DNA of 64,000 nucleotides from Vitrella brassicaformis CCMP3155. Its lineage: Eukaryota > Protista > Chromerida. The stretch covers positions 1 to 64,000 of the forward strand of contig CDMY01000281.1 of assembly GCA_001179505.1 (NCBI GenBank). Reading direction: 5' to 3'. A model generated the notes under the pieces. That model ran no database searches. It was given only the letters and a program-made list of their open reading frames with translations, and was not told the DNA's origin. Shown in pieces: positions 1 to 64,000 of this stretch. The first letter of the stretch is position 1. Every line of letters starts with the position of its first letter. Position numbers and translations under genes: made by a program.

Positions 1-704
1 GGCGGGCAAGCAGGTGGAATGGGCAGGAGAGGGCGGGTTTTGCTGAGGGGCTGTTGCTAGAGCGGGGGCCTTTCCACCCTCGTTGATTGCAGGGGGTGGG
101 TGGGTGGGCGTGAATGGGTAGGTAGCGAATGTTTTGATCGTTGCTGTCAATAGTTTAGATGCGAACATGTAATCGACCGTCCCAGCGCATGGACACACGG
201 ACAATCTTACCCGTAACCACCACCACCACCGATCTGGCAACGAAGGACGGAGTCAAATCGTCACGGAGTAGACCTCATTCGTATGAATGAGTGTGAAAAT
301 ACACAGACAGACAGCCGTGACAGACGACAGCACTGCAAACGCATTCGTCACGCAAGCTGGGGCTACAGAACGGAGACAGAGCAGATCAGCAGCAAAAGAA
401 AAACCACGCTCACATACACACATAGATGTCAAATGGAGGGCAGCAAAGCAAATGCCCTCCCTGCTTCCTCACCGGTGGAGGAGGATATCGATGGCCAATT
501 GGCCAACACTCAAGAATACATACACACAATACGCGCCAAACAAAAGAGCGCCCGCTCAAATCCAAAGCGCCATGGCAACCACACACATGGCGAAAAATAG
601 GGGGGTGGAAAACAATAGAGGCGACAGCCATAAACAATCAATTCGAGCGGATGAGGCGGGTGGCGTGCGGGTCTTCTTTTCTCTCAGTCTGTGTGCGTGC
701 GTGT

Positions 705-2127
705 CTATTTGAGCAGCAGGAGTGCGGCCCCGAGGCGCCTGATCTGCTTCCACTCGAGTGCAAGCCCCTCGCACCAGAACGGCACGCTCAGCAGCACCGA
801 GTAATCGGGCTTCTCAACCGCCTCCCACTTCTCGTATGACCTCTCACCTGACACACACACGAGACGCACTCTCACACACGTGTGTGTGTCTGGGCAGCGG
901 CTGAATATATATGTATCACTCACCCCTTTCTGTGGCGCACTTGACGCAGAGGCACTTGCCAGTGTACATGCAGCCCCACATACGGTCGAACACCTGCAGA
1001 ATGATGCAGTGGCAGACAGAACAAACGAGGCTCCACTAAGGTGTTTTCGGGTGTTTGTTCCTGGGCGGGCGCCTACCTTGAGGAAGAAGCCGCAGTGGTA
1101 CGGTTTGTTGTAGATGGACATGGCGTGGTGGCAGTAGTGCTGGAACGCCGTGTTGATCCTGTGGACGCGACGCGCACAAGGACGATACACACACACACAC
1201 AAAGAGATGATGCAAGCATCGCATCCATGGCTCGGCTCAGCAGCTGCCCTCTCTCTCGTGCATCACCAAGGGTGGTGGGCGTCAGGCCACTTGAGCTCAT
1301 GACCTGCACACCCACACACGCACACACACAGACATACATGATGAATGTGCCATCCATCCATCCATCCTACCCGAGTGCAGGTAGACGCCGTAGCCGTAGC
1401 TGAAGATGCCCATCTGCAGGAACATCAGGTCGATGTTGATAGGCACAAACAACGGAAACAGCAACATCGGCGACGCTCGAACAAACTGATCTGCACACAC
1501 ACACACACACACAGAGAGAGAGAGGGAGAGGGTCACAGAGGCCTGTCACTGCCGGCAGTGCAGTCCGCCCACCCACCCCCCCCCTCACCGAGCATCTCAT
1601 CAGCAATGACGGCAAATGGCGACGGATTGAAGAACGTGTGGTGGTGCTTGTGGAACCGCCACAAGAACTTGTAGACGTGCGTGGCCCGGTGGTAGTAGAA
1701 CTCGGTGAAGTCGACAAACAGCCAAAACACCACCTGCACCAGCACCTGGAACCCCCAGCTGTACTGCTGCGCGCCGCAGAACCCCTTGGCCAGCCCCCTG
1801 CTGCTGAGCCAGATGGTGATGGCGGGGCAGAGGACGGCCATGACCATCCCCTTGAGGCACTGGATGATCTCCTCCCGCACCTTGCCGGGCGACGGGTAGG
1901 CGGGATTCGACTTGTGCCGCCACTGCTCGTAGGTCGGCCGCCAGTAGAGCCAGCAGAACACCACCGAAGACAAACTCATCACGGCCATGGCGCCCAACAC
2001 TGACACACAGAGTGCATGCCGTCCACCATCGCTCTTCTCTCTGTGTGTGTGCTGTGACTGACGTACCTGTGCATATGCCCCAAATGAGGGGGAACGAGAG
2101 GCCCTCAGACACCTCACACAGCACCAT
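705..2127 (-). CDS. Fatty acid hydroxylase / sterol desaturase family protein (sterol C5-desaturase-like), multi-exon
   Basis: Spliced translation gives His boxes YYHRATH, HKHHH and QHYCHH, hydrophobic segments and a C-terminal VFDRMWGCMYTGKCLC. ATG at 2127, stop at 705, GT-AG introns. Confidence 0.85.
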
Positions 2128-2296
2128 TGTCCCAGACACGCAGCAGCAACGCGCCCAGCAGAGCCCTCAGTGTGGTCCTCGTCCGCGTGCGTGGCAAACA
2201 CAAAATTCGTCGCCCGCTGGTGCCCCGTGACAAAAATGACTCGCGGCAGTGGTCCAGATCCCTTGTTCTGTTCTCCCTTCTCCCTGCGGCCCTCTT

Positions 2297-2306
2297 GCGA
2301 GCTTGG
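2297..2306 (+). promoter_or_regulatory. GCGAGCTT(G) candidate promoter element
   Basis: Between divergent ATGs at 2127 and 2404; the same motif recurs upstream of other genes. Confidence 0.55.
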
Positions 2307-2403
2307 CAGCGGGAGAGAAGACCGGAGCACGAGAGGATATTCTCAACACATCTGAGGCGATTTTGATCCACCGAGGCCCTCCCCGGCTGTAAGTTTCTGA
2401 CAG

Positions 2404-2647
2404 ATGCCCGACTACGCCGAGTACCGTGATGGGGATGCTGCTTGCGGCAGCGCAGCTGAGGCATCGCGAGGCCTCGATGACGACAAAAATGGCATCGTCC
2501 ACCCCGTCTCATGGTCAGCACACGAACCGGATGATGTGCATCCTCATTTTTGTCTGGTTCTCAGGTCCTCGTTCTGGCGATTGTCACGAGACGATTTCGG
2601 TGCCAAAGTCAGGTGTGTGCCCTCGTGACAGAGATGGGACACCTCAT

Positions 2648-2682
<35 letters not shown>

Positions 2683-4920
2683 GTGTCTGTTGGGCCCATG
2701 CCATGCAGGTGGCGTGTGGTGGTGGCGGCTGTCCTCTTCCTGGGCAACATCATCTGCTACGCCGACCGGACTAACATCGGCATAGCCATCCTCAGCTTCC
2801 CGATCTCCCCAGACGACACCGGCATCGTGCTGAGCAGCTTCTTCTGGGGCTACATCTGCCTGCAGTACCCGGGCGCTCTGCTGGCTCATGAGTGGGGCCC
2901 GAAGGCGACTTTGTTGGCTGCCGTGGTGACGTGGACGTTCTTCGACTTGTTGACGGTGCCGGCGACCTCCGTGGGGCTGTGGGCACTGCTGCTGGCGCGC
3001 ATTGGTGAGCGAGGAAAGAGTGACGATGTGACGATACAGACGGCCGGAACGGTCGGATAAGTGGTTGGTGTATCTGTGACTGTGCAGGGATGGGGCTGGG
3101 TGAGGCGATGACATTCCCCTGCCAACACATATTCTCATCACTGGTCACACACACACACGCACATACCATGGTCAAGTCAGCCCTTTTTCCCTACTCCTGC
3201 CTGTCTGCCTGCGATGTGTGTCTGCCAGTGGATCCCCCGGCAAGAGCGCACCACACTCGTGACGCTCATCACCAGCGGGCAGGACACCGGCACCATCCTC
3301 GCCCTCACTCTCTCGCCTCACATCGTCCGCCTGTTCGGGTGGCAGTACGTGTTCGTCATCTGGGGGTGCGTGGCGCTCGTGTGGGTGGGGCTGTGCTGCC
3401 TCCTCACGGCAGACCGCCCGGAGACCCACAGATGGATGTCATGGTGAGTCTGTCTGTCTGTCTNNNNNNNNNNNNNNNNNNNNNNNNNNNNNNNNNNNNN
3501 NNNNNNNNNNNNNNNNNNNNNNNNNNNNNNNNNNNNNNNNNNNNNNNNNNNNNNNNNNNNNNNNNNNNNNNNNNNNNNNNNNNNNNNNNNNNNNNNNNNN
3601 NNNNNNNNNNNNNNNNNNNNNNNNNNNNNNNNNNNNNNNNNNNNNNNNNNNNNNNNNNNNNNNNNNNNNNNNNNNNNNNNNNNNNNNNNNNNNNNNNNNN
3701 NNNNNNNNNNNNNNNNNNNNNNNNNNNNNNNNNNNNNNNNNNNNNNNNNNNNNNNNNNNNNNNGGGGGGGGGCGGGCGTTCGAACCATCACGGAGAATTT
3801 GGTTGGTTGGTTGCCATGCAGGCGTGAGAAGAGCTACATCCGTCTGGGTCGGTCCAGGATAGAGGGCGAGGGTCTAGAGACCGCGCTCACATCAACGGCG
3901 AGCTTCTTCCAGCCCCACTCGCCCCTCACCTGGCAGCAGCTCTTCCTCACCCCCTCCTGCTGGGCCATCTACATCGCCCACATGACCTTCAACTACGGCT
4001 GGTACGTCCTGCTGTCGTGGCTGCCCAAGTACCTCACAGAGCAGTTCCACCTGGACCTCGCGAGCCACTCGCTGCTCGCTGCGAGCCCTTACGTGTGTGC
4101 GGCGTTGGGAATGGTGCTGGCGGGCTCGGTCGCCGACTGGCTGCTGGTGAGAGCGCACTTTCGGCTAAGAGATGTCCGGAAACTGATGACGGGCTTGGGG
4201 CTGGGCGGGGGGGCGATATTTCTCTTCTGTGCCGGCAACGTGGCGAGGGATGCCACGCAGGCGCTGACATACCTTGCCTGTGCGCTGTTCTTCGTTAGGA
4301 TGGCCACTGCTGGCTTTTGGTACGGTCGTGTGTGTGATAGCCACACACAAAGATATGTCTGTCTGTCTGTGTGTATGTGTCTCGGTGTGTCTGCGGCTGG
4401 CTGCAGGACCAACATGATCGACATAGCGCCACATCACGCAGGCAAGCACAGCGGGAGCCGGCGGGAAGGGGAAGCGGCCCAATGGCGATGACATCTTTCA
4501 TGCCTCTGTTTCTCTGTCTGTCCATCTGTGCTCACTGCAGGTCAGCTCATGGGCGTCAGCAATACCCTGGCCACCCTCCCCGGCATCTTCGGCAACGTGG
4601 CGACGCAGTACCTCCTGGACCTCAAGATATACCCCGCCTCGTCGACCGAGTCCAATTGGTCCCTGGTCTTCAACGTCGCGGTGGTGCTATACCTGATCGG
4701 TGCGCTCGTCTACGCCTGTCTGGGCAGCGACATTCCCATACACAGGTCGGTGACGATGGTGGCCGTCGGGCAGCAGATGCAGATGCAGCAGCAGGAGGGA
4801 CCCTATGTGGCGCTGCTGCTGGGCAGTGGGAGTGGGGCCGGTGGTGGTGGCGGTGACGGTGAGGGGCTGAGCGAGGGCCGCTCGAGGGTGGCTGTGGGTG
4901 GACAGAGGGAGGGGGGCTGA
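2404..4920 (+). CDS. MFS anion:cation symporter (SLC17 / sialin / PHT4-like)
   Basis: Motifs ICYADRTNIGIA, LSSFFWGY, GLGEAMTFP, WIPRQER, NYGWYVLLSWLPKYL, NMIDIAP, LMGVSNTLATLPG. Interrupted by the N gap at 3464-3763. Confidence 0.9.
3464..3763. other. Assembly gap (300 N)
   Basis: Run of N inside an intron of the MFS gene, followed by a G-run. Confidence 0.99.
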
Positions 4921-6459
4921 CGGCTGACTGGTGTGAGTGAGAGATTGAGTGTGTATGTATGTGGGTGGGCAGGGCGTCATGGGCGTCACAGACGCATGAG
5001 ACAGGGGGTGGGGTGGCCGTGTTTGGGTTTTGGTTGGGTGTGTACAATAAGTACAGTGCGTGCGGGCGTGCGGGCGGGTGGCTGGGCGGGCGGGTGGCTG
5101 GGCGGGCGGGAAGGGCCGAATGAAGTTTTCCAATACCTGCCTGTGGTGCACACACACGTGTGCGGGCGGGTGACTGAATGCTCTTCCCTCCCTCCTTCCC
5201 TGCTTGAGTGGGTATTTGTGCTTTTGTCTGTCTGGGCCGTGCCGCTGGATGGTGGAGGAGGACCGTCTGCCGTGTGTGCCGTGCCTGCTGTACTAGCGTT
5301 CCGTCACAACGACGAGTGACGATGGAGCGAATTGATGCTGCGCAGACAGACAGACAATGTATGTGTGTCGAACAGGTGATGAGTGATATGTCAACGAGTG
5401 GACAGTGGTCTGTCTTGTCGTCTTCGTCGTCTCACTCACACACACAGCTCACACACTGCCGGCCACACAAACACGTTCGTCATTCGAGACGGCCTCAGTG
5501 GTCATCCAGGCATTTCAGCCAGTCCATCCATCCGCGGCAAACAGGTCAGTCAGTCAGTCAGTCCACCGCGCCACCACCCACTTCAGTGCTCTCACTCGAG
5601 CACTGCACCACATCATCAAGTAGGTACAAGTGACACCACCAGAGAGAGAGAGAGCCCTCGCGATCTTCCCTGCTCCCTTCTCTGTGTGTGTGGCACCATA
5701 CCAGATTCTCAGGCATCGTGCCAACGGGAGTGTTGGCCTGCAGTCGGCCCAATGCGCCAGAAGCAGGCAGGGCACCACACACAGCAAAGGAAGCGAAACG
5801 TACACGCAGGAAAGCCAGGAGTAGGACGGAAAACAAGCTACAATTCAGTGCGCCCCTCCCTCCCCCGCCACCGTTTCTCTTCGCGCAGCAGCCGCCGCCG
5901 GCAGACCGCTCTGCTCACGCCGGGCAGAACGATCCTCCGACCACATCCGCAATGCCATTAGGAAAGCAGGCAGCGTGAGAAGAGCGCGGGGCATCATATC
6001 GGCCAGGACAATGAAATGAGACTGACATCCCCTGTCTGTCTGTCTGTTCGTCTGTCAGTCGTATCTTGCCCCGCCTGTTTCTGTGCTGCCCGCCGATGCC
6101 TATGCCCGGCCCGACGACATCGGCCAACAACATCACCGCAAATCGCTCACTAGCGCCTGCAGTGACGTTCGCCACACCGTCGCCATCGGGGCGGACGAAA
6201 GCACCGACCCACAGCAGCAGAAGCAAAGCCAAGGGAGCATCGCAAAACAGCTCTATCTTTGTGCACTGCACACTCACTGCTCAGATCTCTCGTCGCATCC
6301 CATACACAATCCACTCATACCAACACAGGAAAAAATCCCGCCTCTTCCTTGCAAGTTGAGTTGAAACCAAGCCAGCACCGTCCACACCCCACACCATCAA
6401 CCCACCCACCCAGTGAATCACCCACGCACCCACCCATGTGCCGTGCCATGACGGCATTC

Positions 6460-6887
6460 ACTCGTCGTCGTCATCGTCCTCTTCGTCCTGCACACACACC
6501 AGGCCACAACACACACACACACACACTCTCATCAGCCGTCCCTCTTTCGTGCCCCGTGTGTGCGGCTCAGCTGACCTCCTCCAGTACGGTGTGCGGGTGT
6601 CTTTGCGGCGGGCGCTGCGTGGGGTCCGGGCGGGGATTGGGCGGGTTCTTGCGCATCACAAACTCCTTGAACACCCAGTTGCCGCTGTACACCCCCAGGC
6701 TGCCGGAGATCAGCAGGCAGTACCACCTGGGGTTCTCGATGCTGTACTTGATGGCCTGCATTCTGGCGTGGAAGACCACACCGGTGCCGGGCGGCGGGGT
6801 GGGCGTCGGCAGCTTGCTCAGCACCTTGGGGTCCAGCAGCATCATCGTCCGACGCATCAGCAGAACCAAAGACCGACGCAGAGCCAT
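6460..6887 (-). CDS. Small single-TM protein with acidic tail, function unknown
   Basis: ORF MALRRSLVLLMRR...WYCLLISGSLGVYSGNWVFKEFVM...HTVLEE splices (GTCAGC donor, gtgtgcag acceptor) to DEEDDDDE*. Arg-rich N-terminus without acidic residues. Confidence 0.65.
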
Positions 6888-6937
6888 CGCGCCGGCCTCT
6901 CAACCACACAAAAATGCGACTCGGGCGCGCCTCAACT

Positions 6938-6947
6938 GCGAGCTTGG
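6938..6947 (+). promoter_or_regulatory. GCGAGCTT(G) candidate promoter element
   Basis: Between divergent ATGs at 6887 and 7062. Confidence 0.55.
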
Positions 6948-7061
6948 CCCGCAGAGAAAGGCAGAGCGGAAGCGGTGCATTGAGGAGTTGCCAGCAGCAC
7001 GAGTGCGTGCCAGCAGCAGCAAGACGTTCTTTCCACCACAGATCACTGCTGTTGAGTCGTC

Positions 7062-10000
7062 ATGGATTCGCCGAGCCGCACTGTGTCGATGGGACAGTTG
7101 GAGAGATTCATGGGAGAGGTGAGGCAATGTCAGACAGAGAACTGCAAGCACAAGCAGAAGCAGAAGCACAAGCAGCAGCAACGGCAGCAGAGGCCCATCT
7201 GCCATGTGTTGATGCCTGCCTGCCTGCCTGCACGTGTGGTTTTCCTGTTTCCTGTCATTGCAGCCGGACATTCACGCAGCCATCAATGAGCTGTTCCAGC
7301 ACGTAAGAAAGACCGTCACTGACAAGGCATCGCACTCCATGACAGCACTCATTGTCCTCTGCAGACCTCCCTGCTGGAGTTGTTTCAGCAGCTGCAGCAG
7401 CACCACCAGAGGGGCGAAGAGACCGACCTGCTCATGCGTGTGATTGATCAAATCTTTCTTCTGGACGACATGAAGCTGCAGCTCCTGGAAGAACCGGTGA
7501 GTCTCTCAAGTGCGCGACGAATGAATGCGGCCCTTTCTCTCCCTCCTCTCTCTCTCTCTGTGTTTGTGTTTGTGTGTCAGTTCCAGCCGTTCCTGCAGAT
7601 GGCGGCGTCGGCCGAGCAGACAAACCTGCGGCGCATCCTGGTGGCCAAGCTGGGCGACCTGGTCTCCCTCGCCACCCGGCCGAGGCCCATGGCCGTCGAC
7701 ACCGACGTTGACGAGCCAATGGGGGACGACAAGGCCACAGAGGATGGCGCTGATGTCGACAACATTATGGAGCGGTTTGTGTCGCTCGGTCTGGCGAAGC
7801 TGCTGGGGGTGCTGGTTCTGGACCGCGACACAGGGGTGGCCGAGAGGGCGCTGGATGCCATTGTCAAAATGGTGGGCTCGGCTGCAGGGTCGGACAGCTT
7901 CTTTGAAGGCGGGTTGCTGGACTGGCTGCTGGACAAGATCAAGACGGCCAGAGACGTGAGCGGCAAGAGAGAGGAGCCGCGAGCATGCCCGAGTGTGTGT
8001 GTGTGTGTGTGTGTGCCATTGATCAGGAGACCCGCCTGCGCATCTTGGATCTGTTCGTGTCGCTGGGATCGGTGTCCGAGACGACATTCGACAAGTGCGA
8101 GGAACGGGGTGAGGCCACGACACGGCCGACTAGCTGCCTGCCTGCCTGCCTGCGTGGGTGTGTGCCTTCCTTCTGTACGCCTGTTTGCCCGTCTGTGTCT
8201 GTGTGTGTCTGTGTGTGTGTAGGTCTGTACGAGCTGGTGCTGCAGGAGTACTTCACCGACGACCTGCTCATCAAGCTCATCGCCGTTGAACTCATGGACA
8301 AGGTCAGCTGCACACACACACACACACACAGACAGACAGACACACATCACACCACACGCACCCCTGGCATGTGTGTGTGTGTGTGTGTGGTCAGCTTGGG
8401 AGTTTCCCACATGGCGCCAGGTACATGGCTAGGGCGCAGATACCCCTCAAGCTCGCCAGGCACGCGGCACCACCTGCCACTAACGGACAGCACAGCGCAG
8501 CACAACAAAGCACAAGACGTTCCTTTCCCCACGTGTCTGTCTGCAGAGAGCTCCGCGACCCCTTGGCTGACGAGAACGCCAAGATGAGCCTCGTCCGGCT
8601 GCTGGCCAACATCATCGTCCAGGTGCGTTGAGTAGTAGGTGCGGCCACACCTGCAGGCAGATCACCATTAATTATGTTTGCACGCGTGTGTGTGTGTGTA
8701 CCAGGCCCCGGATCAGGCGAAGAGCATCTTCAGCGAGGCCAACAGCGCCATGGCGGAGCAGATCCAGGAGTTCCTCAGTGTGCCGACGTCTCGCCACAAC
8801 TGGACCACACAGAGGGTCAGTGAGTGCAGCCACCACCACAGACCCCTCCCTCATGTGTTGCCAGAATTGCCTGCCTCGTGTGCCTGTGTGTGTGTGTGTG
8901 CGTGTGTGTGTGGCTCAGCTCTGTGGGATCAACGCCTGGGGCGACATCTGCATCAGTGCCAGCGGCCGCGAGCAGATCAGCCGCGCCATGCCACACACTG
9001 TCGATGACGTATGCGCCACACACACACACACACACACACATGGGCAACTGAGCTGAGTTGAAAGATCCCATCGATGTGTGTGTGTGTGTGCAGCTGATCC
9101 ATGCTGTCCGCCACGGGGTCGACAGTGAGATCTGCAAGGCGGCCATGGCGGCGTGGACCAAAGTGCTCGAGGGGTCAGTCAGAGCCACAGCCCACACCCA
9201 TACACACACACGTGGCGAGAGAGAGAGAGAGAGAGAGACTCACCCATTCTCTCTGATTTTTCTTTTGTTTGTGCAGTGATCCACTGTCGGATGCGCTGAT
9301 GGCGAAGGTCTCGGACGACCTGCTGCCAAAGGTGAGAGCACGGCTGAAGACAGACAGACAGCACATGGGAGTGTGTGTGTGCAGGTGTTGGATGCGGCAT
9401 TGGTCATGCCCTTCGCCGACATTCGGCCACACGCATACCGCCTTCTCGCAGGTCGACCCACACACACCCACACAGACATGAGACGAAGACACCCTCCATC
9501 TTTGCCGGTTTGTCTGCTGTCTGTGTGTTGTCTCTGTCAGCCTTAAGTCAGTTCAAGTTCACTGCCCGGGCGGTCTGCAGCAGCGAGGTCAGTCAGACAC
9601 ACAGCCACACGCCCCAATTAATCAACTCACTGGGTGTGGTGTGTGCCGTGTGCTGCCTCCTGTCCTGCAGGATGCCCGAAATCTGCTGGTCGACTGGCAC
9701 TCAGAGCAAGACAAATTCGGTGCGAACCTGCGAACCAGACACACACACAGGCATGATGCCTCCTGACGGGCGGGCCCTCCTCTCTCTCTCTGTCTCTGTG
9801 TGTGTGTGTGTGTGGTGGCCACAGGCAAGTACGCCAAGCACGAGTGGGTGTCCTCCCTGGTGTCGCACCATGAAGCCTGGCTGCCGACGCTCGTCGGTAA
9901 GCGCTTAGACAGATGGACACACACGCATAGGCATAGGTGTCAGTCATATTGGGTGTGTGTGGCTGCCTGGCCGGCTTGCTGCAGATGAGGGCTTCTTGTC

Positions 10001-10221
10001 TGTGCTCGAGACGTATGCCAAGAGTGGGCCTTTCTATATCCCACCGGGTGAGCGTACGACACACACGTCCGTCCGTCCTTGTGGCTGGCTGGCTGGCTGA
10101 GGGCCAAGCAGCCTGCCACTGCTGCCATGCACTGCTGCCATGCCATTTATGTGTGTGTGCGTGTGTCATGGCCATGTGTCTGTCAGGTGCTGCCGCTTCT
10201 GTGGCCGAGAAGGCCGGATGA
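7062..10221 (+). CDS. PSMD5: 26S proteasome assembly chaperone S5b (PSMD5/Hsm3-like), many exons
   Basis: ARM-like exons RLRILDLFVSLGSVSETTFDKC, YFTDDLLIKLIAVELMDK, GSFPHGARYMA and C-terminal LETYAKSGPFYIPP match the PSMD5 pattern. Confidence 0.8.
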
Positions 10222-10542
10222 TAGTGGCCGGCCCGAGACGTGTGCCGTGTCTGTCGTGAGTGGATGTGTGTCAATCAATGAGGTTGCTGCTGCGTGTGTG
10301 TGTGTGTGTGTGTTTGCGTGAGATCAAGAGGTGCTGTGCTGTCTCGTCCGTCCGTCGTGAGAGAGGAGAGAGGCCCACACACAATACCGACAGACAGACA
10401 CTTGACGTGAACGCAAATACATACAAGTCTTCGATCCCCGTCAGTCAGGTTTCCATGAGCATGCAGTGCACCGTCTCAATGAATGGGGCTGGCTGTTCGT
10501 CTGTCTGTCGGCTGCCGTGCCATCAAACTCTCACTGCGTCGT

Positions 10543-11557
10543 CTACTCGTCGTCTTTTCCCCACTCCTCCTCCTCCTCCTCCTCGTCGTCGTCGTCGTCG
10601 TCTTCCTCTTCGTCTTTGATCGCCTTCGTGTACACGCCTGTGTCCCGAAGGTCTTCGACCTTCTCCTTTTTGTCAAACTCCTTGACCTCAACCTCGTCGG
10701 CAAATCCGAGTTTCGGCTTGACCGCCTTCTTCTGCTTGTCAGTGGCCCGCTTGAGGATGCCTTCGGGTGAGGGGGCCCTCTCGACGGGTGCTGGTGCGGG
10801 TGCTGGCTTGGGCGGGGGCGGCATCTTCTTCGGTGCCGGTTTCATGACAGCTGCAGTCGCCAAGTCAGGACAGACAGCGACAGATGCGTGTGTCCTTCCT
10901 CCCTCCCTCCCTCCCTGATGTGTGTGTCCGTTCCTCTATCTGTCTGACCTTTCGTCTCCGCCTGGGTCGACGTCCCTGACTCGGAGAGTGGCTCCGATTT
11001 GCCTGGCTCTCCGTGCCACATCGAGTGGCCGGGGAACACGTCCAGCACAGTCCCGTGCTGGATGCTCAAGGGTGTCTCGCCCGTCTTGCCGTACCCAGCG
11101 ACGTTCTGCAATGAGACACATTCATCTCAGGGCCCGTATGCTGGCTGTCTCACCGCCTCACCGTCTCAGGCGCAATGCAGGTCGCATGGCCGTCGACGTA
11201 ATGCCGGGGCGACTCGCACGGCTTACTGAAGGCCTGGCGGTGAGTGCGGCACTCGCCCGTCCCCAGCGGAGTGGTGACCTCCGTGCCCAAGATTTTCATC
11301 TCCAGCATGGTCAACGAATTGACGACGCACGTGGCGCCAGGCGGACAGCCCAACACCGTCGTCTCGTGCCAGTGCCGGATAGAGTGGACAGAGGACGTCC
11401 GAGCATGTCTGCCGGCACTGAAACCGACACGAGCCTCGTTCGTCATGGCGACACCATAATCCACCTTGCAGGTGTCGCCATCGGCATGATGAAGGGAACC
11501 GAGGGTGACGAGAACGGTAAAGGGGATGAGCAGAATCTGATTGGATGTCGAGAGCAT
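10543..11557 (-). CDS. Hypothetical protein: signal peptide, Cys-containing domain, Pro/Lys-rich linker, acidic tail (3 exons)
   Basis: In-frame splicing PET|NVAG and ETK|AVMKP. N-terminus MLSTSNQILLIPFTVLVTLGSL, tail DEEEDDDDDEEEEEEEW. Confidence 0.65.
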
Positions 11558-11738
11558 TGTCTGAGCGGGCAGAAAGGACCAGGTGGGACTCGCGTCTCGG
11601 AGGGTCTGCCCCCATGACATCAATTGCATGTGTTTACATCACCCAGGCCTCCTTGGGTCACTCAATCGTGACATTTCGTGTGTTCGGTGGTGCTTCTCTC
11701 GCCTCTCTTGAACGCAAACAGCCTCCTCTGTGCACGCG

Positions 11739-13931
11739 ATGAGTACCCAGGTGAGAAAGAGCACTGAGAGAGACCTGCACGTCGCAGCAGACCTCACGTC
11801 AGCTCTACGCTCGTGACACTGTTCTGTTCATTCAGCCTGTCGTCTGCTGCGAAGGGGAGGGCTCTGACGTCCCCACCCACTGCCCTACAACAGTCACCAA
11901 GGCAAGAAGGAGCACATCACCATGTGTGGATCTGACCGATGCTCGCTGCTCGAGCTCTCTGAATCAGTGAGTGCCCCTGTGTGTTGATGTGTGCAGGATT
12001 TCGACCTCATAGGTGCTGTGGAGACGCAGGAGAAGCTGCACGACCTGGTGGTCAATGGCAAGTACCGCTCGGTCATCAATCTGTGTGGGTAAGTAAGGTG
12101 CACTGCACTCGGCGCCTTCTCGCAAGGTGTGGGACAAACAAGTGGGGCGTATCTATCTCTTGTTGTCGGCTTCCATGCAGGCCCGCTGAGGTGTGTCGGT
12201 TGCCGACTGACAAAAAGTGCAAAGTGCCATGCGTCCAGGCGCATGGTGAGGGAGGGAGCAGGGAGGGAGCCTCAGGGGGGAATGGTGGCAGAGAAAAGGC
12301 TGGTGTGTGTGAATGCAGTGGACAAGGGGAAGCTGTCATACGCCTTGGCTGCGCGCCTGCTCGCCACCCTGGAGAGCGCCCCTCTCCCCACACTCATCCA
12401 GGTCACCTCACCACCCACATGAGCACACTTTGCCCCTGTGAGATGCTGCATTCCACCTGTGTTTCTGTGTGTGGCCGGTGCAGTGCCAGTCGAAGTGGCG
12501 GGCGTCCTCCGTGGCCATGTTGCACATCGCCACCCATCCCCCCGATGCGGCCGAACAGCACCACGGGCCAGGCAGCCGCGACCAGTGGATGGCGCCCGAC
12601 GAGGCCATCGAGTGGGCCAAGGAGAAGGGCCTGCCCTTCCTCGAGAACCAGATACTGGTTGACTGGGTCAAGGTCCGTCATGATTGCTTGACTCGGGAAG
12701 CTTCATTTGGTGCCTGGCGATGTTTCGGTGTATCAGAATTTTCTGGTCGCCCGTTGCCAGAACCTGGCACGTGAAGATCCGAATCTCTTCTTCCGACAGG
12801 TTGGTGCACCACACACACCGGTGCTGCGCCGCTCTCTCTCTGCACACACGCCTTGCCTTCGCGCAGTTGTTTGACCGTGAGTCGTGCACTTACACGTACC
12901 TGCTGGCCGACCCCAAGACGCGCGACGCCGTCCTGATCGATCCGGTGCTAGAGTGCCTGGACCGTGACCTGGAGATGATCGACGAGTATGGGCTGGTGCT
13001 CAAGTACGCCATGAACACCCACTGCCACGCCGACCACATCACTTCCACAGGCATGATGAAGACAAAACTGGACGGTCAGACACACGCACAGAGAAAGAGA
13101 GAGAGAGAGGGAGAGGGAGGGAGGGACGCTTGTATGCTGCGTTCAGGTTTCTGTTCGGTGTTGAGTGCCACGTATGAGGGCGCCAAGGCCGACGTCAAGG
13201 TCAAGCACGGCGACTGCATCTACTTCGGCGACCGCTTCGTCGAAGTGAGGGCCACACCGGGGCACACCGGTGGGCTGGACGAGAGGAATGAATGCAACAC
13301 ATACATGCCGAACCCAGATGGATGAATGGATGGATGGCGCGTGTGTGGTGTGTGTGGTGTGTGCAGGCGGCTGCCTGACGTTCGTCCTGGACGACCACAG
13401 CATGGCCTTCACAGGCGACGCGCTGCTCATCCGCGGCTGCGGCCGCACCGACTTCCAGGTGGGATGCCCCCTCGCCCTGCACCGCACCGTCTTCTTTCCA
13501 TGTCGTTCGTTTGTTGTCGTTTGGTTTGCAGAGTGGCGATGCCGCCCTGCTGTACAAGAGTGTGTGGGGGCAGATCTTCAGCCTCCCCGCACACTGCAGA
13601 CTCTACCCCGGACACGACTACAAGGTCAACAAGACAATGTGTGTGTGGGATGGATGGATGGATGGATTTGCCTGGTGAGTGCAGGGTCGTCAGGTGACGA
13701 CGGTGTGGGAGGAGCGGCTGCACAACACGCGTCTCATCAAGGGGGAGGACGAGTTCGTCAACATCATGAAAAACCTCAATCTGCCTAAACCTGCCAGAAT
13801 CGATGTGGTAGGTGTGGCTGGCATCTACCCCCCATCCAGCAATCAATGTGAACCAGAATGCGTGTGTGTGTGTGTGTGTGCGTCAGGCTGTTCCCGCAAA
13901 CATGAAATGTGGCGTGCAAGACGACGAGTGA
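11739..13931 (+). CDS. ETHE1: Persulfide dioxygenase (ETHE1-type metallo-beta-lactamase) with an N-terminal DUF442-like domain
   Basis: [69 protein letters not shown]-terminal exons YRSVINLC...[12 protein letters not shown]. Confidence 0.92.
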
Positions 13932-14467
13932 AGCCACACACAGACGCTGTGGAGCGCTGCGTTGCCGTTTTCTTTATTTTTGGGGTTTTGCGCCGTATGC
14001 TGTTTTTCTTTTTCGGCGTGTTGGTCGGGCCGGGTGAGGTCGTGTGGAAAGCTCTGTTTGTCGATTACTCGGATGAATGAGATGTAACGCTGCTGTGCGT
14101 GGGTGTGGGTGTGGGTGGTCGGTCAGGGGTGTGTGGGTGGCAAAGAGCAGGCCAGGCATGACGAATTGGTTGATTGATAGATAGTGGTCTCAGTCAGATG
14201 CACCAACAGACAGCCAAGCGCATATACAGATGGACGGACGACAGCACTGCGACAAATATCGTCAAATCAACGACCACGAAGCACCTCATCTTCCACTGCA
14301 CTCTCGACAGACACCGACACACAGAAAAGGGCACCAGCAACACACACACACACACATACACACAGTGCTGTTACTACCCCTTTGCAGGCTCGAGCTCGCC
14401 TGGTGAGTGCGTCCGTCCACTCCCCCATCCCATCGTGGTGCCGCTGGCCATTCTGTCTTCCCTCTTG

Positions 14468-15159
14468 TCATTGTTGCATTCTGTTGGTCTGATGGCACGT
14501 GCTGCATATGTAGGTGCGCCCCAGCTCCCGCCGGCAGTATCCACACGCGCGCAGACGATGGCTCAGATGCACACGCCACCACGACTGAGAGAAGAATGAA
14601 TGAAACCAAACCGTCACACACCAACCATCAACGATGCAGTGGGTGGGCATCTGCTGACCTGAATCGTCTGGACTGTGGCCAGAGTCTCCCTCTCCATCAC
14701 GTTCCACTCGCCCATCGGATAGCTCCTCTTTGACCGCACGATTCTGTCCGGCCCGGCCACCACCACACAGCTCGAGAAGGCACCGTCTGCTGTGTCCTTC
14801 TCGAGCACCTCAGCGGGCGCAATCAGCAGCGTGTTGACATCCGGCAGCCGCATCAGGTTCCTGAACGGCGCGAGAGTGGGCGTGTTGGACAGATCTGACG
14901 GGCCGACAGCGATAACAGGGCCAACAGAGCCGTCGCCAAGCTCCTTGGCCAGCAGGAGGACATTGCAGAAGGCGGGGTCAACGAGGAGGTCGTGAAGCAA
15001 AGCGACGCTGGCCGAAGGACCACAGAGCCGACGCACGGCAGTGTTGGGCAGCTCCTCGCCAAGCCGGAATGCATCGTCCTCATTCAGGAGACCTTGAGAG
15101 GTGAGCCACCGAATTGCACGCCGATGAATAACTTTGTGCCGCTTGATGACAGCATGCAT
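14468..15159 (-). CDS. Hypothetical protein ending in a CxxC-x9-CxxC (half-MYND-like) motif
   Basis: Long first exon (ORF 14614-15159) joins in frame (TIQ|SWW) to RACGYCRRELGRTYICSTCHQTNRMQQ*. A further downstream exon near 14296 is possible. Confidence 0.55.
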
Positions 15160-15210
15160 TGCGCCTCGGTCTGACGCCGTTCTTTCTTCCTTTCCCTCCC
15201 TTCCTCGGCT

Positions 15211-15220
15211 GCGAGCTTGG
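15211..15220 (+). promoter_or_regulatory. GCGAGCTT(G) candidate promoter element
   Basis: Between divergent ATGs at 15159 and 15288/15384. Confidence 0.55.
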
Positions 15221-15383
15221 AAAGGGCGAGCTGCAGATCTCTGTCACAGCCACTTCTTTGGGCCTATGGCGTGGAGCAGGAGGAGCCATGTGTGCACTGT
15301 GGCGTGAGGGCTCCCGTCGGCTGGTCTTTGTTGTCTTATTCATCGCAGCCCGGTGCGCTGCCTTCGGGGCTGCGAGAGTCGGG

Positions 15384-17572
15384 ATGGCCAAGTGGTGGGT
15401 GCCGTCAGGACCTGGGATGCTGCGGAATAGCGCCGCGAGGTTGATGCAGGAGGCCATCGACACTGAACCTGCAGGTGGGTAGTGATTCTGCAGGCACACC
15501 ACACACACACACAGACACACACACACACATCCATATCGCTTCTCGAATGTCCCTCCCTTGTGCAGGCCATGAGTTGTCTTTTAACCGTGAGGATGTCATG
15601 TGCACGCCTGCATCTGCAGAGGGGGCATCTGATGATGAGTCGGTGTCCATCAACACCGTCACGCTGGCCGCTGCCGGTGACGGTGACGGGGGCAATGCGG
15701 CGAAAGCTAATCAATCGTGCATTGTGGTGTGCCACGGCTACGCCCTCGGCCTGGCGGCATTTGCAAGGTGAGCTCTGCTGCCCACACACACTACCACCGC
15801 ACAGCGACCGCCATCACAAGAGCGTGTCTTCAGAGGCTTAGCAGCTTTCGTGACGAAGAACCCCACCAGAAGGTGCTGAGATGCAGAAGGAAATCCTGAG
15901 GCTGTCTGTGTGTCTTGTCTGTGTGTCTGGTGTGATGATTGGATCAGCGTATCGGCCATCGACTGGCCAGGAATGGGCGGATCTGCCGAGCTGCCGTCCT
16001 CCTTTGTCCGTCGGGTGCGGGAGCTGGAGAGGGCCGCGGCGAGGGACTCAACACAGGGGGACCGAGTGGTCGATGCGATTGAAGACTATTACACTGGTGA
16101 GGAGGTCATCAACACACACACACACACACACACACAGCTGTGGGTATATATGGCTTGGTTGGATGTGTCAGATTGTCTGGAGGCGTGGCGGCTGAAGCGA
16201 GGCGGCCGGAGGATGATCTTGTGTGGCCATTCGTTGGGCGGATATCTGGCAACAGCCTACGCGCACCGCTTTCCGCAGAACGTCGACAAGCTCATCCTGC
16301 TCTCCCCCGTCGGTCGGTGGGCCACCACACCACACCACACCACACCACACCAGCACACACAAAAACAATACATGCCCCTCCCTCTTTCTGCTTTGCCTGT
16401 GTCGGGGGGTGCAGGCATCGATGGCTCCAAAGGTCGCCTACAGCCGGCTGCCCCACTGACAGCGTCCACGGCAGACAGCGAGCCCGCCTCGCCGACGCAC
16501 GACGCCATCACAGCCACAGGCCCCGACAGCGGGCCATCTCTGCCTGGTCCTGACGAGCAGCGGCCGCCAGAGAGACCACCCTCGCTCATCGCACAGGTGG
16601 CCCAGGGCATCATGAGGTCTGCGTGGCGATTTGACGTGACGCCGATGGCCATGATGCGGTCACTGGGGCCGCTAGGTACTAGTGTATGTCCGTCGGCGCA
16701 GCGATGCACCCGTCGGGAGCTGCGTGTCTGTCTGTATGTCTGTCTGTCTGTCTGTCTGTCGGCAGGTCCGTCGTTGCTGGCGGGGATATTGGGGCACAGG
16801 ACGGCCGCCGTGTACCGACAGAAGGCTGTGAGAGACTACAGTTAGTTAGCAAAAGATGGCCGGCGGCGGAGCTCTACTGATGCTATTCCATGCGTACAGT
16901 GCTTGTGTGTGTGTGTGTATCTATCTGTGTGGCGTCTGTCAGTTTATCACGTCAACGCCGGGAGATCTGGTGGCGATTTCATCATCACACGGCTGCTGCA
17001 CCCAACATTCGCCGCCAAGTGAGCGAGCGATCGCCCATCCCATTCGCCATTCCATTGGTCATTGTCCGATTGTGTCTGTGTCTTTGCAGGCGTCCGTTGG
17101 AGAAATGCATTGCTGAGCTGCCGATGAAGGTCTGCTTTGCATTCGGTCAGCGCAGCTGCGGTGGCCACACAGACAAACAGCACACCAGCACAACCTCTGT
17201 GTGCAGCCATGTGTCTGTGTGTGTGTGTGTGTGTGTGTGTATACAGGTTCTGAGGACTGGGTGGATGCGACGCCCGCAAGGCGTCTTCAGCAGCAGCACC
17301 CTCAGGTGTGTTGTGTGTGCACGTCACGTGCCAAGACAGAGAGACAGACACACCTGTCTGTCTCACTTGTCTGTCTGTGTTGAAACCGTCAGCGCATCCA
17401 GGTTTCCGTTGTGAAGGACTGCGGCCACCAAATCGCCCTCGAGAACCCAACAGGTATATAGGTCAATGGCACAATGAATGCCCCTGAGCCGTCGTGTGTG
17501 GACCTGTGTCATGCATTCAACCGTCCATACGCTCCTGCAGGTTTTGCCAGCTATCTCGAGTCGGTGGTCTGA
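15384..17572 (+). CDS. Alpha/beta hydrolase, ABHD4/ABHD5 (CGI-58)-like lipase
   Basis: KWWVPS N-terminus, VVCHGYALG, AIDWPGMGGS, nucleophile motif GHSLGG, LILLSPVG, SEDWVD, GHQIALENP. Start may be at 15288 instead. Confidence 0.85.
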
Positions 17573-18142
17573 CTGATTGATATAGATGCATAGATGGACA
17601 GCCACGACTGCTGCACGGACGCATGTGTGGCGCATGGCATGGCGAGAGAGGAGCGGGGCAGAATAGGCTTTGTTTGTTTGCTTGTGGTGAGATAGAGGGC
17701 GGTGGGTTGGTAGAGTGGTGCGTGTGGGGCGAGGCCGCATCCACTGGCAGCCGTGGCGGGGGCGGTCGTTGGTTTGGTTGCAACCGGTGAAGACAAGTAC
17801 GGCACGGTGTCCATGGAGGTGGGAAACGACTTCCATCGACCCTCATCAACAGACCGCTTTGGATGCATCCAAAAGGACACCGGAAATGCATTCACTGCAC
17901 ACACACAAGTGTCTGTTAGCCACTCACTCTAGGGACCCTCCCCTCCCAGATGTGCTCAGAATCACACTGGCCATGGACGTACAAAACCCAACCATCCATC
18001 CATCCATCCATCCACCCACCAACGACTGACTGACTGACTGACTGCCCAATTGTCCTCTCTCTCCTGTTGTGCCCTCATTGACCATTTGAAGAAAGATCCA
18101 CCCCGTCTCTCTCCCTCTCTCTGCATGGCAGACCTGCACTAG

Positions 18143-19115
18143 CTATAGCTTGAGGTCATCAATCACTTTTTTCTTCATCCGGGCGTCCCAGTCGTCCAAG
18201 TCAGCCCTGCTCGACACGTCGTCCTCTATCCGCTCGATGGCCTCCTGACGCTCACGAGAGACACCCTGCTGCTGCTGCTGCTGCTGTCGGCCAATGGGGA
18301 CGCGCCTCATCTCAGACTGCCGCTGTCGGGTGAACCGGGGCAAGGTGGGTGCGGGGAACCGCTGCTGATTGGCGGACAGGAAGGGCTGAGCGAAGGCTCG
18401 TAAGACGCCCATCACAAACATGCCTGACACACCCGCCACACACACCCACACACATTCCCACAGAGGGGATCCCAGGGGTCCGTCATTGTCTGTCTGCAGC
18501 GGTGCAGTGCTAGCTACCGGTGAAGGCAGCTGTGCCGAAGAAAGCCGCCATAGTGGCGATTGTGCCGAAGGCTGCCACTGTGGTCATGATGAGCCCCCCG
18601 AAGATGAAGGAGAACAGGGTGAGGGAGGCCACGATGGCAAACAGGGATATGATGGACGTGCCCAGGAAGGTGAAGACTGCCGACACCAACAGGCCGATGA
18701 AAGATGCGCTGAGCAAAAAGAGCTCCAAGGGAAGCTGAACGCACCAACGACAGACAGACCGACGCGAGAGACCATCACATCAACCAGTCAGTCATCGTCC
18801 CTTCCTTGAGTGTGTTCTGTCGCTCCCGACCGTCAAGAGGTTGCCGATGAGCGAGGTCACCACACCTCCCATGAACAGCGGATTCGCATGCATAACCGTC
18901 CTCCTCTGCGCCCCTTCTTCAATGGATCTCGCCTGTCCGTGGCCATAGCCACTGACGTGCAGGTGCTGCTCATTCACCAATGGCGTCTTGCTCGGCCGTC
19001 GTGAAGGCAAAGATGCTCTGCGGTGCAGCGGAGGCACGAATGCCACAGATCCAGGCGATAAAGGACGAGCGGCGCCGGCAAGGGTCACCACGGAAAGAAG
19101 ACAGCAAACCCGCAT
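18143..19115 (-). CDS. Putative plastid-targeted membrane protein with a ~70-aa uncharged hydrophobic hairpin (3 exons)
   Basis: Signal peptide MRVCCLLSVVTLAGAA, then AFVPPLHRRASLPSRRPSK (Arg/Ser/Pro-rich transit-like). Exon 2 is fully hydrophobic. In-frame joins T|LPLEL and TG|MFVM. Confidence 0.7.
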
Positions 19116-19196
19116 TTCGAAGCTACGGTGCTATTACCGGCTGCAGAATCCACACAGGAAAAAAGTTCCTTCCGGCCCTAGGGTTGGACCGTTGCT

Positions 19197-19204
19197 AAGC
19201 TCGC
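19197..19204 (-). promoter_or_regulatory. GCGAGCTT candidate promoter element
   Basis: AAGCTCGC on the + strand, about 80 bp upstream of the minus-strand ATG at 19115. Confidence 0.5.
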
Positions 19205-19769
19205 ATCGTGGACGAGTCGTTCACTCCCTTCCCTCGCGCCCAAGTCCCGGCCCTTGAGGGCAGATGCAGAGTCGAACTGAACGAATTGAATGAGTCGACA
19301 ATCACTGACGGTATTGACTTGGTGATTCATGACATCATGACTGTAGTGCATTAGAGAGACTGTTCACACACGAATATGAAAGGACTGCATCCTCGCATCG
19401 TCGCACTGTCCTCGCATTGCATAGACACAGGAAAACCTCCTTGAGAGGCAGGCAGACAAGCGAACAGGCAGATCTTGCTTATGTGAGCAAATGGGATAGA
19501 TATACACGTAGTCACAGCAGCACATGCACAAGCAGCCTGACGGCTGTCTGCCTTACTGCACTGTACTGTACTCTACTACCACCCCAGTGCAACCCGAATC
19601 AGGGGCAAGGGATGGAACCATCTGTCAAACCGGCTCTCTCCCCTAGTAGGCAATACATAATAAGTGCACAAATGAATGCGAACCCACAGACACATCACAC
19701 AAACACACACATACGAAACACATGACAGGCAGGCGGCCCTGTCGGCTGCCCAACTGCCTGTGTCTCCGC

Positions 19770-21352
19770 TCACCATGACCGCTGTGCACGATCGTAAAAG
19801 AAATGGCCGTTCAGGTCAGACGATCCAGGGGGCAAGGTGGCTAGGTAGATGCCCGTATCAGCCTGACATGACGCAGGCATTATACAAACAACACATCGAT
19901 GCAGAAACTGGATGCCTTGGCCATTCTCGTTCCTCGACTGACCCCCTGTGCGGCTGTCCGCGGCGCCCGATCCCATCCCGCCATGTCGGTCTTGCACCAA
20001 CCTGAGAGAGAAAAGCGACGCGGCAAACAGATTGGATGCTGCCAGTCTCCATCCGCTTCGCTCACCGGGGCAGTAGCAGTTGACGAGCACGCCAGGGTTG
20101 CTGTTCAGCCTGCCGATGTCCCTGGCAGTTATGCGTGTGAGCATCGCAACACCGATCTTCGACACACCATAGGTAGTCGACGGCCAGCCTCTCGACTGGT
20201 GCTGCCCGCTCTGGGCATCACTGCACAGCCCAAGCAGACGCGCACAATTAATGATATTTCGTTTTCTCGCCTAATTCGTTCTGTGGCAGCGATTTTGTAA
20301 GTACTCGATGAACTGCTTCATGAGTCCGGAGAGCTGCTTCTCAGTCAGGTCATCAGCCATGAATCTGTCACGCAAGGCTGCACACATCAAGCACGCCGCA
20401 CCGTGAGTGACACAATGAATGTTGACTCCTCATCTCTTTAGTACCTACCTTGGCTCTTGAGCGAGGAAATGAGCCCCGCCTGGCTCGCGACATTGACAAT
20501 GCGGCCGTTGGCACGGATCAGCGGAAGCAGCGCGTTGCTGATCGCAAGCGTGCCTGAGTGGGTGGACAAACCGCACAATGATCTGCTTAACTGTGTTCTG
20601 TGTCAGTTACCGAAGTAGTTGATTTTGAGAGTCTCCTTCGCTTGTAAACTGAATGGCTCAGTGGCAGCCATTTTGAAGGCAAAGCCTGCATGCTCATTCG
20701 ATGGAACCACAAACATACACACACACACACACGTTTGTTGACAGGCGGCACACTGGCCACTGGGCGTGGCTTGGTGCAATCTTCACCTGCGTTGTTGACC
20801 AGGATGTCTGTGATCACAGACAGTCACATATGACAATGCATGCAACGGATTCGTTCTTGAGCAGCCAGCCATGTGTCAGCTGCAGTTCACTCACCGAGGC
20901 CGCCATACTGGCTCTCAATGTGACTCCTGCAATTCAATCAGCCATGCACTGCAGCGTGCATCCATCGATTGTATATGTGTGGTGTTGGTCACCTCAGTGT
21001 TTGAATGCTCTGCGCATCGGTAATATCCTGCAGGACCAACAGAGGGAATACGGGTGGTGCACAATCACCGCACAATCACGTGCTCGTGCCTGTGATGCGT
21101 ACCAGCTGATGGAATGACACCTGCCCTCCCTCCTGCTTCAGCCGGTCTGCTGCGTCCTGCCCGAGAGCCGCCTTGCGTGCTGTGAGGATGACATGGATGC
21201 CAGGCGTCAGGCTGAGCCCTCGAGCAATCTCATAGCCGATGCTGATTGATGCATGGACACACAGGGACAGCCATGCATTGGCGACTCTCCGTGTGTCTTG
21301 CCTGTCCTCACCCTTTGTTTGCTCCGGTCACGACAGCGATTCGCGGACTCAT
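19770..21352 (-). CDS. Short-chain dehydrogenase, carbonyl reductase 1 (CBR1)-like
   Basis: IAVVTGANKG, VILTAR, FHQLDITD, YGGLDILVNNAG, ETLKINYFG, GRIVNVAS, catalytic YGVSK, NCYCPGWCKTDMAG, YLATLPP. Confidence 0.92.
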
Positions 21353-21613
21353 CTGCAGCACACAGAATAGGGGATGTGCTGTGCACACGTGGCGCAGATC
21401 TCATCTCCACCTGCTCACCTCCTTGTCAGACAGACCAGCAGACAGGGCGGACAGTCGAAGGGCGAAAGCGAATGAGATAGAGGCGAGGACGAGGACAAAG
21501 ACAAAGACCAAATGCATTCGCCCTCGACTGCTGTTTTCGGGAACGGAGCGCGAAACACAATCACAAGGCCCCAGTGCAGCGCCCCCTTTCGCTCGAGGAA
21601 CGACAAAGCAACG

Positions 21614-23946
21614 ATGAAGCACAAGCAGCCCCTGCTTGTGTTTATGTCGGTCTTGCTGGCCTCCTGGACTGCTGCACAGTCAGAAGGCACCGTGTCACGT
21701 GAAGGCACTCACTCTTCGCACTTCTTCTCCGGTCATCCGCCTGCGCGTGAGGAGCCTCCACCCAAGATACAACGATTAGGTGAGGGTGGAGGACAGACAC
21801 ACCGCCACGCATCCGCATGTTTTGTATGCTGGCTGCAGTGGACAAGTTCACCCCTGCCTGTCGATGGCACCTGCCCCTGACCCTCTCCCCCTTTCCCGCC
21901 ACTCTGAGAGTGACCGACATCCCCAAGAAAACCATCGTCAAGCTCATCTACTCGGGCCTCCCCGTCCCGCCCGTTGGCCAGGCCAACCATGCTGACTACT
22001 GCGTGGTGCACTTCTTCGACACAGAGGGAAACAAGGCCAACACAATCGACTTGCAGGCGCTGTGCAGTCTCAACGGGCTGTTTGACTCGGTGAGTATCTC
22101 GTCTATGTTTCGTGTGACGTACTTCGGGACGGTGCCGATGCAACATGACTGGATTGGGTGGAGGGGGACGGCAGCCAAGAACGGCCATGCGACGTGTCCG
22201 ATTCGCATCAGTAAGAGACAACAACACCAAGCGATCGTCACATGTCCCTTAATGGCATGTGGGCTTGCAGAGTGCGGTACGCCCGAGACGACCAGCCCTG
22301 GCTTTGTGCCTCCGCCGTCGACCAGGCCGCCCTTTGATTTCGAGGATCCCACCGAAAGACCTGTCTTCAGTTTCACAACCACAGCAGTACCCACCTCGCT
22401 GCAGCCTGTGGGGAACACCACCACTGCCCCCGTCCTGACCAGCACGGCGGCCGTGCCATCAACAACCACAGAGAGGGTTACATCCACTGCACTGCCCAGC
22501 ACCACGACTGGAAAGCCCTCGACTGTGCTGCCGACGAGCACGCCAAGCACGACGGCAGCGCCTACATCTACATCAAAACCAACGACGACAACACAGCGTG
22601 TGACGACAGTGAAGCCGACCACGCATTCCCCGCCGCTTGTGACGACGAGAGAGCCGACGACAGAGAGGGTCACGTCCACTGCTCTCCCAACGCCGGCCGT
22701 CACGACAGAGAGGGTGACGTCCACGGCTCTCCCAACGCCGGCTGTCACGACTGCGGCGCCGACCACTACAGTTGTGCCTGTGAGCACCACCCCACCTCCC
22801 CCTGCTCCGGGTGCGACAGCGAGATACACGAGGACAATTGTCGGTTGCCTCTATCCATTGTGTATTTCCCATTTCCTCTCTGTCTCTTTCCAGCCAACAG
22901 CACTCTCTTCGTGTCCAGCTTCCTCTCTGACCTCGTCTTCTCCTACCGCGGAGACACTGGCGAACTCGACAAAGTCATGATCGCCCTCGACGACAAAAAT
23001 GCGGAGGTCCTGCGGGCCCCGACAGGCATGGATCTCTCGCCCGACGGCATCCTGCACGTCGGATCGTTCCTCACCGGAGGCGTGCTCAAGTTCGATCCCC
23101 TCACCGGCGACTACCTGGGCCATCTTGTGTCCCCGAACTCAGCAGCCAGGCTGCTGGGCGTCGTGGGGGTGGCATTCGGTCCTGATGGGCACCTCTACGC
23201 GACGTCATTCCAGGCAGGGAGACGAAACACGACAACAGGAAACCACCCAGAGAGAGCCCGTGTCTCCCGTATTGTGTCGAATCAGGATGCCCGTGTGGTC
23301 AAATTTGATGGCAAAACGGGCGAGTATTTGGCAGATTTCGTCACTCGCCCCAAGTCGGGCGGCCTGACGGCTCCAGCGGGTATCAAGTTTTCCCCCCACG
23401 ACGGCGACCTCTACGTGGCCTCGGCGAGCGACAGTGTGATTTTTCAGTACAACGGCACCACAGGAAAGTTCATCGACGTCTTCGCCTTCGACCCAACTGC
23501 ATACACAAGTAAGTACTCCTGTCAGAGACACAGCTCGCATTCGTGTCTCTGTATCTCATGTCTCTCTTACACGCACAGCGACCGACCTGGCCTTCCACAA
23601 GAACGATCTCTTCGTGACATGCTTCGACTCATCCGAAATTCTCCATTTTGACCGCCGGACCGGCACAACGAAAGGCGCCATCATCAACCGAGACACCGCT
23701 GGAGCCCTCAGAGGCCCACAAGGATTGACCTTCGATTCCGACGGCCACCTGTATGTTGCCGAAGGCGGCCACCTCGGCTCCTCTCGTGTCCTCAAATACT
23801 CGGTCGTGAGCGGCCCTCCTGGGGTGAGGGCGTCTTATGAGGGTGACTTCGTGCAGCCTGGCGCGGCGGGGCTCCTTGACCCATTCGATGTGGTGTTTGT
23901 TGAAAGGGGGGAAGTCCTTCGGCGGCAATCGCCGCCAAGTGGCTGA
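21614..23946 (+). CDS. Secreted protein: Cys-containing N-domain, Thr-rich mucin stalk, NHL/Vgb-like 6-blade beta-propeller
   Basis: Signal peptide MKHKQPLLVFMSVLLASWTAA, PTT-rich exon 22270-22820, repeats PTGMDLSPDGILHV / VGVAFGPDGHLYA / PAGIKFSPHDGDLYV / PQGLTFDSDGHLYV. Confidence 0.8.
22465..22752 (+). repeat. Coding repeats in the mucin stalk (TTERVTSTALP x3; two adjacent 45-bp copies)
   Basis: gagagggt.acgtccac.gctctcccaacgccggc.gtcacgac occurs twice in tandem at about 22662-22752, with a diverged copy near 22470. Confidence 0.85.
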
Positions 23947-24504
23947 CCTCGCCTGACCTGACCTGGCCTTTTCGTCTTTTTCATTGTCCATTTCGTTGTT
24001 TGCCGCATGTCGTGTGTATGTGTGAGTGAAATGTCGTCTTGTTGTTCGCCAACGACACCGGTTGTTCTCTCTCTCACTTTGTCCACTCTGTGCTGTGCGG
24101 GGCGGGTCTGGTCTGCCAAAAGAAGGAGGGAAGGAGAGTGGTGGGTCGGGGGTAATGCGCCTTGATCAGTGATTTCTGCCGAAGCTGCTGGTCGACTGCC
24201 TGACTGCCGTGTACTGTGTTCCCTGGATGGATGGATGGATGGATGCGTGTGACCGATCGCAGCTAATAAGGCGGCCCCAATGTCATTTTTCTTATGTGTG
24301 ATATGAGAAGGCGCTGCCCTGGCAGCTGCGGCGCGCCGCTGTCATGCATGTAAGATGGGCCATCCATGCAGCTGTCGTGTACATGCTTTCTTCTGGAACA
24401 CCGCCTGGCTGACAAAATTCAGTCCACTTAATCCAATGGTCTTCAGTCCACTGTCAAGCAATCGATTGAGAGCAAGGAAAGGGCAACTCAGTCAAACTGA
24501 TCTT

Positions 24505-25774
24505 CTAGAACTTGTCAATTCCGGGGATGGGCAAGGACTGGAGGATCGTAGAAATGAAGGCCAGGCAGAGGGAGACAATAGCAAGGATTGACGAATAGCC
24601 TAAGGGGCACTCGAACTTGTCCCCGTCCTTGTCGATGCAGTGGGGGCCGGCTTCCTTCTTGCCGGACGTGAGAGACCCCCATATGACCAGACCTGAAGGA
24701 AGGACAAACAACCCGTGCATGAGTCGCTCGTCGTGCTCTTCCGTGTCTCATGCGGACGCACCAAGGAAGAACAGCAGGAGGGAGGCGAGATAACAGGCAA
24801 TGGCAGGTCTGCTCCATCTGAGTAAGGTATGGTACACAAGTGTATACAAATGGCAGACGCCAAGGCAAGCACCACTCCTTCTCACCTTTGGTTCAGCAGC
24901 GAAGTCATGAAGCTGCAGCAAACATACAAGGCAGCCGTGTGTGATGTGAAAGGAGCTCTCAGACAGGCGCATGTTTTGGTGTCACCTGAAGACAATGGCG
25001 CCCGCAAGTGTGGTCAGGCCGAGAGCCCCAGGGATGATCATGCCGAGGCCGGCTGTGATGTGCGTATCCAGCCGGTCACATGTGTCCTGTAACACGCAAG
25101 AAAGAGATCAGTACATCAGTATCGTATCAGTGGGAAGAACAAAGTGCCCCACACCGTTTTGAATCTCACCTTGTTTGAGTCTTTGCAGTCGGTGTCGTCC
25201 TCAATCGACTCCCTGGCCTCCTGACCAAAATGCAGCCATCAAGGACGACTTTCAAATTTCGACCCCAAACATGAGACAGGCTACCTGGAACTCGGCACGG
25301 CACACACACAGGTCCTTGGCCTCAGGCAGGTCCCGCTTCTTGCAGCTGAAGTAGTCGGCAGGCTCGCTGCAGTCGGTCTGCAGACTGGTCTGGAGGACCC
25401 ACTTGAAGTGAGTCAGGCCTGACACACACTCACACCGAGAAGTCGGCCTGTCAGACACGCTCCCCATCCCACTTGCCCACTTCCCCCATGTGCTTCGAGC
25501 TGTCATCACCGTAGGCCTCCAGTCGATACGCAGTGACCCCTCCCACTTCATTGTCAAAGTAATTGTAGCGCCAGTTGTCCGTCGCCATGCCTGCAAGCAG
25601 CATCGTCCATCCCAGTCGGCGTGAAGCCAAGAAGAGGTTTGAACCGCACGGCCCCCCGTCATATCGCAGCCCACCTGTGATCATGAGGACCAGTGCGACG
25701 AGCCCCAGGACACCGGCCGTCATCGCATGCCAGGAAAACATCGCGGCGGCGGCGCGAATCGCCGCAAAGCTCAT
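24505..25774 (-). CDS. Four-TM claudin/PMP22-like membrane protein with Cys-rich loops
   Basis: TM1 GVLGLVALVLMITG followed by MATDNW, Cys-rich loop, TM2 LGMIIPGALGLTTLAGAIVF, TM3 IACYLASLLLFFLGLVIWG, TM4 GYSSILAIVSLCLAFISTIL. Confidence 0.65.
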
Positions 25775-26590
25775 TTGCAGATCACTTTACGAAATCGTGC
25801 GGGCGATCTGCTGCGGGATGATGGATGAGGCTTCAGGGTAGCACTCTTGTGAGTTTCTTCATGCAGACACGGAGACAACCACGATGCACTACATTGGACA
25901 TGTGCTGGGTGAATTACGGCACGCCAGTCCACCCCCCGCTGCCCCCACGCATCAAATGGGCACCGTCGGTACGCAGCCACACAGATCAACTGGCTCACAG
26001 GTAGGCAAGCAGGCAGGCAAGCGGGGAGACAAGCAGACAGGGAGGCAGGCGAATCGACCCACATAAACTCCATCGTAAATCATGCACAGCACGAAAGAAC
26101 CGAAATAATTCCAAAGCCGTCCGTCCCCTCCCTCTCATGTACAAAAATGTATACACAGCTTGTGATCGGCGTCGCAACATGTGCACACGACCGACCGACC
26201 GACCGACCGGCCGATGGATGGATGGACGAGACGAGTCAGGTACCGCTGCCAAGGTGCATCCAAATGCCAGACACGCAACACGACGTATACAGAAAGGCGG
26301 GACGGGAAAGCCCCGACACGTACGTTATCGAATTACCTATCTATCAGCGTGCACGATGGGTGGATGAGTGGATGGATGGATGGATGCTGTGAAAGAAAAG
26401 CGACAGCCTCGCTGTTCGCAACTGCGATTCGCCTACTGCCAGACGGCTTACAAAACTCCACATCCGTACGCACATCGCCCTGTCTTAGTCCCCTTGACCG
26501 ACACCCCACAACACAACACAGGACACATCACAAGCGCGAAAGCCCCTGCTGGCTGCCGTTCTCTCTTTGTCTGTCTCTGTGTCTTTCTGT

Positions 26591-28487
26591 CTACGGGAAT
26601 GCGTGTTGCCACGTCCTGCCTCTACTGCCCAGCGACCTCAGACCTCTCTTTCGCCTCTCTGAGAAAGACGGACCGGCCGCTCGCTTCATCTCCGCCCGCA
26701 CACTAACCCCCACATCACCATCACCCGACAGCCGGCGCTGGTACCGGTCGCACGAGAGATGCAAAAACACATCTCCGTCGAGATCTATGTAGGAGAACGG
26801 TCGCAGCAGGGCGTAAGATCCGCAGTTGTTGACCTCAGGTGTCGTCGGATGGGCGTGGCCCCACCACCTGAGCATGCCGGCTGGGCGTTTCCCCACCGTC
26901 GATGCGGCGTAGAAGATGAGAGGGAATCGCGTCAGCGCATTCTGATCTGCAAAGTCCTCCCCCCACATGAATCCGGTCGGGCCGAAGATACCATGAGATC
27001 CGGCGGCTTCGCTCTGCGAGCCGACAGTGTGGGCGAACCCCTCCTCGGTGAAGTTGCCATGGACCACTGAACGAGAGAGACAACGCAACGCGCCCACAGA
27101 CACGTGAACGAACAAGACAAAACGGCTGTGGCTCCGTGTGCGCGTGTGTTGTCATCATCGTACCTTGCTCGTCGCCGGTGCCCGACCGGATGTCGCACAC
27201 GTCCCGCCAGGTGCCGGCAGTGTCCAGGTAGCGGACTATCATCTCGACGGCATAGCGGCAGTGGTTGTGGATGTACACATGCACCGGACTCTGTAACATA
27301 CACACAAACACCATACAAACAACACAACACACCGGTGGGGGCTGGGCTGCCACACAGGAAGCCGCGTTTCGCCCATCCACTGACTGACCTCTAGCAGATC
27401 CGGGGGAGTGCCAGGGCTGAAAACGAGGACCTCAGGCGCACTCGCATTCCCCCCAGCACCAGCAGGCAGCTCGGCAGTGAGATCGTCAGCTGACATGGAC
27501 CCACTCGTCGCCTGTGTGGTGCCAAGAGGGATCTCACTGGTGTTGTTGGCCGGTGTCTGGTTGGCAGATGACGGCAGCTCTGCGATGATGTCGTCAGCAG
27601 TGATGGTGCCGTTGGCCTCCTCAGGTGAAGAGAAGAAGCTTGTTGTGTTGCCGACAGGGTCCGCTAGCAGGACATCGGACACGTTGACAGGCGGCGAGGA
27701 GGTGGGGGAAGACTGACAGACAGACAGATAGACAGACCCACAGACGCACGGTAGCAGTTGCCTGCCATCCTCTCTCTTTCTCTCTCTCTCTCTCTCACCT
27801 CGTTGGCTGCCCGGACAGTCCAACCGACAAAGGGCTGGTAGATAGTGGGCGTCTCCGTACGTAGCACACCACAGTTGTTGCAGTCACACACCTCCTCGCA
27901 ACCTTCACATGGCTTGCAGCACATGCAGACCTCCTCCCATGTCGAATACGCGTTGATAGCCAGCTGTCCCTCCACATAGGCCGCTCCTGCCGTCATGCCC
28001 CACACCTGCCCCGTTTGGTTGTGCATGTTCTTGAGAAACGCCTCCCCCCGCGACCGCCACGTGTCTATCGTCGTCGAGTTGCCGCCCAGGCCCTTATCAA
28101 CGATCTGCTTCTCGATCTGCTCTCGAAGCCACTCCATTGTCAAGGTCTCGCAGGAGTCACAGAAGAACGTCTCTTGCACCTGCTTGTACAGGTCGTCCAC
28201 CTCGACGACGTTGCTGCCCCACACCACCTGCAAACCGAAGATGGACAAGAAAGGCAATCACGAACGTGATCTGCGTCACGTGCGTGCATTTTACATGATT
28301 CCAGTGATTTTCGACAAGCGCCACCAGAAGATCCCTGCACAAAAGAGGACCAACGTGTGCCGTGCAGCTGATTCGACGTCCTTCCTCGCCCGCATCACCT
28401 GTTTGAGGCAGAAACCTGCGCACAAGAGGGCGGCGCCAACAGGCACCAGATCAGGGCAAGGATCAGGGCAGTACGAGCGTACCTCAT
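26591..28487 (-). CDS. Secreted Cys-rich protein of unknown function
   Basis: Signal peptide MRYARTALILALIWCLLAPPSCAQ, exon with CMCCKPCEGCEEVCDCNNC, Ser/Thr/Asn-rich spacer, beta-rich C-domain VYIHNHCRYAVEMIVRYLD. Confidence 0.7.
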
Positions 28488-29274
28488 CCTCTTTTCTCTC
28501 TGTGTCTGTGTTAAATGTTTTTCTTTGCCGTGAAACGCATGGGATGAATGTCTCTCTCTGGCTTCGTCCTGTCTTTGTTTTCCGATGTCTTGCTGAATCA
28601 ACAGAAATGTTGCGTAATCCCTGCCCTGCCATGTGTCGATATGTCTCTTGTTTCGCTACGTATTCGTGACAATGTCATGAGTTGTCAGTCTTAACTCTGC
28701 TCTACGTGTTGTTTGTCTGCAACAGCAAGAAGGAAGGGCACAGATGGACAGACATGTAGAGAGGACCGATTATTATCGTTGATACGAGCACAGCTGCCTG
28801 CTGGACTATATGATGTGTCTCTGCATCCGGTGCAAGGATTGCTGCATGATATCTTATCCCACCTGACAGACACAGCCCCGCTGACATCCACCCTACCCCA
28901 CAGCGTCACGGACAACCTCACACTACACTACTTCAAACTGCCTCACAACACATAGTAACATGTAGAAAAATGGCCATACGGAAAAAGAGGTCGCACCACG
29001 TTCAGGAAGTGAGTGACGAGGAAACGGGATCATGCAGCAGTGGCGTGGCACACAATGGTTAGACTGCAATTACGCGTGTTCTCCGAGATGCTCCTCCGAG
29101 ATGCCAGTGTCGGGCGGAAGGCTGACTTCGTGCTCCGGCACCATTGGCAACTCATCATCACCACTTCTTGGTGGTTTTGGTTTCGTCGTCGGCACGACGG
29201 GACCTCTGAGCAGGGAAATGGCAGAAGAAAAATGCAAGTCTCTCTGCACGGCGTGCCTCATGGGAGAGCGGGCC

Positions 29275-32200
29275 TTACTTCAGTCGAATATCAGAGAGTG
29301 TCGCATCGCTTGATGGAGCCAACCGCAGGTAGGACAATGTCGGATCGCCACTGCGCCTGCAGACATCAATGCATTGTGTGGGTAGTGACGGCACGCGTAA
29401 CAGCCACGTGTCTCTCTCTTTCTTACATGTCAGAGGCGGTGGTGACGGCCATATCGCCAACAGAAACCCTGCGCTTGTTACTGCCGCCCAGTGCCAGAAT
29501 GGCCTCAGGTATCTTGGGCAAAACGCTTTGCAGCGACACCTGCCGCTTGGAGTTTCTCGACACCTGCGTCTGCAGCTGCCCCGTGCCTGCCGTGCTAAGG
29601 CGGGTGGGCTGGTTGACTGATGTAGTGCGGCTGGGATCTTCTGCCTCCTTGCTGCCGCCTTTGCTGATCTTCTTGCCACCCTTGTCGAAGAGGTCGTTGC
29701 TGCGCTTGCTTTCCGTGTGGTCGAGCGTCTTGGACTGCGATTTGGGGGGGGACTTACTGCCCCCAAGCTGCAGCGCATGCTTGGCGAACGTGCCCCTACG
29801 TAGACAGAGAAATCAGAAAGCTATTGCAAAGGGGTGCTGTGCGCCGAGAGTTGGTGACTGACCTAGACGCGCCAGACACGACGCTGCCACGGTCGAACGC
29901 ACTGCTGCTGTCTCCGTGAAGGCCGCGACGGGAGCCCTGAACATAGAGAGGAGACACGATGATTGGCGCTGACATTGCGAGGGGGCACGTGTTCTCACTT
30001 TGAGTGCTTGCTCTATGCGTTTGAGGCGATCCTGGTAGATGGATAAGGACCGTACACAAGGACACTGACCACGATTCATTATACACGAACACCAGTGTCT
30101 TACGCACGTCGATGGCGATGTCGTCGTCATCTTGCCAGCTCTGTTTCTTGTCGTTCGGCCAAGGCGCATTGGGGTCTGACACTCAGAGATAACCAGGGAT
30201 TGGTTTCCGTCCCACAAAATCGAAACAGAAAAACAGACAGGATTACCTGTCGCCCCATGGAATCGCTGTATGCGATCCTTGACGAGTTTGTCCTCCTTGT
30301 TGGACGGCACCAACACCTGCTTGCCACCAGCCGGTCCGAGATCCGACTCGTCGAACTCGACTGGCTCATCGAAATGCATGTTGTTAAAAATCGCTATGCT
30401 GCATGGACCAGTCAACCCAACACATCAACACGGTGAGTAAGTGGGCTGAAGTGGCTTACAGCTTCTTTCTGGACATGGCGGCTTCCGTCTCCACCACCTA
30501 GCCATCATCTTCATCGGTCAACGTCATCAACATACGCGAGAGACAGTTCGACTTACCACTTTGGCTTTGTCCAATTTGGCGAAGCCATCGATGCGGTGGT
30601 ACACGAAATCGTAGCTTGTTGCCATAAGACCTATACCCCCGTACACACACGCATCGTATTCAGCTGTTCTCTTGAGCATTCACGCCAAGTGGGCCTTTGG
30701 CCGACCGATGAGGAGGTTCATCATCAGGATGAGTGCGAGTGTGACGTAGACGACGAAGAGCAGCTGCACGAACGGATCGTTGTGACCCCCGGCGAAGTCA
30801 GGCCTCCAAAGGCCCAACATCAGACTAAGACAGACAGACAGACAGACACATAGACCACGTGCACACACACTAGAGAGACAGACTCCGCATATTGGTACCT
30901 GTACAGAGTGAGAACCGCCGCAGGTACTGAGCTGAACTCCTGCAAACACATGCACACACCGCTCAAAACGACACATACGGCCACATTCTCTTCTTTGGGT
31001 TACACTGTCGTAGGCGAGGACGATGTGAAAAGCGCAGGCGAAGGCTATCATGATGAGAACCATCACGGCTATGAACTTCAGTATGTCCTCCATCAACTTG
31101 GCAATGGCGTGCAGAAAGGCTGACAGGGTCGGAACTGACACACACGGACGCACACACAGGATAAAGCTTCACAAATTACATCTAAGTGGCACTTACTCGC
31201 CTTGACGAACTCAAGTAAGAGGAGCCACATGAGTACGCCTGCGATGGCGCCCGACATTCGGAACCAGTAGACTTCACTGTCCGGATGGAGAGCGTTTTCA
31301 AGGCCCAAGTCGTCACTCCCTCGCAGCCTGCACGCACACGTGGTCGGTCGGTCGGTCGGTCGGTCGGTCGGGACGTATCCTTTCATCCACCCTGTCTTCC
31401 TGTTTGGGTGTGTCGGCAGAGGCACTGACCACGGGTCATTTGCTATGGTGACGAAGATTACTGCATCAGCCAAAGTACGGCCGGAGTTCCACACATTTCT
31501 GCCGGGATACCAGCACATGCGGGAACAGTAAAATGTGTTGGCTGTGCTTACACCAGCGCTCTCGGGAGACGGATGCCCAGGAAGGGGCGCGCAAACTCGC
31601 CACGCCTGTATCGACCATCCATCCATCGGTCCATCTATCCATTCGTGGTCGCCATTACATCTCTCCCTGTCTCTATCTGTGTGTGTCTGTGTGTGTTCGC
31701 ACCTGATCTGTGCAGCGCATCTGACGACTATCTCAGTGAAGTGCACCGCACACAGCAGATACGATACGGCGCGGAATGCAAAGCCCGGCCTGCAGGCAGA
31801 AGACACGAATGGAGAGCCGTGAAAGCGTGGAATTTGCTAGAAGGAGAGGTGGCCTGTTTCGCTCACGACTCTTGGGTGATGATGGTGAAGCCCAACATGA
31901 AGCATATGAGGTTGAACAGGTTGGTCAGACGCGACGGGCAAACATTCGCCACTTCATTCGCACAGCGTACTGCAGTCACAGGAGTCGCGTAGGCGAAGAC
32001 AGCAAAGGGCGTTGTGTGGCGTCAATCACTTGTCCTCTGTGCTCACGTCGAGCACTGGATGCGTTAATACGTCGCTGTCACTCAGCTCGACCAAAGTGCC
32101 CAGCGGCGAGTTCCACGCGTCCTTGAAAGTTCTGCTGCTCGGATCGCCCCAAAGTTCCTGGAGGTCAGGCGATGATGCAGACAACAAGACATTGATTTTG

Positions 32201-35200
32201 GAAAACCGGCAGCATTCACCTTGACGCAATAGTTGACTCTTCGAGCACCCTTGGTCACATATCTCGACTGCCACATCAGCCCATCCAGCAGCAGCGGCAA
32301 CAGTTCAGGGGCCTCGCTGCGTACATGCAAGAATGCAACAGACAAGAGAGAGTGATTCGAGAGCTGGTCGACAGAAGGCTCAGCTGGCTTACAATGAGAG
32401 GACGCGGAAGATGTTCGGGTGCGTCCGAAAGAGTTCCTCACGGCCTGGAGACATGCGTGCACAGTTGACAACTGTGCCAAGCAGATGGACACTGTTTTGA
32501 GCTGTCTCAACCATAGTAGTATTGTTGACGGTCGGCGCGGATAGCAAGCACATCTCGAAGCATGACTCGTGCCAGAGGCATCTTGCCATCACGAATGGAC
32601 CAGTAAATCTGCACGCAGTGAGTGAAGTAGTAGATCGACCAAGCCATGTGTGTGCTTACCGGCGACAGCACTGCGCCGTCCAGATCGACTTCGCATGACC
32701 AGCTGGCCCGCTCGCCTCTCGGAGCAGCGCTCAAAGCCCGCTGCAGCTCCGAGGGCTCCCCCGTGATGAGTGCCTTTGTCACCAAGTTGGTACCCGACTG
32801 AATGATGGTGTAGAATTTCACCGCCACTTGATGTGTCGAATGGCCAGCTCCCGCAGTTCTTTGGTCAGTCGGAGAGGATTTTCAACCGAGTCGCTCAACA
32901 ATCCCACCTGACAAATACACCACACTAATGCCGTGGTCAGACAAGGACATCAACACGTCCCACCGACCATTTTGCCAAACATCTGCAGGCACGCCCAATG
33001 ACAGACAGAGAGCAGACGAGACATCGCATGACATGGACTAGCGTAGGCTGCCACATGGACTAGCATAGCACCTGTCCCAGAAGGTGTTTGGGCTTGACGA
33101 ACAGGCTCTGCATCGCCGGAGCTGTTTGGAACAAAAAGTCATAGAATATGATGCCCAGCTGCTCCATGTCGACTGCACACAGCAAGGAGGGAACAACAGA
33201 TGCATGCGAGTCGTGGCTTTCAGATGCACTCACGTAGACCACGCGGGCTTCCATATATACATACATACATACTCCTCCGTGTGTGTTAGTGTGTATACAC
33301 CTGCGTCCTGGACGAGCTGCCAGGACTTGTGGATGACCGGGGCATGCTTGTGCACCTGATTGATGATAGTGGCCACCTCGTGGCATATTTGATCCAGCAG
33401 CCACATCCACGCCTCGGCCACGTCGGGCTCCGACTCCCATGTCCCCTCGCCAACCATGTCCCTGAAGAGACGCCGAGCCCCCAAACGAGTGCTCTCATGA
33501 CTTTTTCCCTTCGTGTCTCACTTGATGGTGTTTGTGATGGCCACTCTGATGCCCACGATATGGGTCATATCAAGTTTCAGCTTGAGACACTCCATGGCGA
33601 AGTCTTGACGACGTGTCTGGCAGGGTCAGACAGAGAGGACTCATGCACATGAAGATACCGACCGCTTGAGGCGGGTGCCTTCGGGTGATCGGTAGCTTAC
33701 GAGGCACTTGGATGTGTTGGTGATGTGCATCACAATCTGGGCGAGACGCGGCCCAAGCCGAGGCAAATCTGACTCGGTCTGAAACAGCAAAGCCGAAAAT
33801 GAGACAAACATACTGACTATTGGCGACGTCGCCGCTCACTGTCCGGCTCACCGCGAGTGACCAATCTGTTCTTGCTTTCATGGACTTCATGAGGCTGATA
33901 CGTCTGGCCGACACGCCGGTCACCCCCGTGACGGCCGTGACCTGGCTCTTGGCCTCGGACATGACGGCACTCTTGGCTTCAGAGACGGTGTCGTCAGCGC
34001 CATCGGACCCCTGGCGGGGGGAGGATGGGTCTTGGACGGTGCTCTTCTTCCTCATAATCGATCGTCCACCGCCCGAAGACCTGGCAGTACTGCTTGCGGC
34101 CGCCGAGCAGGTTGATGACTGTCTTTTTGACCTCAGGGTGGAGCTTGATGAGCTCGTTGATGATTTTGGAAGTGATCTCAAGCTGCACGCACTCACACAC
34201 ATCACATCGATGTGGTGCTCCTCCCACGGTATAGATATTCTGGTGATGTATCGGTGCTTCAAACCTCGATCGCTGGGTGCTTGACGTCCTCCCAGGTGTG
34301 TCTGATGGCTCCCACGAGTCTGAGGACAACAATGTGGCCACCAGAGAAGTGTGTGTCGAGAGAAGGACAGTTCATAATTGTCCCATCGACTGTCACCTTT
34401 CCGCGAGCTCCTGGCTCGAAATGAGCATCTCGCCTGAACATAGCAGACACAGACACAGACACACACGTCAAGGCTTCAAAAATGTATGGGCGTGTAGTGT
34501 GTGTGTCACTTACTGGCTTCGTCCCACATGTCGTTCTGACCCGAGGCCAAGAGGCCAAAAAGCACGAAACAAGAAACACTTGCTTGGGAAAACGAAGGGA
34601 GACGAATCTTATTTGGCTTCTTACTTACCCAGCTTGCCTCGGTGGCCGCTGTGAACTCACCATCCTCCAACAGATCTGGTGATCAGCAAAGACACAACGA
34701 GACAGAACAAGATCCCGGCGCGGTCCCCTGTCCCTGAGTGGCTTACTTTCGAGTGTGTCCAGCAGACAGGCCTTAAAAAGAGGGAAATACTCCGGACGGC
34801 TGCCGTAATCCACATGACGGATGCCGAGATCTCGCATCGTCTCCAGCAGGCTCTCCCTATCAGTCTGTGCCTCGACCACAAACAAGACACCAAGATGAAC
34901 GACTGGCCAAAAGACCGGGATGTGAGCGCCCGGGTGCACCTGGAAGAGGCCACAGATGGTAGAAATCATTTCGCCAAACCTGCGCCGTCGACACACACGC
35001 ACTCGTTGTACGTGACCCCAGCTGGCTGTTTTCGTGTGTGGCTGACTTGAGTGCCATGAGTTCCTTGGGCCTCTTGAAGAGGTGCCGCAGATCCGGCGCG
35101 TTCTTGAATACGTTATCGTACAGCTCCTCGCCGATCTCCTGAGTGCACGTGGACAGGCACATGAGGAATGGGCGCGTACGGCGGGCAAGATGCATCGAGG

Positions 35201-35532
35201 CATGCCTGCAGCGTGTATCTCTCCTTCAGGAGACCCCAGGTCTTGTCAATGAGCACTCCCCGCTCCTAGAGAGACGCAAGACAAGAACAGCAGGCGTAAG
35301 ACCGAACACAAGAAGCATATCTCACCTTGTCTGACATCTTTGGGCTCTTAGCAGCGTTATCGATGGAAGCCGAAGACGGCATCCTCTCCCCGTGGCTGTG
35401 GTCGCTCTTGGACCGCGTTGGGCTTCCGTCATCCTCCCATTGATCAGGGCTGGCACCATGGTTTGCCGTTTGATCAAACTGGACAGATCCATGCGCCGCC
35501 AAGAGGGCATGAAAAGGACACTTGCTGTCCAT
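29275..35532 (-). CDS. Globin-coupled TRP-like cation channel (3 globin domains, ankyrin-like segment, multi-TM channel, coiled/low-complexity tail); frameshifted near 32825
   Basis: Globin 1 ELYDNVFKNAPDLRHLF...LGIRHVDYG...YFPLFKACLLDTL. Globin 3 IFYDFLFQTAPAMQSLF...LAIRHIK. Ankyrin-like SPIYWSIRDGKMPLARVML. S5 EDILKFIAVMVLIMIAFACAF, S6 LLFVVYVTLALILMMNLLI. Confidence 0.8.
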
Positions 35533-35583
35533 TATCGCCGCAAACGAGTCACTTCTGAAGGAGGGGAGGGAGGGCAAGCCCCC

Positions 35584-35593
35584 GCGAGCTTGA
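35584..35593 (+). promoter_or_regulatory. GCGAGCTT(G) candidate promoter element
   Basis: Between divergent ATGs at 35532 and 35774. Confidence 0.55.
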
Positions 35594-35773
35594 AAACTGA
35601 AAATCTCGACGATTCCCCTGTCTCCGCCCCCTTTCTTCAGAGGGAGTGAGCTCACTCTCCTGACGTCCCCCACTCCCTCTCTTTCTTCCGGGGCTCTATG
35701 AGTCTCCCTGGACCGGTCTGAGACCGGTCTGAGATGAGCGACGACCACGGTTGCACGGAGTCGGGATCCTGCC

Positions 35774-37193
35774 ATGGAGCAGTCCGGGGATAGTGAGCTG
35801 TCGACGCGCGTCTCTGCACTTCTGGCTTTCTGCGACGACCAAGGCGTCGCCTACGATGACCTCCTCACCACTTTGTGTCAGCAAGGTCGGGCAAGAAGGG
35901 CTGCAAGGCAGGCTGCTGAGGCCCCCTTGAAGCGTCTCATCGAGGTGGGCGGCGACGTGATTGAAGTTACTGTGGCGACGTTCTCCCGATTCGCCTTCTT
36001 CGACAATCTCTTTTCTTCGACGTGGAAGGAAGGGAGAGAGCACGTGATATCCATTGCCAGCCCACCAGGTCCGTTGCTACTAAGAGATCCTGTGTCCTTT
36101 TCAAACTACATTGTTTGCTCTCTCATGCAGGCTACGTAGGGACGCCGACCTCTCAGCTGCTGCGGTTCATCGAGGCCCCTGTCACTCCGCTTGGCGAGAT
36201 GCCGCCATCGATCCTCATTGATTTCATCCGCCTCTCATCTTACTTCGGAATGGAGGACGTCGTGAATGAGATCATCAAGGCCATGTGTGTCGCTGTGGTG
36301 GAACGACCGGCAACGCTGCTCAGCACCAGCAACTTCAGGTGTCATGACACGAAATCGCATTCATGTCTCTGATAAGGGTTGTCCCTTGGTGCAGAGCTGG
36401 CCATTTGGATTTTCATTTTCTGCTTCTGATGCTCTGGACATGTCTCGAGGCCGCCCCTCAGAACGGCCTCCATCTGGCGGCGCACTGGGCAAGAGACCTG
36501 ACACTGCAACAGCTCACGAGCCAATCACAGCTGATGAAACTCATCAAGGACCTTTCAGAGCGGCTTCCCTTGCCAATTCTTCTCGATATCGTCAAGTCTT
36601 CCTCCATGCAACCAGCCCTTTCCTTCTGTCTCGGCCCGGTGATCTGCCGCCTCTTTGCTGCAGCCACCGACGAGCTGCGCCAGCTGTCAACGAACTTGGA
36701 TCAGCTAGCAAGAGCGAAGGAGAGCGGCAGCCAAATGGGTGGCAAAGCAAGTGCCACACCGCCAGTCTGGAGGTCGCAGCACGACCCGCCGATGTTCGTC
36801 CGCGAAATCGTTGGGAAACTTGAGAGAATCGAAGCCGCCAACCAGCAATTTCCTGCTTTTCTGTCATCCGCACCATCCCCTTCCCGCATGCAGCCAACCT
36901 ACAACCGCGTGAGCAGCCTCCCTTTGTCTCCGCAGAGCGCCACGGTGTCCGGGCTGACGACTGGGGGCTTGACGGCGGGGATAGTGCCTTACGATCGCGA
37001 TGAGATGGAGGTGTTCCAGCCATTCCTAGGGGGCGGCCGTGGCACCACAAGGAGGTCAGGGGCAAGGGGGTCGAGCGCATCAAGGTGCCCAAGCTCGTCA
37101 CACTCGTCGTCTGCTAGTGTGGTTGGAGAACCAAGCAGGAGCCCCCGCAGCGATCTAAGAAACTCTGTGGTGGCTGAGTTTGGGTGGCCGTGA
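35774..37193 (+). CDS. BTB/POZ-like domain protein with disordered C-terminus
   Basis: IEVGGDVIEVTVATFSRFAFFDNLFS and LLRFI...FIRLSSYFGMEDVVNEI resemble a BTB fold. Three exons join in frame. Confidence 0.6.
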
Positions 37194-37607
37194 GTGATGA
37201 GACAGAAACGAGGGAGATGCCAGTCATTCGTGTGTGCATAATCGTGCACATGTCGATCGGTACGTCATGCATGGGTAACGAATCTGCTTTCGGCTGGGCT
37301 GGAAGCACGGGAGGGCGAAGGGCTCTACTGTACTGACTGCTGCTTTGATTGTCTGTCCATTCACGTGTATGTCTCTGGCTGAGTTGTGCTTGGCGGCTCC
37401 TTTGCGCACCCATCTCTGATGCCAGCATGGTTTGATCTATGCATCCAATGAAGTGGACGGGCAGGCAGGCAGGGCATGCGATGTGTTCACTCAGCGACCA
37501 CTGCTCTGTGTGTATTGGATGGTCATGGAGTCATGAACATTGTAAGAGACGCCAGATGCACACAAGCCACAACTCATAAACCCACGAGTTCAGATACGTA
37601 CACTCGC

Positions 37608-40600
37608 TCATGCTCCTGAGTCCCCGCTGTCGGAGTCATCACCACCTTGTTTTGGCAGCGCCACAGCCGGCCGCCGCTTGCTTGTCGCGTCCATACTCTG
37701 ATCATCTAGCCCACCTACCGACTCGCTCACACTGCCGTATGCGTGAGACACACCGTCCGCAGAACTTGGGGGAAAGCCTTGCTGGTCCTCCTTCAGCATC
37801 GTGAGGACCGCGAGCGATTCGACGGCGTGGTGCATCGATAGCGTGAAGGCTGGACAGAGGAAGCCCAGTTGCGTCCTGACAAACAGTACACCAGACAAAT
37901 CAGGGGACAGGAACTTGACCGTGAATCGCTCACCTAAGCAGAGACGCCGCTTTCTGCTTTCTGTTGCCACTTTTGGCCTCGCCATAGTCAGGGATCTGCG
38001 CCGCAAAGCCCTCCAAGTCCTTCTGCAGCAGCGCATTGGTGAAGTATAGTGAGGGCGCGGCCTCCTGCTCCATCGCTGCGGCGGCCCGTCGCAGCTCCTC
38101 CATCTTCTGCTCGCCCTCTGCCGTATGCAGCCCCTGGCTCTCTGCCCACAGAGCGTCCTGAATCAGCTGGAAGAATTTCCCGCCCTGCTTGTCCTCGGCC
38201 GGGCGAGGAGGGAAGGGCAGAAGCCGTGTGTCGCGCGCTGGCGACACCTGGCGGGAACGGCTGCATATCGATGAGGCAAAGTGGATGAATGAATGATCTG
38301 CGATGTGGCGATGTCTCTTCCATGTGGCGATGTCTCTTCCTTGCCTGGTGGCGTCAAGGAGCTTCTGGGCACGTGTCATGCGGCCTGAGGAGAGAACCAC
38401 ACAACAGCTGACACTGGATGCACTCTTGCACCCCAAACGCATTCGCTTACTCCTCAACCTCCTGATGTTGTCCTTGACGAAATCGCCGGGCATACCGATG
38501 CCGTCACTATTGGCCCTCATCTCCAACATACCTGCATGGCATGGCATGGCATGCATGTGGATGCACACAATCCAGTTTTGCCTCAGGTCAGTGTGCTTCT
38601 CCCCACCGATGTGATCGTTGAAGAGAGACTTGGACTGATTCCACGCGGCCTCGAATTGTTCCACCAGCTCACTCGAAGGCAGCTCAGGGACTCGCGCCTC
38701 TGACAAGAAAGACATACAGTGCGGAATGTGGAAACCATGTGACAGGGCTCATTCTGCGGACCGAGGCACGTGAGGTCGCTATCTACATCGAGAAGGGCAT
38801 CAGCCAGGTGCAGCACCGACACTGTCGGCTTCGCCGCCAACGGCTCACCTGAAGGCAGACAGGCATCCACATGCACGCAAATGCCGTGCCATTCATTTAT
38901 GTGTCTCTGACCCTTCCCCTTGAGGTCGAATATGTGTCTCGCGAGTGCCTCCCGATAGATCTGTAGTGCCCTACTCACTGTCGGCCACTCGGCGTGAGAC
39001 CAGGTGGGCAGGTCGCTCCACAGCTGCTCAGCTGCCACTACAGCACTCGACCGCCGCCGACTCGCCACACTCGCGGCCACGACGCTTGCGCGTCGTTCGG
39101 CCGCGCGTTGGGCAGCGTCAGGCTTGGGTGCTTTGAGGAGGGAAATAGCGAAGGCCAGCTCACGCACATCGCTGCCTGCATTGATGCTCTCATCCTGGGG
39201 ACCTGAGACACGTCAAAGAACAGACCCATGCATGGGTGGTGAGACAAGGGCGGTGGGTGTGGGAGTCTGTGCATCCTTCTGTCTGTGTCACCAGAAGTGA
39301 ACAGGGCAGCGAGGAGTGTGCGGCGCCTGTCGCGCTCGCTGAGCCATGTGGACGACAGCACAGACAGCAACTCGTCCACATCGATTACCTAAGCCACCGC
39401 AAGCACAACACGGGCGCCCAAATACTGTGAGCTGGCCGGCGGCAGCTTACAGTGGTCTTCTCGCCGGCAATGCGCATTGTCGAGCGCACGGCGTCTATCT
39501 GACGACATGCAGTTCAAGGCGGAGACAGACATGTGCACGAGGCCGGCGCACTCACTGACCTTCCGTGTCAGGAGTTGCAGGCCAGCGTCGGAAAGCTTCA
39601 TCCACCTTACACGGGAAGGGCCACAAATGCCATTCGAAAAAATTTGTGTGTGTGCCAGCTCACTTGTGTGAAGATTGGTTGCTCGACATGACTTTAGCGG
39701 CCACCTCTTTGCCGTGCTCAAGCAGCAGGCACGCCTGCAAGCCCACGCACACATGAGATGCAGCCGCACGGGGGACGGACCGATTGCTTCCTCCTTTCCT
39801 GACGTTCTGGCGTGAGGGGAAGAGCTTTCCCTCTTCCCGATCAAGAACCAACGGCTGGATCTCCGCCAGTGCTGAGAGCACAAAGTCGATGAGCCCCACG
39901 GGGGTCTCCTCTAGCATGCCCAGCAATTTCAGGAACAGCCGGACGCGGAGATGGCTGTCCTTGTGAGTGAGGGCATTTGCGATAAGGACGGCCAGCTGCC
40001 TCTCTGTTGCCATGGGCGTCAGCACACGGCATGCAACGAAGTCGATCAGGAAGTCGTGAATGCTTAGCCTGTGAGAACGGGCGAGACACGTGGGTGGTCA
40101 AGGTGAATCGGGATAGGACTTCTGGCTTGTTTACCTGGGGCTGTTCTGTAGGTCTGCGAGGGTGTCTGCGAGGATTTTGTCGAACCACACGGCAGAGATG
40201 ACCTGCACAGACACACAAGACAGGCAATTTATGATATGCCTTTGGATTGCTATGCAAATGAACCGACATCGAGCATCTTCTGCAGCGACCACAGGGGTGT
40301 TGGATTGAGCCAGCTGATGGCTTTGGTGGCGGCGTCTTCGAAGAGGTCCACCTTGGCTGACCCCGGCTTGGCCTTGACCTCCTGCATGCTCCTCTTGTGC
40401 TCTGCCTGCACACCGTCGTCGATCTCCAACTCGCTCACCTGCCATGCCATGCCATGTACACACACATATGACATGCAGACAGCTGACGTGAGACAGGCTT
40501 CTGGGTGACCTGTGTGGCTTTGCATGGCATGCCGTATCCCTCCAGCAGCAGCCGCCTCAGCCGCACAAACGGGCTGAATAAATCATATGCCTCGCTGAAG

Positions 40601-43600
40601 GTCAGGCCATTCTCGATCGCTGCACTCCAAGAGAAAAGGATCTCATTTGCCTGTCTATGTGCCAAGATCACTTGTATGCTTACACTCCAGCCACTGTATT
40701 GACATGTCAACGGGCAGGAGGCGCTGCAGCTGCTCGCGGAGCAGAATCACCACACGACGAACCACCGAGAACCTGATTGATAGACGCAACCGACGGAGGG
40801 CGAATGCCAGCCGGTTGTACAGCTCTCTCTCTCTACTCACCCGAGCAGTCGTGCCTTGTCGTCTCCTTTGAGCCTCTTGAAGAGCTCTTCTGTCTCGCCC
40901 AGGTCGTCTTCCCGCGCCTGATCCACTCGAGACAGACCTGCACGAATGCCGAGACCACAACAGCTGGCTGGCCCTGTGTGATTGGCACCTTAGGTACCCG
41001 TGGAGACGAAGCGCACCAGGAGACAAACCTAAGATGGACAAGGAGACGTGAGTGTCGCTGGTTGGCTTTGTATGCCTTGTTGCGTCTTTGTACCTCCTGC
41101 AGGATGGCGTCGATCATTCCGCGTGACAAGCCTACAGAGAGAAACCAGTGACCTCCCGGATGGTGCATGTGTTTGTGTTTCCCTACCGTGGTTGTATTGC
41201 GACTCGAGCTGTGTGCGGAGGTTGTGAATCATCTCCCGTGTGAGTGCGAAACGGGGGTACACGATCTGCACCACGTCCCGCAGCCTGGTGCAAAGCTCCT
41301 CAAAATCGTCACTCGCCAGGATGCCGTCCTCGTCGTCATCAAACCTGAATGCACACCAAACCCATCGATGTTTGGTCGTTAGTCATCTGGCTGGCTGGCT
41401 GGCTGGCTGACTTTTGGAAGATTTGCAGTCCAATGGAATCGAGAAGGTCCCTCGCATCATCAAAACTGTGAATTGTAATATAGGTACGAGAGACAGTGAT
41501 ACATATGTGTCTGGAAGGGTCTGCGCCGCTGCTTTCTCACATGGGCGGTCGGGGCCACTGCATGTCGGTCAGCAGCTTGCGCATGATGCGGACGTCACAC
41601 CTGGACGAGAAGGCACAGACGGCATCTATTGGTGCGCATCGGCATATCTTATGTCTGTCTGCCGGATTGGATTGCCAGCTCGCCTCGACACGAAGTCCCT
41701 GAGAAGGGTCTTTGAGCTGCCGATCTCTTTGACCTCCAGCTCAGTCAGAAAGTCGGTCAGATACTTCATCTCGTACCCCTCACCTGCACGGCCACAACAG
41801 TACTGACCATGGGTGGGTTGGCAGGCGGCCAGGTGAGGTGAGCCTTCCTTCGCCGCACTCACATCTCCTCCACAGCTGGACTGCGTCGGCCTCTAGCACC
41901 TTGACCCTCTCGTCGATTGACGGCATGTGCCACTCGCTCACCGCACTCATCAACTTGCCCGTTGCTGAGACACAACACAACCACACATAAGCGCCGAGGA
42001 AAGCTGTGGCCTGCCGACCGTGTTGCAGTCCAGGGTGCCTCAGCTGCACGCCTTTCTTCCTCAGGATCTCCCTCATCTGATACTTGTCGAAGTGGGCTTT
42101 TTCGATCGCTGCCGGAGCCGCGGCCATCCCGGCATCGGCTGCCAGAGGGGGCGTCTTTCCACTTCGGTGTGTCTCGCGCTCCTCAGCGTGTTCGGTTTCC
42201 TCTTCGTCTTCGTCATAGACCTTAGCTGCACCAGCAGCAGTAGCACAGAGGGAGCGACAGACTCACATCGTCCCACCATCTATGTCTGTCACAGTGTGTC
42301 TGCTTCCCTGCCTCCCACCTTTGCTCAGCTCCGTCATGAGTGTGTCGATGCGCGAAGAGACAGACTCCAAATGCATCGTCATCTGCAGACAGCCAGACGA
42401 CAGCACACACGTACACACACGTGAGAGGGAACGAATGTGCTTTTGCCGTCGTGGTTTGGTACCTTCTTGGTGAGTCTGGTGCTCTGCTGTGTCACGTTGG
42501 CGAAGCTGAGCTTCTCAGGAGCCTCAAAGTCGTCATTGCCGAACACCGCTCCCTCGCCAGCCTGACTGACGGTGACTGACGTGCCAACGTCGCCCACGAC
42601 GATCGACCGCTGGCTGGGCTCCTCAGTGAAGACCAAGGAATCTTCCTGAAGGCCAACGCAGATGTGCACACACACAAAGAAGTTGTTGTGTGGTGTGGGT
42701 GTCCGGGTGCGGCGCCTCTCACGTCTGGCTCAGGCAATCGTAAGCTTCGTTTGGCCGATGCCTGGCCGACCAGGTCGCCACTCTTCCGGCTGCTTCTGTG
42801 GCTGCTGGCCATGTCATCTTGCTGAGCCAGGGAGCCCCACTCCTCGCCACTCGGCATGGGGAACGACATCGACACGGCCCCATCACCAAAGCCCTCGGCA
42901 GCAGCAGCGTCCATCGCCGAAGAGAACAGCACCGACCGGCGCTCCTTTCCTTTGGCCTTGCCCTTGGAGGAGGACTGCATGACCGACTTGCCGGGTGTGG
43001 GCGGCTGCTGCTGTTGCTCCTGCCGCTGCTGCTGTGAGACGGGTGTGAGTGGGGGTGAGGGGGGAGGGAGGGGTGCAGAGAGGTGAGGCTCGGCACCTGA
43101 CGCCGGAGACACTGGGAAAGAGACACAAATTGATCCGATGTGCGTCGCAAGTCTCGCATGCGTGTGCATTGTACGGTCGTCTTCAGGCGGCACGGATGTG
43201 GTGGTGAGCCTGCTCTCCAGGTACTCGCAGTACTGCACCGACGTGTCAAGAAGGGCATCGTACTGCTGCAGGATGCTCAGGCTCAGCTGTGCCAGCTCGC
43301 CAACCACCCGGCCGCGTTCTCGATCGTGGGCAGTCACCTGACGCTTCAACTCCTGATCGAACAATCATGTCGAGACAACGTGAAAACGCTTTTCTGTATC
43401 GCCGTGCTTTCTCTCTGGCACACTCACCCCAAAAACGCCCATCTGCAGTGTCTCAAACTGCTGCAAGTACTCTGCCGCCCCCTTGAGCTCGGCAAGCGAG
43501 ACCCCACTGGCGTCATTGGTATCCATGGCCTCCTGCAGTGACGGCACTTGGGGCGCGTTGTTCTCGAGGGCGGTCCGCCACAAGCGCAGAACACGCCGTA

Positions 43601-45226
43601 GCATTACTGCATCCTCTCTGACCAATACATGGGCGGCAGATGAGACACACATCGTAGAGGATGGGCACCTACCTGGTAGCTATGAGCCGCGACCGATCTG
43701 TGGCAGGCTTGGAAGGGGGAGGCCACTTCAACGACCTGAGAGGATGATCGATGATCGACCCGTGCATTACGGCTTTCCCATCCCTCTTGCCTCATATGTG
43801 CCTTACATGGCTCCAGGGAGGGCCATTGCGGGCGCGTGAATGCCCAACACATCAGGGAGCGTCTTCATGTGCCGCTCAACGGTCAGGTGGGAGAGGCCCT
43901 GCAGCAGCACATGTCTCAGGAACTCGGATGGTATCCCCGATATCTCGTCCTTCCTGTCGACGATCATGCCGGCCTTCTCGTCCTCTTCTGGCCGGCCTGC
44001 TTGGTCTCCCTTTGCCTCTTGTGGGGGCTGGAATGCATTCTGTAGGGGCGGGGAGAAGAAAGATGACAGCACGGTGGGCGGCAGGGGAGGGAACCTGACA
44101 CACGTGCGGATGGAGAAGGAAACGAACAGAGAATTTCTTGCCTTCTTGCGGCATTCGTGTGTGTGCGTGTGTGCGTGTGTGTGTCTATGTGTGTGCTTAC
44201 CTACGTACCGTTCGGGTGCCGCAACGAATCTGTGACGGCGCTGCATCAGACCTCTGTGGACGGGACTGACCAGCGTCTTCTCCGACTGACTCAGCCGCAT
44301 CGTCCTGCCGCCAGCACCACTGTCGTCACTCTCACTGCGCGACCCACAGCCACGCCCGGCGGCTCCCCTGATGGCCTGCAGCCCTCGGGATCGTTTGCGC
44401 TTTCGTGTCGAGGAGAACGACCCCGAGGGGCTGCCGAAGGTGAGAACGTACTCACACTGCACACAGGACGATCGATGTGTCCATGAGAGAGACATGGGGC
44501 AGTGGTTGGTTGTGCCTTAAGCATTCTCACTCACTTCTGACTGATGGGCGCTGGGATGAGAGTCGACTTTGAGGGATGCGATGAGGGGACAGCCGCCGAA
44601 TCGGACGATGCTCCCCTCCTGCCGAATGAGGGCATTAACGTCTCCCGACTCATTTCAAGGTCGTGTCACACTGCTACGCTCTTACCTTGAGAGGCCACGG
44701 GCTGTGGGGCTCCAGGCGATAGCCATCGACGTATGTCCCATTGGCTGCCACGATGCGTCCAACGGCGCAGAGACACCACACCAGTGTCACGTGTATATGT
44801 GCCGACTCGATCCATCCATCCCTCCATCACCTGATGCCAGATCCATTATCTCGCCGATGAAGCCCTGCTCGTCCGGCCACGGAAGCACCCTTATGAAGGC
44901 GTGCGTCACACTCACAGACCAATGCGCCAGAGCCACGCACCCCGCGGGACGCTGCTTGGGAGGAAATGGCAGGCTTCGCCCAACAGTGACTGACACAGAG
45001 GGAGGAGAAAAGGATACACATCCATTGGCACATCCATGTATGTATTCATGCGTCCATCGTCCATACCGCCGGAGAAGTCATGCAATGGGAGAGTGAGAAC
45101 GGGCTGAGCCTCCTCCCTCTCGACGCCTGCCGGAGAGCGGGACGCGGCAAACTCTCGCGGATCCCACCGACGAAACTCCAACATCACTGCCATGGATGAT
45201 GAATTGTCAACTCGAGAAAAGGTCAT
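37608..45226 (-). CDS. Very large multi-exon coiled-coil/helical protein with a dynein light chain p28-like segment, probably flagellar
   Basis: FDQELKRQVTAHDRERGRVV resembles the p28 FDELIRQVTINCAERG motif. C-terminal helical exons RVRLFLKLLG, IDVDELL, VEQFEAAW. Whether this is one gene, and its start, are uncertain. Confidence 0.55.
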
Positions 45227-45253
45227 GCATGCCACTGCATGCGGCCCCTGCGA

Positions 45254-45263
45254 GCGAGCTTGA
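45254..45263 (+). promoter_or_regulatory. GCGAGCTT(G) candidate promoter element
   Basis: Between divergent ATGs at about 45226 and 45344. Confidence 0.55.
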
Positions 45264-45343
45264 GGCCCCCCGTCTCAAACTGGCGCGGAGCCGGGTTTCT
45301 CCTCATTCAGGCGGCTGGGGGGATCAAAAGAGCGCACCGAAGC

Positions 45344-46815
45344 ATGGGTGACAGTTTGGATGAGAACTTCAGCCTCACAGACGACAAGTCGTCAAAGATC
45401 TCTGCCCTCGCAAGGCTGCTCAAGAGGAAGAGGGCGGCCGCGGCCACAAACACTCATGGTGATGGCGTAGCCAGGCCGAAGAAGGCGACAAAGAAGAAGA
45501 GAAAGAGCAAGGAGGAGGCCGACGAGAGGACAAGCTCGGGAGTGGCGCCTCCACAAATGGGATTCAAGGCATTCCTGCGGACACGTGAGGAACGGGTGAA
45601 GTGAACGGACTCATCGATGAATCATGTCTGAATGCGCGTTTGTCTGTATGTGCAGTGTCACCTGGGGACTGCCGGACCCCTGAGGATCAGCAACAGCTGC
45701 TCGAAAGGTAGGTTGCGCAGCCAGCCAAGGGGAAACGCAGAGGCTCATTCTCATTCGTTGCTCTGTCACATTCGCGTATGCCATGCCAATCAGGTGCATC
45801 GACGGGCCGCCACACACCGACAACAGTGAAGAAGCACCAGGCGATGAAGCGGCTGCCAAGACCAAACAACACATACGTGAGAGAGGGAAGGCACACAAGG
45901 CACGCACATCCATCCCTGCGCACCCATTCGATTGAGCCTGTTCTCACTTGTGTGTGTGTGCCTGCAGTGGCTGGCGTGTCCTTTCTCGACCACTCCTCCC
46001 TCCCCCCTCCTCCCTCCTCCGGCCATCTCCCATATATCCCCCTCTGCGTCGAGGCAGCAGACATCGATCTCTCCTCACCCCAGCCTCCCGGTGGGCCTGG
46101 TGTGATGGTGCTTGTTCTCACACACGCAGCCGCGCGGGCACATGACATCTCCCAGTAAGTAGGTGACGCGAAAATGTCTGTCGGATGAGTGCGGGTGTCT
46201 GATAACTATGGATGCGATACATGTTGTCATGTGTACAGGTGGATATCGGTGCATGGCCTGGGCAAAGAGGGTGGTGATATTGGCAATGCGGTGCGGACGG
46301 CTCTCCTGTGCTCGTATGGAGGCGGGCGGAAAAAGGAACAGGTAGCGCAAGCAAAGAGCTCGGATGGACACAAACAACATTGGTATTTCCTTTCGTCTCA
46401 GCTGGACCGCCATCGAGATGACATCCTCAACCCGAAGACGCTTGTAGCGGTGACGAACTGAACGCACGGCGTTCATTGCAAGGGACGACCTTGTGCGGCC
46501 GGCTTTTGTGCAGGTGGGTGTTCCCGGCCGAGTGAAGAGGGTGCTGGAGCAGGGCGTGTTCCGTTTCCGTCGAGGCTGCTCACCTCTGGTGCTGGTCGAC
46601 ATGCAGCCCAACGTCAAGTCAATGAACCTACTCACACTGCCCGAAACTAGGTTGGTGTGAGTGAAGATACAAGGAGACTGCCTGTGTGGCTCTTGTCAAT
46701 TGTCTGTGCGTGTGCGTGTGCGTGTCTGTGCAGGCGTGATCTGGTGGCGCTGCTAGAGGTCTTGACAGCGGAGAGGGAAAGGGCAGCTGGGCCGCTCAAC
46801 CTAGCCTTCTTCTGA
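45344..46815 (+). CDS. CMS1/CMSS1-like 90S pre-ribosome protein
   Basis: Lys-rich N-terminus, then PGVMVLVLTHAAARAHDI, KKEQVAQ, QVGVPGRVKRVLE, LVLVDMQPNVKSMNLLTLPET (helicase-like half domain). Confidence 0.6.
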
Positions 46816-47051
46816 TAGTGATGGTGTAGGTGTGCCGTGTGTGTGTTGACGAATGCGAGATGCTGGCTGGGCTCACAGAGGGGTTGTGCATGTGGATAGA
46901 GTAACCAATGATACGACGTTCACATCCCATAAAGCTCCATTTAGCAGGCCTTCCCTTTCGTCATTGCATCGACTGTCTTGCACTCTCTCTCAAAAGCAAC
47001 ACACTCCCCGAGAAAATAAAAATCCCCCTCTGCCATGGAAGCGGAGGGCCC

Positions 47052-48714
47052 TCACCGTTCCTTTTTGCCCTCATGCGGCTCACTCGGGCGTGGACCATCC
47101 AGTGGAAGCAAAAGCGGTATGTACAGCAACAGTGACGCGAACAATAGACAGCCATAGACATGCTGCACACAACATACACACGGCAAGCATGACATGGTGA
47201 GATCGTCGTTTCTTGTGTTCTCTCTCTGTGCGTGCGCTGACTGACAGGGAGAGATGTGGCAGCGGCCAGATGCCTCAATTGCGGGGCCACAAGTGACGAG
47301 ACGACCCCCACAATAAAGGACGATGTACCAAACACACGCGAGAAGGACGGCAGACCGAAGAGCGCCGCCACCATGGCATAGGTCATCGACCCAACACACG
47401 GACGACACACTGCACAACACACACACACACACACACATACTTGACACCGCACTCCGATCACCATGTGCGCCTGGTACTATGACACAATGTGCGTGTCTGC
47501 CCGCTGCATACCGGCATAGACGCCGACAGAAACCCACTGGAGGGCGAGAGACCGCGTTCTCGACAGGAGCAGCAGCAGTGCAATCCCACAATTCAACACG
47601 ACGAGGCCGGTCTTCAGCCCCATTCTCACTAAAAGCAACCCAAAAAGTGGATTCAGAAATGGGCCCGCGGGAATGATCAGCCCAGAGCTGGTCGACAGCC
47701 GTCGATCAAGGTCTCCCAACTCCACAAGCCAGTCCTGCAGAGAGCCAGCAAGTCGAGCCACGATGCACTTGCCTGGCATGTGGGGCCTTCTGCCAATTCT
47801 CACTTGATAGGTCGACAGCCAGAAGACACAGGTGGTGAGGCCACAGGCGGGGAAGACGGCCATGAACCAAAAGTGGTGACTCCCCAGCAGCTGCCTGTAC
47901 GGTATCTTCTTCTCCGCCTCGTCTCTCTCCTTCTTGCTCGCACCAAGAGCCTGACAGGGTCGGTCGGGCATTACCACAGCGGCGTTGACGGCCAGGAGCG
48001 CCTCGACGCACATCCATACACGCAGCAGCAAAGATGGCGGCACGCCAAGCGACCCACTGATAATGTTCATCATCACAAAGACCTGACGGCAAGGAAAGCA
48101 AAGATACGTGCTATCCAGTCCATTCTCATCCTCAATCTCACCAGGGAGCCGATTGCAAAAAGAGCCGAGAAGCTCGTGACCGCCAGCCGCCTCCAGATAG
48201 GCGGCAGCACATTGGACGAGTGCACCGACGACGTCTGAGCCATTGTGCCGCTGAGAGAGAGAAGCGAATAAGCCACACTGAACCAGTCGATCGACAGCGG
48301 CCCAAAAGAAACAGGCGGCCAGGAGGACGACGAAGTGATGTTCGACGAGAGCACCAACAGTGCCAAAGCCGACATGCTGAGCGAGACGACGTTCGTCCAC
48401 CGTGGCCCAGCCACGTCCATCAAGGCTGCTCCCACAACATAGCCAGCAGTAGAGAACCCAAAGGCAGTCGAGTAGATGCTGACGAGCTTTGCTGACCGGG
48501 CCTCGCACATCAGTCCATCAGCAGGCGAGCACAGATGTCGAAAGAGTCCCTCCCGCTCGATGATCAATTTCATCCCGCTCCATCCGTGAAATATCCCCGA
48601 GCAGCAGAGGCTGTGAAGGCAGCAGCTGCCGTAGATGTGCAGTCGCCTTGCCAGCGTCGTCGGTGGGGTCATGCCGTCAGGGGGGCTCTGCTCACCGCCC
48701 TTGTCACCGCCCAT
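47052..48714 (-). CDS. MFS amino-acid transporter, LAT3/SLC43/ApiAT-like
   Basis: SGIFHGWSGMKLIIEREGLFRHLC, GAALMDVAGPR, about 12 hydrophobic segments, YAMVAALFGLPSFSRVFG. Confidence 0.75.
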
Positions 48715-48855
48715 ACGAGCCGATGGCTGCTGAAACTGGATTGCTGTTGGTAGGTAAACGGGGATGGGCGTCAATGTCAGTGGTTCCCTTCGTCGATAAC
48801 ACACAAGGTCTGCGCACCTCTCTCCCTTTTTTCCCCTTTCCTCCCCCGTTCACCT

Positions 48856-48865
48856 GCGAGCTTGA
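48856..48865 (+). promoter_or_regulatory. GCGAGCTT(G) candidate promoter element
   Basis: About 140 bp upstream of the minus-strand ATG at 48714. Confidence 0.5.
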
Positions 48866-49574
48866 ATCCCTGAGGCGAACTTTCCCTCCTGTGTGGTTAG
48901 TCCCAGCTTGTTTCTCTTCTCAGACGTCTGGGGGTGTATCCATGAAGCATTGATATCATAAATTGGCAAAATAAATGTGTCAGCTTCGCAAACGACGGCA
49001 ATTCGATCCTCACTCGATCGCTCCTTTCTCACTGACAAAGCGTCGCATTTGGAAGGGTTTGAGGCCTTCCACAGGCTTCATTCGATGCAGTGCAATTCGG
49101 GCAGCTGTCAAATCCCGCGTTGCACCGATGCGTGAAACACCGGACTCACTTGCGGTGTCTGTCAGGTGTCTGTCTGTGTGCAATTCCTACTGTGAATATG
49201 CATATGAATGATGCAGTGCATTCAATGGCACAGATAGTCCACGCGCACTGCATGCGCACACAAATCTCGCCATTCTCATGTGCACTGTTCGCATAAAGGC
49301 ACAACCGTCGTGCATTGAGGAAGCTCAGCACACTCAACAAAAGTGCTTGTGGGTTGGGGCACTCTCGTTGCCCCAACCCACTGTGGCAGAAAAGACAGCG
49401 CCTCCATACATGGACACAGCGAGTGACTGAGTGCCCTATCTACCCATCACACACACCCAAACGACGCCTCCCTCACGCACACATGCATCATGTACCAGTC
49501 GGAGCAACACACACGACACACTCAATCAATATCGATATTGAGCATCAATAGCATGTGATCGAGCAGACGAATGG

Positions 49575-49745
49575 ATAAATAGTACGTAGTGGACATGCGT
49601 ATACACATACAGTCAGTATACATATGCATGTGTACGTACGTGTACGTACGTGTATGTATGTATGTGTGTTTGTACGTATATGTATGTATGTATACGGATG
49701 TATGTATACAAATACGTATATATGTATAACACACATATATATTGA
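49575..49745. repeat. AT-rich compound microsatellite (TATG/TACG/TA/CA)
   Basis: gtacgtacgtgtacgtacgtgtatgtatgtatgtg...tatatatgtataacacacatatat stands out from the GC-rich background. Confidence 0.85.
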
Positions 49746-50340
49746 CGCATCAGCATGACGCCACCCCCTCTCGAGAACTGCAATAGAGAGAGGCAACGAC
49801 ACACATGACATCAAAGCCACACACACGCAATCGCAGGAAGTCTCAATCGCAAACTGGCCGTGTCACACGTGCCTTACATATGCAGCGAAAGGAAGAAAGC
49901 CCAAACAGCACACATCGCAGGGCTGCACGTGTCCATTGAACTCGCCCTGTGGACGCACCGCCATTCACCATGCACACATCGCACATGAGAGCGTCCCCAT
50001 CACTCACTCTCGCCCGACCCGCACTGCATGTCTGTATGTATGTATGTACGTAGTAATGTGTGTATGCCGGCAGGCGGCACGTGGAATGAGTGAATCGGCA
50101 GGCAAAAACGAGATGAGTGAGCGTGGGTGCAATGACATTAAAGACGGCTAAGCTGTGAATGGGCGGCGACAAAAGGAAAATCGGACCGAAAAACGCTACG
50201 TTGCTCCCCATCCAACACAACCTACACGCACACACACAGAGGGGCATCGGACGATGGCGACCACCACATGCCCGTGGTGCATGTGGGTGTCATTCTTACC
50301 CGACTGATTCTACCGGATTGCTGAGTAATATCCGCATCAA

Positions 50341-53300
50341 TCAGATGGGCACCTGTACCTGCATGCAAGACGCGCATGCAGCCAGCTGTGTCTGGTGTCT
50401 GGTATACCTACCTCATTGGGATTGATCTCCTCGAGCCAGTCGAGGATCGACGTGACGTCGCCCACCCCGAATGGCTCACTGAACACCTCCTGGTGCGCCC
50501 TCTTGACCGTCAAGTTGAGGCATCGTGCAAACGTGTTGCCCTTGAGCCGTGCCTGCACACACACACACACACACACAGCGACACAGACACAGCGAGTAAG
50601 AGAGAGGCTTGCTGCATGTCATGTTTGTGGTCTGTACCTTCTTGACCAGGTCAACCAGGTCCTGCAGCTGCTCGTTGTGCGTGAAGATGGCCACGATGTC
50701 GTCGGTAGTCAGTTTGGAGAGCTTCACCGTCTTGTGCATACGCACATTGCCTGTCTCGAGCCACACACGCACATAGAGGGAGGAAGTGACGGTGAAGGGG
50801 GCTCGCTCTGTGTCTGTCGTCGTCCATTTGTGTCCACCGACATTTCTCCTCCTTGACGCGCCCTACGGCCAGCAGCAGCACCAGCAGCCGCAGCGGCAGC
50901 AGCAGCAGCAGCAGGGGCGAAACCGCCTGCCAATCACACACACATTTTGACATACACACATTGACTCCAGACACCATGTGTGGCTGCAGTCCCTCCCCCC
51001 TTACCCTGTGGCTGATTGGCCTCCTGTCTGTCGTTATTATCGTCGTCCGCTTCCAGATCGATCACCACACGTTCTGGCGGGCCGTTGGCCGCCGCCCCAG
51101 CCGCCATCCCGTCCCTGTTGCCACTGCCACCAACTCCGGAAGCATCACCGTGTCCGCCCAGACCATCGTTGTATTGGCCCTCCCCCTGTGCAGCCTCCCT
51201 GTTGCCGTCGTGGTCGTCAGCAGCAGCCGAGCCCCGCCCCCCGTCGCCCTCCTGTTTGACGGCGTTGCCGCCACCAGCACTCTGCTCACGATGGCCGTCT
51301 GAGCAAATTGGGGGAGGGGGAGGGGGTGCGGGGGGCATCTGCTCGTCCTGGGAACCCACACTCGACCCTAATCGAAAGAAGGCACAGAGATGCCATGGAA
51401 CGATGGACTTCATGTCGTCTGGTGGTGGGTTTTGTACCCGTCCGGCGGCGTTTGTTGGCCCGTTTCTTGCCCTTGTAGTTGTCGTCACGCGCCTGCCGCT
51501 TCTGCTTCTTCTTGCCGCGACGAGATGGTGGTGATGGGGAGCGGGAGGAGGATGGAGAGGGGGAGGGAGGTGCATCGGCCACTGCTGCTGCTGCTGCTGC
51601 TGCCGGTGGGTCGTCCTGACACAAACAGAGGAGATAGGCAGGTATGTTCACGCCTTCTCCTTCCCTCCCTGCCTCCCCTCACCGGGAACTGGTGGTCTGC
51701 CAGCAGCTGCTCCCAGCCGGTGATGCGAGGGATGAGGCGATCAGACTTCTTCTCCTTGTGCTTGGGGAGCTCGCTGTTGCGGTAGTTGATGGCCTTCCTG
51801 AACAGGGAACGGGCGGTCTTGTACTCCTTCAGGCCGAAGCGCTTGTTGACCACCCACTGGTTGGGCCCCCCACCACGCGCCGTCAGTCGGACGTGGAGGG
51901 CCGGCGATTGGACGCCCCGGCTCCTCCGGAAGTGGATGCCCAGTGAGCAAAACTTGTCCTTCAGCTTGTCGAAGAACTCCCACATTGACTTCTCTGATAC
52001 AAACAGACAGACAGACAGACAGATTTAGTTGAGTGAGTCAGTTGGGGCTGTGCGCCACCTAGCTCGCTGTGGCGGCTGCGTGGAGGCGACGGGGAGCGAT
52101 CCGCGGCCTGGAAGAAGCACACACACACCGCACACAAAGCGCGTCGATTGACTGACCACGGCATGAGTTACTCTTGGTCATGTTACCTCTGCGTCTTTGC
52201 CGTCGTTCTCCTCGCCAGATGAGATGTCGTCGTCCTCATGATCGTCATTGTCCTCATTGTCCTCATTGTCGTCCTTGTATTGCTGTGCATCGGCCGCTGC
52301 TGCTGCTGCTGCTGCTGCCGGTGGGTCGTCCTGACACAAACAGAGGAGATAGGCAGGTATGCTCACGCCTTCTCCTCCCCTCCCTGCCTCCCCTCACCGG
52401 GAACTGGTGGTCTGCCAGCAGCTGCTCCCACCCGGTGATGCGACGGATGCAGCGATTGGAGTTCTTGTCCTTGTGCTTGGGGAGCTCGTTTTTGCGGTAA
52501 ATGATAGCCGCCTTGAACAGCGCACGGATGGTCTTGTACTCCTTCAGGCCGAAGTACTTGTTGACCACCCACTTGTTGGGCCCCGCACCACGCGCCGTCA
52601 GTCGGACGTGGAGGGCCGGCGATTGGACGCCCTGGCGCCTCCGGAACTGGATGCCCAGTGTGTGGCGCGGGCCAAACCTGTCCCTCAGCTTGCGCAAGAA
52701 CTCCCTCATCGACTTCTCTGATACAAACAGACAGACAGACAGACAGACACATTCAGTTGAGTAGTCAGCTGGTGCTGTGCGCTACGTAGGTCGCTGTGGC
52801 GGCTGCGTGGAGGCGACGGGGAGCGATCCGCGGCCTGGAAGAAGCACACACATAACACACACAGCGTGTCGATCGGGTTATCATGCCACAAGTGACTGTT
52901 GGTCATGTTACCTCTGCGTCACTGTCGTCACCCTCCTCGCTGGATGAGATGTCGTCGTCTTCATAATCGTCGTCGTCATCGTCACCATCTTCCTCACTGT
53001 CGTCCTTGTGTGCCCTCTTGCGACCCTTCTTGGCTATCTCGGCATTCTTCTGCTCGGCCACCCGCGCCGCAGCACGACCACCGCCGACCGGCGCCGCACC
53101 CATCTCATCTCCGTCATCCATGCCACCACCCATGCCTGACACATCCACAACACAGGCGTCCCACACAAGGCCATCTCGTTCCCCACCCACCCTTTCACTC
53201 ACTTTGTCCGAGGGCTGGCCCCGCCTCTCCCTCCCCCTCTCCCGAGCCCTGTGCGCCATTGCCCGACGCACCGCCACCGCCCCGTCCGCTCATGAGGCCA

Positions 53301-53413
53301 CCATGGTGCCCATCGAGGGCTGGCCCATTGGCGACGGCGTCATCCATCTCTTCCTCCTGCTTGACGCGCTCCAGCTTGACTGATGCAGACGAACGGGCGC
53401 GGCTACTCGCCAT
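50341..53413 (-). CDS. ApiAP2-like transcription factor with two duplicated AP2-like domains and a C-terminal SAM-like domain
   Basis: LGIQFRRRQG...KYFGLKEYKTIRALFKAAIIYRKNEL and LGIHFRRSRG...KRFGLKEYKTARSLFRKAINYRNSEL. C-terminus LTTDDIVAIF...LQDLVDLVKKARLKGNTF...GVGDVTSILDWL. Confidence 0.7.
51575..53000. repeat. Direct tandem duplication, ~720-bp unit including exons and introns
   Basis: ggtgggtcgtcctgacacaaacagaggagataggcaggtatg at about 51605 and 52320; ttggtcatgttacctctgcgtc at 52174 and 52899. Confidence 0.92.
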
Positions 53414-53579
53414 CGGTGGATGAGGCACCTGAATACGGGACATGCAGATAGGCAAGGCAACGGTCTGGGAGATCTGTGTGTATTTTGCCTTCTTTCTTCG
53501 CCGCTGCCCTACCTGGATGATCGGCTGCGACGACGAAGAGGCGGCACCCTCGGATCTTGGAATTGCCTGCACGATTTCT

Positions 53580-53587
53580 AAGCTCGC
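53580..53587 (-). promoter_or_regulatory. GCGAGCTT candidate promoter element
   Basis: AAGCTCGC on the + strand, about 170 bp upstream of the AP2-like gene ATG at 53413. Confidence 0.5.
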
Positions 53588-53848
53588 AGCAGCGTTTCGC
53601 GCAGGATGGTGGCGAGAATCTCATTTGCGTCGAATTGTGACGCTTAATGCATAGCAAGGCACATACCGCTCACCAATTCATTCATTGCAATCAATGTGGA
53701 TCTGTCCGATCCATCACATCTCACACATCTCACACATCTCATTTCATCCACACGGACGGACATGTCGTCACACACGCACAACAAAAAGACACCACACCCT
53801 CATGCAGCCGTCTGTTTTCTTAAGCACCGCAATGCAATGCAAGGCTCA

Positions 53849-55145
53849 TCATGAGTCTGCTTCATCCTCACTCATCATAGTGGGGGGATCCCTCTCCCTC
53901 TCCATGTCTTCATCGTCTTCGTCCCACCGCTCCAGCCGGTCATACTCATCCTGCTGACGGCCGATCCGCTCCATCTCCTCATACGCCTCGTCGCTCAGCC
54001 GCGACGCCTTCTTGCCGCCCTTGCCCTTAGCCTTCCCCCTGTGCCGCCAAGCCGCCTGCTGCCTCTCGTCCTCTTCGCCCCCCAGACCCCACGCGAACGC
54101 CTCACGCCGCTTCTCCGGTTCGCCGCCTTTCATAGTATCGCCGAACCAGTCAGTGTGCTCCGGGCCCGCGGATGGCTGAACTTCATTGGTCTCTACATTG
54201 GTTTGCCGTCTGGAGGACGGCTCTCCGCGATTGTCGGCCGAGGTGTGGTGACCAGAGGGGGGGAGGGGCTGGGGCGATGACGAGGATGGCTGGCTTGTGG
54301 CAGTGGTGCTGAGGATGCCCAGGCGTGTGAGTCGTGGTGCGTGTCGAACGATGTCGGTGTCGAACGAGTGGTCGACGGGCTGAGCGGTCTCCCAGAAGGG
54401 AAGGTGGCCGAACTGACGATTGTTGACCATCACCTGGTTAATACACACGTGCAGACAAACACCACGTATGACACCATGACGCCTCTCTCCCTCTCATCCC
54501 CGTGTGTGCCTCGCTCACCCCTCTGCCCCTGTCGTTTGTGGTCCTGGCCTGATCTCGTATTCTGAAAGCCCTCTCCAGCTCCTCAGCCGCCTCGTCGTCG
54601 TCAGGCTCCATCCCCACACACTTCTCAAGCGCACTCACGGCGCTGTCCACCTCGCCGAAGTCCAGCAAAGCCCTTCCGAGAGTCAAATACCCCGGCTGCC
54701 ATTGCGCGTCCATCACAATGGCCCTCTTGGCGGCCTTGATGGCTCTGAACGGCTCATCGAGCCTCAGAAGGGCTTGCGCGCACTGCTCGTAGAGGGCGGC
54801 ACGGGGAGAGATGGTGATGGCCTTCTCCCAGGACAGCAGGGCCGACAGGAAGTCATCATTGGCAGCGAAGATGTTGCCCTGCTCTCTCAGCTGGGCGCCG
54901 AGGGTCTCCTGGTCCTTCAGCAAGCGCGCCGGCGCCCTCACCAGATCCATCGCAGCGGCCGCAGCTTGTGGCTGGCTGGGAGGTTTCCTGTCGGGCTTGC
55001 GCATGCGCGTGTCATCCTGACCACCGTCGAAGGGCCATTCGGATGCGTCGTTCGGCCGTCTGCTTGCCGAAGTCCTTGCTGACGTGAGCTTGAAGCTGAC
55101 AGCGGTTCTTGTGGGCACATCGCCTCTTCCAGCACTCGCCATCAT
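53849..55145 (-). CDS. TPR protein, TTC33-like
   Basis: EQGNIFA...ALLSWEKAI...LYEQCAQALLRLDEPFRAIKAAKRAI...WQPGYLTLGRALLDFGEV. In-frame second exon gives a disordered tail. Confidence 0.75.
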
Positions 55146-55181
55146 GATGCTCGTCGTCTTTTTCGTTTCTCCTCCTCACAT

Positions 55182-55190
55182 GCGAGCTTT
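55182..55190 (+). promoter_or_regulatory. GCGAGCTT candidate promoter element
   Basis: Between divergent ATGs at 55145 and 55394. Confidence 0.55.
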
Positions 55191-55393
55191 TCGTTTATGC
55201 TCGCACCGTCGTTCCCTCCTGACGACGCCCTCTCCCGCCCCACCTGAGGCGTATGTAGCTTCCTCTTGCAGTTGCCGAAGTTTCAAGACATCGCATTCTG
55301 TGTTCTGTTCCCACCGTTCTGTCGAAGCAGCACAGGCGGCTCTGAAGCTCATCTACTTGGTACTCATCTGCAGCCTTACTTACGCTCAGCGCG

Positions 55394-56473
55394 ATGGTGG
55401 AGGAGCTTCCCGATGGCGTCAAGGATCCGTACGCCCACATGGGTGTGGAGCCGACGGCCACGGACAAGACCATCCAGTCGGCTTACAAGAAGAAGGCCCT
55501 GGCCTGCCACCCAGATAAGAACCCAGATGACCCTGACGCCGCTGACAAGTTCCAGCGGCTGCAGAAGACTCTCGAGTTCCTCCTGGACCCCGTCAAGCGG
55601 GCTAAGTACGACCGCCACTTGAAGGCGCAGATTGAGCAGCGGAAGCGCTACGAGAAGCAGGGCAAGGAGAAGCGGAAACTCAGGGAGGATTTGGAGGCCA
55701 GGGAGTCGGCCGCGTCGGGGAGTCGGCATGACCACCACAGGGACCACTCGGTGGGCTCGCCCGAACACGAAGTGAAGCGGCTGAGGAAGGAGAACATCGC
55801 CAGAATGACGCAGCACAGAGCTGACGCGTCGGCCACGCCATCCCGCCGACCGGAGCAGTCCAGGAGCAGCACTGGCGGTTTCGTGTCGGCAGACCTGAGC
55901 GCGTGTCGGCTGCGCATCAGCTGGAGCGAAGACAGCTCCCTGTCGGGCCAGTCTGAGGCCAAGATCCGCGACGTGCTGATGAACGCCCTCGCGGCCTACA
56001 GCGTGGCGTCGCTGGTCGTCCTCCCCGCCTCCCGCACGGCCACCGCCACCCTCTCGTCGCGCGAGAGCGCCGTCAGCTGCGCCCTCTACCTCTCCCAGCA
56101 CAAGAAGAATTACCCCTTCCGAGTCAAGCTCGACAAGGCCAGGGAAGAGAAGGAGAGAGAGAGGGAGAAGGAGGGGGCGCCGTCTTCTGCAGTCGACGCC
56201 GCCGCCAGCTCCCAGAGCGCACGCAGTGTGCCGAAGAGACCGACACACCACTCGGGAGGGACACCAACACCAACACCAGCACCAGCACCAGCTGCTGCTG
56301 CTGGTGGTAGTGGCGGGTTGGGAGGGGTGGGTGTGGGTGTGGGTGTGGGTATGGGTGGGTCGATGGAGGACCTTGAGGCCGAGATGTTTCGTGCGATGAA
56401 GGAGGCGTCGGCAAAGAGGAAGGAGCAAGGGGAAAGAAGGCAGAATAATGTGGTGGTGCTGGACGGGACGTGA
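55394..56473 (+). CDS. J-domain protein, DNAJC17/Cwc23-like (J domain, coiled coil, degenerate RRM), single exon
   Basis: DPYAHMGV...YKKKALACHPDKNPDD...KRAKYD, KRKLREDLEARE, LRISW RRM-like segment, DLEAEMFRAMKEA C-terminus. Confidence 0.88.
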   Translation: MVEELPDGVKDPYAHMGVEPTATDKTIQSAYKKKALACHPDKNPDDPDAADKFQRLQKTLEFLLDPVKRAKYDRHLKAQIEQRKRYEKQGKEKRKLREDLEARESAASGSRHDHHRDHSVGSPEHEVKRLRKENIARMTQHRADASATPSRRPEQSRSSTGGFVSADLSACRLRISWSEDSSLSGQSEAKIRDVLMNALAAYSVASLVVLPASRTATATLSSRESAVSCALYLSQHKKNYPFRVKLDKAREEKEREREKEGAPSSAVDAAASSQSARSVPKRPTHHSGGTPTPTPAPAPAAAAGGSGGLGGVGVGVGVGMGGSMEDLEAEMFRAMKEASAKRKEQGERRQNNVVVLDGT

Positions 56474-57102
56474 GCAGGGAGGGAGGGAGGGAATGGATGG
56501 ACGAATGGATGGCGGTTTTGTTCTGTGCAAACATTGTGTGGTGACAGCTCTCTGGTACTTACGTTGATTGTGACTCTCCTCATGTTTTTGAGTCAAACCG
56601 TGAGTACTTATCCTTTCTCACTCGTCAGTATCGAGTCACAGCACATAAGCAAGCACAAGTGTGTGCATGGTGCGGAAATCGGCCTGTGGTCTCTTTGAAA
56701 TCCCCCCTCCCTCCCTCCGTTCTCGCGCAGACAGCACAGAATCTGACGCTGCTTCGCCTGAACCTGACATCACCACACACACACAGAGGCATTCCTAGAG
56801 CTTCCGAGTGTTCCCCTCCTCCCTCTCTCCCCGTTCCAATCCTTTTCTCCTTCTCGGCTTTCCTCCCTCCCTCCCCTTCCGGAGAAGAAGGGGAGCTCCC
56901 CGTAAAACCTACTTCGAAGGACGTCATCACACACAAGAAAGGCAGAGATCACCCCTCCCTCCACCCCCAACACGCAGCCTCGACGTCCCTGTGGCCACAC
57001 CGAGCCTCTCGTCCTTCAACAGCCACCAGGAGAAAAGGATCCGTTCCTCCAGTTCCGTTCTGTCACGCGTCGTGGCAAGAGTGTGATCCCTGTCGCCGTA
57101 CT

Positions 57103-59105
57103 ATGAGCACAGGCGCCGTGGAGACCATCATGATGCCCCACAACAGCCCCAAGATCAGCCTCAACGCCACTCTCGACATGCTTCGCTCGCAGAAGCCCTC
57201 CCACCCACCACCTCCACCCTTCTCGGGCAAGGTGATGCCTGTGCCCGGCCTGCAGCCGCACCAGGACGCTTCCACCTCTCCCACACTCTCGGCCAGTCCC
57301 ATGTCGCCCACATCGTCTGTCGAGGTCGACGACAGTGACCAGTACTACAAGACCAAGCCCTGCAAGTACGGGAGGAGGGAGGCGACACATACACACGAGG
57401 GAGGGTGGGACGGTGTGCTGGACTGACTGTTATGTTATGTGGTGTGTTGTGTGTGTTGGGTGTGTTGGGTGGCGTCAGATTTTGGTTGGAGAACCGCTGT
57501 GAGCGTGGAGAGTTTTGCCGTTTTGCGCACACCAACGAGCTGCGGTCTGCTCCCGATTGTAAGCCAAGGCTCTCACGCACAGACACACACAGCCAGACAC
57601 TGGAGCCTTCCCCCGCACCGCCACTCGTGTATGTGTCTCTCTCTGTCTGCGTGTCCATTGCGCTCATTGCTGTGCAGTGAGCAAGACGAAGCTGTGTGCC
57701 GAGTTCATCAAGACGGGCAAGTGTGAGAAGGGAGCCCCATGCAGATTCGCCCACGGACACAAGGTCAGGCAGGTGTCACACACAGACACAGACACTCACG
57801 CCAAGCATGGCTCTCACTGTGCCGGCCTCCCTCTCATGTGTGTGTGTGTGTGTGTGGTCAGGAGTTGCGTGCGACACCTGATTTTTTCAAGACAGCGCTG
57901 TGCATCTTCCACAAGCGGGGCCGTTGCCCCAACGGCTCCAGATGCCGCCACGCACACTCTGTCGACGAACTCAGACCGCGCATCCGGTAACACAGACAGA
58001 CATGAACGAGAAAACACTCTCGCACAGACATCCAAGCCTTTCCGTGTGTGTGCAGTCCGTTCCGCACCAAGATCCCCCGTGATCAGCTGACGTCCCCCAC
58101 AGGCCCCGACACCATTCCAGAGGAGGGGAAGACCCCCAGCGACCCGGCATCCCCAATCCAGTCGCCCCCCCAGCCGCCCAGGATCGAGATCGTCCCTCCC
58201 AAGTCGCCCGTGGTCAACGTGCACTCACCCCCCGTCGACCGCGACACCGTCCTCACGCCCCCCGCACAGGCGGCCGGGCGTCACCTCTGGGTGGGGTCCG
58301 ACCCCTCTCTGCCTCTGCCCATGCTGTCGCCCACATCCGCCGCCCAGGTGCCCCTCAGCCCCACCTTCAGCCAGCCGCCGCAGCAGGCGCCCAACCCGAT
58401 CGACCTGCTCTCGCCCACGTCGACCTACTCGGCCCCGCCGACTCGGGAGGAGCTCATGGCGGGCTATCTGCACGAGGGCATCAACTACTACTCGCTGCAG
58501 CGATCGGGCGGCTTCGGCCTCCCCACAGACATCAACCTGCCCCCGGCGGCCTCGCCGCGCCCGTCGCCCATCCATGTGCCCTTCCTCATCATCCCCGGCA
58601 CCTCACCGAATGCCACCACGGCTGCGGCGGACCAGCAGCCGCTGACGCCCGGGTCGCCCCCCAGCACCGTTGGCTCGGGGTCGGTCGACAAGGGCTACCT
58701 GCTCGAGGCCCTCCAGGCTCACCTCAGCAGGAATCGCGGCACGTCCCCCCAGAGCGTCGGCGGCATGTACCTGAACTCGCCGAGTGCCAATGCCATGACG
58801 TCGTCGCCCTTCGCCTCGCCGCGCCTGACGCCGGATGGGGGCAGCAGCACGTTGCTGTCGCCCCCACTGCAGGCGTCGGGCTTCCTCTCGCCCCGCAGCA
58901 ACCCCGAGATGCCCGCACCGCTGGCCAGGGGGCTCGTGGGGATGGGCAGGTCGCCGTCACACGAAGGTGAGACAGACAGACAGGCAGAAAGGATCGCCAC
59001 ACGAATGCGACACAAAACAATCTCTCTCTCTCTCTGTGTCGGTCAGGACTGTCGTCCATGGCTGCCGAGCTGAAGAAGTCCGCCCCCGACCATTATGAGG
59101 ACTGA
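57103..59105 (+). CDS. Triple CCCH zinc-finger RNA-binding protein (TIS11/ZFP36-like fingers) with Pro/Ser-rich tail
   Basis: YYKTKPCKYFWLENRCERGEFCRFAH, LSKTKLCAEFIKTGKCEKGAPCRFAH, FFKTALCIFHKRGRCPNGSRCRHAH. Last exon GLSSMAAELKKSAPDHYED*. Confidence 0.9.
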
Positions 59106-59148
59106 GGAATTCTGGAGAGGCGGGCGGGGGCGGCGGGATGGCGGGATG

Positions 59149-59448
59149 NNNNNNNNNNNNNNNNNNNNNNNNNNNNNNNNNNNNNNNNNNNNNNNNNNNN
59201 NNNNNNNNNNNNNNNNNNNNNNNNNNNNNNNNNNNNNNNNNNNNNNNNNNNNNNNNNNNNNNNNNNNNNNNNNNNNNNNNNNNNNNNNNNNNNNNNNNNN
59301 NNNNNNNNNNNNNNNNNNNNNNNNNNNNNNNNNNNNNNNNNNNNNNNNNNNNNNNNNNNNNNNNNNNNNNNNNNNNNNNNNNNNNNNNNNNNNNNNNNNN
59401 NNNNNNNNNNNNNNNNNNNNNNNNNNNNNNNNNNNNNNNNNNNNNNNN
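59149..59448. other. Assembly gap (300 N)
   Basis: Run of N directly after a G-rich tract downstream of the CCCH stop codon. Confidence 0.99.
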
Positions 59449-61892
59449 GGGTTGTCGGTCACACAACACACACATACGGCCTCTGCTTTGCTGCAAGAAG
59501 GTCGCCTTTTGATCAAGTGAGCTCACTAAGCTGGATTGCGTGTCCTGCCTGCCTATATTGCCTGCCTGGTTGTCTGTCTCTTCTTGAATGAGGGAGGGAG
59601 GGAGGGAGGGGGGCAGGGGGGGAGCGGTTACATCAGTCTCTCTGTCTGTGAAGTGTGTAGTATCTATCTACTTGTGTCCTGCCTGCCTGCCTGCCAGCCA
59701 CACACCCGTGCGCGTGGCCGGCCGACCCAGCCACTCACCGTTTTCGCTGCCCGATTTTTCGCCCGTCGGTCGATCCCTCCATCCATTCATCGGGCAGACA
59801 GCAGAGTGAGTGGCAGACACTGGTTCAGTTCTTTCTTTCTGAGCGTCAATGGCCGTCTCGCGGTGGTGTGCTGTGTTCCGAGGGGTGCGAACGTGATCTC
59901 TTGGAACGAGCACACACACACACGCCTGATGGTGGTGTGTCTGGATGGCTGGCTGCTGTCCGAGGTGGGTGTGGGGGGCATGCGTGTGTGGGTTTGTGGT
60001 GGTGGTGATGGTGTTGGTTGTGTGTCTGTGTGTGGTCATGCTTTGACTGCGGGGGGTTGATGGTGATGGGAGGGGGATGGGGGGTAGATAGGGGGTCCTC
60101 TAGCTAGGTTCTTTGTATCATAGTTCATTGGCCGGTGTGATGGCATGGAGTAAGTGGACACACACACGGGCACACACACATATATATACACATGCGATCT
60201 CGATCACGATCTCATCTATCTCGGTGGGTGCACCATGCAATCCTCCAGTGGACCTTTGAGACGGCGAGACGTCAGCGAATGCACTTCGCTGAATGTCTCT
60301 CCGTCTCTGGCAGCTGCGGAAGGCTTGCTGGGGCACTGCACTGATGAACTGACTGATGAGCCATCTACACAGCATATGGAGCAGATAGACACCACACCCT
60401 TTTAATCTCTTTCTGTCTGTTGGTGGAGGTGGGGCGGGCTGTCTTTCTGATCCCCATCCCCACCACGTGTTAATAGCATGGATGGATGGATGGATGGTTT
60501 GGTCAGGGGGCGGGGCGGAAGGAAAGGAGGCAGGCAGGAATGCGCCACGACGACCAGACCACCAACACGCTGCTGCCTCTGCCTTTTTTCCTTGCCAGCT
60601 GCCTGCCTGACCGACACGTGTTGTAAATAGTTGCTCGCTCGACGGATGGATGGATGGATGGATGCTCCGGACAGACGTGTGCTGCGCCGGGCATGCATAC
60701 GTCAGATCGAACGACGGGAGGGACCATGGTTGTGAGAGTTTTTGTACAGAGAGAGAGAGTCTGCGCCTCTCCCGAGGCTTCCATTCATCGATCGATCTGT
60801 GCCCATAGATAATTCATTCGCTGCATGTGCAGGGGGACGGCGGGGGAGGGGAGGGGAGGGGGGCAAAGGTGAGCCGAGGCGTCTGTGCGTCTCGGGTTTT
60901 TCTCGTCCCCCGCTCGCTCGTGCGGCGGGGGGCTTCATCTCATCCACTCGTCCGTCCACTTACTGTAGCTGACTCACTGACTCACTGACGGGTGGCGTGT
61001 TTATCTGTCTGTCTGTGTGTGTGTGTGAGGGGTGGTGTGTGTGGGGTGGTGTGTGTGGGGTGTCTTCCACTCTGGCCTGGCTGCACGATGCACCTGCTCG
61101 TGGTGTATGCCGCTTGTGGGTGGCAGATAGACTTGCTCTTGACTGGCTAGTGCTGCTTTGGATGGATGGACGGACGGACTGGTGTGTGTGTGTGTGTGTG
61201 TCGGGTGTGTGTGTGGTCGGTGCTGGCCCCGGCCCTTTCTCCCTCCCTTCCTCCCTCCCTCTGTGAGCGGCTCGATCAATGGCGTGGGCTGTTGCAGGGG
61301 AGGGCACAGGGGGGGAGGAACACCGCGGGGGCACTGCGTATTATCGTTGCGTGTGTACTTGTGTGTGTGTACTTGTGTGTGTGTGTTGCATGCCGTGACT
61401 GCCTGCCTGCCTGCCTGGGTGACTTGATCGGACCGTCATCACTACTCGCAATGTTTCTACGCTGCCGTCAATTCATATCTTCTCAAACCACGAAGGGCTG
61501 AACGATTCAGCTTTCCGCTTTGAGCCTGCCGAAACCGAAACTAAGCAATAGTGAACCTTCTACCTATCTCAGTGGCTGTCGGTCTGTCTGTCTGTCGGTC
61601 TGTCCGTCTGCTTGCCGGTTCATACCCCACCCCTCCACCCCCACAGACATGCGCACGCACACGCAGGTTTCCCCTCCCTGTCGAGTCCGTCCGTGTCGCC
61701 CCGATATTGCAACCACAGGTCTGACAGACAGACAGACAGTCACTGCTATCGATTAACAGACAGGCACTGACTGACATCACTGCCTGCCTGGCCGACCGAG
61801 CGAGCGCTCTCCGGTTGGTGTGTCGATAAAAATCACGGTCACAAACTCACTCAGTGGCTGGCTAGCTGCCACAAACTGACTGACGATTTCTA

Positions 61893-64000
61893 TCTATGTC
61901 TGCAGGACGGAGGGGCCCGGCCCGCCGGACCGGCGCTCGCTACAAGCAGACGGGAAGGAGAGCCGAGAGGAGACAGCAGAGATCTTGACATACAGCCAGA
62001 AAGGCAGGCACTTTTCGTGTCTCTGCGTACTCTTACGCCTTGCCCCCCTCTCTCGCCCTCTCTGTCCGCACCTAATCTGCTCTATATCTCCCTCCCTCCC
62101 TCCCCCCAGCGTCACTCACTCCATCTCCGTCACGGTGGCGGGGAAGACGCGTCGATAGGCCGCTCTATAAGCGTTGACGTACTCGTTGTCCTTCGTGGGC
62201 CGCCCCACCACGCTTGCCACCGAGTGCCTCGGCCCCTTCCCGCCCCCTCCCCGGCCGACGACATGAGTCAGCGCCCTCCGCACAGCCGACCCAACCTCCT
62301 CCTCTCTCTCGTGCGACAGCCGCAGGCACCTCTCATAGCCCCCCAGCACCTGCCCGTAGACCCGCGCCACCTCAGCCCAGGTCAGGCCTGCCTGCTGGAA
62401 GGCGCACTTGACGCGAACGTTGCAGGTGTCCTTGAGAGAAGGGTCGGTGGAGGTGGGGAGGTCGTCTGCTGGGAGGGTGAAGGTCGTGTGGTGGGGGAGG
62501 TGGGTCTTGAAGGTGACGAGGCCGCCCCGGACGTCGACGCGCTTGACACAGGGGGAGTGGCGATGGGAGAAGAGGGCAACGAAGTCGGCTCGGGGGGTGT
62601 TGCTCATCAGCCGATAGGTACCCTCCTGATCACATAGAGGGAGGGAGAGGTGCCGCCTCGTGCGGTGTGGTGTGTCTGCGTACCGGTCGTTTGAGTGTGA
62701 TGCGTGCGGTGTGTGCCCGCAGCGTCTCCACCACCCGAAACGCATAGCGATATCGCATCCGATGCCGAGACGACAGACTCCTGACACACACGCACGCACA
62801 CAAAGGCTCGATAGATTGCAGCACGAACAGGAAGGACGGCATTCCCTCTCCTTCATTGGCCCACCCCACCGACCTGAAGTGTATTCTCTGCGGTGCCTGT
62901 GTGGGGTCTGAGGGGTCCTCGATGCGCACAAACAGCCCCCCGGCCTCTATCACATACCGCAGCTCTCTGCTACCCTCCAACACCTGCGCACGAGGGCCCC
63001 TCTCCCTCGAGACGTCGCCATCCGACCGGTCGCCGCTCTCCCCCACCTTCCCTCGATAGGGAAACACGAAGTCGCCCCGCTCGGTCACCTCCATCAGCCC
63101 CCACTTGGTGGTCACCTTCTGGGGCGGAACGTCTCGGGTGTCAAGCAGCTCCTGCAGCATGCCGTCCTCCTCACCCCTCATCGCTGGGGCGGTGGTGGTG
63201 GTGGTGGTGGCAGCGCCGCCCTCCTGGCCACCGCCGACGCCGACACCCCCACCACCGCCACACACCCCGCCGCCCACCGACATGCCCTCGTTGTTGCCGC
63301 CCCGGTCTGACTGCGCCGAGTGCTGGCTGATGCCGTATGCCGGGATGATCGAGTTCATGCTCTGCTCCAGGGACCGGTGCGACATGGCGCAGGACGAGCC
63401 GCACACCGACCCACCTCCTCCCCCGCCCCCCACTTGTTGTGCAGGGGACCCCCCACTGCTCTGAGGGAAAGGCACGGGCGTCGGCAAGGGGAAGAAGGAC
63501 CCACCACCACCCATTATCTGCTGTCTGCGGTGCGAGTGCAGGTCGGTCATGCTCAGCGGCCCTGCGGGGGTCACTCGCTGCGATGGGGCGAGGGAGGGCG
63601 ACTGGCCGGGCGTCGAGAAGCCGTACTGCGCTCCCCCAAACAGGGGATCATATGGCGACGACAGCTGAGGGTGTGCTCGCGCCGGCGTGTTGGAATACGA
63701 CCGCAACACCAGCGACGGCGGGATGGGGGGGCGGGGGAAATCGCCCTGTGACGGCGAGGACCGGGGAGGGAGGTAGGAGGGTGGCGGGTGGCTGCCCGTG
63801 GGGCTGGAGGGGCCGAACGGGCCTGTGAAGGGGATGTGCAGGCCTGCAGCATCCCTCTCAGGGCTCCCCCGCGGCAAAGGTGGCTTGACTTTGACATTGT
63901 GCGGGTCCGCCCTCGCCGTCCAGGGCGACGCAAACCTCTCATCATCAAGCCTCGGCAGCAACGGCGGCGGTTGATGGACATCGGCCTCACCTGCCGTGTC
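61893..64000 (-). CDS. PLK4/SAK-type cryptic polo-box (PB1-PB2) protein, 5' part beyond the window edge
   Basis: KVTTKWGLMEVTERGDF, YVIEAGGLFVRI, SLSSRHRMRYRYAFRVVETLRAHTARITL, YRLMSNTPRADFVALF, GYERCLRL, FPATV align by eye with PLK4 PB1/PB2. The frame is open to position 64000. Confidence 0.72.

What the first reader, a model, noticed from the sequence alone, without database searches (positions are those of the whole stretch)
29275..35532. Triple-globin TRP-like ion channel: candidate heme gas/redox-gated channel
Seen: splicing the minus strand gives three consecutive globin folds (A-helix Trp, B-helix Y, C-helix P, CD1 F and F-helix RH in domains 1 and 3), an ankyrin-like segment (SPIYWSIRDG), a TRP-type TM region with S5 (EDILKFIAVMVLIMIAF), a pore loop and S6 (VTLALILMMNLLI), then a tail (FDEPVEFDESDLGPAGG...DRIQRFHG...APWP). 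Known: globin-coupled sensors are usually fused to chemotaxis, cyclase or kinase outputs; I know of no characterised globin-fused TRP channel. Inference: O2, NO or CO binding could gate cation flux, for example aerotaxis in a flagellated stage. I recall similar uncharacterised dinoflagellate predictions labelled only as hemoglobin or flavohemoprotein; this needs checking.
Basis: partly seen in the sequence, partly recalled or inferred. Interest (0 to 1): 0.92.

Follow-up and report, generated by a model that had tools for sequence, protein, structure and literature searches.

The report
Broken copy of globin-TRP channel gene
This Vitrella gene descends from a large, undescribed family of ion channels that carry three haemoglobin-like domains, but this copy has three reading-frame breaks, so it can make at most a small globin and not the channel.

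Summary
They lie on one spliced, polyadenylated minus-strand transcript (window 35557 to about 28596; 37 exons), seen in three RNA assemblies.

The mature mRNA has no single ORF. Four colinear pieces sit in different frames, each ending at a TGA (33994-33996, 32818-32820, 31925-31927). DNA and RNA contigs agree at all three sites. Relative to homologues, this copy lacks the G/H helices of globin 3 and about 5 residues before S1. From its first AUG it encodes 288 aa: globin 1 plus the start of the middle domain.

The architecture is real as a family. At least 220 proteins of 1016-1668 aa are single ORFs with globin, degenerate globin, globin, a TRPA1/TRPV-like cytosolic domain and a 6TM TRP core. 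They come from dinoflagellates and marine metatranscriptomes, and are labelled only "globin domain-containing" or "hemoglobin-like flavoprotein".

Vitrella has two more loci with globin 3 complete; the scan noted that pair before (s1-233245). I found no paper on this fusion.

Verdict: most likely a recently inactivated paralogue of an uncharacterised, candidate haem-sensing TRP family. Gas or redox gating is inferred and untested.

The parts
28596..35557 (-). Whole transcript: 37 exons, 36 introns, poly(A) end near 28596
   Evidence: Spliced RNA contig X6 rec22 and X1 fragments. JGI transcript contig L001 equals the spliced model at 100% identity, and its tail ends in poly(A) at window 28596.
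33997..35532 (-). ORF piece A: ATG at 35532 to the last codon before the TGA at 33994-33996. 288 aa in all: N-terminal tail, complete globin 1 and the A/B helices of the middle domain. It is the only ORF reachable from the first AUG.
   Evidence: Three-frame map of the spliced mRNA; Pfam Globin 39.2 bits on L001:2-565; best PDB matches are single-domain F-type globins, 3s1i at E 2.8e-8.
34411..35334 (-). Globin 1 (helices A-H, spliced from 8 exons); W, Y(B10), P(C2), F(CD1), R(E7), H(F8)
   Evidence: Family globin HMM hit at V_A 67-203 and key-column read-out.
33994..34167 (-). Frame break 1: a +1 change is needed somewhere in this stretch of exon 33852-34182. The premature TGA is at 33994-33996.
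   Evidence: Frame 1 closes here while homology continues in frame 2. The exon is contiguous in X6, X1 and L001 and in DNA contig X2 rec8.
33362..34410 (-). Middle, degenerate globin-like domain with a Ser-rich insert of about 100 aa. My HMM alignment puts Cys in its F8 column.
   Evidence: Partial globin HMM hit at V_B 122-201; no Pfam hit; the same split or inserted middle domain occurs in P0008 and the rest of the family.
32824..33355 (-). Globin 3, helices A-F only (W, Y, P, F, K(E7), R-H(F7-F8)); G and H helices are absent. Includes a 15-nt micro-exon at 32968-32982.
   Evidence: HMM hit at V_B 204-288. Family HMM positions 501-532 are missing from this copy. Both paralogues keep G/H.
32818..32823 (-). 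Frame break 2: ...AAG TGG CGG TGA; the premature TGA is at 32818-32820. The continuation is in the -1/+2 frame inside the same exon (32660-32907).
   Evidence: The exon is a contiguous 249-nt block in RNA contig X6 and is identical in DNA contig X2.
31931..32803 (-). Conserved cytosolic domain (ankyrin-like repeats, beta-hairpin linker, pre-S1), including SPIYWSIRDG, LAIRADR and YYYGR
   Evidence: AF2 model pLDDT 86.7, pTM 0.82. The top 14 Foldseek PDB hits are all TRPA1 (prob 0.97-1.00, TMq 0.44-0.59, E 0.014-0.29). There are 12 invariant columns in a 47-sequence alignment.
31925..31934 (-). Frame break 3: ...CGC GTC TGA; the premature TGA is at 31925-31927. S1 continues in the -1/+2 frame of the same exon (31867-31969). 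About 5 residues conserved in homologues are missing here.
   Evidence: The exon is contiguous in X6, X1 and L001.
30468..31934 (-). TRP-type transmembrane core: S1-S6, pore helix (EFSSVPAAVLTLYSLMLGL) and a post-S6 TRP-helix-like segment
   Evidence: Pfam Ion_trans 39 bits and PKD_channel 23.7 bits. PDB phmmer best hits are TRPV3/V1/V5/V6 at E 5e-8 to 1e-6 and TRPA1 at about 2e-6 to 3e-5. Equals protein P0001.
29070..30467 (-). C-terminal tail: family-specific motif FDEPxEFxxxDxGxAGG...DRIxRFxG...DPWP (about 30149-30467), then a low-complexity tail to the TAA at 29070-29072
   Evidence: Family alignment; precomputed Pfam YVC1_C hit; stop codon.
35558..35629 (.). 72-nt gap between the 5' end of this transcript contig (35557) and that of the divergent plus-strand neighbour (35630): a likely shared promoter
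   Evidence: X6 contig rec22 ends at 35557. X6 contig rec7 (GT..AG joints on the plus strand) starts at 35630.

Best explanation
The locus is a transcribed and correctly spliced paralogue of a conserved myzozoan gene family, in Vitrella brassicaformis CCMP3155. Its reading frame has been destroyed.

The family protein is one polypeptide. It carries two haem-type 3/3 globins flanking a degenerate globin-like domain. These are followed by a TRPA1/TRPV-like ankyrin/linker domain, a 6TM TRP pore and a conserved C-terminal motif.

In this copy, three frame-changing lesions cut the message into four out-of-frame pieces. One lesion removes the G/H helices of globin 3. Another removes about 5 residues before S1. 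Ribosomes starting at the first AUG would therefore stop after 288 residues (globin 1 plus a stub), and no channel is made.

The copy is old: it is only 32-35% identical to its nearest relatives. It still keeps family-conserved residues as well as intact members do, so the inactivation is recent.

Shown: the transcript structure, the frame breaks in DNA and RNA, colinear homology to intact fusions, and domain identities.

Inferred: that the copy is non-functional as a channel; that the intact family members bind haem; and that they couple gas or redox state to TRP gating through the membrane-proximal ankyrin/linker domain.
For: - One transcript: a 4320-nt spliced contig plus an independent identical JGI contig.
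- No single ORF: four frames with three premature TGA stops.
- The gene callers on L001 also split it, into products of 188, 247, 187 and 579 aa.
- The same sequence appears in unspliced DNA contig X2 rec8, with 0 differences over 31380-35640.
- The four pieces map colinearly to a family HMM at positions 27-222, 336-500, 533-719 and 725-1116. Positions 501-532 and 720-724 are missing.
- Intact single-ORF homologues exist: P0008 (1498 aa), P0009 (1157 aa), about 20 metatranscriptome ORFs of 1117-1650 aa, and at least 220 database clusters.
- The Vitrella paralogues keep the globin 3 G/H helices and are continuous across the site of break 3.
- The official models (a 427-aa Globin gene plus the 666-aa CEL99462.1) split the locus. 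They skip break 3 with an intron that the RNA contigs do not show.
- Domain identities rest.
Against: - There are no in-frame stops within any of the four pieces (about 1,300 codons).
- All 36 introns are spliced precisely.
- Contig k-mer depth (78 in X6) is not lower than the neighbour's (46). This is unexpected for a message that should be a nonsense-mediated decay (NMD) target.
- Family-conserved columns are retained as well as in intact members: 66/103, against 67/103 for P0003 and 65/103 for P0008.
- The terminal branch is not long: 0.76, against 0.66-0.67 for the paralogues.

All of these fit a very recent inactivation, but they equally fit a still-functional gene. Only one isolate or lineage has been sequenced, and no protein-level data were available.
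Confidence: 0.66

Rival explanations
1. Domain fission with a functional remnant. The lesions turned a fusion gene into a stand-alone globin gene. The 288-aa product (complete globin 1 plus a short tail) is the selected product, which is why the promoter and splicing are kept. Everything downstream is a long, intron-rich 3' UTR in decay.
For: ORF A starts at the first AUG, 25 nt from the transcript's 5' end. It holds a full A-H globin with W, Y(B10), F(CD1) and H(F8) intact, and scores Pfam Globin 39 bits. The transcript is well represented in two RNA runs.
Against: The downstream 1,000 codons still have no stops. A stop codon followed by 27 exon junctions normally triggers NMD. There is no evidence that the protein exists. 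This reading overlaps largely with the best explanation; it differs only in whether the remnant is under selection.
Confidence: 0.15
2. The full-length fusion channel is still made, by recoding: ribosomal frameshifting (+1, then -1/+2 twice) at or near the three TGA codons.
For: All three premature stops are TGA, while the real terminator is TAA. At break 2, old-frame homology runs up to the stop codon itself. There is no decay of conserved residues.
Against: No slippery heptamer is present at any site (read from the sequence). The shifts required differ in direction. Homologues need no shift. Even if read through, globin 3 would lack its G/H helices and the pre-S1 segment would lack 5 conserved residues. 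I found no report of nuclear programmed frameshifting in chromerids.
Confidence: 0.05
3. There are two separate functional proteins, as in the public annotation: a multi-globin protein and a 666-aa channel (CEL99462.1) translated from its own start (MPLARVML...).
For: This is the public annotation. Channel-only relatives exist in other taxa (P0129 496 aa, P0004 490 aa).
Against: RNA shows one transcript and no internal 5' end. The annotated channel model needs an intron across break 3 that none of the RNA contigs has, and it also skips 18 residues present in the transcript. In the real mRNA, the frame from MPLARVML stops at 31925-31927, before S1. The next in-frame AUG of the last piece lies inside S1 (P0006).
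Confidence: 0.07
4. The frame breaks are sequencing or assembly artefacts, or belong to a minor allele, and the organism carries an intact fusion gene at this locus.
For: Contigs drop rare variants, so a second allele cannot be excluded (tool caveat).
Against: The sequence is identical at all three sites in the reference assembly, in an unspliced DNA contig from another run (X2), in two RNA runs (X6, X1) and in the JGI/MMETSP transcript contig. No substitutions or indels were reported. None of the three sites lies in a homopolymer.
Confidence: 0.04

Closest known systems
Group-1 TRP channels with N-terminal ankyrin repeats (TRPV1/3/5/6, TRPA1, Nanchung-Inactive)
   Same: - The 6TM core, with S5, pore helix and S6 plus a post-S6 helix, aligns to TRPV3/TRPV1 (E 5e-8).
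- The membrane-proximal cytosolic domain folds like the last ankyrin repeats, linker and pre-S1 of TRPA1.
- A full-length family model matches TRPV3/TRPV1/TRPA1 chains over 550-700 columns (E 4e-8, TMt 0.5-0.56).
   Different: - Three globin-type domains sit N-terminal to only about two ankyrin-like repeats.
- No Pfam Ank hit.
- The Trp of the TRP box is not conserved.
- It has its own C-terminal motif (FDEPxEF..DxGxAGG..DRIxRF..DPWP).
- It is found in Myzozoa, not animals.
- Sequence identity is only 12-16%.
Bacterial and archaeal globin-coupled sensors (HemAT, EcDosC, AfGcHK)
   Same: The logic is the same: an N-terminal haem globin in one polypeptide with a C-terminal output module. This is the nearest functional analogy for how the intact family members would work.
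   Different: - Those use sensor-family (S) globins, with MCP, GGDEF or kinase outputs.
- Here the globins are nearest to F-family single-domain globins, and no globin-coupled sensor appears among PDB matches at E up to 1.
- There are three globin-type domains, and the output is an ion channel.
Single-domain F-type globins: Methylacidiphilum HGbI (3S1I/3UBC), the Roadblock/LC7-fused 'hemoglobin-like flavoprotein' (3WFW) and thermoglobin (7DIH)
   Same: These are the best solved-structure matches to globin 1 (E 2.8e-8 to 3.4e-5). They share Y B10, F CD1, H F8 and the RH..YG motif.
   Different: They are stand-alone proteins or fused to small soluble domains. E7 here is Arg or Lys in the Vitrella copy, and Thr (globin 1) or Gln (globin 3) in most family members.
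Vitrella paralogues CEM39166.1 and CEM39170.1 with their upstream 'Globin' gene models; dinoflagellate 'Globin domain-containing protein' entries (Effrenium, Symbiodinium, Polarella, Prorocentrum)
   Same: Same family and same domain order. Both Vitrella paralogues also have a globin gene model 105-131 nt upstream on the same strand.
   Different: The dinoflagellate members are continuous ORFs. The Vitrella paralogues keep the G/H helices of globin 3, but whether their ORFs are fully continuous was not shown. The window copy is 32-35% identical to the nearest of them, and its frame is broken.
Haem- or oxygen-modulated channels without a globin (BK/Slo1 haem binding; TRPA1 O2 sensing via prolyl hydroxylation and Cys oxidation) - from my own knowledge
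   Same: They couple haem, gas or redox state to cation-channel gating.
   Different: Sensing there is by short haem-binding motifs or by residue modification, not by covalently fused globin domains.

Membership tests
TRP cation channel (TRPV/TRPA-like) | 6TM voltage-gated-like fold with S5, re-entrant pore helix and S6 | tested here: met
   Pfam Ion_trans 39.0 bits (cut-off 25) and PKD_channel 23.7 bits (22.4) on L001:1735-3519. phmmer against PDB: TRPV3/V1/V5/V6 at E 5e-8 to 1e-6 and TRPA1 at about 2e-6 to 3e-5.
TRP cation channel (TRPV/TRPA-like) | TRP helix or box directly after S6 | tested here: inconclusive
   The HMMER alignment runs through the TRPV3 segment ...WRLQRARTILEFE against ...AKLDKAKVVVETE. 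A helix is predicted there in the family model, but the signature Trp is not conserved.
TRP cation channel (TRPV/TRPA-like) | Cytosolic N-terminal ankyrin repeats plus a linker/pre-S1 domain | tested here: inconclusive
   AF2 model pLDDT 86.7. The top 14 Foldseek PDB hits are all TRPA1 (prob 0.97-1.0, TMq 0.44-0.59) but with E of only 0.014-0.29. No Pfam Ank hit. The full-length model of P0009 aligns to TRPV/TRPA chains including this region.
TRP cation channel (TRPV/TRPA-like) | An intact coding sequence able to yield the channel subunit | tested here: not met
   From the first AUG the frame stops at 33994-33996. The frame that contains the pre-S1 domain stops at 31925-31927, before S1.
TRP cation channel (TRPV/TRPA-like) | Tetrameric non-selective cation conductance | not testable with these tools
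   Needs expression and electrophysiology of an intact family member.
Globin superfamily (3/3 fold, F-type) | Profile match above the curated threshold | tested here: met
   Globin 1: Pfam PF00042 39.2 bits against a cut-off of 22. The piece holding the middle domain and globin 3 A-F gets no Pfam hit at E up to 0.1; only my family HMM detects them.
Globin superfamily (3/3 fold, F-type) | Haem-pocket residues: proximal His F8, Phe CD1, Tyr/Phe B10 | tested here: met
   Window globins 1 and 3 both have Y, F and H. In 119 family members, F8 His is present in 118 (first globin) and 119 (last globin), and CD1 Phe in 119 and 118. In the middle domain, Cys sits in the F8 column.
Globin superfamily (3/3 fold, F-type) | Complete A-H helical sandwich | tested here: not met
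   Met for globin 1. Not met for globin 3 of this copy: family HMM positions 501-532 (G/H helices) are absent, while the paralogues have them.
Globin superfamily (3/3 fold, F-type) | Haem binding | not testable with these tools
   Needs UV-vis spectroscopy of recombinant domains.
Globin-coupled sensor (S-family globin plus output domain) | Sensor-type (S family) globin | tested here: not met
   The nearest solved globins are F-family single-domain globins, plant and annelid haemoglobins, and flavohaemoglobins. No globin-coupled sensor appears at E up to 1.
Globin-coupled sensor (S-family globin plus output domain) | Globin and output module in one polypeptide | tested here: not met
   Met in the family (P0008, P0009, about 20 metatranscriptome ORFs) but not in this copy.
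Pseudogene (unitary, transcribed) | Frame-disrupting lesions present in genomic DNA, not artefacts | tested here: met
   Three breaks are identical in the reference, DNA contig X2, RNA contigs X6 and X1, and JGI contig L001.
Pseudogene (unitary, transcribed) | Signs of relaxed selection (loss of conserved residues, long branch, in-frame stops) | tested here: not met
   66/103 conserved columns are kept, against 67 and 65 in intact relatives. Terminal branch is 0.76 against 0.66-0.67. No in-frame stops within the pieces. This is compatible only with recent inactivation.

The most novel reading that the evidence does not exclude
The family this locus belongs to is a directly haem-sensing TRP channel. 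Each subunit would carry two haem-binding globins, giving eight haems per tetramer, plus a degenerate globin-like spacer. Their O2, NO, CO or redox state would gate cation flux through the TRPA1/TRPV-like linker.

The family would have been present in the common ancestor of dinoflagellates and chrompodellids and then expanded to many paralogues in dinoflagellates. The window copy would be a natural, recently broken member. It leaves a globin-only product beside two apparently better-preserved paralogues in the same genome.
Probability: 0.4. Interest if true: 0.85.

Novelty: new variant of a known kind. Interest (0 to 1): 0.62.

Why it matters
If the intact family members bind haem and gate on gas or redox state, they would be the first TRP channels with a built-in haem sensor. 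They would also be a eukaryotic, ion-channel counterpart of bacterial globin-coupled sensors.

That would give a concrete molecular candidate for oxygen or NO sensing in dinoflagellates. Possible settings are vertical migration, hypoxia responses and NO signalling in coral symbionts.

The family is large and public but unnamed, so it can be tested directly by heterologous expression.

For this locus the practical message is different. The public annotation (a 427-aa globin gene plus a 666-aa channel gene) hides three frame breaks. Experiments should use a paralogue or a dinoflagellate member, not this copy.

Tried and rejected
1. Exon reconstruction from length constraints plus GT-AG plus an open frame. 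It timed out, then gave hundreds of solutions or none. The 'none' results were the first sign that no single frame exists. A second read-laying run and protein P0001 solved the structure instead.
2. Pfam on raw stop-to-stop genomic ORFs gave only sub-threshold hits because exons are short.
3. ESM Atlas on the junction ORF gave no meaningful neighbours (scores up to 0.73).
4. phmmer of the S5-S6 genomic ORF against 1.84 billion representatives found only 5 proteins. That was enough to get P0001-P0003, but it greatly under-reported the family.
It worked with A2.
6. A homology scan of the paralogue loci L002 and L003 could not establish full ORF continuity, because the exons are short and globins 1 and 3 cross-match. 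Only local statements are made.
7. I considered reading 'VKFYTIIQSG' as the G helix of globin 3 and rejected it. The family alignment places it at the end of helix H and the start of the ankyrin-like domain.
8. I considered programmed frameshifting because all three premature stops are TGA. I rate it unlikely: there are no slippery sites, the shifts differ in direction, and conserved segments are deleted.
9. Five literature searches and one review found nothing on globin-TRP fusions or on nuclear frameshifting in Vitrella.
Full report
ORGANISM AND ANNOTATION. The window is from Vitrella brassicaformis CCMP3155, contig CDMY01000281.1. The public annotation places two gene models here. One is a 427-aa 'Globin' gene. 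The other is the 666-aa CEL99462.1 / A0A0G4EQ95, 'Ion transport domain-containing protein'.

TRANSCRIPT STRUCTURE. I laid public contigs on 29650-35640 and on 33250-36700.
- One run (X6) holds a single 4320-nt spliced contig. It runs from 35557 down past 29650, and every joint reads CT..AC on the plus strand, i.e. GT..AG on the minus strand.
- A second RNA run (X1) holds fragments with the same joints.
- Protein P0001 was found with a genomic S5-S6 ORF. It led to an independent JGI transcript contig, L001, of 4001 nt.
- From the joints and P0001 I built a 37-exon model. It has 35 GT-AG introns of 51-128 nt, one GC-AG intron at 35139-35205 and a 15-nt micro-exon at 32968-32982.
- L001 equals this model over 3692 nt at 100% identity without gaps, and it ends in poly(A) at window 28596.
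So the globin and channel exons lie on one mature transcript, 35557 to about 28596. A divergent plus-strand neighbour's transcript contig starts at 35630, 72 nt away.

THE MESSAGE IS NOT ONE ORF. The three-frame map of the spliced mRNA shows four overlapping open pieces:
- Piece A runs from the ATG at 35532 to a TGA at 33994-33996. It is 288 aa and holds globin 1 plus the A/B helices of the middle domain.
- Piece B ends at a TGA at 32818-32820. It holds the Ser-rich insert, the rest of the middle domain and globin 3 helices A-F.
- Piece C ends at a TGA at 31925-31927. It holds the conserved cytosolic domain up to pre-S1.
- Piece D ends at a TAA at 29070-29072. It holds S1-S6 and the tail, and equals P0001.
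Joining the pieces needs a +1 change inside exon 33852-34182, then a -1/+2 change at each of the next two TGA codons.
The exons carrying the breaks are contiguous blocks in the RNA contigs and in L001. An unspliced DNA contig from another run (X2 rec8, 31380-35640) has no differences or gaps. The gene callers on L001 likewise produced four products, of 188, 247, 187 and 579 aa. The public channel model avoids the third break by using an intron that no RNA contig shows. It also drops 18 transcript-encoded residues.

THE PIECES ARE PARTS OF ONE ANCESTRAL PROTEIN. Searching with the paralogue P0003 found P0008 (1498 aa) and P0009 (1157 aa). P0008 is an intron-less ORF on an ENA metagenome contig, and P0009 sits on a Logan transcript contig. 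Both are single ORFs with Pfam Globin stretches (three and two respectively) plus the channel.
- A scan of JGI contigs with the conserved cytosolic domain gave 34 loci.
- About 20 of them carry one ORF of 1117-1650 aa with the order globin, partial globin, globin, then 6TM.
- Searching with P0009 returned at least 220 clusters of 1016-1668 aa. They come from Effrenium, Symbiodinium, Polarella, Prorocentrum and MMETSP dinoflagellates.
- These are named only 'unnamed protein product', 'Globin domain-containing protein' or 'hemoglobin-like flavoprotein'. Some carry an extra Cyt-b5 domain or EF-hands.
- Against an HMM of 19 intact members, the window pieces align colinearly at positions 27-222, 336-500, 533-719 and 725-1116.
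- Positions 501-532 (the G/H helices of globin 3) and 720-724 (before S1) have no counterpart in this copy.
- Vitrella's two other loci keep these helices. L003 9525-9689 encodes ALRHIKHGV...AAWQALWEVV in one exon, and L002 has LRHIQFGV and ...VAWSILWEIV.
- P0003 is continuous across the break-3 site.
- Both paralogues also have a globin gene model 105-131 nt upstream on the same strand. For P0003 the frame is open across the annotated boundary. I could not show that the paralogue ORFs are continuous end to end.

DOMAIN IDENTITIES.
- Globin 1 passes Pfam Globin at 39.2 bits. It is nearest to F-type single-domain globins (3s1i at E 2.8e-8). No globin-coupled sensor appears at E up to 1.
- Across 119 family members, the first and last globins keep W(A), Y/F(B10), P(C2), F(CD1) and H(F8) almost without exception. 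The last globin has Q(E7) and R-H(F7-F8).
- Window globins 1 and 3 have all of these, with R and K at E7. The middle domain aligns only in part and shows Cys in the F8 column.
- The channel piece passes Ion_trans (39 bits) and PKD_channel (23.7 bits).
- It aligns to TRPV3/V1/V5/V6 and TRPA1 from S4 through the post-S6 helix, at E 5e-8 to about 3e-5.
- The cytosolic domain has no Pfam Ank hit. It was modelled with 47 homologues (pLDDT 86.7, pTM 0.82), and its 14 best PDB matches are all TRPA1, although the E-values are weak at 0.014-0.29.
- A full-length model of P0009 (pLDDT 78.7) matches TRPV3/TRPV1/TRPA1/Nanchung-Inactive over 550-700 columns, at E 4e-8 and target-normalised TM 0.5-0.56.

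AGE OF THE LESIONS.
- The copy's nearest relatives are only 32-35% identical.
- In a tree it is sister to the other Vitrella copies plus Alphamonas, and its branch is not long: 0.76 against 0.66-0.67.
- It retains 66 of 103 family-conserved columns, against 67 for P0003 and 65 for P0008.
- None of the four pieces has an in-frame stop.
So the gene was under purifying selection for most of its history and the lesions are recent. This comparison cannot detect about 1% of neutral drift, so it does not argue against a recent pseudogene.

INTERPRETATION. Most likely (0.66) this is a recently inactivated paralogue. It is still transcribed and spliced, and its only product reachable from the first AUG is a 288-aa globin.
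Alternatives, detailed in the Rival explanations section:
- A selected globin-only remnant (0.15).
- Two separately translated proteins, as annotated (0.07).
- Recoding by frameshifting (0.05). All three premature stops are TGA, but there are no slippery sites, the shifts differ in direction and conserved segments are deleted.
- An artefact or a minor allele (0.04).
For the intact family the mechanism is inferred. Cytosolic haem globins would sense gas or redox state and act on the TRP gate through the ankyrin/linker domain.

NOVELTY. Five full-text searches and one globin review gave no paper on a globin-TRP fusion, and none on nuclear frameshifting in Vitrella. The sequences are public with automatic names only. 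The scan had already noted the paralogue pair on another piece of this genome (s1-233245). On this window it had noted the junction frameshift (s1-239558) and the Cys in the middle domain (s1-239525).

Noticed in passing
window 35557-35630: This transcript contig and that of the divergent plus-strand neighbour (a 6.9-kb spliced contig) end only 72 nt apart. This looks like a very compact bidirectional promoter.
   Followed up: no
window 35139-35205: The only non-GT intron of the gene is a GC-AG intron of 67 nt. The other 35 introns are GT-AG, 51-128 nt long.
   Followed up: partly
window 32968-32982: A 15-nt micro-exon inside globin 3 (E helix) is flanked by introns of 60 and 89 nt. It is present in the X6 RNA contig and in L001.
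   Followed up: partly
window 31925-32100 and 31197-31430 (CEL99462.1 model): The public protein model skips the third frame break with an intron that no RNA contig supports. It also omits 18 residues (WLRGSDDLGLENALHPDS) that the transcript encodes. The public globin model (427 aa) probably hides break 1 in the same way.
   Followed up: partly
L003 6316-13013 and L002 8689-15206 (contig CDMY01001028.1): Two further Vitrella loci of the family lie in inverted orientation about 4 kb apart. Each is annotated as a separate globin gene plus a channel gene, and the coding sequence clearly crosses the annotated boundaries. P0003's annotated N-terminus uses a wrong frame over part of globin 3.
   Followed up: partly
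P0026, P0028, P0032, P0034, P0038, P0039 and others; P0104, P0111, P0127: Some dinoflagellate family members carry an extra cytochrome b5 domain (PF00173), which would be a second haem site. Others carry EF-hands, hinting at Ca2+ feedback.
   Followed up: no
L004 2062-6558 (ENA metagenome contig), L006/L007: Members with four full or partial globin domains (1498-1650 aa) are encoded by intron-less ORFs of 4.5-5 kb on metagenome contigs from unknown organisms. P0008 groups with the chrompodellid side of the tree.
   Followed up: partly
window 30820-30857, 31335-31379, 31661-31702: Short simple repeats (GT/CA-rich or CGTCTGTC-like) sit inside introns of this gene. Read laying flagged them as repeats where reads appear cut.
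   Followed up: no

What the first reader, a model, noticed from the sequence alone, without database searches (positions are those of the whole stretch)
33520..34310. Middle globin has Cys at the proximal His (F8) position
Seen: domain 2 reads AIRHTWEDV...IINELIKLHPEVKKTV...LGPRLAQIVMHI...RQDFAMECLKLKL...HIVGIRVAITNTI...AEAWMWLLDQI. FAMECLKLKL aligns with LGIRHVDYGS (globin 1) and LAIRHIK (globin 3), putting Cys (codon 33587-33589) at F8; B10 Tyr and CD1 Phe are also lost. Known: F8 His is essentially invariant in heme-binding globins. Inference: either a heme-free scaffold domain or a rare thiolate-ligated or redox-switch globin between two canonical ones.
Basis: partly seen in the sequence, partly recalled or inferred. 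Interest (0 to 1): 0.72.

Follow-up and report, generated by a model that had tools for sequence, protein, structure and literature searches.

The report
Degenerate heme-less globin relic, split by stop
The middle "globin" of this Vitrella brassicaformis gene is a decayed, almost certainly heme-free copy of its two neighbours, its cysteine looks like drift and not a designed heme ligand, and the cell's own mRNA cuts the domain in two with a stop codon.

Summary
The quoted peptides and the Cys codon (33589-33587, minus strand) are real. They lie in exons present in the mRNA of a Vitrella brassicaformis CCMP3155 gene, annotated as CEL99463.1 (427 aa). MAFFT, helix spacing and a sub-threshold Pfam match all put Cys284 where globins 1 and 3 have the proximal His (H85, H423). 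Tyr B10, Phe CD1 and Phe E11 are replaced by Ile, Val and Leu.

The unit is not statistically a globin. It gets no Pfam, PDB or BLAST hit, and its shuffle z-scores against its neighbours are 0.4-1.6, against 22.8 for globin 1 versus globin 3. It also carries a 53-residue insertion between helices C and E.

All assembled transcripts keep the 70 nt that the annotation removes as an intron. Helices A-C therefore end at an in-frame TGA (33996-33994), and the Cys-bearing E-H half lies in the +1 frame. Two further frame breaks follow downstream in the same mRNA, which runs on into a TRP/YVC1-like channel.

Best reading: a heme-free relic of a globin repeat in a broken, still transcribed gene. A thiolate-heme globin is very unlikely. 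No orthologues could be retrieved, so conservation of the Cys is untested. The scan earlier noted similar broken globin-channel copies elsewhere in this genome (s1-233245).

The parts
34265..34319 (-). Exon with helix A of the middle unit (P0003 ~143-161, Trp152).
   Evidence: Both flanking introns (34396-34320 and 34264-34183) are confirmed by RNA contig joints and by mRNA L001.
34081..34182 (-). Helices B and C of the middle unit: Ile169 at B10, Pro177 at C2, Val183 at CD1.
   Evidence: hhalign puts it in register with globin 1 residues 9-42, E 0.06. It is the first part of a 331-nt mRNA exon.
34011..34080 (-). A 70-nt stretch that CEL99463.1 removes as an intron. It is retained in every transcript contig.
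   Evidence: L001, L002 and L003, the X1 contig and the MMETSP ORF P0004 all read through it. Its splice-site score is 6.1 bits, against a mean of 11.8 for the gene's 36 real introns. It has 61% GC and is mildly coding-like in the ORF1 frame.
33994..33996 (-). In-frame TGA that ends ORF1 (N-terminus, globin 1 and helices A-C of the middle unit) in the observed mRNA.
   Evidence: L001 positions 890-892. L001:26-892 is read as a stop-free 288-aa ORF. P0004 ends here.
33852..34010 (-). A 53-residue low-complexity insertion between helices C and E, in the +1 frame relative to helices A-C.
   Evidence: P0002 and P0003 sequences. Predicted disordered. Codon-usage LLR is +0.39 per codon in the ORF2 frame.
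33701..33778 (-). Exon with helix E of the middle unit (Leu at E11).
   Evidence: mRNA exon. Predicted helix at P0003 253-269.
33522..33616 (-). Exon with helices F and G of the middle unit. The Cys284 codon is at 33589-33587.
   Evidence: mRNA exon. MAFFT aligns C284 with H85. Predicted F helix at 276-286.
33301..33461 (-). Exon with helix H of the middle unit, running straight into helix A of globin 3.
   Evidence: Pfam Globin gives a weak match over helices G-H.
34397..35265 (-). Globin 1, seven exons. It is canonical: Tyr31, Phe45 and His85 (codon 34816-34814).
   Evidence: Pfam Globin E 9.8e-16. Best PDB match is 3s1i, Hell's Gate globin I, E 1e-13.
32818..33340 (-). Globin 3, helices A-F (His423 codon 32835-32833), ending at an in-frame TGA at 32820-32818. 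Coding goes on in the -1 frame.
   Evidence: 33% identity to globin 1, E 8e-16. The mRNA is identical to the genome here. ORF3 (187 aa) starts at the stop.

Best explanation
The middle unit is a decayed copy of the same globin repeat that gave globins 1 and 3. It keeps the order of helices A-B-C-E-F-G-H and a few fold-marker residues. It has lost every residue that holds or tunes heme: His F8 to Cys, Tyr B10 to Ile, Phe CD1 to Val and Phe E11 to Leu. It has also gained a disordered insertion of about 53 residues between helices C and E. It therefore most likely binds no heme, and the Cys is a product of relaxed constraint, not a ligand.

In the mRNA that the cell actually makes, the unit is not even one reading frame. 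Helices A-C end at a UGA, and the Cys-bearing E-H half lies in the +1 frame. Two more frame breaks follow before the TRP/YVC1-like channel part. Under standard decoding only the N-terminus, globin 1 and a short helical tail would be made.

Shown here: the sequence facts, the exon structure, the retained 70 nt and the three frame breaks. Inferred: descent from a globin, absence of heme, and drift as the cause of the Cys.
For: Organism and annotated model.

Extreme divergence of unit 2 compared with units 1 and 3.

Weak matches, all colinear with the globin helix order:
- Pfam Globin over helices G-H, E 0.033.
- hhalign over helices A-B, E 0.06.
- ESM features, where the nearest clusters are all Globin, score 0.84.
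- VIA-align of the low-confidence model, where the best matches are globins and non-heme RsbR globins over helices E-H, Z 7.2-8.6 with about 100 residues aligned.
- About 30 of the 50 weak Foldseek rows are globins.

The predicted helix pattern parallels globin 1.

Transcript evidence: the X1 RNA contig reads from 34182 through to 33992. L001 (ERR558152) and L002/L003 (JGI 3300017297) hold a 331-nt exon at 34182-33852. The MMETSP ORF P0004 ends at the TGA. Gene calls on the mRNA give four ORFs in different frames. The 70 nt make a poor intron.
Against: - Codon-usage signal is still positive in the expected frame on both sides of each break, and there are no extra stops, so decay is recent at most. 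A minor spliced isoform, or recoding, could still join the two halves.
- Contigs cannot exclude a low-abundance transcript lacking the 70 nt.
- Removing those 70 nt does restore the frame exactly, as the annotators assumed.
- Globin ancestry of unit 2 rests on several weak, not fully independent hints.
- No orthologue or paralogue was available to test whether the Cys is conserved.
Confidence: 0.66

Rival explanations
1. The stretch between globins 1 and 3 is not derived from a globin at all. It is a helical linker with a disordered insert, and its likeness to a globin, including 'Cys at F8', is a by-eye coincidence.
For: There is no significant similarity to units 1 or 3 or to any globin. Z-scores of 7-8.6 are below what the tool asks for helical folds. 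An ESM score of 0.84 is only a lead. AF2 confidence is low.
Against: All the weak matches fall in the correct colinear register: A-B with A-B, and G-H with G-H. Trp in helix A and Pro at C2 are kept. The length and helix count match a globin once the insert is set aside. The structural hit lists are enriched for globins and RsbR-type globins. The unit sits between two true globins.
Confidence: 0.17
2. The full protein is made after all, either from a minor isoform lacking the 70 nt or by ribosomal frameshifting at the three UGAs. The heme-free middle unit then acts as a structural spacer between two heme-binding sensor globins that gate the TRP/YVC1-like channel.
For: One mRNA spans the globins and the channel. 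The coding signal is intact in each successive frame. Each break coincides with a TGA, and the new frame is open there. An earlier scan note reports other transcribed 'broken' copies in this genome.
Against: No spliced or edited form appears in any assembly. No slippery heptamer is visible at any break (my reading). A stop within 4 codons of break 2 has a chance probability of about 0.14, given an off-frame stop density of 0.038, so the TGA coincidence is not significant. Breaks 2 and 3 cannot be cured by an intron of the gene's usual size without deleting a helix (my reading).
Confidence: 0.12
3. Cys284 is a real axial thiolate ligand of heme, or a redox-switch residue, in a functional sensor globin.
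For: Only the position of the Cys in the alignment. From my own knowledge, engineered myoglobin H93C shows that a globin fold can hold thiolate-ligated heme.
Against: The rest of the heme pocket is gone: B10, CD1 and E11 are aliphatic. There is no Cys-Pro or P450-type motif around the Cys. A large insert sits in the CD region, which normally closes the pocket. The domain is split by a stop in the mRNA. No conservation data exist.
Confidence: 0.04

Closest known systems
FHb-like single-domain globins (Hell's Gate globin I 3s1i/3ubc, HGbRL 3wfw, thermoglobin 7dih)
   Same: Globins 1 and 3 of this gene belong here by sequence: E 1e-13 to 3s1i, with Tyr B10, Phe CD1 and His F8. The middle unit has the same helix order and the same spacing from F8 to helix G.
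   Different: The middle unit lacks His F8, Tyr B10 and Phe CD1, has a 53-residue CD insertion, and has no significant sequence match.
Non-heme globin-fold sensor domains (N-terminal domain of RsbR and stressosome proteins, 2bnl, 7b0u)
   Same: A globin-like helical fold that has no proximal His and binds no heme. They are among the best structural matches of the model, at Z 8.3 and 7.3.
   Different: They are bacterial, and they are single functional domains of an intact protein. There is no sequence relation, and here the unit sits in a eukaryotic tandem-globin gene and is interrupted by a stop.
Diverged globin domains inside large chimeric proteins (e.g. androglobin; PMC11077535, PMC13331133, abstracts listed)
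   Same: A globin unit embedded in a multidomain protein, interrupted by an inserted segment and hard to recognise by sequence.
   Different: Androglobin's domain is circularly permuted. PMC11077535's title reports atypical heme stabilization and nitric oxide interaction for it, so it is still a heme domain. Here the heme-contact residues are all lost.
Engineered myoglobin H93C and natural heme-thiolate proteins (P450, NOS) - from my own knowledge
   Same: Cys at the proximal position of a heme pocket.
   Different: Those have a complete hydrophobic pocket and, in P450, a conserved Cys-loop motif. Neither is present here.

Membership tests
Globin (Pfam PF00042) | Significant match to the family profile | tested here: not met
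   P0003:136-345 gives no Globin match at E<=10. There is only a 15-bit match, E 0.033, over helices G-H in P0002 (cut-off 22 bits). Globin 1 scores 58.7 bits.
Globin (Pfam PF00042) | Proximal His at F8 | tested here: not met
   Cys284 aligns with His85 and His423. The nearby His293 matches the G-helix His/Tyr of HGbI and globin 1, not F8.
Globin (Pfam PF00042) | Phe at CD1 | tested here: not met
   Val183, by extending the hhalign register and by MAFFT.
Globin (Pfam PF00042) | 3-on-3 alpha-helical fold, helices A-H | tested here: inconclusive
   The predicted helices fit the pattern and globins head the VIA list at Z 7.2-8.6. But the model has pLDDT 48, and even globin 1 gets about 40-50 in single-sequence mode.
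Globin (Pfam PF00042) | Binds heme b | not testable with these tools
   Needs expression and spectroscopy.
FHb-like single-domain globins | Tyr at B10 | tested here: not met
   Ile169 aligns with Tyr31.
Non-heme globin sensors (RsbR N-terminal type) | Globin fold without heme ligands, as the functional sensing module of an intact protein | tested here: inconclusive
   Structural likeness of Z 8.3 (7b0u) and 7.3 (2bnl) on a low-confidence model. No sequence match. The unit is not one ORF in the mRNA.
Heme-thiolate proteins | Cys ligand within a conserved ligand loop and an intact heme pocket | tested here: not met
   The sequence context of Cys284 has no Cys-Pro or P450-type loop, and the pocket residues are lost.

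The most novel reading that the evidence does not exclude
The three frame breaks are bypassed, by a minor splice form or by recoding at the UGAs. Vitrella would then make a triple-globin TRP-like channel in which the middle unit, with Cys in place of the proximal His, serves as a thiol-based redox element or thiolate-heme element between two heme sensors.
Probability: 0.03. Interest if true: 0.8.

Novelty: new member of a known kind. Interest (0 to 1): 0.22.

Why it matters
As it stands this is an ordinary case of domain decay. One repeat of a tandem-globin gene has lost its heme residues, and the gene is broken in three places yet still transcribed.

Its practical value is as a correction to the public annotation. 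CEL99463.1 (UniRef A0A0G4EPR9) joins the two halves of the unit through an intron that no assembled transcript supports, and it stops at a frameshift.

It would matter much more if intact relatives kept the Cys, or if the breaks were decoded. That would give a natural Cys-for-His globin, and a globin-gated TRP-like channel, both open to test.

Tried and rejected
- Frame-A worry. I briefly read the junction of the helix-E and helix-F exons one base off. That put an 'RLRHG' motif with a His, followed by a stop, in frame. The mRNA and P0002 show the junction is phase 0 (CTC|gtaagc ... ccag|ACA), so the Cys frame is the right one.
- Enumerating GT..AG paths gave hundreds of open solutions and decided nothing.
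- Searches for relatives all failed. The word search with exon e12 found only an unspliced genomic ORF. The one HMMER library job, also with e12, found only P0001 and P0002. Word searches with P0003 and with the channel ORF found only themselves. Two metagenome scans found nothing. tblastn found no paralogue in the window. Conservation of the Cys therefore could not be tested.
- AF2 without an alignment is uninformative here: pLDDT is 48.5 and 41.1, and the control globin 1 does equally badly.
- Foldseek found nothing significant, and the Atlas structure search found no globin.
- Shared intron positions between the units are only near-coincident, 2-3 nt off. With an intron about every 25 codons this is not evidence.
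- Programmed frameshifting: the coincidence of breaks with TGA codons is not significant.
- The G and H helices of globin 3 in the -1 frame are not statistically supported.
- Literature searches found nothing on Vitrella globins or globin-channel fusions.

Full report
**What is there.** The finding lies on the minus strand of an intron-rich eukaryotic gene. An exact-sequence look-up identifies the organism as Vitrella brassicaformis CCMP3155. The annotated product is CEL99463.1 (UniRef A0A0G4EPR9), 427 aa, called a 'Globin domain-containing protein'; it is P0003 here. Two transcript contigs were fetched: L001 (Logan assembly of ERR558152, 4320 nt) and L002 (JGI 3300017297, 4001 nt). They align to window 35557..28596 as 37 exons separated by 36 introns of 51-128 nt. 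All the introns are GT..AG except one GC..AG. Run X1 in read laying is RNA and independently shows the same joints.

**The flanking units are real globins.**
- Globin 1 (P0003 ~5-135) matches Pfam Globin at E 9.8e-16. Its best solved relative is Hell's Gate globin I, 3s1i, at E 1e-13. It has Tyr31 at B10, Phe45 at CD1 and His85 at F8.
- Globin 3 (from ~346) is 33% identical to globin 1, with E 8e-16 and a shuffle z-score of 22.8. It has Tyr370, Phe384 and His423.

**Is Cys284 at F8?** Several lines agree.
- MAFFT, run without guidance, aligns the stretch around His85 with the stretch around Cys284, without gaps, through helices F, G and H.
- The pattern of five residues before the ligand is kept in all three units: acidic, hydrophobic, small, hydrophobic, charged.
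- The distance from the E-helix Gly is 28, 27 and 27 residues in units 1, 2 and 3.
- The distance to the start of predicted helix G is 7 residues in units 1 and 2.
- His293, the only nearby alternative, lies nine residues after the Cys. It matches the His/Tyr that opens helix G in HGbI and in globin 1, so it is not F8.
- In the hhalign register, Tyr B10 becomes Ile169, Pro C2 is kept (Pro177) and the helix-A Trp is kept (Trp152). Extending that register, Phe CD1 becomes Val183. In the E helix, Phe E11 becomes Leu.

The observation about residues therefore holds.

**Is it a globin at all?** By sequence statistics, no.
- BLASTP finds nothing against units 1 or 3.
- Smith-Waterman scores lie 0.4-1.6 SD above shuffles.
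- Pfam and PDB searches with the unit alone find no globin.

What supports globin ancestry is a set of weak matches, all in the correct colinear register.
- Pfam Globin matches helices G-H at E 0.033.
- hhalign matches helices A-B at E 0.06.
- The nearest ESM-Atlas feature clusters are all globins, at a score of 0.84, which is only a lead.
- A predicted helix pattern A-B-C-[65 disordered residues]-E-F-G-H parallels globin 1.
- Globins and the non-heme RsbR-type globins head the exhaustive structural comparison over helices E-H, at Z 7.2-8.6 with about 100 residues aligned. About 30 of the 50 weak Foldseek rows are also globins.

The AF2 models are of low confidence (pLDDT 48.5 and 41.1). The control shows that single-sequence AF2 does no better on the bona fide globin 1, so low confidence says nothing either way. 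I put globin descent at roughly 80%.

**What the mRNA shows.**
- The annotated protein joins helix C to the rest by removing 70 nt (34080-34011). No assembled transcript does this. X1 reads from 34182 through to 33992. L001, L002 and L003 have a single 331-nt exon at 34182-33852. The MMETSP ORF P0004 runs on through the 70 nt and ends at the TGA at 33996-33994.
- On a splice-site matrix built from the gene's own 36 introns, the 70 nt score 6.1 bits. The leave-one-out mean is 11.8, and only 2 of the 36 real introns score lower. They rank 59th of 599 exon-internal GT..AG decoys and have 61% GC, against 52% for introns. Their codon usage leans to the upstream frame.
- In the mRNA as observed, helices A-C therefore end at a stop. 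The 53-residue insertion, helices E-H with the Cys, and helices A-F of globin 3 lie in the +1 frame (P0002, 247 aa).
- Two more breaks follow. A TGA at 32820-32818 comes four codons after His423, with coding going on in the -1 frame for 187 aa across five splice junctions. A TGA at 31927-31925 lies where the channel ORF's first predicted hydrophobic (transmembrane-like) segment begins, again with coding going on in the -1 frame, into a 579-aa ORF that matches Ion_trans and YVC1_C.
- Genomic contigs from other runs agree with the window base for base, so these breaks are not assembly errors.
- Codon-usage likelihood remains positive in the expected frame on both sides of each break.

**Interpretation.** The simplest account is that a tandem-globin N-terminus of a TRP/YVC1-like channel gene lost heme binding in its middle repeat. 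That repeat then drifted far faster than its neighbours and took up a disordered insertion. The gene has since suffered three frame disruptions while still being transcribed. The Cys is then incidental. This agrees with an earlier scan note that two other globin-channel copies in this genome are also broken (s1-233245), which I could not check.

The alternatives are ranked in the report sections:
- a non-globin linker;
- a full-length product made through a rare splice form or through recoding;
- a true thiolate or redox globin.

The coincidence of breaks with TGA codons is not statistically telling. The off-frame stop density is 0.02-0.04 per codon, which gives P of about 0.14 for break 2.

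**Limits.**
The key test, conservation of the Cys, remains open.
- Contigs cannot exclude a minor spliced isoform.
- I did not type or search a self-joined protein read across the breaks. Only database proteins and loci were used, by reference.

Noticed in passing
window 28596-35557 (-); TGAs at 33996-33994, 32820-32818, 31927-31925: One mRNA carries four successive ORFs in frames 2, 0, 2 and 1: globin 1 plus half a unit; half a unit plus globin 3 helices A-F; a 187-aa linker; and a 579-aa TRP/YVC1-like channel. Coding signal is intact on both sides of every break. This is either a young transcribed pseudogene or some form of recoding.
   Followed up: partly
window 34011-34080 (-): The public model CEL99463.1 bridges the first break with a 70-nt intron that no transcript assembly removes and whose splice sites score poorly. 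It then ends at the second break, so the annotation is likely wrong.
   Followed up: yes
window 35139-35205 (-): A GC..AG intron, confirmed by the mRNA. The other 35 introns are GT..AG.
   Followed up: yes
window 32968-32982 (-): A 15-nt micro-exon (five codons at the start of helix E of globin 3), confirmed by both mRNA contigs.
   Followed up: yes
window 33852-34010 (-), P0003 ~228-240: MAFFT pairs a seven-residue stretch of the inserted exon with the start of the F helix of globin 1 (S-L-x-x-[ST]-M-[KR]). It may be chance, or a remnant of an older helix.
   Followed up: no
window 31380-31700 and 33250-33280 / 34447-34470: (CA)n/(TG)n-rich intron tracts make genomic contigs of other runs break, or join falsely, here (the 'skips 1169' joint in DNA runs X2 and X4).
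   Followed up: no
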